A stretch of 63,235 nt of DNA, filler included, from Reticulomyxa filosa (lineage: Eukaryota; Protista; Foraminifera), in NCBI GenBank assembly GCA_000512085.1. It is 19 parts of 19 records of this genome, joined end to end, with 100 filler letters (N's around TTAATTAATTAA, not from the genome) between each part and the next. Parts side by side here need not be neighbours in the genome. Positions count along the whole stretch, not along the records: positions 28,338 to 36,368 come from ASPP01014187.1; 18 more parts are not named here. One strand, 5' to 3'. The translations under genes were made by a program, and so were the position numbers. Below the pieces are notes generated by a model. The model was not told the origin of the DNA and made no database searches. It saw only the letters and a program-made list of their open reading frames with translations. The stretch's first letter is position 1. Each line of letters starts with the position of its first letter. This document shows positions 1 through 63,235 of this stretch, piece by piece.

Positions 1-64
1 TTATTATTATTATTATTATTATTAAATGTCAATGTTAAATATGCTTTTGCTTTAACTTGCCACA

Positions 65-600
65 GTGGACTTAACCAGGTTACGTATGGCGTTCGACGCG
101 GTGATTAGCAACTTTGACTTCCAAAAAAAGTTTGGCGAGGTAATGAACTTGAAAGAAACACCGACCATTCAAATGCACGTGACGGATTTCCAGGAGTTGA
201 AAGCGACGAACGACGCAATGGCACAGCTGGAAGATGGTGCTCCGCCCGACAGGGACCTGCTCGCCTTGGATGGCTTTGACGACTTGGACGAAGACAAACA
301 TGCTCAAGCGTACCTTTACCCTGATGACGACTATGACAATGACAATGATGATGATGATGATGATATTAACAATGACACAAAGCCAAATAAGTTTCGATTC
401 CGCTCCAACTCGGACAGCGTCGGCACTGGAGGCGCCGGGGGTGCAGAAGGCCAGAATCCGAAAACACATCAATCGCAAGCTTCCGACGCAACTGTTCGTC
501 AGATGAATACGATCCATAGTGGCAAAGAAGACTCCGTTCAAAGTGTATGCATGTTTTGAAAAAGAAGAGAAGAGAAGAGAAGAGATTTGAAAAAATGAAC

Positions 601-640
<40 letters not shown>

Positions 641-1676
641 TACAATATGTATTGTATATTATATGATAAAGAATGATGCTGAGCCATGGCCTCCTTATGA
701 CAATGACATGGACGGGAATGAAGCAAATGAAAACAAGGAGAACCACGACAAGCACTCGACCAGCCAACCGTTGTCACTGCTCGCGCATTCCTCTCAAGTG
801 GCAAGCAGCATTCGCTTGACAAACTTGGGCGTGTCAAGAGATAGACAGATATCCCAAACGCCAATCACACCTTCGGCCGTGGCTGTGCACAATATATTAA
901 ACACGCCAATGACCCCACTCCATTTTCCGACAGCTCCGTTTGGGATGCCAGCAATCACTCCGAGAGCCTTTGAGTTCCGCAGCAGTCACTCCTCCATGGG
1001 GAGTACCGAGGGCTTCATCTTGGGTCCTGGCGGCGCGCCGTCGGAAAAAAGGGCGAGTCTGCTGACGTCGCTTCCGCAAAAAAGACTATCTGGAACAAAC
1101 GCATCTACCAATCAGGACATGATTTTGTATTCAACCGAAACACCCAAGAACAGTTCGTTTTTCCCATTATTGGCTAAGTTGTCCGAGCCTACAGAACAGC
1201 AATCCATTGAAAATGATAAAGACAAAGACAAAGACAAAGATAAAGGAGGGAAAGATATGCCTTTTTCTAGCCAAACAATCGACCGAGAAATACCTATCAA
1301 AGCATCTCAAATGGGACAGCCCTTCCGTCCGCCTTTGGGATATCCCCTGCCTGTGGCCAATTCCTTAGGCGTCAAGCCAAAGTCGCAAGCTGCAAAGGAC
1401 GAGTCTGCGAATAGTGACAGCAGCAATAAGGCTGACGCCGGCAATGGGAAAAAAAGAAAGTCGGGGGTACGCTTTGCCGATGAGCCGAACAAAACGTTGG
1501 AAGAACAGACCCAGACCAAAGATGAAGAAAAGGAAAGCATAGCCAAAAGCGATAAGACAAAGAAGACTGCGAAAAAAACAAAAGCGGTCCGTTTTGATGA
1601 GAGTGACAATGAAGAAGAAGAACAACAACAACGTGGAAAAGGTAATTCCAATAAAAAACCAACGATAACCACGACG

Positions 1677-1708
<32 letters not shown>

Positions 1709-4700
1709 ATTGACCAAGTCGCAACAATCCAAAAAGACATCGCATCCCCCCAAAACTCCAAAAACTAAACGGCCGGTGGTTCTAAAGGGAATCGGACTGA
1801 ACCGAAAGGCAACCATCTCGAAAGCGCGACGGTCCATGTTTTTCGACAATGATATGGTGGCCAATGTCCTCGGCCTTACCTCGGCCGACTCGTTCGATCC
1901 AAACAAGTCTGCTCCAAGTGTCCCACAAACACCGAGTATGGCACCGCGATCTCCAACTGCCACCGCAGATCATGTATGTTTTTGTTTTACTAATCTTCTA
2001 GTTTTGCATTGGATACGTATAATGAAACATACTTATATACATATATATACATATATATATATATATAATATATGTATATATTGTTTGGTATAGCTTCGAA
2101 TGGCAAGCACATTTAGTGAGGTATCTCTCGCGCATTGGATGCGTGACAAAGCATTGGACAACATGGAAGATAGCATGGAGGACCCTCCGTTTTGGGAAAA
2201 CGACCGGGCATTGTACGGAGCTTTGATGAGTGTGCAAATAATCGCCGAGTTCATGAACGAGTACAAGGCGTCGAGCGAGTGTCGTTCCAAGTTTATGAAG
2301 ATGGCAAAGTATTTCACGAGGTTTGTGAAGAATCACACGTTCCATAAAAACTGGTCCAATAAAAAGTTTCACGACAAAGCCAGTGCAAAGCTGCACCGTC
2401 ACAATTACAACCTGTTTCTCTACGAGAGCTATTTAGGAAGTCAAAAGTACTTTGCGCATTATCAAGCCAATTTGATTAAAAAGAGTTTATATATATATAT
2501 GTATATGTATATTTGATATTGTAAATTTTATATATATATACATATATACATATACATCTTAATATCGTTGTTGTTTGGGGAAAACTCTTTCTTAAACTTA
2601 CAGAAGAGCCAATGACGAAGATGTTGCCTCCTCCAGTTGCACAAGCTCAGTCTTGGAATTGGATCTCACTGGCCTCGCGATCGGCGAACATTGGCTTGAC
2701 GACATTGAAGGAGCATGACGACGAAATAGGGATCGTTGGAGAAGTCAACCGGAACAGATGGGACAATAGGAGACAACAACAACAACAACAACAACACTAG
2801 TACATTAGCAATTGAGAAAACGAAAACCATAACAAAGAGTGCATCCCTTCGAAGCAGCAAGGAAAAGGAATATTCCCAAGGGGACACTGTCGAGTCGAGA
2901 TATCACTCCTCGACAGACGGCAGCAAGTTGCCCGCATCCTCGCCCATTGAAAGGGACAAGGAAAAGTCGAGCAGCGGCCCGTCGCATCCTGGCAAGCTGT
3001 CGCTGCACGAAGATTCGGTCGACTCGCTGGAATGGAAGACGGACGACAGCATGCGCGAGCTGCATCGACAAATGAACGAGGAGTTCACTTTGGAAATCGA
3101 TCCTGTCCACAAAGTAGGCTTTTGCCATACCAAAACCTATCACATGAAGAACAAAACCAAACAATGGAAGAACCGCTATTTCGTTATTCGAGGGCATATG
3201 CTCTTCCGATATACTTTGAAAGATGACGACAAAGTCTTTGATTTGGTCAATTGTCATGCACAAGCTTTTGATTTGCAATTTGCCAAAGTTTCAAAAAAAT
3301 AAAATAAAATATAAAAATGTTATATGTGATTACAATACATATATGTATACGTATGTATGTATATAGATTGAGGTGCATGATAAAGTAATAAATTATAATG
3401 GCGTGAATTTGTACTCGTTCACATTGCATTTTATGTCGCCTTTCGAAAACGTGGACACGAAGGCGGCGCAACAGGAGCGGAAGCAGTACATGGTCGACCA
3501 CCCCCCGCTGTACTTGGCGTGTCTGAGTGCGGCCGAGAGAAAGGATTGGGTGTCCAAACTCGAGCTTTGCACGGATGGCCATTACGATGATGGCGACCTT
3601 AACAACGAGGACAAAGATAAAGATAAAGACAAAGACAAGAACAAAGAGGATAAGGATAAGAACAAGAACAAAGATAAGGATAAGGATAAGACGCAAACGA
3701 GTCGGAAAAAAGAAAGCGACGAGGATGCGACGACCAAAGGCAAAGGCAAAGACAAAGACAAAGACAAAGACAAAAACAATGGAAAAAGGAACAGTGAGGA
3801 CAATAAAAAGAAAGACCAGTCGGGGACTAGTACAATCGACATTGAAGACGATGACACTTGGCTAGTGAAGAGCGGAAGAGAAAGGGAAGGCAGTGAAGGC
3901 GGCAAGAAAAAGCAACCTTTTGCGTCCAACTATCGACTGGTCAACTCTTATCGACAACTGCTGTACGAAGGGGCCGCCCAGTTGGAAAATCCACAAATAT
4001 TTGGCAAGCTCATTGTTCCCGTTCAACTCTTCCTGGGCAACGACATCCTTGTCATCTGCGATCGCACCCAATTGCTTCACGACACCGCCGTCGCCGACGA
4101 ACGAAAGGAAGAGCCAAAGGCAGCAGCAGCACATAAAACTCAAGCGAGCAGAGAACCACTTCGTTAAGTTGAATTTTTTTTGTACGTACAATGACGTATA
4201 CATATACATATATACATATATATATATATTTATTTATTTATATATAATATTTTTTTTTGGGGGGAGGAGGGAAATAGATGCCAAGAAAAATAATCAATTG
4301 CCGACGTTTTTAGGAGGATTGTTTAACAAAGGCCAAGAATTGAAATCAGCCATGAAGCGTCGACATCGACATCGTCTTCGTTGATTGACAATGACAACGA
4401 CAATGAAGACGAAGGGGAGGGCGAAGGAGAGGCCGAGGAAGAAATGCTGCAGAGAGACTTTAACGAATTTTATAAGTTAAAGTTTATTGGCGCCATCCAC
4501 TTGATGGAAATCTTCACCATTCAGCTGGTCAATCCAACCAAAAACAACCCTACTGTTAATAACAAGACCACCAAAAAAACAAAGACAGACAGCAATACAA
4601 AGACCGACAACAATGCAACTACCAAAACTACTACTACTACTGCTGCAGCTGCTGCTGCAGCTGCTGCGGTTGCAAAAAGTAATACCAAAACGAATACTAC

Positions 4701-6155
4701 TGCTTCTTCTTCTTCTTCTTCTTCTTCTTCTAAAACAAATGCAAGTGGTACTAAGACAGGCACTAAAACCGGTGCGAAGACGACTACGACAACGACAACG
4801 ACAACGACTACTGCGACGACGAAAACAAACTCCACTTCCACCACTAGCAGTAGTGGCAAAAGCAAAAGCACCACGGGCACAAGCAGTACGAACGCAGGTT
4901 CGAATGGAAATGAGCCCAAGAATTTGTTCAAGCGCACTCCTACGGTGAAGGATATCATCAGCGCGAATACGCAAGAGTCCAGTGCCCTCGACTTCGAAGA
5001 CATGTTCACGTGGAAGTTGGAAATCAAAACCGAATTCGAAACCATCGTCTTCGCTTACAAGTCCGAACAAGACAGGGAAGATTGGGTTCGAAGACTGATG
5101 CATTTGTATACCAATCTTCAAATGTTGTGTATTAAAATACCTTGTTATGTCACTGTTTTTTTTTTTATATACTATATATATATATGTATATATACTTTAT
5201 TTATTTTTTTTGTTCATTTGGTTTGTTTATGTTTAATACTTTAGATTTTTTTTGAAAAAAAAAAATATATATAAAAAAAATAGCCTCACAAGCAGCACGC
5301 AGGGCGGTCGAAAAGCTGGACAATCGCATATCAAAGTTGGAAAAAGAAGAAAAAGACTTTGAAAGGGATATTCTTACTCGATTGACGGAACTGTTCAAAT
5401 TAGAAGATAAACGAGAAAGCCAAGAAAGTGGCGCAAATACTGCTGACGTCAATCAGATATCCATTTTAATCGAAGACGACGAATTGACAGAGAGACTGAA
5501 AGCAGTGCAAGGGGAATTTATGGCTTTGGTCGAAAACTTTGCCAATTTCCAATTGAAAATGTATGCCATTCGTGCCCGAAGAGACGAATTGACTTTATAT
5601 TTAAACAATGAAAAGTTTATCCCTCGATTCATGAAACAATTCACTGGAATTCAGTCCGAACCTCAACCCAGTACTGTCCAAGAACCTCCTGTTGGCAAGA
5701 AACAAGCCAACACATCTACTTCACAGAAAGTCTCTGAAGGACGTCAAGGACAACAGCCTTCTTCTTCTTCTTCTTCTTCTTCTTCTTCGGCCTCTCAGTC
5801 TTCAAAAAAAAAAACCAATAACGTCGGGATGGAACTTATTGGTGGTGAAGAGGTTACTTATGAATCTGCTACCTCGTCGCGTACATCTGCCAAACCTGCA
5901 GTCGCAGCGAAAAAGGATCAAAGCAAAAAACCGCAAGGTAAACCTAAAATCACCAGAGAAGAACTGGAAAAAGTTATTCGAAAGAAGCACACATTGGTCC
6001 ATTGGATGATGAAAAATAAAGAAGAAGAGGAGGAAGAAAATAAATTCATTGACAACAAACTTGCCTCCGAGGCAAAAGCGATTGTCAAACACAAAATGCA
6101 AGGAAAAGTTATGACTGAAATCGAACAATACGAATTGGACGAAAAATATGACTAA
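65..6155 (+). CDS. Large multi-exon protein with two pleckstrin-homology (PH) domains, low-complexity linkers and a C-terminal coiled coil (5' partial)
   Basis: Successive + ORFs are separated by (TA)n-rich GT-AG introns. PH1 runs from 'VGFCHTKT..KQWKNRYFVIRGHMLFRY..VFDLVNC' to 'LYLACLSAAERKDWVSKL'. PH2 runs from 'RQLLYEG..VQLFLGNDILVICDR' to 'TIVFAYKSEQDREDWVRRL'. Stop at 6155. Confidence 0.75.
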
Positions 6156-6934
6156 ACATTGTTTGTTTTTTTTGTAGATATGATCCTTTTTCTTAATCAT
6201 TTGCCAAAGTTACTTTGATCTTTCCTCCTTGTTAGATTTCGAACTTTTTCCTTTCACTTTCTCTTTCGACATGATATCATAAAATACCCTAATTTCATTC
6301 ATCAGGACACATTTTGATAAAGGCTCTAAAAAAAGAAGACTGCTCTGCATCAAAAACAAAATGTCTCATTGAGTTTAGATAACACAACCACGTCTTTCTC
6401 TTTTTGTTCCGAGAGCGTTACAGGCATTTGTCTTTTTCATGGCCTGGTCGCAATAGAGGAGTTGAACTAAGCCAAGTTGTTGAAGTTTTTGATAAGTATT
6501 TTTAGAGACACGTTCCAGTCTTTCCAATTTCAGCATTTCATTATTGCCAACAGTAATATAGTTTGGACAATTATCGCGTGCAAATTGGGTACCAGGCGAC
6601 GATTTTGGTCGCCTTCTTTCTGTTGTAGTTGTTGCATTTTTTGAGTAAGTAGGTCTTGGTAGTCAATGTGTGAACCCTCAATGAACATAAGTGTAGTTGT
6701 CATCTTACCTCTTTACCAAGTGGTATTGTTTTAAAAGTCATTTGCACCAGAACAAATGATTGGAAAAAAAAATTGTTAATCTCTCATAATCTGTCGGAAA
6801 GAAAAATGCTCGATTTTTGATGCCAAAAAGACATGACTGAACATAGTAATTGGTGTTTTTGACAGTGCCTTCCCCACTTTGCCACCGTTAGACGTTAACC
6901 ATACTCTTCAGAGAATGAAGACCTTTACATTTTT

Positions 6935-7034
6935 NNNNNNNNNNNNNNNNNNNNNNNNNNNNNNNNNNNNNNNNNNNNTTAATTAATTAANNNNNNNNNN
7001 NNNNNNNNNNNNNNNNNNNNNNNNNNNNNNNNNN
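6935..7034. other. Artificial contig-joining spacer N44-TTAATTAATTAA-N44 (first of 18)
   Basis: Identical 100-nt spacers with stops in all six frames start at 6935, 13076, 14176, 17117, 19844, 21290, 23741, 28238, 36369, 37594, 40997, 42250, 45633, 48822, 51189, 57018, 59751 and 61929. Confidence 0.98.
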
Positions 7035-7185
7035 AAAAAAAAAAAAAAAAAAAATTTACACTTTTTTTTTTTTTTTTAATTTTTTTTTATTTTTTATTGT
7101 TGTTGGAAATTTGGTCATTAAGACTTTACAGGATGAATATACTCTTTTGATTCCTTTCTCTCAAAATTCTGTTTTCAAAACACAG

Positions 7186-7622
7186 ACAGCGGAGAAATTG
7201 AGTGAAGAATCCCAAGGAATTGTGCGAGACACTCAAGGAACATCACACTTTTTTTCTCCTGCTGCGTGCAGTGGAGAAGATCGTGATGGCTTTAAAGATG
7301 ATATCTGGGCGGTGGGCGTCGTACTTTATATATTTTTATTTTCTACCATACCTTATCACAAACCGACTGAGTTCTTGCTCATGGAGTCAATTGCAAAGGA
7401 TCCGTTAAGTGTCTTTTTTTTTTCGCTCTTTCAAAAAAAAAAAAAAGTTAAATCATGTAAAACGTTTTAAACAATAAATACTATTAACAACAAAATAGTA
7501 TTATCTATCCCGACTTGGATATTTCCTCTAACGCAAAAGACTTGCTGTCGAGGATATTAGAAAAGGATGAAACTAACAGAATTTCATTGGGAGATATCAT
7601 TAAACATCCATGGCTACAATAG
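7186..7622 (+). CDS. Ser/Thr protein kinase C-lobe, CaMKK/GRIK-like (5' partial, spliced)
   Basis: 'RDTQGTSHFFSPAACSGEDRDGFKDDIWAVGVVLYIFLFSTIPY' (subdomains VIII-IX), then an intron, then 'DLLSRILEKDETNRISLGDIIKHPWLQ*' (subdomain XI). Stop TAG at 7620-7622. Confidence 0.75.
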
Positions 7623-9644
7623 AGATCAAAGGGATTTGTCACAATTTTCTTTTTTTTTATTTTCTTCAAGGTCTCATTACATAAGCTAGCATTGCGATTT
7701 ACTTTTTTCATGGCAAAAAATCGCAAAAAGACATCATTTTTGTTGATAACTTTTTTAATTGGTGCGAAAGCGTCATGAGCAAATTTTTTTCACATTACAA
7801 CCATTTTCTTTTTGCTTCATCAATTCACCAAGTTTTTCCACGCCAAATATCGCACTCAGTAATTATAATTCAAAAATTTAACCAACTTACCATTATGCAC
7901 ACAAAGATTTCTTGCTTTCCGGTGAGCAAGATATACTCTTGTACGATCTCTCAAATACATTGCTCGGGCCACTAATCTCGTAGTCACGTGGAAGATTTAC
8001 TGCGACTTTGGAGCCTTCTCGTTGCTGCCGACTTTAGAGTCATATCTTAATCCAAATGTCGCCACACAACCCCTTTTTTATGATGATTCCATCAAAATTG
8101 ATTAGCTTCGTATGCACCCATCTCGCCAAGGTCAAGAGTCACTTTCGAAGATGAGTTTGATGTAGTCATTGATATGTGAAAAATGATGACTTTTTTTAAT
8201 TTGAACGTTTATATCATCATTATTTTCAATTCTAAAATTCAATGTTACTCTTTTCTGTATTTATTAAAATTTTACAACCTACTGTGGACTGATGCACAAA
8301 AACTCAAAAAAGCTCTTGCTTTTAAAAAAAAATCTATAAGTTTTTTGCATTTCGAATATTCTTCAAATTCAATTAAGAATGCAAAAAAAAACTTGCACTT
8401 ACAAAAAAACACAAGATTTGCAATTTTATAAAAGTAACTAACAAAAATAATAGAACACAAAATAAAACCAAATTTGCAAAAATAAAAAAATTTTAGTAAA
8501 AATGTTGTAAAAAAAAAAGAATGATTAAAACTTTAGAAAAAGATGAAATGCATTTTTAAATACTTGAAGATCGTAAAAAATTTTGAAAAAGTGTTTCTTC
8601 TTGTGAGTTTTTCCTTGTTGTTTTCCTGTAAAGTTTGTTATAGTTTTTCTAGTCTTTTTTAAGTACTATTTTTTTTAGAGAATAGAATGCTCATATTAGG
8701 GCTAAACTTGAGAAATCAGTTTGCCAGCATTATCCAAAAAGGACATAGCGCGCTCAAAAAACCAAAATAAAAAGAAACATATTGTCATAATCACTGAATT
8801 ATACTTATCAAAGCAAACACAATTTAGTGTATTAAGATAAACAATAATTAATTTAACAAAAATAAAAAAGAATTCAATATAGATAAGAACAAAAAGCATC
8901 ATCATTGTGATTACCACAGTCTGTGCTAAGATGTTATGTATTCATATATTCATCTTGATGTAGCCAGTATCTGCCCCCTTTTGCCTTCATAATGCATGAA
9001 ATTTTAAAAGAATTCGAAAAATAAAAAATTTAACCAAAAAAATATGATATAATATGTATAGAGTTTTTGTTTTTTTTAGTGATAAGCATCATTGTGCTCT
9101 TGGTTGCTGCTAGCCTCGGTTAGCGCTCACTATAAGTGTTTTTTATTTCTGGAATGTGTTTCTACTGTTCCAATTTTAATCATACATGTTGATATACAAT
9201 ATATGATAATCATGTCAGTTATTTGATATTATGGCATAGCTCCACCTTTATCTCAAAATTTCAATTGATTACTCGTTTGAATTTGGTCTTAGTGATTGTA
9301 TTGTACCTTTGATATTTTTTTAAATATTAACATAAATTTGTTTTTGATATAATTGTCAGAATGTCAAATATCAATTTATGTTATAATATCATTTATTTAT
9401 TTAATAACATGTTGTTAAATAAGTAACTATTTTATATAAAGACAACTAAAATATGATTTTAAACATAATCTAATCTTATTTGTCTTGATGCTTTTGATAT
9501 GTAACAATTTTTGATCATTTGGCTCCAACAGTTGCATTAATTTCTTGACATGTTCATTTAATATAAACATATATTCTTTATATTTAACCGACCAATATCA
9601 ATAAGTAACTACATTTTAGCTAAATTTTTAATATAATATGTCAT

Positions 9645-9869
9645 TGTAGGACAAGTCACTACTATAAATACTTGAACACAAATGGAACTGAGGAATCAGT
9701 AGGCTAAACTTACTCAATCAACTACTCTTACTTACTTGCTTTTCTTAATTTCCTTTTTGTCATTTTGATTTATTATTTAATTTACTTTGTTTTACTGAAA
9801 GTCACTATCATTCGAGTAAAACCTTTTCGTATTACATTTAGTGTAGCTCTTCACAGTAGACTCCCCACA
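9645..9869 (+). mobile_element. 225-bp TGT...ACA element (solo LTR or MITE-like) with 4-bp TSD TCAT
   Basis: Starts TGTAGGACAAGTCACTACTAT and ends CTCCCCACA. Flanked by TCAT at 9641-9644 and 9870-9873. Homologous to 14957-15171 and 22559-22790. Confidence 0.8.
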
Positions 9870-10450
9870 TCATGTTAGTTTTCTAATACAAATACTTATT
9901 TATATATCATGTTATCTGTTTTTGAACGCAAATTTTTGCAATGTACATATAACAATAACTCATACAATGATTCCAATTATTTAGTTCAACAGCTTCTACT
10001 ATTTCTACAAACATTTTATAACTGATAATTCATCTTTGTAATTCGTTTCATATTCAATGTATTTTCTGTTCGTGCTAACTACATTTTTTTACATTAACAA
10101 GCCGAATAATTTGTTCATATAAACGTGACATCAGCGCTTTACAAATTTAAACAAACTTTTTCTTTGTTTATTAACTTGGAGTTGAAAATGCATTCAGAAT
10201 AACTTTTTGGTTACACCGCAAAAGATTAATGCATTTGATTTATACTCGATAGATTCTACATTGACTAAATTTGGCTTGCAAAAAATATTTACTACTTTTA
10301 ATGTTGAAAATTTTATATGTAATCGCAAAAAAATGAAAAATAAATTGTTAAAACGTTTGTACAAACAAAAACACTGAAACAATAAATATTAATAAGTAAA
10401 GCTAGACAGGAAATCGTAAAATAAACAAAAGCTCTCCAGATATTGGTGCC

Positions 10451-12761
10451 ATGTTGATTTTATTTGAAACTGCCAGTGGTTATGCTTTGTTTAAAGTGTT
10501 AGATGAAGCAAAAATCGAAAACGCAGATGATATCATAGAAGAATTGAAAGACGAAGAGAACCGAGCAAATATGTGTGTTACTTGTCCGCCATTTTTATTC
10601 TCCCATCAAAATTAACTATTTTTGTTGTTACAGAATCCAATTGCATAAGTTTAAAAGCTTTGAAAACTTGGAAGAAGCTGCTCAAGCTGTAGAATGCCTG
10701 CAAGAGAGTTAAGATGAAGCGAAAATAAATATTTTTGTTTGGATTCATGAGAAGATCCGATGATATAATTTAAAAAACAAAAAAATTTATTTTGAAACAG
10801 GTAACGAATTGCACAAATCCCTCAGCAAATTTATCAAAAAAGAGGTCGTAAAACGTGGATCAAATGAAACATTGGCAGTCATTGACAACAAGCTTGGCAA
10901 TTTGATTAAAGAAAAATTTAATCTCAAGTTGAGTAGTTGCGCGATTGCGTAGGTCGAAAGAGGGCAAAAAAAAAAATTTTCCCTCCCAACAAAACAAGAT
11001 TAACAATTCTTTTAAGAAACAATGACAAAGATAGCATTAACATTAACAAACAAAAAAAAAAAAAAAAATAAGTATCGTAAATAATACTGCAATAATGGAA
11101 CTGCAGCGTTGGTTGCGAGAACACTTTGTAGAACTATTGACAAAATTATCGCCTACACAGCACGATTCGATGAAGGTAGGATTGGCACATGCGTTGAGTC
11201 GACATAAATTGCAATTCAGCGCAGAGAAAGTGGACACAATGATAGTGCAGGCCATTGGACTGTTGGATGAATTGGACAAAGAAATAAACATTTACGCCAT
11301 GCGTGTGAAAGAGTGGTACGGATGGCATTTCCCAGAAATGGTTAAAATTATTAATGACAACATGATATACTGTCGTGTTATCACAACGGCTGGGTTCCGT
11401 AAAAATATCCCCACCACTGATTTAAGCACTATTTTGGAAGAAGCAGTTGAAACCGACCTCAAAAATATGGCCAAAGTTTCCATGGGGTCTCAAATTACCG
11501 ACGAAGATTTGATCAACATTCAAGTTATACTTTCATTGAAAAAAAAACAAAAAACAAACAAACAAATAAATGATACAATATTTTACATTATCAAATTGAA
11601 TTTGTTGTTGTTTTTGAACATTGGTAAACTCGTACAAAAAGTATTTGGCCAAGCAAGTGATTGATTTGAGCGACTACCGCCACCAGTTGGACGATTATTT
11701 ACGCAATCGTATGACGGCTATTGCGCCAACGTTGACGATGATGGTCGGAGAATTGGTTGGGGCTCGATTGTTGGCACATGCTGGCTCGTTGGTCAATTTG
11801 GCTAAATATCCAGCTTCGACGGTACAGATCTTGGGAGCAGAAAAGGCTCTGTTTCGTGCTTTGAAACAAAGCACGGATACTCCCAAATATGGTTTGATCT
11901 ATCACGCCGCATTTGTGACCGCCGCATCCCAGCCAAACAAAGCGCGTATCGCGCGTTCCTTGGCGTGTAAAACGGCCCTGGCGACACGTATTGATGCGTT
12001 TACCACTATTGCAAGAGCTGGAGAAAGGCCTGACGAAATGAAAAATGACAAGGAAGAGACAGAAGTCTTAGACGAGGAAACATGGCAAAAACAATCTCAA
12101 ATGCATGCCGGTTCGTTTTTGGGCAAATTGCAAAGTCGTATTGATAAATTGGAACAACGAAAAGTTAGTATTAAGTCGAGACCATTGGCTGGTGCAGTTC
12201 TCGGAAAACATGAATTCGGTGAGCCCGTCAAGTTAAACTTATATTAGACAATAAAAAAAAACAAAAAAGGTAAATAAGCAAATTAGATGTAATTCCCAAA
12301 ATCATGTGTGTAAAAATATCAAGGTCATACGATGAGAGCGCCGATGTTGTATTCAAAAAAGAATCAGCCTTTGAAATGACTGCTGTTTCCACACAGGTGA
12401 TTTTTCATTTTTTATTTTTTTGACAGCAAATGGAAAAAATAATTATTGTTTTGTTTGTGATTTCTTGTTTTTGATACTCAAGAAAACATCGAAAAAACGA
12501 AAACGAGAGGAAATGGAAGATGATCAGAAAATCAAGGAAGAAGACAGTATAAGTGGACCACCTACCAAAAAAAAGCGAACGCAAGAGCCTGTGGAGGAAG
12601 CCGCTTCCAAATCAAAGAAAAAATCAAAAAAAGAAAAAGAAGAAGCGGAAGCTTCAGAACAACCACCGGCACAAGAAGAGCAAGTACAAACTGAAGAAAT
12701 TACCGAAGAAGCTCCGAAGAAGAAAAAACAAAAAAAGAAAAAAACTGAGCAGCAAGAATAA
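10451..12761 (+). CDS. NOP58: Nucleolar protein 58, box C/D snoRNP core protein (multi-exon)
   Basis: Start '[22 protein letters not shown]'. Nop-domain motifs '[26 protein letters not shown]' and '[38 protein letters not shown]'. K/E-rich tail. Confidence 0.93.
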
Positions 12762-13634
12762 AATTTTGTTGTATTTTTTTGGTGTAATTTTTTATTTTTC
12801 CTCTCACATGAAAAATTTTGACTTATTAAAAATGGTTATAAATGCGTTGATATGAAAAATTCTCAAAATGCAAAATATAACCCTGGTTATCTTAATTTCA
12901 AAGATATTTTTCACCAAACTTGTAATAAGTACAAGTTTGGTACTGTTTTGCCATAGCAAGTGCTAACTTTTTGAAGATTTGATGAGAAAAAAATTATTAT
13001 TTATATATTTGGTCCATTGCTGTTTACTCAAAGGTCAAAAATAATAAATCGGCAAATAAAATATGTTTTTTTTTTNNNNNNNNNNNNNNNNNNNNNNNNN
13101 NNNNNNNNNNNNNNNNNNNTTAATTAATTAANNNNNNNNNNNNNNNNNNNNNNNNNNNNNNNNNNNNNNNNNNNNTTTTTTTTCTCCCTTCATTGGTTGA
13201 TGTGAAATAACCTCTCTTACACAGTGCTTTTTTTGTTTACAATTTTTTGTTATATAATATCCATTTCTTTTTAGCCCCGTCTCCCCACGGTTATACTGTT
13301 TAATTGATTCATGTTTTCAAAGGCTGCAATTAACGATCCGTGATTACATTGTTTTAACTGTCCACCTTAAAATGGTTTATTATACTCAATTTGCAACTTC
13401 CAATAAATAGTTTGTCAAAAACAACATCAAGCTTGTGTTTCATTAAAACCTTATTTTTTGAAGAAATGTTTGATTGATGTGAGTGCTTAAATAAAAGGAG
13501 TGTTGAATTTTACACGAGGTCCTCGCTTAGTTGGATTAATGGTTACGTTTTTTTTATCATTTTGCGTACTGTTGAAAAACACGATTTGCAACTTTACTTA
13601 CTAGTTCAAGTTAAAAAAAGCCTAAGGGCCCTTG

Positions 13635-14175
13635 CTACTTTGTGTCGGTACTGTTTGGACAACAGATTACCTTGACAGATCCCTTAGACCATAGATTCAT
13701 ATTTGACGAGCTCCATTCACGAACACTAGGCGGAAACGTTTTCTGTAGGTTATCATTCCACGTTTCTGTCATCCCACGAACTGCGCCAGAGTGATCTTTA
13801 TAGTAGCAATTTTGGATAACCTTGGGTCCCTTGGCATCCAATAATATTTTTCCTTGAAAATTAGGGAGTTCATAAATAATAACCCTTGTGTTAGGATCGA
13901 TAGCAATTCCATCAAATGTACCGGACGCAGCTTTTGGAAAGGCCTGAGAATTGATTGGATATTCTCCTTGGCCAACATATTCACTATAACAGTCAACTTG
14001 ATATGGCAGTGCATTACCCATGAAAAGTATTAGATCAGTAAAGTAAGCACCGCAATTGGACATGACTGGTCCTTTTGTTGTGAAATTGATATTTGAAGGA
14101 ATAGTCGACCAGTCTTTCCTATTGAAACTTGCTAACTCTTTCATAGCCTCGTCATTTTTTATATTTTCAAAATAC
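13635..14175 (-). CDS. C-terminal part of an unknown protein with a beta/gamma-crystallin-like motif (5' partial)
   Basis: Open frame up to the contig edge. 'GIAIDPNTRVIIYELPNFQGK' and the terminal 'GSVKV' resemble Greek-key crystallin motifs. Confidence 0.55.
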
Positions 14176-14956
14176 NNNNNNNNNNNNNNNNNNNNNNNNN
14201 NNNNNNNNNNNNNNNNNNNTTAATTAATTAANNNNNNNNNNNNNNNNNNNNNNNNNNNNNNNNNNNNNNNNNNNNTTCAGTGTTTTTGTCCTTTGAATGG
14301 CTTGAGCGTTTCTCACCAGAGCCATTCTGTATTGCTGCCGAAAAGGCAGTTAATTCTATTTTGTTGTTCTCAATTGCTTCTGTCGTCAAGGGATTATTGT
14401 CTGCACTTTTTTTCCACTCACTTAATCAAAAAGGGACTGAAAGTTTTACTTATTTAACAACTTTAAGCAAGTAGATCATACTATTTTGTTGTATTGAGAT
14501 TACTTTTGATTCTTATTGTGACTTTTTTTAATTATAGTATTGTTTTATTTAGTTATTCAAGTTTTTTAATAATTTAAAAAAGTGTAATGTATGTACACTT
14601 GAATAGTACATCGATATATATAAATTAACTGTTACAAAATTGAAAATATAAAAAGCAATCTATATGCTTTCTTATTGACAGTATACTTTTTGACTTCTAA
14701 TAGTTAAGAGAATATGTGATTGTTATATTGAAAAAAATAGTAATATATGATATGGCTTAGTGAGTAAGTATATTATAAACATATTATTGTACTATATAAA
14801 CTTATATTTGTGTATAATTAGATTGTCATTACATATAACCAGCATTTATGTATATTTGTTAATATTACAAATACAATAAGTTAAAAAAAACTGTCATATT
14901 GTGAAGATGATTTTCTAAATAAAAACCAAACATTTAAACATAGTTTTCTTAAATGT

Positions 14957-15171
14957 TGTGGGACGTCTGCTACTGACCAGAGGCTTTACTAAATGTAATA
15001 CGAAAAGTTTTAATCAAAAGAGATCTGTTTTCGATAAAACAAAAGTAAAAGAAAGATGAATAACACAATAAAAAAAAGAAAACAAACAAAAGTTATTGTA
15101 GAATTTTAACCCACTGGGAGCCCCTAAACTCTTTCAGAGTTCAGTAATCTATAGTAGTGACTTGCCCTACA
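14957..15171 (-). mobile_element. 215-bp TGT...ACA element with 4-bp TSD ATGT (same family as 9645-9869)
   Basis: On the minus strand it begins TGTAGGGCAAGTCACTACTAT and ends CCCACA. ATGT lies at 14953-14956 and 15172-15175. It shares the core CTAAATGTAATACGAAAAG with the 9645 copy. Confidence 0.8.
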
Positions 15172-16149
15172 ATGTATACTAGTACAGTAGTTTTTAAATG
15201 TGAAATCAGTCTTTTAATAACTTTTTTTTTAATGTTGAATAAAAGTATATTTTTCAATATGTTTTTAAAATTTTCCAAGAATGCATATAAATCGAACTGT
15301 ATTCGCACCACGAAACTTTTAATTCTTTTGTTCCTTTAGGAATCTTCAGTTAACGTATAATTTTAAAAATCAACTTGCAAAAAAAAAGAAAACAAAACAG
15401 TGAAACCACATTATTTACAAAGTTTCAACAAAAAAGAGTTTATTTACACTCTTGTTCGTTGTTATGTTTCATTTTTTTTAATGATACATAGCCACGAATA
15501 CTTCATGTCAAAAAAAAACAATAAATGAAATAATGTAATTTACATGAATAGTGTCAATGTTTATACTATCGACATTATGACTTGTGTCAGTGGGGCTGTC
15601 AACAGCAATTTCATTGAAATTTTCAAATAAAACATAATTGTCATCAGTTCGACTAGTTTCTATGACTATCTTTTTTTCTTTTTTTTTTTGTAAATACAAT
15701 AAAAAAAGTATCTGTGATGAAAACAGAAAAAAACAGCAAACAGGAAAAGGTTTTGGGCTATCGATTTTGAAAAGTATGAATATCGATATAATCAGAAAGT
15801 AAGCAATTGTCTTGAATCCATTTGACTAAGTAATTGCCAATACACAATATCCATTGATCTAACAAGACTGTTGGAATAACACTGTGGTTATCAGTTCATT
15901 ACATCGCAGCACTGTATAAGGAATTTTCATACTAGTCAAATTTTCAATTATGCGAATTCTATTTTCAAACATTGTGTTATTTGATATATTTAAAGCAATA
16001 ATAATAATGATAAATGACAATAATTACAACAAATAATAAGAATATTGATATTATTAATATTCTTATTAGAATGAACCATTGTTTACTAATATGACAACAA
16101 GCAAGAAAGTAAAAAAGTAAACTGCAACAAAAGTGTCAAATTCAAAATC

Positions 16150-17116
16150 GACAGTGTATTTTTATTTCCGATTATTCGTTTCTGCTGTTGAAAGAACATA
16201 TATTTGCGATTGGATTTGGCATAAATCGCCAAGGATTTGGTCTGCGTCTCGTAACGTCTTAACAATTTGATTCATGGTAGGGGGGATAAAAGCAAATCAG
16301 TTCAAAAGCTTTGTAAGTGTTCGTCACAATGCTGAATGATTTTCTTCGATGGAAAAACTATTCCTCAATCCTGGTGGGGCCGTTGCTATTATTTGCATCA
16401 TCGCTCTCATTCGCACCAGCCATTTCACTTTGTTTTCCGCCGCGGACCGCGATAGGTTTAAGAATGTTGGCGTCCAATGTCCTTCAATTATAAAATTTAT
16501 TTCGTTTATATGAATAAAATATGTAAATTCATATTTGTATTTATTTGCATATTTTTATTATTATGTCATATGTGTATAAATGTAAATATTTTTTTGTTTG
16601 TTTGATTAAAAAAAAAGAAAAAAGGGGGTCATACTGGTGATAAAAAAAAACAAACTTTGTTTTGCAATTCCGAAAGACCGCACAAAGATTGTAACTGCTT
16701 TATGTAATTACTTCGTTTTCGAACGTGTTTTGGCACATCTTCTGTTGCGCTTAAATTCACGATGTCTCTTTTTTGTTTTCTTCTTCTTTTTCACTATATT
16801 TTTTTATTTGCTTCTTGTTCGATTCCGACAGATGTTTGTATTTCGATATGGATTGGTCGACTACGAACATAATGTAGCTTTTTTTTTTGAAAAGGAGATG
16901 AAGCAAATTTACATATACATATAATATATATATGTATATACCTTACTCAAATATGTTTTATTTTCCTTCAAATAACAACAATTTGGGAAATATTACAAAC
17001 ACAAAACTTGCGATACAACGCCACGTGGTGGCTCGTCTTCGTTTGAAGGAAGATAATACCCTACTGCCAATTGTCTGTACGCAAACAAACCAGAACACCA
17101 CTTTCTAGTCTCGATC
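16150..17116 (-). pseudogene. Degenerate paralog of the F-box gene at 41145-41580
   Basis: 16930-17116 aligns by eye with 41135-41332 (e.g. CCACGTGGTGGCTCGTCTTCGTTTGAAGGAAGATAATAC is identical) but has frame-breaking deletions. The downstream exon-like segments contain stops. Confidence 0.7.
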
Positions 17117-17216
17117 NNNNNNNNNNNNNNNNNNNNNNNNNNNNNNNNNNNNNNNNNNNNTTAATTAATTAANNNNNNNNNNNNNNNNNNNNNNNNNNNN
17201 NNNNNNNNNNNNNNNN

Positions 17217-19806
17217 GGAAGAATGGACACGAAATGGAAACTTAATCTTGTCACAATCACATCAATTGTATCTCTGGCAAAAAATTGATGATTCTTGGAA
17301 GTGGTCCAACGAGTAAAGATTTGCCAAAAGATTTGTTTTTGGAGTCTCAATGAGTCATACTTTTGAATGTATACCAATAAATCTATCATGGATTATTTGT
17401 TTCAAAAAATGACAAAACTTGTAGAGAAAAAAAAGAAGATAATTAACTTTGCATTTGTCTATTGGTGTATCGATCATAGAAATTGATCAATGATAATGAT
17501 TCTGCTATCATTCGAGGAGAAATAGGCATATTCAAAGACTGATTAGTAAGTACAACTATAAATTCGTTGTTCATAATTTGTTTTATGTTGTTCATATGAG
17601 TGTTATTTCCATACACTCCAATGAACGGATTGAAAGAATTATTGTATAATGTCCTTGGACGCAATAACTTGAATACATTGCTCATCTTTAGTTTCTCAAA
17701 CAGAGGAAATTTTATACCAACATCCGATAGCGCGAATATAATTTCAATCCAGTGAATCCCTTTCCACACATAAAGTTGTTTTAAAAACCACACATGCAAA
17801 GCATATTCACACTGTCCGTAACAACTGCTAAAATTCAACAATAATTGGCTCATTTTTTCCAAGGAGATGAACATACTCTGCTTTTTCTCAAGTGTTAGCA
17901 GGTCAATACCCTCATTAATCATAATAGAGATAAGTTTGGTGATACTCACTTTCATTTTTGAAATTTTTACAATGTGACCAAGACTAGAGGTATTATTTTT
18001 ATCATATAACCGCCTCCAAGTCTTGCTCTCTTCACGTATTTCTTCCTTCAAAAGTATCAATTCCAAACAACGATTCAACCGTATTGCTTCGTCTGAATAC
18101 AAAACAAGATTATTATTCAAATATCCATGTGACATTATTTCTTTCAAAATTTGCATTTTGGGAATGAGTTTATTTCCAATCTTGGAATTCAATTTTTGCA
18201 AAATTGAAATATATACCTTATGTTTATCTACATTATCCTCAATTATTTCCACACGTTTGATTGTGCTGAGTAAATCTTGAATGAAATCAGAATCTTTTTG
18301 TTTGGAGGCATTTCGATGAGTGAAATAACCTTGGAGAACATGATCAATTGATGTTTCATTTTCCAAAAAACCATGTTCAATCAAATGTTTTTCTTCATCT
18401 ATAAACTCTTCTGTCCCTAAATATATAACCCCAAGACGTTGAATTTCAATTTTTCGAGCATTTGCCAATAACATGTCCACAATATTCGTATTGTCATTTT
18501 GTAAGTGTTGAAGTAAGAAATTGAAAAGAATTGAAATCGAAGTAGGAAAAAATAGTACACTCTCACTTGTGGTATAACTTTCCTTTAATGGAATCGACTC
18601 CCAAAGAGATAGAGTCATTTGTACCAGCCATTGTCCAGGTTGGTTTTCAGGTACATCATCTTTCACATGTGCAAGTTTGGAACAGATAGAGATCAAATAT
18701 GCATAATGGAAAATGATGTGATGAAAATGATGTATGGTCACTTCAATCGTGGCAATAGTCAATTTGCCACACAATAACAATGCCATAGACACAATCACAT
18801 TTCGTAGAACGGTTTGTTGATTTGCCGTGTGCAAATACCATGAAAATTCAAATCGAACCAAATCCATTGCATATTCATGAGTTACTTTCAGAGAATAATC
18901 CACTTCCCAATCTGTTAACTTGTCATTTCCAATTGGTATTTGTTCTAACATTGTTGCATGTAAACTTGGATCATTGTTTGGTGCTTTGAAATTTGTCGAG
19001 AGTTGTCGTTGACACCACGAATGAATAGAATAACTAAATGGAAAAGAACATTGCAAATAATTTTGAATTGAATACAGTTGAGGATTAATTACAGCCAACA
19101 ACAAGTGATTGGTGTCAATATTTACTGGTTTCATTCTGACCAATACTTCATTTTGCAGTGCCCTTTCAAATAATTGTTGATATTTTTCGTACTTCCTTTC
19201 ACCTCTCTTTGTTTTGCTTTCAACATATTTCTTTGGATTATTGTTTATGTATTGTATATGTTATAATAGTGACATAAACAAAAATAAAAAAATGAAAAAC
19301 GTACAAAACTGCAAAACCACCATTTTGATAAATGGTGAACAATACATTGACAAAAGTCAAAGTTAACAAAGTATCAATGATATCCTGATATCTTTCGAAA
19401 AAAGGTCCTTCCATCCTTTTTTTTCCTCTTTCTTCTAAATTGCATAAGATATTTTCAATTGATAGTTGCTGTGCAGCTTGCAACAAGAGTCTTTTTACTC
19501 GATTTTCAAGTATCCTCTCACACTCTCTGAAATTATCATTTTCAAAAAACAATAACAATAACTTTTTTTCTTCCAAAAAATCCATAGAACGTGGAAAGTA
19601 CAATCTCCCAAAAGCTTTACATGCGCATTCGAATAAATTCTACAAAAAAAACAAGTGTTATCGATCACGCATTTAAAACAAATGTGTAAAATATATTTAC
19701 CTTTTTGAGCTTTCTTCCGATTACGCTTGTCACTGGTTTTTTCAAATCTTTCTGCAATGATATTGTGTCCGTTGATAATAAATAATCGACATAAAAAATC
19801 TTCCAT
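17217..19806 (-). CDS. Internal fragment of a very large helical protein, probably RNF213-like
   Basis: A 566-aa exon plus flanking exons. 'LQCSFPFSYSI' and 'WFLKQLYVWKG' resemble segments of RNF213-like proteins. No AAA or RING domain is present in the fragment. Confidence 0.45.
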
Positions 19807-20020
19807 TTCCTTTTTTAAAAAAAGAGGGACTCCATGTTTGTTTNNNNNNNNNNNNNNNNNNNNNNNNNNNNNNNNNNNNNNNNNNNNTTAATTAATTAAN
19901 NNNNNNNNNNNNNNNNNNNNNNNNNNNNNNNNNNNNNNNNNNNTTTTTTTTTTTTTTTTCCCCACTTTTTTTTTTTTTTTTTTTTTTGTCCCAACTCTTT
20001 TTTTTTTTTACGGTGTACAG

Positions 20021-20950
20021 AAATTATTTCAACCATTGACCATGCTGTCCTATAATACCGAGGGTTCCTTTCTCAGTGGATTTGTGATGTATATAGCACC
20101 CAAACCCTTTTACACAAATTTTAGTGGTTTGAAAAACCTTAAACCTAAACATACTGATGTGTATGAAGGCAAAACAGTGTTAGTCGAGGATGCGACAACG
20201 ATATTGGATTTTGTGACAAACAGTGAAGATGACAATATTGATTATTTCAATGTGAAATTGTGGGAAGATCCAATTAGTATGCCTACTTTTATTCGAGTAA
20301 AAGTTCCTTTCACATATAATACTTCTTCTCGTGAGTCAAAATCAATTGGCTCCAACATATGCCCAGAGGATAATATTATTGGTTACAGAGCTGTGTTTCG
20401 TTATCGCAAACAATTACCAATCAAATATAGTCTACTGGAATTTGTTGTGAAAGATCCAAAACCTGTTTTGAAAAGATTGAAAGAGCTGAACATGTCTGCT
20501 TATGTATTGCCGGTGTTATGCTTAAAGAGTGCATTATCCAAGGTGATCAAATATTGGATGCGCACATACACTGATTTCATTGACAACAACAGTAGATGTT
20601 GTATTTCAACCTCCGCTATTTGTTTGGATTTAATTCTTGATTTTTATGGATTTGCTAAAAATCAAAAGAATAAATATTCATTTCTTACTATTGAAACAAT
20701 AACTCCGTATGACTCAACCAAATCTATGCTCCACTTATTTTCGGTTCCACCGCCATCTGAAATATCAGACACTCCAGAACATCCTTTTGAAGAATCAGAT
20801 CTTACATCAACAGAAAAGCAATCTTATACAAAACAAAAGCGAGAAAAATTTGTCGAAAAACCCTATCAAACTCGCTATTTTCATGGAAAATCAAAAAATA
20901 TAAAACTGAGAACAAATAAAACCTACACACGAATGAGACTGCGCATTTGA
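20021..20950 (+). CDS. Hypothetical protein, terminal exon (5' partial)
   Basis: A 304-codon ORF of normal composition in an AT-rich background, preceded by a T-tract and CAG acceptor ending at 20020. No family recognised. Confidence 0.6.
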   Translation, partial: KLFQPLTMLSYNTEGSFLSGFVMYIAPKPFYTNFSGLKNLKPKHTDVYEGKTVLVEDATTILDFVTNSEDDNIDYFNVKLWEDPISMPTFIRVKVPFTYNTSSRESKSIGSNICPEDNIIGYRAVFRYRKQLPIKYSLLEFVVKDPKPVLKRLKELNMSAYVLPVLCLKSALSKVIKYWMRTYTDFIDNNSRCCISTSAICLDLILDFYGFAKNQKNKYSFLTIETITPYDSTKSMLHLFSVPPPSEISDTPEHPFEESDLTSTEKQSYTKQKREKFVEKPYQTRYFHGKSKNIKLRTNKTYTRMRLRI

Positions 20951-21240
20951 AATTGGCACTGCCGCCTAAATTTCATATTTTTGCGTAAAAAATGTTTAAA
21001 AAAATAAGCAGTTAATTCATGTGCTAAGCGCAATATGAAATTGTGGAAAAAATTTGTAAACAACTTGGTTATAAACAATATCAGAAGTTAATTAATAAAA
21101 TTTTTTTAAAAATAATTGTAATGTCAAGATGAACAAGCTTAAATCACACTTAAACTAAAAAGACTAATTTTACATATAGTTTCTATCAATATAATTTAAC
21201 TAATCAATTATGTATTCGTAATATATAAATTTTCAACTAC

Positions 21241-21289
21241 TGTATGTTGCAAAGAAAACTGAGCGCCTAAAACATATCTTATGATGATA
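21241..21289 (+). repeat. End of a dispersed repeat at a contig break (copy 1)
   Basis: GTTGCAAAGAAAACTGAGCGCCTAAAACATATCTTATGATGA, nearly identical to 23698-23740. Confidence 0.85.
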
Positions 21290-21389
21290 NNNNNNNNNNN
21301 NNNNNNNNNNNNNNNNNNNNNNNNNNNNNNNNNTTAATTAATTAANNNNNNNNNNNNNNNNNNNNNNNNNNNNNNNNNNNNNNNNNNNN

Positions 21390-21420
<31 letters not shown>

Positions 21421-21422
<2 letters not shown>

Positions 21423-22272
21423 AAAACGAAACAGCAGTAATTTGACTGTATCTTTTTTGTGGGTGCAAAGTATAATAAATAGGTATCGCGTTGAATTGAC
21501 TACTCCAGCTCCATGTCATATTAGGTAATCCCAAAAAAAAAGAGGTCGTGTAAGAAAAAAAGGGTGAGCCCGAGTTGGTGGTGTGATTGGTAATATTGTT
21601 TTTATTTGTGCGATATGCGTAAATGGTGTTGGCAACCAGAGAGAATAGACAAAATAATGTGCAAAGTACGCTCAAATAAGAGAGCTTCTCCAATTTGGAA
21701 ATGTTTCGTACCAAAACCCAAGGGAAAATCAAAATCAAACCACACATCACATCAAATGCACGCTCTTGACAAAACTGATAGCGCTTTTCATTATGCGTCC
21801 ATTCTTGCAATATTTGTGGTAAAAAATCTGCAAAGAGTTGCAAAATATTTATTATAAAACTCCAATTCCCAATTAACACTAGACATTCCGTTATCAATAA
21901 ACCCTTTTTTCCTAAGAGCTTGTATGCCAGATTTCGAGTTGTTGACACTGATGCGCGCTCTGCAGCACGGCATAACATTTCGTAACTCGCATAGGTCAGA
22001 TAGGCTATCAAAATACTCAGCAATAAGAAATTAAATGTTCCCAGTTTGCTACAAGCATATATTGTACCCAACATTCCCAAACATCCTCCCAGTGCTGAGT
22101 TTGTCATGTTGAATACAGGGCCTATGATACTCCCTTTGTTCACCTGGCCTTTCTCCGCTTTCGCATTAGAAAGGGAGAACGTTGAATTTGGAAAGATGGT
22201 CAATGATTTACCATTTATTGGGCCACTAGGGGCACCAATAAAAGACGAAGATGGCAAATCGTTTTGCAACAT
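21421..22272 (-). CDS. Amino-acid transporter, Aa_trans/SLC38-like (3' partial)
   Basis: 'GSIIGPVFNMTNSALGGCLGML' TM1 signature, multiple transmembrane helices, 'RNISKLEKLSYLS' and 'WSSQFNAIPIYYTL'. Confidence 0.85.
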
Positions 22273-22558
22273 GTATTATTTCTAAGTTGGAGATTTTTCG
22301 AGAACAGTTTGCACAAAAATTATACCGGCCACAAAAATTTTGTGCTTGCTCCAACAAATTTATTGTAAATTTTTGATAAATGAGCGGAAGTTGCTGTATA
22401 AAACTCAAGAAATGGTAAATTGTATTTGCAGCAGAAGTCTATCTACGCATAGTAATGTGCACAATGGGATAATAATTAGCCGCAAAAAAAGAAGCAAAAG
22501 CTTTGCAAAAATTTGGAATCGTTTTGGGTTGTGAAAAAATTCAAGAGGTAAATACTAC

Positions 22559-22790
22559 TGTAGGGCAAGTCCCTATTATAAGTATCTGAACGTCAAGGGA
22601 ACGGAGGAATCCCCAGTAAGTTAAACTTCCTCAACAACCTGCTTCTTACTTTTGTGGGTTTTCCTGCTGCTGAAAGAGGTGCGCAAACTGTAATACGAAA
22701 GGTTTTCGCTCTTTTGACCAATTTAAAACAAAAGATTAATGATTTAAATAAAAGAGAAAATAAACAACAAGATTACTTGGATTTTTGTGC
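22559..22790 (+). mobile_element. Two truncated, oppositely oriented pieces of the TGT...ACA element family
   Basis: 22559-22652 matches the left part of 9645-9733 (TGTAGGGCAAGTCCCTATTATAAG...GGAACGGAGGAATC). From 22653 (TGTGGG...TGTAATACGAAAGGTTTT) the sequence matches the right end in reverse orientation. Confidence 0.7.
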
Positions 22791-23692
22791 TGCCTTAAGA
22801 AAGTCTGTCATTACTCTTGTTTAAATCATATTTTTAAGCTTTCTTTGTGATAAGCAAATTTTCAAATAAATAATCGTTGTTGTATTTTTTAAATTGTTTA
22901 TACAAGTTCAGTAAAGTATTATTTAATATTTCTAGATGGCGTAAATAATATAGTTTTTTATTTAAAGAAATTATATTTAATCAAATAAAGACTGCATCAA
23001 TTCAAAAAAACCACAAAATAAATAACATAAAATTTCTAAGTTGTGAGCAAAGTTCTGAGCTTCCATTTTTTTGTTGTTGTCGTTGCTACTTCTTTTGTTT
23101 TAGTTTGTATTCTAGATTTCATTTCTTTATTGACTAGACAATAAAGAAAGAAAAGTTAAATTTGTTTGTTTTTTTTAATCTTTTCGACTTTGTTACTTCG
23201 GACCTGGGCCGAATTTAATTGTTATATGAATAATATTAATAAAAAAAATTCTTTTGTTTGATAATAGAATGTGTGCCTTTCTATAATAAAATAACTTCTT
23301 ATTGTGATAGAATGGGATGAATGATGCTCATCGGTCGCATTGTCTTGTATATCATTATATATGCAATGACACAATGCTTTGCTATATTTTTGATAGCAAT
23401 ATTAACAATATAGTTGGTCTTGAAATGATCAAGCTCACTATAATGTAGCAGAGATTTGTGCTAGAGTACAAATGTCAATTTTTTTAAAAATTTTATTTAC
23501 TTTATTATAAAAAAACATCAAACACATTGACATACTTTATGTAGTTATTGTTTGTGTCTAATGTGAAATTGTTATTCCGTTAGGCTTAATCAGTGCAATT
23601 GTGACAATTATCGATTATGAAGATGCAATGTCGATTAGTGTTGGCATTGGAGTAAGATTATGTCATTAGTGATTGCAATGACAATTTATTAC

Positions 23693-23740
23693 AGTAGGTT
23701 GCAAAGAAAACTGAACGCCTAAAACGATATCTTATGATGA
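23693..23740 (+). repeat. End of a dispersed repeat at a contig break (copy 2)
   Basis: GTTGCAAAGAAAACTGAACGCCTAAAACGATATCTTATGATGA, matching 21246-21287. Confidence 0.85.
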
Positions 23741-23851
23741 NNNNNNNNNNNNNNNNNNNNNNNNNNNNNNNNNNNNNNNNNNNNTTAATTAATTAANNNN
23801 NNNNNNNNNNNNNNNNNNNNNNNNNNNNNNNNNNNNNNNNAAAAAAAAAAA

Positions 23852-23885
<34 letters not shown>

Positions 23886-23888
<3 letters not shown>

Positions 23889-25521
23889 AACGAGATAGTG
23901 TGGTGGAAAAGATTACCAACGCGTTCCAAAAATGCCAAGAAAAAAGCAATACTGCATCGTTAGATTAATACATTTATTTGTTTGTTTTTTGACAAAGATG
24001 TGGTTGATTGTGTATGTATGTGTGTGTATGTGGCGGACAAAAGTCCTCAACAAAAGATGGAATATCTCCAAATGGCCAAGACAGAAACACATTTGCCGTT
24101 GGAGTCATCTCGATCAAGCACGGAACACTCTGTGTCGTCACAACCCGACGTCGACGGCCGTGTCAACGCCAAACTCAATTCCCACTCTCTTCAACTTCCA
24201 GTTTTGCAGTTGTTGTCGTTTTTTTTTTTTTTAATTTACACTTTCGCTTAAGTGAGGGCATCAAAGTAAGTACATAAATCAAACATACCGAAAAGAGGGG
24301 GCGGGGGGGGGATGGCGTGTATGTATGTTATTTTGGATAGTTGGGACATATTCGAGAGGACTCTTGTTAAGTGTTTTTGTAAACTTTATAATTTTTTTGT
24401 AATAACAATCAAATGGGGGGGGGGGGGGGATTTTTTTAAATTTCTTTAGCAATTGACGAAGAAGTGGCTGATCAAAACACTTCGAATGGAATGAAAAATG
24501 GCGAGATGCTCAACTCAGATGTGCCATCCAAACAACTACCGAAAAAGCTTGTTATCAATGTCGCCATAAACAGTGATAATGTATTTTGTGTTACTTATTT
24601 TTGCTTTGTTATCAAATAAGGAGGCACGAGATTGACTCAAAGAGAGGGGCGGAGGAAAAAACAAACAAATACGTATACATCAAAAATGGCTAGAACTCGG
24701 AGGAGAAAGAAATGGAATCACCAGTGCCAAAGAAAAATCCTGGGGGTAATCGAGGTGGACTTGTGTCCACACCTCAACCAAGAGTTGTTGGTAGCAAGAA
24801 AATACATTATTCAACTCAAAGACAAGGACAAGATCACGTTCCTTTACGCCAAGCTAGCAGTAACAACAGCAACAGCAACAGCACCTTCAGTATAACTGTC
24901 TCGAGCAAAGAAGATGATGATTTTGATGACTATGAAGAAAGGGAAGGAGAGAGAGGAGGAGATGACGAAGGAGAGATAGATGACAGCCACAATGAAGGAA
25001 AACGTAGTGTGGACAGAGACAAAATGATAACGGATTTGAAACAAACCGTCCAAGATTTACAAGAACGGTTGCATAAAAAAGACGATCACATCAAAACATT
25101 GGAATTAAGTAATAATAGCATTCGCAATACGTTGCTAATGACCAAGCATCAATATTTCAAATTGCAACAAGATTATGGTACATTGAATACACAGATGGAT
25201 CACAATCGCACTCAGTCTTTGGGTTCCGTAAACCTTTCTTTTTGTTGTGCAAGAAAGAACGAGAGAAAGAGAGAGAGACAAGTACAACATAAATAATTCC
25301 CTTTTCTTCTTTCTTATCCTCCTATATCACCACTTGTTTGAATAGCGCCGCTATCCCCTGAAGCTATCACTCAATCATCAAACTTGCCTACGTTGAAACA
25401 TATGTCATCTCAAAAGAATCCAATCGAACGAGAAAAGTTACAAAAAAAATCTCGAGTGGCACCACCGACATTGCAGCGCTCAATGACTCAAGTGTCTTAT
25501 CCGTCGATGTTTAAGAGGTAA
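23886..25521 (+). CDS. Hypothetical multi-exon low-complexity/coiled-coil protein (5' partial)
   Basis: Exon-like ORFs separated by GT-AG introns. Coiled coil 'MITDLKQTVQDLQERLHKKDDHIKTLELSN'. Probable stop at 25519-25521. Confidence 0.55.
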
Positions 25522-26141
25522 ATTAGTCATTAACGGTTGAACAAATGCATAGATAAATGCTCAATTCAATAATTTAAAAGAAGACAAACAAACGTTTTCT
25601 TTCACTGAGAATTTTTGTTTTATTGTTTATTTTTGCCCTTAATCCGTAGTGTCGCTTTTAATCGTCATTTTATGTGCCTTTTATTTTTTTTTCATATTTT
25701 CTGGTTTGTTTGTTTTGTTGGAAATCTAAGAGGAACATTTGTTGATCGTGGCTGTACTGTATTTTTGTAAGTGCAATTAAGTGGTCATCATTTTTAGTGA
25801 TGTTTTTATTTATGGCTTCCATTGTTATTTTTTCTTCGGTTGTGGTTGTGCAAAAATGTTTGACATTCTTACTTTTTTTTTTTTTTTTTTGTTCTTATAT
25901 TTTTTTCTACAACAATAATATTTTGGAACAATACGCAAATTGCCATACGGGACCTTATCTCATATTTCAAGAAAATAAAATAATTACGTCGGTTCATTTT
26001 TTTTGTTGGTCGTTCTGTAAAGCTTCAGTGGATTATTACCAAAGTAGAATCAATGAAAAGTGTATAAACCAAAAAGATAGAAACTGAGAAGATTGATGAA
26101 GGAAAAAAGAAGTTTGAAATTGTGTATTCCTCCCACTGATT

Positions 26142-26794
26142 TTAAGGGGTAACTTTTTCCACAATGGCATCACCAGTTTCAATGTCAACCCCTTTCAATT
26201 CAACATAATTAACTGTTGGTACACCAACAAAATTTTCTGTTGCATGGACATACATCTCTTTCAAAATACAGTCTTTTTTATTGGCTGTGCCATAACAATG
26301 TGGTAGCCCGTCTTTCCCTATTTTTAATGCCAGTGGCCTACTATTCAAGGCAACAAATACTAAATTAAATTCTCCTGGAGTTTTGCTCGCCTCTACTTTT
26401 ACTCCGTAGGCCATTTGCTTTTCCAAGTAGGTTAGATCAGCTCTGTCATCCTTATGGCCTTGTTTCCGCCGTTTCTTTATATAGGAGGGTTCAATTTTCA
26501 ACCAAAACACTTCCAATGGGTCTGTTTCGTGCAATTGCTTCTTCTCATTGCCCATGCGAGCCTTTGGAAGCAAAAAACATCAATCTTGTTTTCCTTCTCT
26601 TTTTCGAGCATTTTTTTAATCAAAAAACCGAGGCCAATGCTGAAATTTTTTTGGAAAGAAAATGAATAAATCTAAACTTTGTACACGACAACATTTGCGT
26701 TTTTGGATCGTTTGATTACACACACCACATAAGGGTCATTCAGAATTTTTTTGGAATCTTCACACATTTCTTCATCATTGGGCGCTTGGGCCAT
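26142..26794 (-). CDS. DUF4833-family protein, two exons (26794-26678, 26561-26142)
   Basis: The spliced product reads 'VCVIKRSKNANVVVYK|ARMG..DPLEVFWLKIEP..RADLTYLEKQMAYGV..VPTVNYVELKGVDIETGDAIVEKVTP', matching my recollection of the DUF4833 pattern (RSKN.NVVVY, LT..E..LAYG, V.Y.EL.G.D..TG). GT-AG intron at 26677-26562. Confidence 0.75.
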
Positions 26795-27461
26795 CTTCTT
26801 TCCTCCTCTGCTTGTGGGGAAAAGACTCACTTTTTTGAACTGCTTGTATTTAACAAAGGATTTTTTGCTTGGCAGCAGGACGACTTTGTTCTTTATTCCA
26901 TCTGAAAGTTACACTTTACAATTATCTCTATTCATTTTTAATTTTAAAGGTCGTGCAGATTGTTGTTTTAGAAAATATTTTGAATAACCACTTTCTAAAT
27001 TCAAGTTATCCAAGTCAACTTTTAATGATCGTACAAAAAAATGTTGTGCAAATTACTTGTATTTCTCTTTATGTCATATTTTTCATGATAGATATTTGTT
27101 TTAAAAATATACACTGTAAACTTAAATTTAAACATTTTTTAATGTTATTTGCTATCACGAAGATATATTAATTTTCGTATTAAAATTACATAATAAACCT
27201 AGATCACTATCATATGAACGCAATACATCATATATTTTTATTACAACGTGCCATACTATTCTAAAAAATCTATTTGGCCAGTTATATTGTCGTATAACAA
27301 ATTTCAACCTAAAACAAACCTTTGCTTTTGCTGGTCCCCACGGCATATTTTCGTTTCCCTAGTTTTTGAGACAAATTGTTTGAGTTATATATTGTTTAAA
27401 TCAATACTAACCAATCAATTTAAACTTTGATCTTGTAAACATAATAAAAGCGAACACAACG

Positions 27462-27834
27462 ATGTCTCAAGATACAAAAAAAGCAGTAGTCAAAATTGCA
27501 GATATGTCAACTGAAATGCAAGTAGACGCAGTTGCTTTCGCCACAACAGTTAACAGACAACAGCAAAGATGTGTTCTGTGTTGCATTTGGAATTGAGTGC
27601 AGTGAGATGCTTACACGGCAAGAAATTCGGTATTGTAATGAATAGGCGTTGGAAAAGTTAACGGTTGAGAAAGACGTTGCAGCGCACATTAAAAAGGAAT
27701 TTGACAAAAAACATGGCCCAACATGGCATTGTGTTGTGGGAAGAAATTTTGGCAGTTATGTCACTCATGAAACGAAGCATTTCATTTACTTTTACATCGA
27801 CCAAGTCGCCATCTTATTATTTAAGTCCGGCTGA
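27462..27834 (+). CDS. DYNLL1: Dynein light chain LC8, two exons (27462-27548, 27646-27834)
   Basis: '[17 protein letters not shown]..|[55 protein letters not shown]'. Confidence 0.95.
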
Positions 27835-28337
27835 CGGTTTTCTCAAAACAAACCAAACAAAATAAAAAAAACAAAAAGATAAAGAAAAAAAAAAATAAAC
27901 AACTGAAGTCATTTTTTCATTTCAAATTACATTTGTTGTCATGTTCATGTCATTTCTTTGGTGATAAATTTCTTTGGATTAAGAAAAATCAAAACATTTC
28001 CAACACAAAGATTTGTTATGTGTTGGTTGTTTTGTTGTGCGTTTGTATGATATGAAACTCCCAAATTTTTGTTGGTGTCTTTTCATTCAATTTGTTTTTG
28101 TGTATGTGCCTCTCAAAACGTATTCTTTTTAAAATGAGAGTGTTTTTTTTTCTTTGGGGGACCAAAAACCATTCAAAAAAAAGGGGGTCAAAATTGACAT
28201 TTTAAAGGTGACTTTTTCTTAGCTTTGCTTTTTTTTTNNNNNNNNNNNNNNNNNNNNNNNNNNNNNNNNNNNNNNNNNNNNTTAATTAATTAANNNNNNN
28301 NNNNNNNNNNNNNNNNNNNNNNNNNNNNNNNNNNNNN

Positions 28338-29575
28338 AAAAAAATTAAGTTTTTTTTTTTTTTTTTACGTAAACAGTTGGTAGCAGTGCTGATACACTCA
28401 TATAACAAACTCTTAGCAGGGGTGCTGCTAATGATTTGTGTCAAAGGCTCTTGAAGCTTTTTTGCGAGACGAGGCTCGGCGGGAATTAAGGACCCCAACA
28501 GTTTGACCAGTTTGATCAACATCCAGTTGTTGTTGCTATGATTAAGCAACTCAAACAATTGTGGCAGCAATGCCAAATAGTTGGAGGGTTTTTGCGCGCT
28601 AATTCACAGATGACGTTGACGGCCGCATTTTGGACTCCGGGGTCCTCGTCCTTCAATTTGTCCTTCAAACGGTCAAACGACAATCGCAATGCCCGAGGAA
28701 ATCTCTTAAATATTGGGTACAATACCAACACTGCTTTTTTGCGAATGTAAGGTTTTGAGCTATTCATCATCCCGTACACGTCTTCCAACAATGTCTCTGC
28801 CAAATAAGGAGTACATATATTTGACAAACAATTTAATGCACAGCCAGCTTCGTAAGGTAATCCCTCCAATAATCGCAAGTCATTGCCTGCTGTCGATTGT
28901 CCAAATGCCTTTTTTTTTTTATTACAAAAAAAAAAAAAAAAAAACCGTAATAACTTCAACCTCCCCCCCCCTTTTTTTTTAAAAAAAAAATTCATTCGCT
29001 AAAAATTTAAAAAAATCGAAACTTTTTTGAACTGATGCGTAGTCAACAGCACAACATCAGTTTGCTCTGTGAATGAAAGAGATGCTGCCAAATACCCCTG
29101 TTTTTATGTCAAAAAAAAAAATCAATAGTTTGAATTTTTCTTTTCTTTTTTTTTTTGGTTTGTTCATTTTTTTGCTTATTTGTGCTTTTTTTCGATTCAA
29201 AAAAAAACCTAACTATGCGCTTATGTGTAAAAGACGGCTGACTCATTACTTCAATTATGTTGAAATGAGCAAATGATATGTCGTATCCAATCATATAAAG
29301 CTGGTCATTTTTTTTATTGTTGTTATTGTTATTTTTTTTATTATTTTTTTTATTTTGTTTGAAGGAGAGATAGGGGAAAAAAAGTGATCAATGCTCGATA
29401 ACATAACGTAGCACAATTTTTGAATTGCATTTGCTTTAATATCATGGTCTTTGTCTTTCACCTCTTCTTTAATCTCAGTCAAACATTGATTGATAAAGGT
29501 TGATTCATCCTCTTTGTTGGATCTTAGGCCTTTCACCAGGTCCAACAAAGTTTTCCGAAACATTGCTGTCATCAT
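28338..29575 (-). CDS. AP3D1: AP-3 complex subunit delta, N-terminal part (multi-exon, 3' partial, one apparent 1-nt frameshift near 28585)
   Basis: 'MFRKTLLDLVKGLRSNKEDE', 'MIGYDISFAHFNIIEVMS', 'SSKPYIRKKAVL', 'EDPGVQNAAVNVICELARKNP' and 'NNWMLIKLVKLLGSLIPAEPRLAKKL'. Confidence 0.93.
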
Positions 29576-30251
29576 TCTTGCTGGTGTTTGTTGGTATTGA
29601 AACTTTCAAGCAAAGGAGCAAATAAATACTATAAGATACTCAAAACGGGAAAACGAGTACAAGATTCGCACACATTAAACCCCCAAATTTAAACTGATTA
29701 TTAAAAAAAACTCTTTACTGAAAGCGGTCAAAGCAAACACAAACATTAAAAAGCGCTTCACATTTTCCAATAAAATTGAAATCCAGACAAAAGAACCCAT
29801 TGATGTCTTTTAATGAAACAGCTATTTTAATCTGCTCTTATTACTTATTAGACTACTCTTATTTCGTGTTTACATAGCAAGATGAGGCAACACCAAGTAG
29901 GGCCAATTAGAGCAGTAGCAAATAGTTACTTGAATCGAACAAATCAAAAATTGTGTTTGCATTTGGATCGAATAGTTTAACAGTGTAAAGGTAAACTTCG
30001 TGAACGTTTTATTGTGTTTTTTTTTAGCAATTCTGGACTTATAAGGGACAGATCCATGAAAATCAGTCAATAAGGATTTTTGCATTCTATTGCAACAACA
30101 AGATAAATGGAACGATTGAACCATACATGCAAATAACCAACGAAACACCTTACAACTGACAAGTAGGCTGTTTTTTTTTGTGTTTGTCAGTATTATTATC
30201 CTCCCCACTTGACGACGCTGACGAACCAATATCATCATCTGGGCACTGTTA

Positions 30252-33200
30252 TTATGTTGTATTTTGCCAACAGTGGAAAAAAAAAGCAATATTTTTGTGT
30301 TTTGTTGTTATCGAAGTCAAGTTAACAGTCTGTGGAACAATTTCGCAAGTGCTTAAATCATAAAAATATCTCGTGAAATAAATCGGCTTTTTTTCCTTGG
30401 CTAAAGTATTTGTCGACATCTGAGACTCATGCAAAATTGTGACCTTGTGACAAACCAGATTTAAGGGATTGACATCAGCAGTAGGTTGGATACACTCGAA
30501 TCTTTCATTTGGCGAAAAATCTTTTGGTAGCTGATCTTCATCCAATCCATTCCTTATCAAATCGTTTCGATCCCAATACCACAGATTTCTCATAAACTTT
30601 TTTCCAGTTTTTTTATCTTCATACATTCCCACGATCTTGGCCAACTGAAAAAGATGTTGAATATGCAGGCAAACACGAAAAATATTAACACTGTAGCAGT
30701 AATGTATACATTAAAAAAATAAAAAACGAATAGAGCAATTGCATAACCCAGAGTTTGTTATCTAAGCCTTTAATTTGACACTTGTCGTACTGTCGATATT
30801 TGACTCCATTGATGAGAACTTTTTTATAATAAATTTTGCCTTTGCTCTCTCTTGTGGGCTTTCCACGCCAATAAATCGTATCTTCTTTGTTTGCATTGTT
30901 ATTTTTTGTGCTTTTTTTGAGTTCTTGGTTGTTTGTAGCTTGGGCAACGTTTTCTTTCTTTTTGACTGGGCCATTTTCATATTTGTTGATGTGATCGAAC
31001 AATCGATTGACCAACACTTCTTTAATTCCTGTTGTAGTAAGACCTCTTTTTTTCAATTTGGGTTTCAAATCCGCTACTCGTAATTTTTTTAAGCCGCTTT
31101 GGGTGTGTGGGGTTTCGGGGACTACATTTTGATTTTTTGCTTTGTTTTTAGAGATGGAGGATCCAGCATTAGTCTTCTGATCCTCTTCATCTGTCATTTT
31201 TTCCCCCCCCCCCAATTCATTTTCTGACAAAAATTAATGTTTCTTGGTTTGTTGCAATGTAACAACAAATAAACAGAAAGTATAGAGCATTATTCATCCC
31301 CATTTGTTCCTTGCACGCACATACACACACCTGCAGCATCCATCTCTGCAATTTTAGAAGAGAACTTTTTTTTGTTGTTTGGAGCAAAGCAAACCGACTT
31401 TGTTACTTTCACGCTATTGATACTTGGTTTCGAATTTTGTTTATGAATTGGTTGTAAAGGGCTGCTTGATTGCTGAGTGGCATTGTCATCGGAAGATTGC
31501 TCTGTTTCCATGTCGTTGCATCCTTCGAATAGAAAAGAAAATGTGTTGTGATCTATCATTCGTTTCTTTGAGGTTGGGGGTAGCCCTTCATTTGTTTCGC
31601 GTTTGCGCTTTTTTTTGTTATATTTTTGTCAACAAAAGAAAAGCAACGATTTTTTTTATTTTTTTTTTGCAAATACCAACACAAAATAAAACCTTGCGAG
31701 TTGAATGGTTTGATGATCCGTTGTTGGTAAAGATTTGTTCTCGGTTAGTACTCTGCGATTGATCATTCGAGTTCTTCGTATCAGGACTTTCTTCATCCAA
31801 TTTCTCTTCTTTTATTCGGATCTGCTGTTCACTTTTTTTAGCGATCTGTATTTCACGCCGTTTTCTCTTTCTAAAAATTTTCAAATCAAATGACGAGAAC
31901 GCACAAAACTAACTTGTGATGCTTTCGTGATCATTTCCTGGACATTTGCTAATTGCCTAGCTTCTTCACTTTTCAATTCGCCTTTGATCTGAGAAATGTC
32001 TGTTTGAATTGCGATCACCTCGTTGTATAACGTCTGCAGCTGATTGGACTCAATCATTTGTGCTTTTTTTTTGTGCTGTGCATTTTTTTTTCAAAGTACC
32101 TTTTCAATGTATTTGATCTCAAACATTTTAAAAAATACATTTGTCAAAATACCACCAATTGTGTCCTAAGCTGGTCAATCAACGAATTTTTAAGATCCAT
32201 TTCTTCGCGCAAGTCTGTTAATGTTTGCTCTAGAGATTGTTTCTCATTACGCTATACATAAAAAAAAAGATTGTGAACGTTACGACAATATTGCCAAAAA
32301 AAACAAAAAAAAGCGCACCCAAGTATCTGCGTCTTGTTGTGAGGCGTGTGTTTGGGCAGTCAAATTTTGACAAATTTTCTTTAGACTGTCATATTTTTGT
32401 CTAAATGTGTCGAGCTTCGACTGCAAGTCATCCCGTTGAGCAGTGAACTCATCAATGGATTGACGAAGGCCAGTCTTTTCTTCGGTCGCAGCTTTCAGCT
32501 TTTTTTCCAATGTGTCCACTTGTTTCTTTTTTTGTGTTTCTGTTCCATGTCATTTATGTAATTGTGTGCATTACAAAAAAAAAAATAAAGAGGCGAGATA
32601 AGAATACAAACAAACCCAAGTCAGAGACGCGCTGTTGTAACAAATCACATTTCTTTTGCAGCTTTTCTGTGTCGTCAAATTTTTCAGTTTTGGCTTGCAA
32701 GATTTGTTCATACAGCCGCTTTTCATTTGTTTCTTGTTGGTATTGAAGCTTTTGAACATTGAGTTGGTATTCCTTTTGCATGTCCATTTGGCCTGTTTTC
32801 AACCGTCTTACATCTTCTGACAACCGTCCATTTTCGTCCATGAGTTTTTCAATGTGTTGGTTACTCTTTTCAATTTCCACAGTCTTTTCACGCAATTTTC
32901 TGTGTATTTGCTGTGTCTCGCTCTCCATCTTTTTCACTTGGCTTTCCAACTGTCGCATCTGTTCGTACGTGGACAAGTCATTTCATCAAATATACTCCAA
33001 ACAACAAAAAGCCATTCAACTTGATCCGCTTTCAATTCGAGCAACTGTGTCCATTCCAATTGCAAGCCGACCATTTCCCCGAAATGGTCCATTATCAGTT
33101 TATTTCTTTCGCTCTATTTTCAATGGCAAGCTACCACAACATTAAAAAAAAAAAGGACAACACTACCACTAACAAAAACAACATTTTGCAAACTGTCAAT

Positions 33201-35271
33201 TCTTGGCGCAACTTGGACATATTCTCATGGTTTGACAATATCAATTTACGAATTGCAGCGGCATGTTTCTTTTTTTTTTGATCAAAAAAAAAAAAAAATC
33301 AAAACAAAGTAACAAAAAGACTAGTTAAAAAATTGGTAAATACTTTGGAGTTGCTAAACTTGGACATTCGATTCATTTTCGAGTTCCAAGTTTCTACAGT
33401 ACTTCCAAGTGTCGACAGCAATTGTGTACAGCCCACGTTTGTCGAAAAGCTGCCAGTCGATGTCTGTGTCCGGCATACATTGCACCTTTTCGTTACATCG
33501 TGTCAGAACGTCGCATTGTCCTGCGGAAGACATCAAGTTCAGTGTCTTCAACGTCGAAATCGCGTCTTTTCTATTCAAACCATAGAAACAGCAGCTGTCA
33601 CCACGAGACTTATGACACACGCAAAATCTCAAAGACTTATCAACTGAATGAAATTCGTGGTAGCAAGGATGGAAACAAAGCTGCGTCCAATTAAACAATC
33701 AGTTAGGACATTTGCTAGCACGCAACTATTAACGCTGGCTGTCGTGGTGGCCCTCATTTTGAGCAGACATTGGTTCAAACACGTCTGTGTCAAATCTGTA
33801 CAGCAATTGGCTACGCCCATTCCATCCCATTGCTTCTTCGCGCCGTCGCAGCTGCCATCCGCCAAGTCACAGAAACACACCTTCGCAAGCGTCGTCAACT
33901 CCTCGCTGTTCACTAATTCTATGATACACAAGTTGTGGCTGTCATTGCAACTCTGGTATTGTTTCGGTTTATTTGTGTCATCCAAGTGTTGGACCGACAA
34001 AAAACATCAATCATCAATTATTTATGTGTAATATGTAATTCTTTTTTTTTTTTTTTTTTTTTTTTTGATGACGTGTCATTTTATATATGTGTTTCTTCTT
34101 TTTTTAAAAAAATAAAAATAAAAACAATCTTAACAAAGTTGAGCAGCATTTGTCGTTTCTTTCTCTCAACAATAGCGTGAGACATCACATTTTCAAGCTC
34201 ATGGACATTGCTTACTCTCACTTTTGTCAACATCGTTGTGGTTCTGTGTCTTGCATGTGGTTTCAACTCCTTTTTTTTTCAAACCAATCAAAAAAAGAAA
34301 GAACACATATCACACATACACAACTTAGAGAAGTTGAAACCAATCAAAAAAAAAAAAAAAAAAAGAGATAATGTTTCTATATTGCATTTGAGGGGGAAAA
34401 AGAACATAACATGATTGCCAGTGGCCAACAGGTCACTCAAGTTTTCACAATAAATTTCAGCGCATGACATTTGGACGAAAAAGGACTCATTTTGTACATA
34501 GTCCATATCAAACAGCTGTTCCATTAATCTTTGAATCAAACCAAAGTCCCCTTTTTCTGTAATCACAGTATGCGTTTTGCAACTCCCTGAGACACCGTAT
34601 GCAAACACCACGCCGTTGTAACCTCGTCTCATTTGCTCGACTGTTGTCGACACAATGCACTCAAAGACCTTTTGCCATCAAACATCATTTTTTTTTTTTT
34701 GAAATATGTGCTTTCACTTTTGCAAACAAATGAAAGTGTAAAAAGAAAAAAAGGAAAAAAAAAAAAAAGAATAAAGGAGACCTCTGCGTTTGTGATATTC
34801 TTGTCAAATACTTTGGTGAATTGCAATTTTGTGGATTTTATCTTTTTTTTTTTTTTTTTTTTTTTGAGAGTGATGTCTGTTTGCGTTGAGGAAAAAAGTT
34901 ATCGTGGCTGTCATTTGATAAAAATAAAATAAATTAAAAAAACACGGCACTCCAGCGCAGTTATCGATTTCAACAGAGCGTTGATCGTCAGAAATCATGC
35001 AGTCAGCTGCTTGTTCTGTGCCATCAGCACGTCCGATGCGCAAGTAAATTTCTACATTTCTCTGTGGTGGCGTTTGGGTATTTGGTAAAGGTGCTGTACT
35101 AGCATTATCTGAGGAAGGAGAAAGACATGGCGAAAATGGAGGCCGCAATGAAGTAGAGGGTGACACGGCAACAGTGGGCTCCATCGATTCTTTGCCACGT
35201 GATCCAACTTTTTCACAAATACCCCTTGGAATGTCGGTCGCATTATTACTTCTGTGTTCAAAAGGATACAT
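30252..35271 (-). CDS. Degenerate kinesin motor + coiled coil + SAP + BAH domain protein (about 14 exons)
   Basis: Kinesin motifs 'NVEIYLRI', 'FTKVFD', 'GYNGVVFAYGVSGSCKTHT', 'EIYCENLSDLL', 'NF|SCNDSH', 'VCFCDLADGS' and 'STLKTLNL'. Coiled-coil exons at about 33270-31910. SAP 'LKKLRVADLKPKLKKRGLTTTGIKEVLVNRL'. BAH 'YYKKVLINGVKY..LAKIVGMYED..LWYW..NERF..DVNPLNLVCHKVTIL..YFTRYFYD'. The exons join in frame through GT-AG sites by manual splicing. Confidence 0.75.
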
Positions 35272-35530
35272 AAATTGTCAAAGAGTGTTTGTAATTATCG
35301 TGGAAAATAGCTTGCGTTATATTTTGAGAAAACTGAGACTACAAAGTAAATCTTGATTAAATATGAAAAGTTAATATTTACTTAGACAGACTTATCTTCT
35401 CAGAAGTGTGCAAAAAAAATACTAATTAGGAGAACTGAAGAGAGGAAACAATTCGTTAAAAGTTATTTGTAAATTTTTTCTGTGTAAAAACCTCCCTTCT
35501 TAAAAAAAAAACTAAAATAAAAAAAATATA

Positions 35531-35981
35531 ATGTCGTTCCAAAAAGCTTTAGAAGAAGTAAAGCAAGGCCGTTTTATGGAGCCCTTATTATGTCTGGATC
35601 TGTGTCGACAAATCCGGAAGCAATATTTTTTCCAGGACTCAAACATATTGACATTGAAAACGCCAATAACATTGGTAGGGGACATTCATGGCCAATTGAA
35701 TGATTTATTGGAATTATTTGAAATTGGCGGTTATCCGCCACAGACGAATTATCTATTTTTAGGTGATTACGTGGACCGCGGTAAATTTAGCGTTGAGACA
35801 ATTCAATTGATTTTGTTACTAAAAATATTGTACCCAAAATCAGTTCAAATGATTCGAGGTAATCACGAGTCCGAAACAGTGAATCGAGTGTATGGTTTTT
35901 ACGACGAGATCAAAGTCAAATATGCACCCGCTTTCAGTACACAAATATTTAAAGGTTTGTTTTTATTTTTTATTTCAACAA

Positions 35982-36035
<54 letters not shown>

Positions 36036-36368
36036 TGTTCCTCTCCTACAGCCTTCAATGAATTGTTTGACTGCATGCCATTGGTGCATGTATTGACACG
36101 AACATATTTTGTATCCACGGTGGATTGTCTCCATTGTTGATGAGTTTGGAGCAATTTCAAACCATCAATCGCTTTCAAGAAATTAGCTTGAGCGGAGCTT
36201 TATCGGTTAATTTTTTTTTTTTTTTTTTTTTAATGTTCCCCCTTTTTTTCTTTTTTATTATTAAAAAAAAAAAAAAAAAAAGGATCTCATGTGGAGTGAT
36301 CCAGATGAAAAATGCAAAGGATTCATGATTTCACCTCGAGGATGTGGACATCTATTTGGTGAAGATGT
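35531..36368 (+). CDS. PPP-family Ser/Thr phosphatase catalytic subunit, PP2A/PP4/PP6-like (3' partial)
   Basis: GDIHGQ, GDYVDRG, RGNHE, 'CIHGGLSP', 'DLMWSDP' and '[10 protein letters not shown]' motifs. Introns present. One apparent 1-nt frameshift near 36083. Confidence 0.92.
35984..36033. repeat. (TTA)n microsatellite within an intron
   Basis: Pure trinucleotide run inside the first phosphatase intron. Confidence 0.9.
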
Positions 36369-36468
36369 NNNNNNNNNNNNNNNNNNNNNNNNNNNNNNNN
36401 NNNNNNNNNNNNTTAATTAATTAANNNNNNNNNNNNNNNNNNNNNNNNNNNNNNNNNNNNNNNNNNNN

Positions 36469-36638
36469 GATCAAATAAGAATGAATTGTTTATGATCAAA
36501 GGAGATGAAAAAAGAGTTGATGGAGTAATTTGTCTTAAATTTATTGTATTGAAAAAGAAAAAGGAGACAAAAAATGTTACATATGATTTGAATTTGTGTT
36601 ATGGTTCATGGAGAGGTCTCATTCGTATTCGGGGATAA
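36469..36638 (+). CDS. C-terminal end of a WD40-repeat protein of the expanded Reticulomyxa-type family
   Basis: Translates as 'SNKNELFMIKGDEKRVDGVICLKFIVLKKKKETKNVTYDLNLCYGSWRGLIRIRG*', the terminal repeat I recall from R. filosa WD40 proteins. Confidence 0.75.
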
Positions 36639-37712
36639 TTTCCTTTTTTTGTGAACAAGAAATGAACGTGTTTTTGTTTGAAAAGTTTGATTGAAAGAAA
36701 AGTGAGTTAATATTAAACTTGTTTGATTTGATTGAAACGCAACCATTAAATGATATGTTTTATCCTACTTTGTTATTTAAGGTTGCGTTCAATATTTTTT
36801 TGAAGAGTTGAGCATAATAAGTGAAAATTATATTCAAATATTAAATAAATTTTAAGATATTTCAAGTATTGTGTTTTTGTATAGAATCGAACAATGTTGT
36901 CTTTGTAGTAATTTATGAAATATCGAATATTTTAAAAGGGTATAATGATAGATAATAAAGTAAGGACAGTTCTTTTGATCAATAAATGTACTTGAAATGA
37001 GTTACATTGATCAAGTATATTGAAATACATCACGATGACAAAACAAAACATTTTTTCTTTGATTTCACAAAACATCAAAAATCTTGTGTCGAGGGTAATT
37101 TTAATCAATTTTTATATTATGTTTTTGCGCAAAGACATTGACTGTTTAGAATAATTCCGGTTAGGAAGCATTGAACAAAAAACCAGTTTGGGAACTGTCC
37201 TTATGTTCTCATTAGACAATTTTATCAACACAAGACATATCAAGCATTGGATAAATAGCATCAAAATACTCAAAACAGGAAAATGTTAAAATGATAAAAA
37301 GAGAATATTTCAGATAGACATTACATTATCTTCATTTAATGATTAATTTCTTTTTTCAGTGAGTTGATTGTCCTGATTGATGTAATTTATTATTTGTTTG
37401 TGTTCTAATGATTCATTTTTGAAATTTTTTCAATTTCAAACGTTTAATATCATCCTATTTATAATTGTGATAAAACACAGACTTGTTGTTGTTAAATGAT
37501 CGACTCAACTTCCCCAATTGAAAATCAAAATGTTGTAAGACAAAGAAATAGTGCATATCACATAATCTAAAAACAGGAATTCTGAAAAAGAAGNNNNNNN
37601 NNNNNNNNNNNNNNNNNNNNNNNNNNNNNNNNNNNNNTTAATTAATTAANNNNNNNNNNNNNNNNNNNNNNNNNNNNNNNNNNNNNNNNNNNNAAAAAAA
37701 AAAAAAAAAAAC

Positions 37713-38841
37713 TAATAAATCTAAATTAACTTCATTGTTCACATCAAATTCAAAACAAATTGGAGATTGCGCCAAAGAAAGAAATTTAAGTCGTGGAAAA
37801 GGAAGCAGGTTGGTGCCGATTTTGCGGAAATCGCTGGCCAGTTTTCCAGGGTAACGCATAGGCGAGGAAATATGACATTGCACATATGCCAACAGTCGAT
37901 TTAAATCTTTTAGCTCCGGCTTTTCCAGATTCAAGTAGGTGGACAAGCACACGTTCAATGCCGAGTTGTCGTATAAATAAACCTGATCACAAAATTCGCT
38001 AGCAGGTTGAACGCGCACAAGCTATTGAATGGGGCCAGGTTTTGATCGCCGGGCATTCCTGGAGATGGAAATATGCTCGAGGACATACGCAACGTGTCCG
38101 GGAACTCGTCTGCCAAGCGTTTCAAAACTAATGTCCCCAGCCCACTTCCTGTGCCTCCACTTAGACTGTGACCCAAACTGAATGCCAATGGGCTATCGCA
38201 ACTTTCCAATTCCTTTCGAAGCGATTCAATTATGGGCTGTATATGGTGGGTCCCTTTTTTTTTTTTTTTAAATTAAATGATCATAATAAGAAGCATTTTT
38301 CAGGAGGGATAGACCTTTCCTCCTCTTTCTTTTTTTTCCCCTTAAAAAAAAAAATTTCTTAATGTGATTCACCTTCGGTGTAATGTCCAACCGCAAAGAG
38401 ACTTCCGCTACCTCCTCGGCTTGCAATAAATGAATCAGGGTCGAACATCTTCCCGTGCTCTGAGGTCTGCACTTTGTCCGTGCACGTGTCCTCCAAATCC
38501 ACAAAAAGACATCTTGGCACATAACGCTGACGAGCGCTTGTCTCTTTGTAGAAAATTCGCAATTCGTGGTCGTACTTCTTCAGCTCGGGCTCTTGAAACT
38601 CCTCTATTTGTGTTTCATGGAATGGATGATTGTCGTCCGGTTCACCCGTTGGGGTCAATATCCCCTCTTCGTTCAGGTGCTTCCAAAACTCGTGGCCCAT
38701 CGCAATCCCACATTGCCCCACTGTTCAATGTTAACAAACGCAACAACGTCATTGAAGTTCTTCTTCTCTTTTTGTTAAAAGGAAGCGAAGAAAATAAAAC
38801 AAAAAGTATATCTCACCATGAATGGATACTATTTCTCGCAT
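37713..38841 (-). CDS. Highly divergent beta-tubulin, Retaria beta2-like (3' partial; introns 38816-38721 and 38372-38254; apparent 1-nt frameshift near 38000)
   Basis: Spliced start 'MREIVSIHV|GQCG', then 'YVPRCLFVDLE', 'GHYTEG', 'HSLSGGTGSGLG', 'DNSAL' and 'MRYPGKLASDFRKIGTNLLPFPRL'. MREI and Lys at the 254-equivalent position indicate the beta type. Confidence 0.88.
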
Positions 38842-40874
38842 ATCTTAAAAATATTGTTTATTTTCTATTAAATAAATATTTCAATTATCGGCACTCCTTC
38901 TTGAACAAACTTTAGAAAACGTATTCTAAGTCAGGTGTCAAATTCAACTCTTATGTTAGCACCAAAGAAGCGTACAATCTTGTATGAATTACGATGCGTG
39001 TCTAGTTTCAAAAGTTAATGACGTAGCAATACAGTTTTTATTTTTCTTTTTTTATAAAAAACTGAATAAATATTATTTCAAGTTAGCACATAGAAATATA
39101 ATGTCTCATGTCACGATTTTTATTAAAACTGGATTTTCTCATATCGCTGTAGCAACAATCAATAACATTTCCTAAGGAAATATATTAATCAACAAATAAA
39201 TAAAATTTAAAAATACAAGTTAACATATCACAGTATATAGATCAAGTGTAAGAAGCGTTTGTTTGCTGAAACGGCAGTAACTTTTGGTTTTATTCAAAGC
39301 TGCGTTGTAAATGTTGGAATTGTGAGTTAAAATGAATGTAATACAAAAGGAAGTTAGTTCTAAAACAAGTTTCAGTAAAAAGGAAAGTATATTAATAATA
39401 AATAATTAAAATAAAAAAAAAATAGTAAACCAAGAGAAAAAAGTTAGTTTTGTAGTGAAGAAAGTTTAGCCACTTAGAACTTAATTTATAATATGTACTT
39501 ACTATACATTACATCCATTTGCACAGTCTGGGCAGCACATGAGTACTTAATTGTCGTTCGCCTTAGTGTTTAGTTTTTGGGCATGTCTACTTTATGTTCT
39601 ACTGTTACAACTTCGTTTGCATTGTTCAACGAATACTTAAATTAAACTTTTTCCTTGCACCAGTTCATGAGTGATATCCGACATTTTGTTTGGCGTAATG
39701 TTATACGAAGCGGTGATTACCGACAAGAATAAGGACTAGTCTCTGTCATCTGTAAAGTCTATATCACGAGCAATACAAATATTGACCAGATGTTCTTTCA
39801 GATAACAATGAAGTCTATAAATCATAATATTTAGTTGAGAATGATATGATTTAAATAATTGACTTATTTTCATCTTTGATGTTGCGATTTTGCATATAAA
39901 TTGTATGAAATTATCTGATATGATTGTCTATGTGCTAAAAGTACATATATTCGCTTGCAAATGGAATAGTTATTTCGATTGGTGTATTTGTTTTGATTTT
40001 AATATCGAACATGTAGATTGTAAAACGATCAATTATAGTCAGTATATTGATGTCAGTTTATGATAATGTGCATACGATATCGAAAACTTACATTTGAAAG
40101 GAATAAATGCTGAAAAATAGTTGATTTATACAACAATATTATTAGTTATACTTTTTGCGGTTTGGAAAGTGAATATTAGTTGAAAAACATATTCATGACT
40201 TCAAATAATACAGTCAAATGCAAACATTTAAGAATTGATTTAGTTATCAGTTAATTCACTTTATGTTGTGCTAGCGCATGATAATAAAGATATAGAATTA
40301 CTGAATTTCGATTGTTTGAGAGACAATTGGCTTATGATATATGTAAGTATATTGATTTTATTTAATCTGATTTTGTATTGTTTTATATAGTTTTTCAATA
40401 AGTTGCTATTTCATACTATGTTTATGTATGTTTATCTTTGTGTTAACTAATTTTTAATAGATGATATTACTATATAATTGATTTGTGAATAAACAAATTG
40501 TAACTTTTCAAATAATTTGTCATAATTGTGCAATTCTATGTTCAATATAAAGGTATTCCTAATTTGGATATTATATCGTCTTTATTTATTATTTGTAATA
40601 TTATGTGATATAATTAAAACTGATAAATTTTGTAGTCAATGATGTCATATGCATATACAAAAAATCTGTATTTGAAAGAATATTCACTTAGTTACAATAA
40701 CACATGATAATATCATTTCATGATAACGCAAATAGTAACGATATATTTTTGCGAGTACCAAATGAATTTGCGTAGTAATATAATACAGTAAGATAAAAAG
40801 AAAGTTGACATCTAAAATGCCACCTTATAGAGATGATTTTGTTTCTACATGAAAAAACAACATTTAATCAATTT

Positions 40875-40935
40875 TTTTTAAAAAAAATATCTACGAATCT
40901 TGTAGTTTTTAAATATCATTTTGGTTTTTTATTAA
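40875..40935 (-). repeat. Dispersed AT-rich repeat, similar to 42490-42550
   Basis: The reverse complement AAAAAACCAAAATGATATTTAAAAACTACAAGATTCGTAGATATTTTTTTTAAAA matches AAAAAACCAATATCATATTTAAAAACTACAAGATTTGTATATATTTTTTTTAAAA at about 42493. Confidence 0.7.
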
Positions 40936-41144
40936 GTCTTTCTAATTTTTTCAAAAAATTTTATTCTTTCATTTGATTTGGTAAAATTTCTTTAAANNNN
41001 NNNNNNNNNNNNNNNNNNNNNNNNNNNNNNNNNNNNNNNNTTAATTAATTAANNNNNNNNNNNNNNNNNNNNNNNNNNNNNNNNNNNNNNNNNNNNATAT
41101 ACATATATATATATATGTATATGTATATGTATATGTATATATAC

Positions 41145-41580
41145 CTTACTCACATATGTTTTGTTTTCCCTCAAATAACAAACAATTTGGGATACATTAC
41201 AAACACAAAACAAAACTTGCAATATAACACCACGTGGTGGCTCGTCTTCGTTTGAAGGAAGATAATACACTAATTGTCCTACTGCCAATTGTCTGCACGC
41301 AAGCAAACCAGAACACCATTTTCTAGTCTCGCTCTCTCTCTCTTGCACATACAACCTTGCTCCTTTTACAACGGTGGACAACTTACCTCAGGTCAACCAG
41401 GGGGATTGGAACCAAGTACTTGGTCAAGTAATACCACAGCTGACACACACGGGCACACTGCGGAAGCACGTCCAGTGAAACAAATGACAAAATCAAATGG
41501 GTTAACTCGCGCGAGGAAAAGTGACATGACGAAGGATTCTCGGATGAATCTGCAGTTGAATACAACAGTTGGGTCATCAT
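41145..41580 (-). CDS. F-box protein, N-terminal exons (3' partial)
   Basis: 'ELTHLILSFVSLDVLPQCARVCQLWYYL' is an F-box motif. A short GTAAGT-initiated intron at 41386 is followed by 'ETRKWCSGLL..'. Confidence 0.7.
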
Positions 41581-41806
41581 CTTTTTATTCAAAAGGACCA
41601 CTATTTTCCTTTTTTTTTTTAACTGGAAGGTTCCCTTGAAGGTTTCTTGTTTGTTTGTTGTACCTGCCACTTTCGTACAAATATATCTGTTTCTACCGCA
41701 AAAATAATTATTTATTCGTTTTAAAAAAGTAGCTCACCACGTGTACAGCTCGCCTAGCTTTGTGTACCTTTTTAAACTTTTTCTAAGGGGGCTTCCGAAA
41801 ATTGTA

Positions 41807-42249
41807 ATGGCTTCCTCCACCAGTGACAAATCTAAATCATTAATACCACATTATGCTATCCCAAAAGATGATGAAGAAGGAAATTTGGCTTTGGAACAAG
41901 GCCAAATACTTGGGACTAAGCCGACATTGTTCAGTGTTTTTTGGAACTTTTTTGGCAGAGCCGGGACTAACACAAGTACTGTGGAAAACATGTATATAGG
42001 AATGGATATATTGCAACAGGTGCGATCGGGAAAGGTTCGTATGGCATAGTGGTTGAAGCTGTGCAATTTGGGTTGGACATGATAAGCAAAAGGGTGCAAA
42101 CAGACTATTCGAAGCGATTCGCAGTGAAAATAATAAAGGCAAGGAAAGAGTATACACACTCTGCCGAGAGGCAAGAAGTGCAAAGTTTGTTGGAGATGAA
42201 TAGAATTGCAGCTGCCTTGAAGCTAAAAAGTTCGACAATCATTCCACTA
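41807..42249 (+). CDS. DYRK/CLK-like (CMGC) protein kinase, N-terminal part (intron about 41929-41999; 3' partial)
   Basis: A DH-box-like 'DDEEGNLALEQGQIL', then after splicing 'NGYIATGAIGKGSYGIVVEA', and 'FAVKIIKARKEYTHSAERQEVQSL'. Confidence 0.75.
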
Positions 42250-42489
42250 NNNNNNNNNNNNNNNNNNNNNNNNNNNNNNNNNNNNNNNNNNNNTTAATTA
42301 ATTAANNNNNNNNNNNNNNNNNNNNNNNNNNNNNNNNNNNNNNNNNNNNAAAAAGATTAGCCTTGTATCATTCGTAGTCTTTGAGAAAAATCATATTCAA
42401 TTTTAATAAAAGTGTAAATAATACGCATTCTCGCAGAGTTTTTAAAAATCATTTGAAAGAATGGTGATTTCATCCAAAAAAAAAAAGTT

Positions 42490-42550
42490 ATTAAAAAACC
42501 AATATCATATTTAAAAACTACAAGATTTGTATATATTTTTTTTAAAATAA
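42490..42550 (+). repeat. Dispersed AT-rich repeat, similar to 40875-40935
   Basis: Matches the reverse complement of 40875-40935 over about 55 nt. Confidence 0.7.
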
Positions 42551-43639
42551 AAAAAATTCTTTTTTTTTACTGGATTGCGGTTCTGCTAGACTGCCCTTCT
42601 CTGATTATATCTAGTAACTTTGTTGCTTGCCTGTTGCCCTTTCCTTTTGTTTCTTGTCATCGGGAACCTTTTGCTTTTTCGGAAAGTTTCTATGTATTGT
42701 GAATTTTCTTTTATTTCTATGCTTTGGTGGCCTTTTCTTTTGTTCTGGCGTTGTACGTCATTTTTCTTGATCTTCGACCTAAATCTGTTTTGATATTGAC
42801 TCAAGTCATATCCATATATATCATTTCAGTGTTAATTTCCTCATTTTTAAATCTATCCGATCAATTGATTGAGTATGAGTCATGTTATGACAATTTTTTG
42901 ATATTTTTTTACTCTTAAAGCAACTAATGTCAATATACGATTTAAGTTTTTGAAAGTACGAATATCTCAGTTCCGCAGATGCTAAACCGACGACGAAACA
43001 ATCCAAAAAATAAATTGCAAGAAATACACCTCAAAAAACGAATAACAAAAGTGAAAAACCACAAGCTACAATAAATCAAAAATTCAACTACATCAATACT
43101 TTATATCACTATAAATAATTTTACTAGTTGAAGAAAATGTCTATATTTTTCTTGACCTCGAAATCTTGTGAAAATTTTTTGAAAAAACGTTTCAATACTC
43201 TTTCAAAATGAAACTTTTTCCAAAAGTTAATCTTGATTATAAATGTATTTTTTATTAAAATATTTATCGAAGTTTCTCGATTTTTCGATTTCTTGATAGT
43301 CGAAATCTTTAATGTTTTTCTTTTACAACATATTATTGCAAATTGTCTACTTCTTAAATTGAAAGATTTTTGTTTAGATAATGTGCCAGGTATATACTCT
43401 TGGTGTATTTTTTGTTTCATTTTTTCTTGTTCTATTTTCAGTTCAATTTTGAAGCTTTTCATTGGAAGTGCATAATATTCCCACCATTCATGCTAATTGC
43501 TTTAGCTCTAATTGGCACTTGTACCCCGACAGAAAAGGGTGAACTTTCGTATTAAGAAATGTTATTTATCAATTATGGGTTAATTTGTTGAAGATTACTT
43601 CAAGCTAAAACAAAGTTTTATATCGAGAATACTTTTGGT

Positions 43640-45632
43640 ATGACACTGTTCAAAAAACAAACAAATCAAACAAAATGCTTTGGGCATTGTGTTGAACGGT
43701 GTGCTCTGGACATACAACAATCCCAAAGGAACAGAATGACAGCCCCTTCAGTATATAATAATACGTATGAAGTAGTCTCAAGAGAAAATTGTGGATCATC
43801 ACCAGCGTCGGCATCACATTATTATTCGAGCAGCATATCATCATCTCCATCAGCCTCGTCCGAGATAAAAAATCGTTGCATTGCAATCGCTGACGAAGCG
43901 AATACTGAGAGAATGGGTATCGACGAGGACGTGATAATGAAAGATTTGACAAGCAGAAGAAATGGTGACGATAGACAAGAGCGAATAGTTGTAGGAGACG
44001 TGTATTCGTCCAAATCGAAACAGAGATTAAGTCCAAAGCAAATAGACATCGATACGACACAGCGAAGTAAAGACAATGAGAGCAAATACAAATACGAGCA
44101 GCGCCGCGAATATGAAGCAGAAGAAGAAAGCGAGAAAAGAAGGAAAGAAAAAAAGGGAAGCGACGAATGGACGAAAGTGAATGAAAGAACACCAGCGCAA
44201 ACAATACAAAGAGAAACGCAAGGCAGTCTTAGTGTAACTCGTTCAATCGCCGATGTCACTACGAAGCATGATGATTGTTATTGGAATCGCAGTGACAATA
44301 ATAGCATGGTCACAAAACAGGACTCTTTACTTCCCATTGGGGTTCAAAATTCGGCCACTTCCCCTGCAATGCTGCACACCCCTATTCAAAGTGTGAATGA
44401 TAGCAATCCTTATTGGTTGTCTCAAATGGGTCATTTGCATCATAACAATGCAACCAACAATAAGTCCAACTCAAGCCTGACTCGCACTCAACATCATTCA
44501 CATCATTCACATCACTCACATCATTTACATCATTCACACCATTCACATCATTCACATCATTCGCATCACTCGCGTCATTCACATCACGCACATCACTCGC
44601 ATCATCCACATCAGTATTTCACCGTTGGCGATCAAGGGTCATCCACGCCGTTGCAATCCCTGTCCCCTTCCAAATCGACAGTACTGATTTCGACAAATGA
44701 GCTTTGCGTCAACCCAAATCCAATCCAAATCACAACCACGCCCAAAAACTCAAGTTTATGTCTTTACATGTGAATACCAACAGCAAAGATAAAAGAGGAG
44801 AAACAAGCCAATATCACACAAGTACTTGTGCGAAAATGTTTTTTTGAGTACACATCAACGCACATGCATACAAAAAGGGGTCAATACATACAAACAACAT
44901 ATATGATAATACGAAAACAAACCATTGTTAACGTCATTTGCGTTTAGAGTGTATTGAAACGACCAATGGGGACATTATTCCAACAGCAACAACAACAACG
45001 GTGACATTGTCTCCTTCTGCTGCAACGACCATCACGAAAACGAATTATCTCGAAGATAAAAAATGGACTGGTTCAATCCCAATGACATCTACATCAATAC
45101 CAAGCGGTATAAACAAAAAAAAAACAAATCAAACACACACACACACACACACATAGTTCTAATCAAATATTTTTTGAAAATACAAAATCAATTTGGTTTT
45201 CTTTTTTGTTTGTTTGGAAAAGTGATAAGTGAGACAATGGATGGCTCTGTGGAACGATGGCAGTTCCCGAAAACGGCAGAAGCTACAAAGAAGAGCGAAG
45301 CAAAGCGATCCACGCATTTGCCGAATGATTCGGAGACAAACAACAATCAGCAGTCGACAATGCCCAAACCGATTGGTAATAAAAATGAACATTTCAAGTT
45401 TAAACAACACGACAAGTCAATGTCGACCCCTTCAATTGGGATTCCTTCTTCAATCACGAGACGGTCTGGGCATAATTACAGTGGAAAGCCATACCCCAAT
45501 CCACTGACCTACCAAGGCCATCGTTCGATGTTGGATGTGCGATCACTTCATGACAGCAACAATAGTAACAATAGTAACAGCAATAGCAATAACAATAGCA
45601 ATAACAATAGCAATAACAATAGTAATAAAGAA
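43640..45632 (+). CDS. Low-complexity, probably disordered protein with a (HHS)n repeat (multi-exon, 3' partial)
   Basis: A 377-aa ORF plus downstream exons rich in S/N/T. His-rich 9-bp tandem repeat at about 44491-44612. Confidence 0.6.
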
Positions 45633-47149
45633 NNNNNNNNNNNNNNNNNNNNNNNNNNNNNNNNNNNNNNNNNNNNTTAATTAATTAANNNNNNNNNNNN
45701 NNNNNNNNNNNNNNNNNNNNNNNNNNNNNNNNTATGTGATAAAAAGATACCAGAATATTGTATTTTAAGTTCTTATAATTAAATAAGAAAAGTATGAACA
45801 AAGTGATAATGGCAATAATCTGTATCGAATAATAATTTTTCAATTTGCAAATTCCAATGTTTGGGAACTTCTTTTCGACAAATACACTCTTAATTCGAAG
45901 TACGGTGATTGTAAACGTATTTGATGTGTTATTAATATTTCCATGTCATAATTAATATAAGAGATCACGTGTGTTTCTTCCATGTTGTGACAATTGATTT
46001 TTTTTCATTTTCTTCAAAGGCTTTATTGAAATGATAATTGGCATATTTCAAAATTGTTCAGCCTTTTAAAAAACTTGAAACAATATTGTCAATAATAATA
46101 ATAATTATCTTCTTCTTTGCTCAGGTTTTATTTCGTTTTTGTTTTTCCTATCTTCCACGCCAATAATTTGTATTTGATTTGAGCAAGATTAAAGCATTCC
46201 AACTCCACAGTTGTGTCAAGTGGTACATGAGGACCCAAGCAATTTTCTAAAACAATCCGATTTCTTTTCTTCTTGCTAACACGTGATTTTTTTGTTTTTG
46301 AGACTCTTGCAATATATTATTAATGTTAACAGATTTTAGTGTTGTATATAATCACAATGAAGAAATGTATAAAAAAAATATTATGCACAACTGATCGATA
46401 TTGACCTAATTCAATGAGTAATTCATCGAATTCATCATCACCAATGTTTGCTGGTAATGTAAACTGAGACACGTTGTTAGTTAGAAGCACGCTTGGTTGC
46501 AAATTTTTTTCAGTGGATTGAAATGGTGTGAAGGGCCATGACAGAGAATGAGACACTCCCTACGCATGAAAATGATGTTGTTAAAATTGTTTCAATTCTT
46601 TGATAGTAAGTAAAGATTTACTGAACATCATCAATCCGCTCGCTTGATAATCCATATGATGGATTAATTCGGGTGTCATTGTGAAATTGAGTGCGTTTAT
46701 GTGCGAAGGCAACATTTGCGCCTGCTGCTCTAATATCAATGCATTACTTTAAATACATTTATGCAAATCTGGGACTATTTTCAAAAGTACGTTCATCAAT
46801 GCATTGTATTCACACTTGTTATTGTTTTCAAGTAAATGTACACTCATCCCACTATTTCTTTGTATTCATATAATCAATTTTTCCCAGTGGCCAATATATT
46901 TTTGAGAGATACTCATGTCTATCTACTTTTTCACAAACAAATAAACAATGCATAATCAGGAATATAGACCAAACACACATATATTTAAACTTTCAAAACC
47001 AATTTATTTGGAGTGACATACGGTGTTTCAACACATTGATCAAACTTTCATATGAACACTGCGATGAAAAAAAGAGGAAAAGAGATGGCAAGAATTTTAA
47101 TTTCTTTTGAATCTTTCCTCTCGACAACTGTGCCACTTTATATATATAT

Positions 47150-48780
47150 ATATATATGTATATACATATATATGTATTTTTGTCTTTGGTCAAGTGTATC
47201 AACGCCATTCCAAGAGTGTATTTCAGTGATCAACAATTCAAGCTATATTTCTTCATTTTTCTATTGCCGTCCATCTGGATCATTCGCTTTGATACGTTTG
47301 TCGGGAGTGTTGCTCTCTTTTTTTTAAGTTTCCTTCCACAGTGATCATAGCCTACGCCAAATATGGTAGTGTATCACATGGATCGGTATATGTGACTCAA
47401 AATGTGGTCTGACACTCGAACTTTAAAATGCAATGCATATATTCAAATAGCAATAATATCCACTTATCCAACGCAAATAATACCGAACATTTTTTGTATT
47501 TGTGCATCGTGCTGGTCTCTCTTTTCACATCTTGGTCATTCTCAAAGCAAAAGATGTATTAGGTTGCCCAACGATTACGATGGAACTGTGGATAGCACGC
47601 AATACTTTGTGGCTCCTGAGGGAAGAAGCTTGTTAGTCCTCTTTGAGTCCGTAAAGAAGTTGTACAATGAGACCAAAATAATGGAAAAGCGACAAGTGAA
47701 AGGAATTGAAATCCGTCAATGAAGACAAGAGACCAAAAAAAGATAAACCAAAGTGCATCCAAATAACATATCAAAACAATACAACCTTGCCAATATCGCC
47801 TGTGTCGAGAATGATTCTATCACAGGCTTTCACATTCGAAAGGGGGAGGGTATTCAGTCACGCGTCTGGTTACATCGTCCTTTTACCATTGTGTCCATTG
47901 AGATGCCAGTTATTTCAGGATTCGTTGCTCACAGGGCCAATGAACTTTATCTTGCCAATCCGTTCTCTCGTATCAACAGCACATGATCGTTAATCTTTAG
48001 ATGTTTCAATAATTCTTGTTCTGATGTTTGCCCAAGTTTTACTTCACGTCGACCAGTTTGCTTCTACTTTCGATCAATGTGACAACTCTTTCTTCACTCA
48101 AACGCAACAAAACGTGATCTCCTTCTTCTTCTTCTTCTTCTTTTTTGAATAATGATTCTGTCTCGGACTTGAATGACAACACTTGCAACACTAACTGTTG
48201 TCAAGTGAACAAGCCCCTTCCCATTTTGATTTGAAACAGGGTCTGCCCATGGAATGTTCCGTCGTTGGCATTGGAGTCAGTCACACGTGTCCAACTCCAC
48301 TCTAATGAAGGGCGCCCCCTTCTTCCAACAGAATATAGTTTCCGACGTTCAAGTGAATGTTATGTTTGACGCTATTGTGAGATCATCTTAAAATGAGCCA
48401 CAAATTCGCGATTCGACTGCATCGCTGCATACAAGCTCAGTTTGGATAATTGCAAGAACAATTTGTCCAATGTCTTTCGCCGTCACAAATAGTCTTTATC
48501 ATCATGGCCTTGAGCAAGTGGTTTATCCAATACTTTAATTTCTATTGATTCCTTTCATATAAATATATATATATATATATATATGTATATATTTTATTAT
48601 TATGTCACTTGTTCATTTGAATAAACAAAACAAAATGATAAATGATTATTAAAATAAACCTGTTCGATCATTCACTTGCAATTTTTCCAATCATTTTTCT
48701 TAATTCCTCCTTTTACAACTCCATCTTTGCCAAAGTCAGAAGTGCCAGAGTATCTGACAATCTAAAATCCAAAGTAGCTC
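47150..48780 (-). pseudogene. Decayed gene with CAP-Gly-like remnants
   Basis: Fragments in shifting frames: 'RVELDTC..SNANDGTFHGQTLFQIKMGRGLF' (about 48210-48305) and 'IGKIKFIGPV' (about 47930-47960). Many stops and frameshifts. Confidence 0.5.
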
Positions 48781-49029
48781 AATCCAAAATGTTCTTATAA
48801 AATAATGTGTCCCCCCCCCCCNNNNNNNNNNNNNNNNNNNNNNNNNNNNNNNNNNNNNNNNNNNNTTAATTAATTAANNNNNNNNNNNNNNNNNNNNNNN
48901 NNNNNNNNNNNNNNNNNNNNNATATGTATATATATATATATTATGTAAATAATATATATATAATATATGTGTATTTATTTAGTGGCTTATTTATTGTGTG
49001 TGTACAAACTCCAATTTTTTGAAATTGAC

Positions 49030-49730
49030 TCAACAAAAAGCCCCCACTTCCATTCGATAATGGAGCAATGTGGTTTGGTCAAAGTCGCAATAATTTTTTC
49101 CTTTGGAAATCTGTTGCGCTTGATCTTCGAAAGAGAAGGTGCAATTGGATTGTCCATCACAAACGCTACTCATGTTATGAAGCAACTTTATTGTGCATCG
49201 AGTGGAATTCGTTTCAAATGTTTTTCCTTCAACCGCCAAATTTGCCCATTGTAATGACAACCATCCTTTCTTACAATGAATATCTACCTCATAACTGTTG
49301 GTGTTGTTCACTCTCCCCACACTATTGTTCTGCGTTATTATTGGTTTCATGCTGTTTACTTTTTTTTTATATGTGTGTATGTTAGACTCAATGTCTACTA
49401 GTAATGTGTGTGCGTGTGTGTACATTTTCCGTTGTGTTTGCCAAAGTACATATGCATATAGATTTGTTGTTGGTTGGACTAGGCTATTCACGTGGCGAGC
49501 ATGTGCTACTGGTTTTATCAATCCACGCCGCACAAGAGTCGAAACAACTATGGTACGCGGAATCGTCTTGGAATTCATTGCATCGGCGCGCATATGTTTC
49601 ATTCGGTAGTGCAAAATAGACATTGTTGCATAAACAGGGCAAATAGTTGATACAAAAAGCTTGACTGTGCAAACAGTAGGTGAAGTCAATATAATCTTGA
49701 AATTTGCATGTCATAGCAAATATTTTCTTC
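49030..49730 (-). CDS. Cys-rich extracellular-type protein with a SUEL/Gal_Lectin-like domain (spliced, boundaries uncertain)
   Basis: A Cys-rich exon is followed by an intron (GTGAAT...A-run AG) and 'IHCKKGWLSLQWAN..RCT..SVCDGQSNCTF..YC..LHY', with SUEL-like cysteine spacing. Confidence 0.45.
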
Positions 49731-50534
49731 TGTTAAAGTATCTCTCTCCAAATATTACTTCAGAGAACGCCAATTTATTTTAAAAAAAAAAATTTTTTTT
49801 TTGGTTTCTGGTCATGATTACTTCTTTACTTTCCTTTCGAAGAGTGCCATTACTCTCAAACAAATAATTGTTTGCATTTGATCAATGTTGATAAGATAAT
49901 GTGAATCATGTGTGGATAATTGATGAAAACAATTTAAAGAAAATGATTCGATAACTGTTTATATTGACCAATGAGCAGATTCTTTAGTAAATGGCCCAAA
50001 ACTATCACTTCTTTCACAAAGAATCATTTTCTACGTTTACAAACTGACCCATACGGGAAAAAAGCGGGTACATAGTTTACTTTTCAGTGGCAACACTAAA
50101 ATTTTTTATGGGACATTAAAATCACAAAGCGACAGACTTGACTTATAAAGTTGTTCTAAAAGTGGCAAAACAAAATTTCTAACAACAAATGAAGTGAAAA
50201 AGATATGGCGCAATTCGTTGTAAATAAAATGTTTATTCGAAAGTTGTGTTTTTTAAAATAAAAGCGACGAAAAAACTAAAAAACGGATTTCCAAAAGACT
50301 TTAAATAATAATTCTCGATTTACATACTTCGAAATTACGAAGAAAACTTTAAAAAGTTGAATACGTTAATACTAAACCACAGTTAACTGAGCCATAAACT
50401 GAAAATAGAAATTTTGAATTCGAGCATTATGGAGGAAAACAGAACACGATAAAGATATTATTCTAAAAACAAAACCCACTAAAAAACCACAACAAAGGTA
50501 AGAGTGTAATACACGAGTCAAAGTAGAGAAAATG

Positions 50535-51168
50535 TTATCGCTCGGTATAAATTTTTTGGACAACCTGACCTTTCATAAAATGTCCTTTTTTGATCCCAAG
50601 AGAATTCAAAACAGTTGGAGCCAAATCAACATTTTCAACGTAGTTTGTCAACGAATTATTTTTGATAATGCCTGGGCCACTAAAAATGACGGGAATGTAC
50701 ATATTACATTCATTAAATTGGCCATGGGTGTTTCCCCATCCTCCATGATCAGCTATTTCCGACAACAACCACAAAATGGGAACGTACATTGCATTATCAT
50801 ACAGATTCCACTTAAAACTTAAAAAAATAAAAAAATAAAAAAATAAAAAATAAACCTGTGATAAGAATCTGAGTTTCATCAAAGATATTGGCTTCTTTTA
50901 AGGCATTAAGTAAAACACCAATCAGGTTATCTACATTACTGACTGCCTGATAATAGAATGGAGAGCCCCAATAAGTATTGTGGCCTGCTTCATCCACCTG
51001 ATTAAGGTGTACAAACATCAAATCTGGCTTAAAGGAAACAATGAAATCCGACATTGTCAAGGCCACTGCTGTGTCGTTGTCATTTCCAAGAAAACTATAG
51101 TCAACGTCATTTGAGAACAAATAACCAATCCAATCCCAGCTCACTGATGCGGCAATCACAATTTCTCC
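50535..51168 (-). CDS. Alkaline-phosphatase-superfamily nucleotide pyrophosphatase/phosphodiesterase, C-terminal part (5' partial)
   Basis: 'KPDLMFVHLNQVDEAGH..WGS..YYQAVSNVDNLIG', spliced 'IT|ADHGG..THG', 'IPVIFSGPGI' and 'NVDLAPTV'. Confidence 0.85.
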
Positions 51169-51288
51169 TTTTTTTTTTCCCCCCCCCCNNNNNNNNNNNN
51201 NNNNNNNNNNNNNNNNNNNNNNNNNNNNNNNNTTAATTAATTAANNNNNNNNNNNNNNNNNNNNNNNNNNNNNNNNNNNNNNNNNNNN

Positions 51289-51328
<40 letters not shown>

Positions 51329-51351
51329 TCTAAAACAAAGGAAAGTTTTTT

Positions 51352-51696
51352 TTAGTTAACTCTTGAAGACAGTCCCGGTGAAGAAACAGGACTCCTTGCG
51401 GTTGATTTGCGTGGTATATCAGCTTTCTTTTCTTGTAACACTGAACTGTTTCTTACAGCATCACCCTTGGGAGCGTCAGAAATGGGCCGTTCTTGTGGTA
51501 TTGACAGTTCTCCATCGTTGTCAATTAGATTTTTTGCGATATCATAACTCAGTGGAACGCCGTTTTTTTTCCCAAACGCTAACAGATGGTTCACTTCTTT
51601 TGGCTTGTAATTAAATTCTTTCACATAGTCTTGATACACTTCTTGTGCCGTTTTTTCTTTTCGAAACCAACTGGTATTTCGTGTTCGAGCTTCCAT
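51352..51696 (-). CDS. Hypothetical protein, first exon (probably 3' partial)
   Basis: ATG-initiated 114-codon ORF ending near a GT donor and A-tract at the contig edge. No family recognised. Confidence 0.5.
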   Translation of the reverse strand: MEARTRNTSWFRKEKTAQEVYQDYVKEFNYKPKEVNHLLAFGKKNGVPLSYDIAKNLIDNDGELSIPQERPISDAPKGDAVRNSSVLQEKKADIPRKSTARSPVSSPGLSSRVN

Positions 51697-52055
51697 TGTT
51701 GATTTTGATTCAAAAATTGAACAGCCAAAACGTACCTTTTTGTTTTTCTTTTGCTGTTTACAAGGACAACGATTTTATTGCGACATTCAATTCAATTTTT
51801 CTCTGTTGACACTGTTGCAATTCTTCAAACTGAGGCATCACGAAAAAAAAACCAACAAAAAGTGTGACTGTGACGTTCGTGTATTCCGCTTCTGTTAGTA
51901 AAGCATTAAAACATTATTCAAATTTTTTTTGAAGAACCACAATTTTCAAAGATATTGTGCAGTGAGTTGTTTGATATTTTTTCAAGACGTCCAAAATTGT
52001 TGAAGTTGTATTCCCCATCTCCATCTTGATAAAACTAAAGAACAAACAATAATCA

Positions 52056-52622
52056 ATGGCAAGTGACTCAGTTGTGAATAAACCAAACGAAACAACAGCA
52101 CCTGTTAGTCCGTCGGACAACAAAGAGACGAAAAAAGGGACAAACAGTAAACTGACAGATGACCAATGGGAAGACTTGAAAGAAGCGTTTACATTATTTG
52201 ACACAGATCGATCAGGAACAATTGACAGCAATGAATTGAAGACAGTCCTGCAGACCTTAGGTTTAGAAGTGACTGATAAAGAAGTGGAGGACATGGCAGC
52301 AGATATAGACTTAAACAAAGATGGCGAAATTGACTTTGACGAATTTGTGCGACTGATGGAAAGACGAGTATATTTGCCAAGCAACGAAGCAGAATACTTT
52401 GAAGCATTCAAGTTTTTTGACAAGAATAACAATGGTGTGATTGAATTTGAGGAGTTAAAAGATGTGTTGCAGAGCTTGGGAGAACAATTGACTGATCAGG
52501 ATATATGGGACATGATCCACGAAGCGGATAAAAATGGAGACAATGTTATCGACTTTGAAGAGTTTATGCAAATGATGTCCTTAAATGACGTTATTAATTT
52601 AAACAACCTTACAAGGGATTAG
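52056..52622 (+). CDS. Calmodulin/centrin-like four-EF-hand protein (intronless)
   Basis: EF loops DTDRSGTIDSNE, DLNKDGEIDFDE, DKNNNGVIEFEE and DKNGDNVIDFEE, with an N-terminal extension. Confidence 0.92.
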   Translation: MASDSVVNKPNETTAPVSPSDNKETKKGTNSKLTDDQWEDLKEAFTLFDTDRSGTIDSNELKTVLQTLGLEVTDKEVEDMAADIDLNKDGEIDFDEFVRLMERRVYLPSNEAEYFEAFKFFDKNNNGVIEFEELKDVLQSLGEQLTDQDIWDMIHEADKNGDNVIDFEEFMQMMSLNDVINLNNLTRD

Positions 52623-54207
52623 ATTCATTATTGTATCTATCCTCTTTTTTTTTTTTTTTTGCCGTATGTTTCCCTTCATCTTATATTCCTACTCATGTCT
52701 GAACATCGGCGTCTGTTGTTCGTTTGTTTCCACTACTCCGTTGTCTCCTTTGTAAACGCACTCTTATTTTTTTCTGTTTTTCCTTGGAGCTAGCAGTTCC
52801 TACGCTGATCAAAACAAACTTTAAATGTAAAATATATTTAGGGTAACGTTAAAAAGCGAATCATTTCAAAAATTATTTTTTAAAAAGATAGCATTGTGAC
52901 CAACCAAGAGTGCTGATAAATATTTTTGTAAGTTAGATTTTTTTAAAAAATTAAATAGATGTTGCAGATTGCACAAAGTATATCTGACTATTCATTTAGA
53001 AATGATTTGCATCAAACTACATTGGCCTGTGTTTTTGAAATAAATATCAAATTAAAAAGTTTGATGAGAGTGATTTGAGGTCAGAGCAGATGCAGTGATG
53101 AACAGATTACTGCATTGTGTTTACGATTAAATGGTAAAGTAAATGCGAACAAATGATCACATCGTGCCACTTGAAGTTGACATCTAATTTTTGTTAAAAG
53201 CATATTTATAAATATGGGAACCATACATCACACAGTACAATATTCAAGGCTATTACAATTTCTTGCAGAGAACGCTAGCCAAAAATGAGCAACTCCTTCG
53301 GACCATCCATTTGAAAGCTGGCCAAGAATTAATTCAAGTGAAGATCATCTTTTTTAAAAAATTTATCTCTTTTAAACTTGTTCCGACAGTAGATTATTTG
53401 TGTTCTTTGATACCATACTAAATGTAAGCGCAAAGAAGAGATTCAAAAACTCAGTTCGTCTCTTGAAAGATTATATCGATCCCAAGCCAGTTTACACAGT
53501 GAAGACGGTGTCAATGCAGGCCTAAAATACCAATGGGGACATCATGCCGATCTTTTTTTACAAACTGCAGACGGTTGGAAAAGTCAAAATAAAGCACAAA
53601 TGAATAATAATGACTCCACTTTTAATCAAGTAAACCTCCAACATTTTCGAGGCACTACTGTCAACAATTCTGTTCTCACAGAAAAACCAAGTTACCCTTT
53701 ACAAAGCGTTCCAATGGCTCATCCGATGCCGAGTTTTGTCAAAACAAAGTTGTAAACCTGTTTGTGCTTTGCCTTTCATTACTTTGCGTTTAAAACAGAA
53801 TCCAAAGAGACAGATAATCGAGCGGAACAAGGCCTAATAATTGAGCCATTCGAAGCACTGAACGAAAATGGAAAAAATCTTGGCAGATCAAACGAAGCAT
53901 TTCAAACAAAAAGTTCCTTGAAAACAAAAATTAAAACTGGAGACGAAGTTTTGGACAATATTTTAAGCAAAGTTGCGCAAAATATGACAATTTGAAAAAA
54001 ATTGTATTTTTCTGAGTTGGGTTTAAGATTTTTCACAAGAGAGTGTGTAAAGATGGCCTAATTAAGTTTTATTTATCGATGTTGTTCCGATTAAGTTTAA
54101 AAAGATGTCACAAATACAGTGAAATTAAACATTTTTAGGTATGCATCTTCTAACAAAATAAGTTAAAAAAGGAAGGTTGTAGAATTTTTTTTAAAAAAAA
54201 CCGGCCA

Positions 54208-55936
54208 ATGTCCAATAAGCGGTGAGTATTAATAACAGCCAAACTTCCAAAATGAAAACAAGAAAAATTGATATAATAAACTTAAATTGCACAGGAATTA
54301 CTCGTTAATTGATGAAGGGACGACTAAACATCAACCACCGGCAAAGAAGCAAAAAATGATGGAAAGTGAACAGACAACAATTGAGAAAAAAGAGGAAAAT
54401 GAGGTAAAGCACGTCGAAAAAGAGGAAAAAGTTAGTGAGAATGAGCAAACGACAAACAAAAAAAAAGAAAAACAAGCTAATGGAAATAAGCGAAAGCACA
54501 AAGAAAAAAACAGTAGCGAAGATACAAAGCCACCGAAAAAAGGAGAGCGATTGCAGCCAATGAGTTCTTGTTATATCTTTCACGACAACAAGCGATATGT
54601 TGCCCCTTACTACTATGAATATCGCTGTTATGCAAAAGGGAGATGGTTCGGAAGGGAAATCTTTGAAGTAATGACCACTGAGTTTTACGCATATGACGCT
54701 GCCTACTACGTATGTGCACATACATATGTGGACACATGTGTATGGATTGCAACACCTCTGTGTGCAACACGCTCAGAAAGCAGCGATCGAAAACGGAAGC
54801 ATTACAGTGCGAGACAAACAAGTGTCATTAAATTACATAATACAAAACGGGGATTGGATGGTCCACAAAACACATCGACATGAACCTCCAGTCACGTCTG
54901 TTATTTTGTGTTTTTTTTTTTCAAAAAGTTTGTTGAACACATAGTCGTCATTTTCCCTTTTTTTTTTTTTTTTGAATCACAGAAGCAAAAAAATTGAAGT
55001 GATATGCGACAAAAAAGACTTTATCGTTGTAACAAGCCCGCGTCGATTCCAGCCCATCCTTGCGGTCATTATCGATTCAATTCGCTGGTGTATATCCTAT
55101 TGCAAGAATTGGAAGAGCCCTTTCAAACGTGTCATCGCTTGGACCGTGTCACCAGTGGAATCACCATCCTATGTCGCAATAAGGATATCGCCGCCAAAAT
55201 GAGTGCCAAAATTCGAGAGCGATCAATTACTAAAATTTATTTAGCGTTTGCGTCATTTGTTATTTCTCCTTGTTTACATACATACATATATATATGTATA
55301 TGTATATATAATGTATATGCAATCTTGCACTTGCGCCTCCTTTTTAAGATTTGAATGGGGGGGGGGGAAAAAAGACGTGTGAAAGGAGAGTTTCCCAAAG
55401 ACCCAGTGACCGTGGATAAGGCAATAAAGTGCAGCGACTATGTGAAAGGGTTACATCTGTCGGAAGACGGCAAATCAGCCAAAACCGCGTTTCATAGACT
55501 GAGTTACAACGGGAAGTCAAGCTTGGTGGAGTGTCGTCCGGTGACTGGAAGGACACATCAAATTCGTTTGCATTTACAATATCTGGGACATCCCATTGTC
55601 AATGATTTCGGCTATGGTGGGGATATTTTGTGCGATTCCAATGACACGGTAGGAACAACGGAAGAGAAGAAGATTGACGACACTTTGCTCGGTATTGTCG
55701 AAAAGCACTGGAATCCAAAATGTCCGGAGTGTATTACGTGGAAAGAGGAAATTTCTGGGACATGGATCAGTCCAAGGCCTTTAGTCGTTGAAATTTGGCT
55801 ACATGCCCTCAAATATGAATGCGAAGAATGGAGCTTCGAGGCCCCCAAGCCTTATTGGGCTTTACCCGATTTCAACGAAGATAAATATACTGTTCGTCCC
55901 AAACCAGATATTGTCACTGATGAAATTTACGACTAA
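54208..55936 (+). CDS. RPUSD2: RluA-family RNA pseudouridine synthase, RPUSD2/Rib2/Pus9-like (multi-exon, apparent 1-nt frameshift near 55031)
   Basis: 'YAKGRWFGR', 'HRHEPPV', 'NKPASIPAHPCGHYRFNS', catalytic 'HRLDRVTSG' and 'TGRTHQIRLHLQYLGHPIVND'. Start MSNKR at 54208 with an intron at 54222-54294. Confidence 0.88.
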
Positions 55937-57117
55937 AGCGTCTTTTCCAGTTACATTGGAGATAACTACCTTCGTTTTTTCATTATTGACTTTTAAAGAA
56001 TCTTTCTCCATTTTTGATTAACTTACTTCATACTTTGAAACAATCATTGTTAATCTTAAGGATCACTATTTTCAAAAACTGTAATAGTAATTGTCGAAAT
56101 AAATCAGTATAAAACAATCATGCATTTTTTTTAAAACAAAAGAATTTCTGTCAGCTCTGAAAAAATTTGGACATAAAGATTGACTGATAACATTTATGAG
56201 GTAGCCCAATAGAGTAAAAAAAAACAATTATTAGACATTGAACACACTTTTGGATTCTACACAGCTTGCATATATAAAAAAGTTTCAAAAATGCTTCAAT
56301 AATGTTGCAAATGTTTGTAAAAATTGATTGTATATAAGCTCGAAATAACAGCAAAAACTTGTCATTTTAAATGCATTCAAATTGAAACAAACAATTGCAG
56401 GGCTCAAATACACAATAAAATTATTTCATTCGTATCTTTGTTGTTATTGTCAATATACAATGACCAACAGATGAAGCGTTTTTTGGATATGAGCACATAT
56501 GCTTGTATTTATTTTTGATTGTATCTTGACTTGTCTTCCAAAACAACTTTACATCAGCTTATTTCCACCCAACACAACTCATACCCCAAGACTTAGAACT
56601 TATCGGATTGCGATAATATGTTTCTCTGGGTTGCATGTAAATCTCTTCGACAGAATATATAGCTTTTGCTATATGATAATTCTATTCTCCGGCATGAAAC
56701 ACCCCTGAAGGAGACAGATATGTGGTTGAACTGTGTGGGGGTTTTGCTATAGCAGTTTAGCTTTCGAAGCGAAGCCGTTGATATTATTCTGGAAAATGAT
56801 CATTTTCTGTTGGGAATGGCGCTGATTAGGAATCTTTGCTCTTTCTTTTTTCTCATTGCTTTTCTTTTCTAGTGGGGAGGCATGTTGATGCAATTGTGTT
56901 TGCATCTTGGGCACTCTTTCCTTCTGCAAAATTGGATTCTTTTGCTTTTCTCGACCAATCGATGTTCTTTCCGTTCAATAACTTTCTTGCGCGGTTGGAA
57001 CCGAAAGGGTTTGAATTNNNNNNNNNNNNNNNNNNNNNNNNNNNNNNNNNNNNNNNNNNNNTTAATTAATTAANNNNNNNNNNNNNNNNNNNNNNNNNNN
57101 NNNNNNNNNNNNNNNNN

Positions 57118-58120
57118 AGTTTTGACTCTCTCCCCCCCTTTTTTTAATGTCCCCTCTTTCACTGCATTACACATGAGAAACCAACAAGCAAAATAAGACA
57201 TACCTTCCACTTTGACGTGGCATATTGCTCATGGATGTGTCCGAGCTGAAGTTCTTACTTGGACTCGTGTCATCGTAGGCTTGCTCCGAGTTGTAGTTCT
57301 GTGCAGCGGTTTTGAGCGGGGCCAATCGAACGGTGGCGTGGTGCTTGGAAGCGCGTGTGGGTGGACTCAAAGAAGACGTAGGATTATAGCCTGGTTTGCT
57401 GGACAACGATTTCAATGGGACAGTGGTGGTCGTTTTTGTCTTTGCATATAGTTGAGGTTGATCTTTCATATTACTATTGCTATTGCTATTGCTATTGTCA
57501 TTGTCATTGTCATCATCATCATCGTCATAACCATCATCACCATTATCATTATCATTCTGTTTATGATGACGAGGATCATGATCCTCATCGGTGGTAATGT
57601 CATTTGTATCTGCAGTAGCGCTCGTGTCACTAGTGCTCGTATTGGTTCGCTTGCGCTGCACTCCTCGAGGTACTGATATGGTATCTCTTTTTGCCCTCGT
57701 GTTCGTGTTCACAGGACGATTGGCCTGCCCTGCGCCAATACTATCATCGTCACTTGGCATCAACGCACGCGACGCATTGCTATCTGCGCTGGGATGGTCT
57801 GTCAAAGATATGCGATCCGGGCCGTGCGAATGATCGTCTTTCAGCTCTCCAGTCATCGATGGACTAATGCTCGACTCTGGCGCCGTTGCACAATTGCAAG
57901 GCTTTTGTTTCTTCGTCAAATGCAGTATCGTTTGCTCCTCGTCGTCGCCATCCATCACTCGCTCATCTCGCGTCTCCGTTCCACTGGGCTCCGGCGTTGG
58001 AGATAACAGCTGTCTTTTCTTGTCGAATGACTTTTTGTGTTGCTTCTTTTCCTTTCCATTCAATTCCACGTCCGGGAACTCGTCCACTACTACCGTCATT
58101 GGACCTTTGTTTTTTCTTGC

Positions 58121-58171
<51 letters not shown>

Positions 58172-59507
58172 GTTGTTGTTGTCTTTGTTGGTTTCATTGA
58201 CATTTCTCTTTCTCTTGTTCTCACCATTTTTAGAAATCTCTTCTTTTGCCTTCCTTTCATCTCCGTCCGACTTTGTATTCTTTTCCAATATAGAACAATA
58301 CAATATCCATGCACACAACATATGGAAAATGGTACAACAGCCCCCTCTCCCCCTCCCCCCCCCCCCACAAGTTCGACAAAGGATTGACGCAAAAGCAAAA
58401 CATACACAAAGAGCGTGGCTTTGAACACTAACCTGAGCACACGGCAACGGAGAAATGGTATTTCTTACAACTAACTTTTGAGACTTTTCACAATGGTCAA
58501 ACGTGGTTGTGATCTTTTGAAGCCGTCCTGGAATGTCATTGCTCGGTTTGGGTAATTGCTTATCTTCAAATTACAATACACACACACACATGCACATTGG
58601 ATTTTATGTACGCACGTACATTCCATTTTTTTTTTTTTAATAATAACGTATACAAATAAATAAAGTGTATACATACATATAAACATATACATATATATAT
58701 GTATATATATATATATATATTACATATATATGTATATAAAAGTACCACAATTGGGTGATACGACAGGCTTTGAAGAAACAGGATCAACAGTGGCAGTGAC
58801 ATTGTCCTGAGGAATGATAAGTTTGGTAGCAGGGGTGAGTGCAGACAAAGGAGGGGGAGGTGGAGCTGGACTCGAGACACTTGCTTGTGTGACATTTTTT
58901 TGTTGCTTCGTGATTATTAATGGTGGTTTTGATCCGTTCTTTGAACTGTGATCATCGGCTACGACCGTTTCATCGACACCTGCATTTCCCTCATTCGTCC
59001 CCTTTGCCGACATCGATTGCAATGCATGTTGCTGTAACATTACTACGTGATTCTTTAATGCTATTTGATTACTACGTAATGTTTCTATATAACTATCTCG
59101 TTCTTCCACTGCACGTGCATATTCTTCTAATTTTTCCTTTTTTTTTTTTTTGATTTGTTTTGTAAATTTGTAAAGTGTTTGGTTTTTTTTTTTTTTTTTT
59201 AAATATTCAAAACTTTGAACATTTGTATGACTTCTTTCAGTTTTAAAATAATCTCTTCACTGGTCAATTTCTTTATTATTTTTGCAAGTTCCACATGTGT
59301 CCCGTACCCTTTTGGCACGTTAAAATATGAATAATCATTGATTGTACCATCGTGTCCGTTAGGAACTGGCTCAACTAATTCCAAACCCACGTAGGGTGTC
59401 AAGCCGGCACCTGAAATTATTCCTATAAATCGTATCAAGCCGATCCCCGATTTATTTGCTGGCAGTTGGATTAATACAGCGTCTCCTTGGGCTAATCGAA
59501 CTGACAT
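57118..59507 (-). CDS. CAP-Gly domain protein with coiled coil and long low-complexity tail (multi-exon, 3' partial)
   Basis: 'GLIRFIGII..YVGLELVEPVPNGHDGTINDYSYFNVPKGYGTHV' is a CAP-Gly domain. Downstream exons carry poly-N/D tracts. Confidence 0.8.
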
Positions 59508-59879
59508 TATACAATTGATCTTGTTACAATTTTTTAGTTTTTTTATATCAAAGCCCGCATTCAAAAAAAAAAAAAAAGTTGGAGTTAACGGTGAAGTACA
59601 TCATGTAAATTAGTTTAAGCCAAAGCAAAGTAACGAAAGCTTCTATTGAATTGAATACAAGGGAAAAAAGAAAAAAAAAGTAAAGGATTATTTATATGAG
59701 GAAAAAGCCCCTTTTTCCTCGTCCTCTTTGTCCTGTACCAACAATAAGTTNNNNNNNNNNNNNNNNNNNNNNNNNNNNNNNNNNNNNNNNNNNNTTAATT
59801 AATTAANNNNNNNNNNNNNNNNNNNNNNNNNNNNNNNNNNNNNNNNNNNNCATGTATGTAGATATATGCAAACACACAA

Positions 59880-60800
59880 ACATGTTGGTATTTGCATACG
59901 ATCTGGTCAAAGATACTCTCCAATTGAGTCGTGACAATCCACGTTATTTAATCCGTGTGCGAGATTCGTGAAGAAGCATCATTTGCTGCGTATTCAGTTG
60001 GCTTTTTTTTTTATACAAACAAATCAACAGAGTTCTCATCCATGTTTACGTCATTGATTTTCTCTTCAGACAAATATATATATATATATTTATATATGTG
60101 TAATATAAGATAAAATATTTGCGACAAAATGCACACAAACATTGGAGAAGACAAGGAATAGTCAGTGAATGAAACGAAAAATAAGGCCTTGCACTGTGCC
60201 TTATTCAAGGACAGCAAAAGCATGCGAATTGTTTTTGCAATTTCTCCTTCCAGCACTTCAGACTTGATCTGTTGAATTAGGTCTTCGATATTGAAATCGA
60301 ACAGCGGTATTGTGGGCAAAGGAATGGAGATCCATGGACGAAAAGGTTCATTGCTGGATGGACAAGAGTTATAGCGTTCCAGTGGCTGCAAAAAAAACCA
60401 AAAAGACAAATTAATTCAAATTGTTTAGAAAGAAAGACAAAAATAATCAATGTCTTTTAACTGCAATCTCCTTTCAAAGGCATCCGAATCATTTCCTGCC
60501 AATCTTGTTTAACAAATAATCCAATCGCCAAGCAAATTACAATATGCTACAAATTTTAATATTTCCACCAAATCAATACGACGGCCATACCAATTGTATC
60601 TTGGAAGTGTTTCCATACCATACACCTCTGATATTAACATTTGGAATCACATATAGCATAGTCATAAATACATGTGAAAGGCGGCGATAAATATTTAAAC
60701 CAAGTTATTTGCGTTGATAAATTTTAATGAATTCATTGTCAGCTGTCAAATCCTTGATAATAATCCACTAATAATATTGGTATGTATATTTGCTTCTTTT
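59880..60800 (-). pseudogene. Unidentified spliced coding fragment with a disrupted upstream part
   Basis: An exon-like stretch 'PLERYNSCP..IKSEVLEGEIAKTIRMLLLSL' follows a TGCAG acceptor. The upstream segment looks coding but has stops in all frames. Confidence 0.3.
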
Positions 60801-61819
60801 TCCCTTAATCTATTCTTCTTTATTTTCTTCTTCTTCATCTTTCTATTTCTTTCATTCCAAACCTAAGGTAAATCATTCTACAATTAAACAATCAATGTTC
60901 ACATTGTTTTAGTCAATACATTTCACAACAACTGAAAATATTATAAAAATAACATGTACCTTCTGTTATTTTTAATGGTTTGTGATCTTGCCGATTCTGT
61001 TCTGGACAAATTGTAAATATCCCAACGGTTCACTTGAATAACTTTTTTTTTTCAATCGATATCCACAGGACTAACGCGTCGATCGGAGGCTATTCAAGAA
61101 AGAAGATTGTATTCACTCCAGTACATACTTATTCCACACTCACTTACACACACAAAGAAAAAAATTACTTAACAATGCTGCCATCCCGCTCGGGATCATC
61201 ATTCAAATCAAAATAAAAAATTAAAATTGCAAATACAACTTTTTTTTTTCTTTACACTCTTTTTTCTTTTTCTTTCTTTATTATTTTCTTTTTCATTTTT
61301 TCCTTATAAAAAATATCACATTTTTTTTCTATCACTTTTTTCTTTTTTCTTTTCTTTTTACACACTTTTTTTTCTTTTTTATACTTTTCTTTTTTAGTGT
61401 CCTTTTTTTTTTTATTTATTCTTCAATTTTTTTTTCTTATTATTACCTTTTTTTTTTTCTTCAACCCTTTTTTTTATTATTACATTTTCCCCCCCTATTA
61501 TCAATTTTTTCCAACTCCCCCTTCCAAGAAAACACGTACGCTGCGTCGAACCTATTTGCACAAACAAACAAAGTTACATTTAAACAACAGTCAAAAAAAA
61601 TATATTTATAACTATCACTTGGGACTTTGTCTGCATTTCTATTTTTTTTTTTCCTGTGAATACACTCACAAATTTTTTTTTGTTTTAGGGAGGGGAACAA
61701 ATAAATATATAATATATGTTTTTCTTTGAGGGGAACCTATTGAATCACAAACACAACAACATTACATACAAAAGAATATACAAATATATAAATATAAAAA
61801 TCACATACCATTCTTCCTC

Positions 61820-61928
61820 ATTGAGGACACGGGGTAAAGTTCAACCCCTTTATTCTTTTTTTCTTTTGTATGAAGGGAAGGGGAATAGATATTGTAACGA
61901 CTTTTGCGGACGGAGGAACCTATGTTAA
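61820..61928 (+). mobile_element. Putative 3' end of an LTR retrotransposon internal region: polypurine tract and start of the LTR
   Basis: TTGAGGAC at 61821, purine tract GAAGGGAAGGGGAA at 61872-61885, then TGTAAC at 61893, followed by a contig break. Confidence 0.45.
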
Positions 61929-62028
61929 NNNNNNNNNNNNNNNNNNNNNNNNNNNNNNNNNNNNNNNNNNNNTTAATTAATTAANNNNNNNNNNNNNNNN
62001 NNNNNNNNNNNNNNNNNNNNNNNNNNNN

Positions 62029-63235
62029 AATGATTACTTACGAATGTAATCAAAACAATTTTCGTGGCTTTAAATCCATGAATAAATAATTCGATATTTG
62101 CCTTTACATTGATGCTAAGTTGGTTGGGACCTACAATATTTTGGATTCGGTCAGCATGTCTTTTTATTAAGATAGCGCCAGCGGACTTTCTATGAAGGGA
62201 TTCAGTAGCTATTGGTCTAGGGCTGCCTCAGATTTTGTGATTCCAATTAATCTTGCGCCATATGCAATAGGGACAGCACTTTCACAGACTGTTCCATAAG
62301 TTATTAATGTGATCACCTTGGCCCAATTTGACAGCGTGCCAGATTCGTATTCAAAAGGTACTATGTCGATCAAATGTTGGGCCGCAAAAAGGTCTACGCC
62401 ACTAGCGGATGTTCTTCTGAGCCTTCTGGTATATGCAGTGAGTTCATCGGTTGAGATGACGTTGTTTGTGGGAATAGGATGCAGCATGTGGACATGCTAA
62501 TCACTTTCAAAAGATTGCAATACTTCTATAGGATGAGATTCGAACGTGCGCTTTTGTTGTAATTGCCGGACAGTGTCGTCGTCATAGATTATATGTTGAC
62601 TGGGGGTCAATGCCTTGAATGACTTTGATAGCTCACACAATGCCACGAGTTTGATGGACCTGGCATGTGTAGCGTTTAATTTTGCCGTCGATGATACCTT
62701 TAAGTTTTTGGGGTCTACCGATTTTGGTAATGAAGCGAAGTGCTAGCAAAAGTCGTCATAAAGCTTCTGGAGGTTATACTCTTTCCACAATTTGATTCTA
62801 CTTATAATGACTTTGGATACCTCATTGACGTGCTTGACAACTCCCCTTCCTGGATCACATAAAATGAACCTTATTAATAATAACAACTTGGTCCACGATG
62901 TAGTATCATTATTGGATGCCACGTCACTGAGGGCCCATGCTGCGATTGATGCAAACGAGCTTCGCACAGCCTTGTGGACACGGCCAATGATTTTTGCGGA
63001 CTTGTTAATGATATCGATTATGATCGGCAGTTGTCATACACTGTATATCTCCGGATATTTTTGCTCTGTTGACTGCTGCAATCTAGAACGGCGATCGCGA
63101 AAGGCCTTTTGTTGTTTGATCATATCGTCATGACAGTTCTTACGCATGTTATCGACTGCGACAGAAATTGGCAAAATGCGCCTGCAACGATGCATATAAT
63201 CCTTCCGAAAGCTTGAAAGTATGACTGGGGGATTC
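62029..63235 (-). mobile_element. Degenerate CRE-clade non-LTR retrotransposon (pre-RT region and start of reverse transcriptase)
   Basis: Read across stops and frameshifts: 'VHKAVRSSFA..SWTKLLLL..ILCDPGRG..RIKLW', 'RSIKLVALCELSKSFKALT', 'SASGVD', 'GARLIGITK..RPIATESLHRK..IVGPNQL', typical of CRE/SLACS/CZAR-type ORFs. Confidence 0.82.

What the first reader, a model, noticed from the sequence alone, without database searches (positions are those of the whole stretch)
30252..35271. Pseudokinesin-coiled-coil-SAP-BAH fusion: candidate microtubule-to-chromatin tether
Seen: the ORF track shows scattered fragments, but manual splicing links them in frame within one contig through GT-AG introns. The order is kinesin motor, long coiled-coil stalk, basic NLS-like segments (RKRR, RKR...KKR), SAP domain (about 30990-31095) and a C-terminal BAH domain (about 30330-30870). 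One junction, near 31870, needs the second of adjacent AGs. Established: SAP binds DNA, BAH binds nucleosomes or methyl-histones (ORC1, Sir3, DNMT1), and characterised chromokinesins use HhH or Cys-rich tails. Inference: I know of no described kinesin with a SAP+BAH tail. It could be a lineage-specific chromokinesin-like or kinetochore-like adaptor that reads a chromatin mark and couples it to spindle microtubules.
Basis: partly seen in the sequence, partly recalled or inferred. Interest (0 to 1): 0.88.

Follow-up and report, generated by a model that had tools for sequence, protein, structure and literature searches.

The report
Dead-motor kinesin with SAP–BAH chromatin tail
A single 17-exon gene of the foraminifer Reticulomyxa filosa joins a kinesin motor with ruined ATP-binding motifs, a long coiled coil, a nuclear-import signal, a DNA-binding SAP domain and a BAH domain of the kind that reads histone methylation; no described kinesin was found with this layout, and it suggests a new way to link chromatin to microtubules.

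Summary
The piece is Reticulomyxa filosa contig ASPP01014187.1. On the minus strand, 17 exons joined by 16 GT-AG introns (47-182 nt) give an uninterrupted 1,200-codon frame (35271 to 30150). Exon-by-exon searches confirm a kinesin motor (E 3e-20), a SAP domain (E 1e-9) and a BAH domain (family profile against solved BAH domains, E 4e-9).

I corrected two points. An apparent frameshift in the motor is a 74-nt intron whose donor is conserved in all paralogues. A probable last intron adds a short tail exon.

The public annotation cuts this locus into four genes. Three paralogous R. filosa loci keep the same order, motor, stalk, NLS, SAP, BAH, and two annotated paralogue models already run from the motor's last helix to the BAH domain. 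So I read it as one gene.

The "pseudokinesin" label is justified for this copy only. All four nucleotide-binding motifs are broken here, while the paralogues keep most of them. The BAH aromatic-cage positions are intact (W/W/W).

No RNA evidence could be obtained. One 47-nt intron with a competing AG remains the weak joint. The function as a chromatin-to-microtubule tether, or as a partner of active paralogues, is inferred. No such architecture was found in databases or papers.

The parts
30150..35271 (-). Whole coding region: 17 exons, 16 GT-AG introns, 1,200 codons plus stop. Exons: 35271-34951, 34841-34782, 34668-34411, 34269-34135, 33952-33645, 33570-33360, 33268-33194, 33113-33021, 32958-32616, 32518-32319, 32251-32156, 32075-31914, 31866-31693, 31607-31331, 31223-30748, 30644-30327, 30245-30150.
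   Evidence: Coordinates read. Frame integrity, phases, splice dinucleotides, intron lengths (47-182 nt) and GC content (introns 0.20-0.41, exons 0.32-0.48) come.
33360..35271 (-). Kinesin-like motor region (exons 1-6), with a Ser/Pro-rich N-terminal extension of about 70 residues
   Evidence: Pfam Kinesin E 3.2e-20 on exon 3. PDB kinesins E 4e-12. Exon 5 aligns collinearly but weakly with kinesin-13 1ry6, E 0.4. All exons are collinear with paralogue L002.
35029..35040 (-). N4 motif position: RIGR instead of RxRP
   Evidence: Translation. Paralogues L002 and L004 read RIRP.
34573..34596 (-). P-loop (N1) variant GVSGSCKT: the glycine before the lysine is a cysteine
   Evidence: Paralogues read GVSKSGKT and GVSRSGKT.
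33935..33952 (-). Switch I (N2) position: SCNDSH instead of NSSRSH
   Evidence: L003 and L004 keep NSSRSH.
33851..33868 (-). Switch II (N3) position: DLADGS instead of DLAGSE
   Evidence: L003 reads DLAGAE, L004 DLAGAD, L002 DLAGAN.
33571..33644 (-). Intron 5 (74 nt, phase 2), which removes an apparent frameshift. The next exon starts with an alpha6-like segment.
   Evidence: The donor CA|GTT is conserved in the window, L002, L003 and L004. The following exon starts with a conserved segment in all four. The frame was checked.
31693..33268 (-). Coiled-coil stalk (exons 7-13)
   Evidence: Only coiled-coil families hit these exons, all below their cut-offs. The exons are collinear with the stalks of P0006 and P0098 at 35-51% identity.
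31867..31913 (-). Intron 12, the shortest (47 nt) and the weakest joint. An AG 4 nt upstream (31872-31871) would give a stop after five codons.
   Evidence: The span and length of the public 234-aa gene model fit use of exactly this 47-nt intron and the 85-nt one (arithmetic in the report).
31560..31607 (-). Bipartite NLS-like motif RKRE-x9-KKR at the start of exon 14. A further RKRR lies at 31866-31855.
   Evidence: Seen at the equivalent place in all four paralogues. Import function is inferred.
31000..31092 (-). SAP domain
   Evidence: Pfam SAP E 1.3e-9, 37.9 bits against a cut-off of 23.9.
30327..30879 (-). BAH domain, split by intron 15 (30747-30645). The aromatic-cage positions are W at 30750-30748, W at 30581-30579 and W at 30575-30573.
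   Evidence: Pfam BAH E 4.4e-3 on the last large exon alone. Family profile against PDB: ZMET2 3.6e-9, DNMT1 BAH1 1.2e-7. The fold of paralogue P0098 matches BAH domains. Cage columns were read.
30150..30245 (-). Probable last exon (Ser-rich, acidic then basic tail, plus stop) after an 81-nt intron 30326-30246. Without that splice the frame ends at 30252-30254.
   Evidence: GT-AG and in frame. In all four paralogues conservation stops right after Q-T/S, followed by GT. Weaker evidence than for the other exons.

Best explanation
This is one protein-coding gene of Reticulomyxa filosa, about 1,200 residues in 17 exons. It is one of at least four paralogues that share the layout N-terminal kinesin motor, roughly 450-residue coiled-coil stalk, bipartite nuclear localisation signal, SAP domain, BAH domain.

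In this copy the motor has lost all four nucleotide-binding motifs, so it should not hydrolyse ATP. The SAP domain and the three aromatic-cage positions of the BAH domain are intact.

Inferred mechanism: the protein dimerises through the stalk and enters the nucleus. There it holds chromatin through SAP (DNA) and BAH (a methyl-lysine mark on a histone tail). It couples that chromatin to microtubules either as a static, non-motile tether or as the inactive half of a heterodimer with an ATPase-competent paralogue.

The gene structure, the domains, the broken motifs and the paralogue family are shown here. Dimerisation, nuclear import and all binding activities are inferred.
For: Identity of the contig.

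Gene model: an uninterrupted 1,200-codon frame across 16 GT-AG introns, with AT-rich introns and GC-richer exons.

Domains: Kinesin E 3e-20 and SAP E 1e-9. BAH family profile against solved BAH domains E 3.6e-9, and the top fold matches are BAH domains.

One gene rather than several:
- Window exons map collinearly onto L002 (exons 1-16) and L003 (exon 5 onward).
- L004 has a kinesin gene directly upstream of P0098.
- The annotated paralogue proteins P0006 and P0098 start just after or inside the conserved post-motor block at the end of window exon 6 and run through stalk and NLS to BAH.
- L003 lacks the intron inside BAH.

Dead motor: motifs. The switch exon gives Pfam Kinesin hits of 3e-14 to 5e-25 in the paralogues and none in the window. 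It is 32-40% identical to the paralogues, against 48-53% among them, while the other exons are on a par.
Against: There is no transcript evidence. No RNA run was listed, so every junction is a prediction.

The stalk-to-tail joint depends on a 47-nt intron that uses the second of closely spaced AGs. The first AG would end the protein before SAP and BAH.

The public annotation calls four separate genes here.

The microtubule-binding elements of this copy (the L12 arginine and helix alpha4) are also eroded, so microtubule binding is uncertain.

The window's BAH exon alone is below Pfam's cut-off. The structure model was made on a 60-67% identical paralogue and is confident only in its N-terminal half.
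Confidence: 0.72

Rival explanations
1. There are several separate genes, as in the public annotation: a short kinesin, one or two coiled-coil proteins, and an independent SAP-BAH protein that merely lie head to tail.
For: The GenBank annotation of this contig has four gene models in the interval. Stand-alone-looking SAP-BAH proteins of 282 to 361 residues exist in environmental data (P0022, P0097). The first AG at 31872 would terminate the kinesin-stalk protein.
Against: At least two of the annotated models (the kinesin and SAP models) end at a stop inside what is an intron in my model; the ends of the other two fit the same pattern. Their boundaries cut the motor domain itself: the alpha6-like exon and the conserved post-motor block fall outside the 'kinesin' gene. 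No intergenic space is left, because the gaps are 47-182 nt and look like introns. The same order is kept in four loci that have diverged to 30-65% identity. The annotators' own models for two paralogues join stalk and BAH.
Confidence: 0.12
2. This copy is a decaying, unexpressed or functionless duplicate. The real, active genes of the family are the paralogues.
For: All four nucleotide-binding motifs are lost. Divergence is accelerated in the switch I / switch II exon. The exon-12/13 junction is weak, with an AG that would give a premature stop. No expression data exist.
Against: There are 1,200 codons without a stop and all 16 introns keep GT-AG. SAP scores above Pfam's cut-off. BAH is 67% identical to L004, with all three cage tryptophans kept. 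The divergence is confined to one exon rather than spread over the gene. That pattern fits a change of function better than neutral decay.
Confidence: 0.12
3. The gene makes two products by choice of 3' splice site or exon skipping: a tail-less kinesin-stalk protein of 758 residues, and the full chromatin-binding form of 1,200 residues, or 1,142 residues without exon 13.
For: AGs lie within 6 nt of one another at 31872-31865. Only the second keeps the frame, and the first gives a stop after five codons. Exon 13 is 174 nt with phase 0 at both ends, so skipping it keeps the frame. Exon 13 has no detectable counterpart in the paralogues.
Against: This is purely a reading of the sequence. Nothing is known here about splice-site choice in this organism, and a premature stop could simply mark noise removed by mRNA surveillance.
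Confidence: 0.25

Closest known systems
Chromokinesins (kinesin-10 Kid/KIF22/Nod; kinesin-4 KIF4/Xklp1)
   Same: An N-terminal kinesin motor, a coiled-coil stalk, nuclear localisation and a C-terminal chromatin/DNA-binding tail. This gives the same overall logic of coupling chromosomes to spindle microtubules (established knowledge, from memory).
   Different: Their tails use helix-hairpin-helix, HMGN-like or Cys-rich/zipper elements, not SAP plus BAH. Their motors are active ATPases, although Nod is non-motile. The motor here groups with no characterised family: the best PDB matches are kinesin-8, -1 and CENP-E for the P-loop exon and kinesin-13 for the switch exon of paralogue L004. Family membership was not tested by phylogeny.
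Vik1 / Cik1, the non-catalytic partners of yeast kinesin-14 Kar3
   Same: A kinesin-like globular domain without a working nucleotide site, attached to a coiled coil that pairs it with an active motor (from memory). This is a precedent for a dead-motor subunit that still contributes microtubule contact.
   Different: Vik1 and Cik1 have C-terminal motor-homology domains, no recognisable kinesin sequence motifs and no chromatin-binding domains. Heterodimerisation of the R. filosa paralogues was not tested.
Methyl-lysine-reading BAH domains: ZMET2/CMT3 (H3K9me2), DNMT1 BAH1 (H4K20me3), ORC1 (H4K20me2), BAHCC1 (H3K27me3), TNRC18 (H3K9me3)
   Same: The sequence profile and the fold match. In the alignment with ZMET2 the three positions Y...W-x-F are aromatic here, as W...W-x-W. 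The assignment of those ZMET2 residues to the H3K9me2 cage is from memory.
   Different: None of these BAH domains is attached to a motor protein or preceded by a SAP domain. The mark read, if any, is unknown. Paralogue L002 has lost two of the three cage residues.
SAP-domain proteins (SAF-A/B, PIAS, Ku70, Acinus)
   Same: A 35-residue helix-extended loop-helix DNA-binding motif. The Pfam SAP score is above the cut-off.
   Different: They sit in different protein contexts. The SAP-linker-BAH module seen here recurs only in R. filosa paralogues and a few environmental sequences.

Membership tests
Kinesin superfamily (Pfam PF00225) | Sequence homology to the kinesin motor domain above the curated score | tested here: met
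   Exon 3 alone scores 72.8 bits against a cut-off of 29.3, E 3.2e-20. PDB kinesins score E 3.7e-12.
Kinesin superfamily, active motors | Nucleotide-binding motifs N1 GxxxxGK[ST], N2 SSRSH, N3 DxxGxE and N4 RxRP | tested here: not met
   The window reads GVSGSCKT, CNDSH, DLADGS and RIGR. The switch exon gives no Pfam hit, whereas the same exon of three paralogues gives 3e-14 to 5e-25.
Kinesin superfamily, active motors | Microtubule-binding elements (alpha4, L12 with its conserved arginine, alpha5) | tested here: inconclusive
   The L12 arginine is N here and Q in L004, but kept in L002 and L003. Alpha4 is only partly conserved. No binding test is possible with these tools.
Chromokinesins (kinesin-4 / kinesin-10) | Motor domain groups with kinesin-4 or kinesin-10 in a phylogeny | not tested
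   No reference set was available. The best PDB matches are other families.
Chromokinesins (kinesin-4 / kinesin-10) | HhH or Cys-rich DNA-binding tail | tested here: not met
   The tail exons hit only SAP and BAH in Pfam.
SAP domain (PF02037) | Profile match above the curated score | tested here: met
   37.9 bits against 23.9, E 1.3e-9, covering profile positions 2-32 of 37.
BAH domain (PF01426) | Profile match above the curated score | tested here: inconclusive
   The window's last large exon alone scores 17.3 bits against 30.8, because the domain is split by an intron and the joined protein was not searched. For relatives, P0097 scores 45.9 bits (met) and P0006 28.5 bits. The family profile against solved BAH domains gives E 3.6e-9.
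BAH domain (PF01426) | BAH beta-barrel fold | tested here: met
   This was tested on paralogue P0098, 60-67% identical, not on the window protein. In the AlphaFold model, residues 10-80 have pLDDT 73-87. The top 50 Foldseek matches are all BAH domains, best E 6.7e-6 with rmsd about 2 Å over about 75 residues. The C-terminal half of the model is unreliable.
Methyl-lysine-reading BAH domains | Three aromatic cage residues | tested here: met
   W/W/W occupy the columns aligned to Y/W/F of ZMET2. They are conserved in L003, L004 and P0097 and lost in L002. Cage geometry and ligand were not tested.

The most novel reading that the evidence does not exclude
Foraminifera, or at least Reticulomyxa, have evolved their own class of chromatin-reading kinesins, in which a SAP plus methyl-lysine-reading BAH tail replaces the DNA-binding tails of animal chromokinesins. 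Within this family one copy has become a dead motor. That copy would work as a static chromatin-to-microtubule clamp, or as a Vik1-like regulatory partner of the active paralogues, during closed mitosis or nuclear transport along microtubules in the syncytium.
Probability: 0.35. Interest if true: 0.78.

Novelty: new variant of a known kind. Interest (0 to 1): 0.62.

Why it matters
Motors that connect chromosomes to microtubules are known mainly from animals, fungi and plants, and they grip DNA non-specifically. A kinesin whose tail carries a BAH domain with an intact methyl-lysine cage would tie a specific chromatin state directly to the microtubule cytoskeleton.

It occurs in a giant multinucleate amoeba known for extreme microtubule-based transport and for an expanded set of motors. 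The four-copy family also offers a natural series from near-canonical motor to dead motor, and from intact to degenerate SAP and BAH. That makes it useful for studying how pseudo-motors arise.

On the practical side, the public annotation of this genome fragments these genes, so the architecture is invisible in protein databases.

Tried and rejected
1. A frameshift or assembly error near 33650-33690. Rejected: a 74-nt GT-AG intron with a donor conserved in all four paralogues restores the frame.

2. My own first fix, a 116-nt intron 33636-33521. Rejected because it would delete an alpha6-like segment that is conserved in all four paralogues.

3. My first guess that DKSLRFC was the alpha6 motif. 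Rejected for the same reason; that stretch is intronic.

4. RNA evidence. No run was listed.

I redid it with coordinates only.

7. Searches for long relatives outside R. filosa, using the BAH regions of P0006 and P0098 and the neck/stalk of P0098, found only R. filosa proteins. A metagenome scan with the BAH alignment found nothing. The contig of environmental hit P0091 could not be retrieved.

8. A shared upstream phosphatase as a sign of segmental duplication with L004. Rejected: tblastn found no similarity.

9. A bacterial promoter/terminator scan is irrelevant for a eukaryote.

10. The joined (spliced) protein was not sent to any search, family scan or fold tool. All searches were exon by exon or on database paralogues. 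The only joined step was a local check of frame, stops and junction residues.
Full report
**Source**

The 8,031-base piece (window 28338-36368) is contig ASPP01014187.1 of the Reticulomyxa filosa genome assembly GCA_000512085.1. A 170-residue protein called on it (P0001) is 100% identical to the SAP exon. Its only contig has exactly this length, and locus L001 is the reverse of the piece.

**Observation**

The ORF list, the minus-strand sequence and a stop-to-stop translation show a string of open segments on the minus strand, separated by short AT-rich stretches. Exon-by-exon Pfam scans gave these results:
- Kinesin: E 3.2e-20 on the P-loop exon.
- SAP: E 1.3e-9 at 31092-31000.
- BAH: E 4.4e-3 on the last large exon.
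- Stalk exons: only sub-threshold coiled-coil families.

The P-loop exon matches solved kinesins at E 4e-12.

I fixed exon ends from the ruler and checked them by script using coordinates only. The result is 17 exons and 16 introns, all GT-AG and 47-182 nt long. Intron GC is 0.20-0.41 against exon GC of 0.32-0.48. The frame is 3,603 nt: 1,200 codons, no internal stop, then a stop at 30152-30150.

One of them (30748|30644, inside BAH) is validated independently. Paralogue L003 has no intron there, and its annotated protein P0002 reads straight through the homologous residues.

**A correction inside the motor**

Exon 5 seemed to need a frameshift near 33650-33690. Comparison with three paralogous loci resolved it.
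- All four loci have CA|GTT right after the conserved F-x-Q that ends the beta8 region.
- All four have a phase-2 acceptor in front of a short conserved segment: KDAISTLKTL in the window, and ENAVAPLNSL, ENFVSSLGAL and EDFMPTLDSL in the paralogues. This segment resembles the ETLSTLRFA of kinesin helix alpha6.

The intron is therefore 33644-33571 (74 nt). I discarded two earlier ideas of mine, an assembly error and a 116-nt intron.

After the alpha6-like segment comes a family-specific block that is conserved in all copies, of the form W..FDK..LY.IAV..WK.C.N.E.EN. The neck and stalk follow it.

A further, less certain intron (30326-30246) follows the BAH domain. In all four copies similarity stops right after Q-T/S, followed by GT. 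A short Ser-rich exon is in frame behind an 81-nt intron.

**One gene or several**

The public annotation places four genes in the interval, of 292, 292, 234 and 170 residues, and none on the last BAH exon. For the first (kinesin) and last (SAP) models the end coincides with a stop inside one of my introns. The ends of the other two fit the same pattern.

The 234-residue model spans 837 nt. That equals 705 nt of coding sequence plus 47 + 85 nt. So it fits use of the same 47-nt and 85-nt introns as my model for exons 12-13-14. I could not fetch that model, so this rests on the arithmetic alone. It is agreement between predictors, not experimental evidence.

Stronger evidence comes from the paralogues.
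- **L002 (ASPP01008503.1):** it carries every window exon from 1 to 16 in the same order and strand, except exon 7, which was recovered only via P0006, and exon 13, which has no counterpart.
- **L003 (ASPP01009746.1):** it does so from exon 5 onward; the contig start cuts its motor.
- **L004 (ASPP01019678.1):** a kinesin gene lies directly upstream of P0098.
- **Annotated paralogue proteins:** P0006 (721 aa) begins at the end of the conserved post-motor block that closes window exon 6, and P0098 (848 aa) begins just upstream of it. Both continue through stalk and NLS to BAH.

The split between a "kinesin" gene and a "BAH" gene in those loci thus falls inside conserved coding sequence, which marks it as an annotation artefact. 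The arrangement has survived divergence to 30-65% identity in four loci, and no intergenic space is left. I therefore take the single-gene reading as about 80% likely.

**The weak joint**

The weak joint is intron 12 (31913-31867, 47 nt, the shortest).
- The AG 4 nt upstream would give a stop after five codons, leaving a 758-residue product without SAP and BAH.
- Skipping exon 13 (174 nt, phase 0 at both ends) also keeps the frame and gives 1,142 residues.
- Exon 13 has no detectable counterpart in the paralogues.

**The motor is degenerate in this copy only**

| Motif | Window | L002 | L003 | L004 |
|---|---|---|---|---|
| N1, P-loop | GVSGSCKT | GVSKSGKT | cut by contig start | GVSRSGKT |
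| N2, switch I | CNDSH | SDSSH | NSSRSH | NSSRSH |
| N3, switch II | DLADGS | DLAGAN | DLAGAE | DLAGAD |
| N4 | RIGR | RIRP | cut by contig start | RIRP |

The exon carrying switch I, switch II, alpha4 and alpha5 scores Pfam Kinesin at 3e-14 to 5e-25 in the three paralogues. In the window it scores nothing at E 0.1 or better. It is 32-40% identical to the paralogues, against 48-53% among them. The P-loop exon (59-62%), the post-motor block, the stalk and BAH are on a par or better.

The L12 arginine is also lost. So "pseudokinesin" is justified on sequence grounds, and retention of microtubule binding is uncertain.

The family's motor matches no characterised kinesin family closely. I did not build a phylogeny.

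**The tail**

A bipartite basic motif, RKRE followed nine residues later by KKR, opens exon 14. It recurs at the same place in all four copies.

SAP passes Pfam's cut-off in the window and in L003. It is degenerate in L002 and L004.

For BAH the evidence is as follows.
- A profile of the family (alignment A1) hits maize ZMET2 at 3.6e-9 and DNMT1 BAH1 at 1.2e-7, then rice ASI1 and BAHCC1.
- An AlphaFold model was made on paralogue P0098 residues 668-838, because the window's domain is split by an intron and has no single reference. Its mean pLDDT is only 56, with 73-87 over most of residues 10-80.
- Its 50 best Foldseek matches are all BAH domains: DNMT1 BAH1 with H4K20me3, BAHCC1 with H3K27me3, ZMET2 with H3K9me2, ORC1 with H4K20me2 and TNRC18 with H3K9me3.

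In the profile alignment, the residues Y...W-x-F of ZMET2 align with W...W-x-W of the family. From memory, those ZMET2 residues form its H3K9me2 cage (Y203, W224, F226). The three tryptophans are present in the window (30750-30748, 30581-30579, 30573-30575), in L003, in L004 and in the distant marine sequence P0097. L002 has R and C at two of the positions. A methyl-lysine reader is therefore a reasonable inference, but the mark is unknown.

**Distribution and novelty**

An exhaustive HMMER scan of 1.84 billion representative proteins with the SAP-BAH exon found the linked SAP-BAH module in few places:
- R. filosa: P0001 (the window's own SAP exon), P0002 and P0006; P0098 turned up only in the later BAH-region search.
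- Three short environmental sequences (P0007, P0022/P0097, P0091).

Length-windowed searches for 400-1,480-residue relatives found only R. filosa proteins, and a metagenome scan found nothing.

No protein in these collections carries Kinesin and BAH together, but that is partly because the R. filosa models are fragmented.

Full-text searches found no paper that mentions kinesin together with both BAH and SAP domains, the kinesin motor domain together with the BAH domain, or chromokinesin together with bromo-adjacent homology. The genome paper (Glöckner et al. 2014) could not be read here.

I rate the finding a new variant of a known kind: a chromokinesin-like layout with an undescribed chromatin-reading tail, plus a dead-motor member.

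**Mechanism**

The gene structure, the domains, the broken ATPase motifs, the intact cage positions and the four-copy family are shown here. The following is inferred:
- The stalk dimerises.
- The NLS brings the protein into the nucleus.
- SAP and BAH hold DNA and a methylated nucleosome.
- The motor-like head either still contacts microtubules without moving (a clamp) or pairs with an ATPase-competent paralogue, as Vik1 and Cik1 do with Kar3.

Rivals are separate genes (about 0.12), a functionless decaying copy (about 0.12), and splice-site choice that yields tail-less and tailed isoforms (compatible with the main reading, about 0.25).

**Limits**

No RNA run was listed, so no junction is experimentally supported and read laying was not used. 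The joined protein was never sent to a search, scan or fold tool. Only a local check of frame and junction residues used the joined sequence.

Noticed in passing
window 28338-29575, minus strand: This is the 5' part of an adaptin gene, cut by the edge of the piece. Pfam gives Adaptin_N E 2e-24 on 28995-28519. By eye the N-terminus looks like an AP-3 delta-type subunit. It starts about 575 nt downstream of the kinesin gene's probable stop.
   Followed up: partly
window 35531-36368, plus strand: A PPP-type Ser/Thr phosphatase gene (Metallophos E 2e-18) is transcribed divergently, only 260 nt from the kinesin start codon. A trinucleotide run of roughly 17 repeats, reading as poly-Y, poly-L or poly-I in the three frames, lies at about 35990-36040, apparently in an intron.
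   Followed up: partly
L004 6208-7015: Paralogue locus L004 also has a Metallophos gene divergently upstream of its kinesin. tblastn of the window phosphatase found no similarity to it. The resemblance in gene order is therefore not evidence of a segmental duplication.
   Followed up: yes
L001 (this contig), L002, L003, L004: The public R. filosa annotation fragments this gene family systematically. There are four models at this locus, two at L002, four at L003 and two at L004, each ending by read-through into an intron. Domain-architecture surveys based on these proteins will miss multi-domain genes.
   Followed up: partly
L003 about 250-440: The otherwise most canonical motor (NSSRSH, DLAGAE) carries a Ser/Thr/Ala low-complexity insertion of about 55 residues between helix alpha4 and loop L12, which is the microtubule-binding face.
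   Followed up: no
L003 3253|3254; L002 about 2997-3092; L004 about 9436-9516: Introns have been gained or lost among the paralogues. L003 lacks the intron inside BAH. L002 and L004 have an extra intron, and L004 possibly a 27-nt mini-exon, inside the region that is a single exon 6 in the window.
   Followed up: partly
P0022 / P0097 (marine metatranscriptome ERR1712130), P0091, P0007: Environmental SAP-linker-BAH proteins exist. P0097 scores BAH E 6e-12 and SAP E 3e-6 and has the same W/W/W cage positions. Whether they are stand-alone proteins or 3' fragments of kinesin fusions is unknown. P0007, from a 933-nt freshwater/IMG contig, is 70% identical to the window's first BAH strands.
   Followed up: partly
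window 33952-33645 (exon 5): The degenerate switch exon is unusually rich in cysteine: 11 Cys in the 102 full codons of this exon. Several sit where the paralogues also have Cys (for example C-x-C before DLA). The reason is unknown.
   Followed up: no
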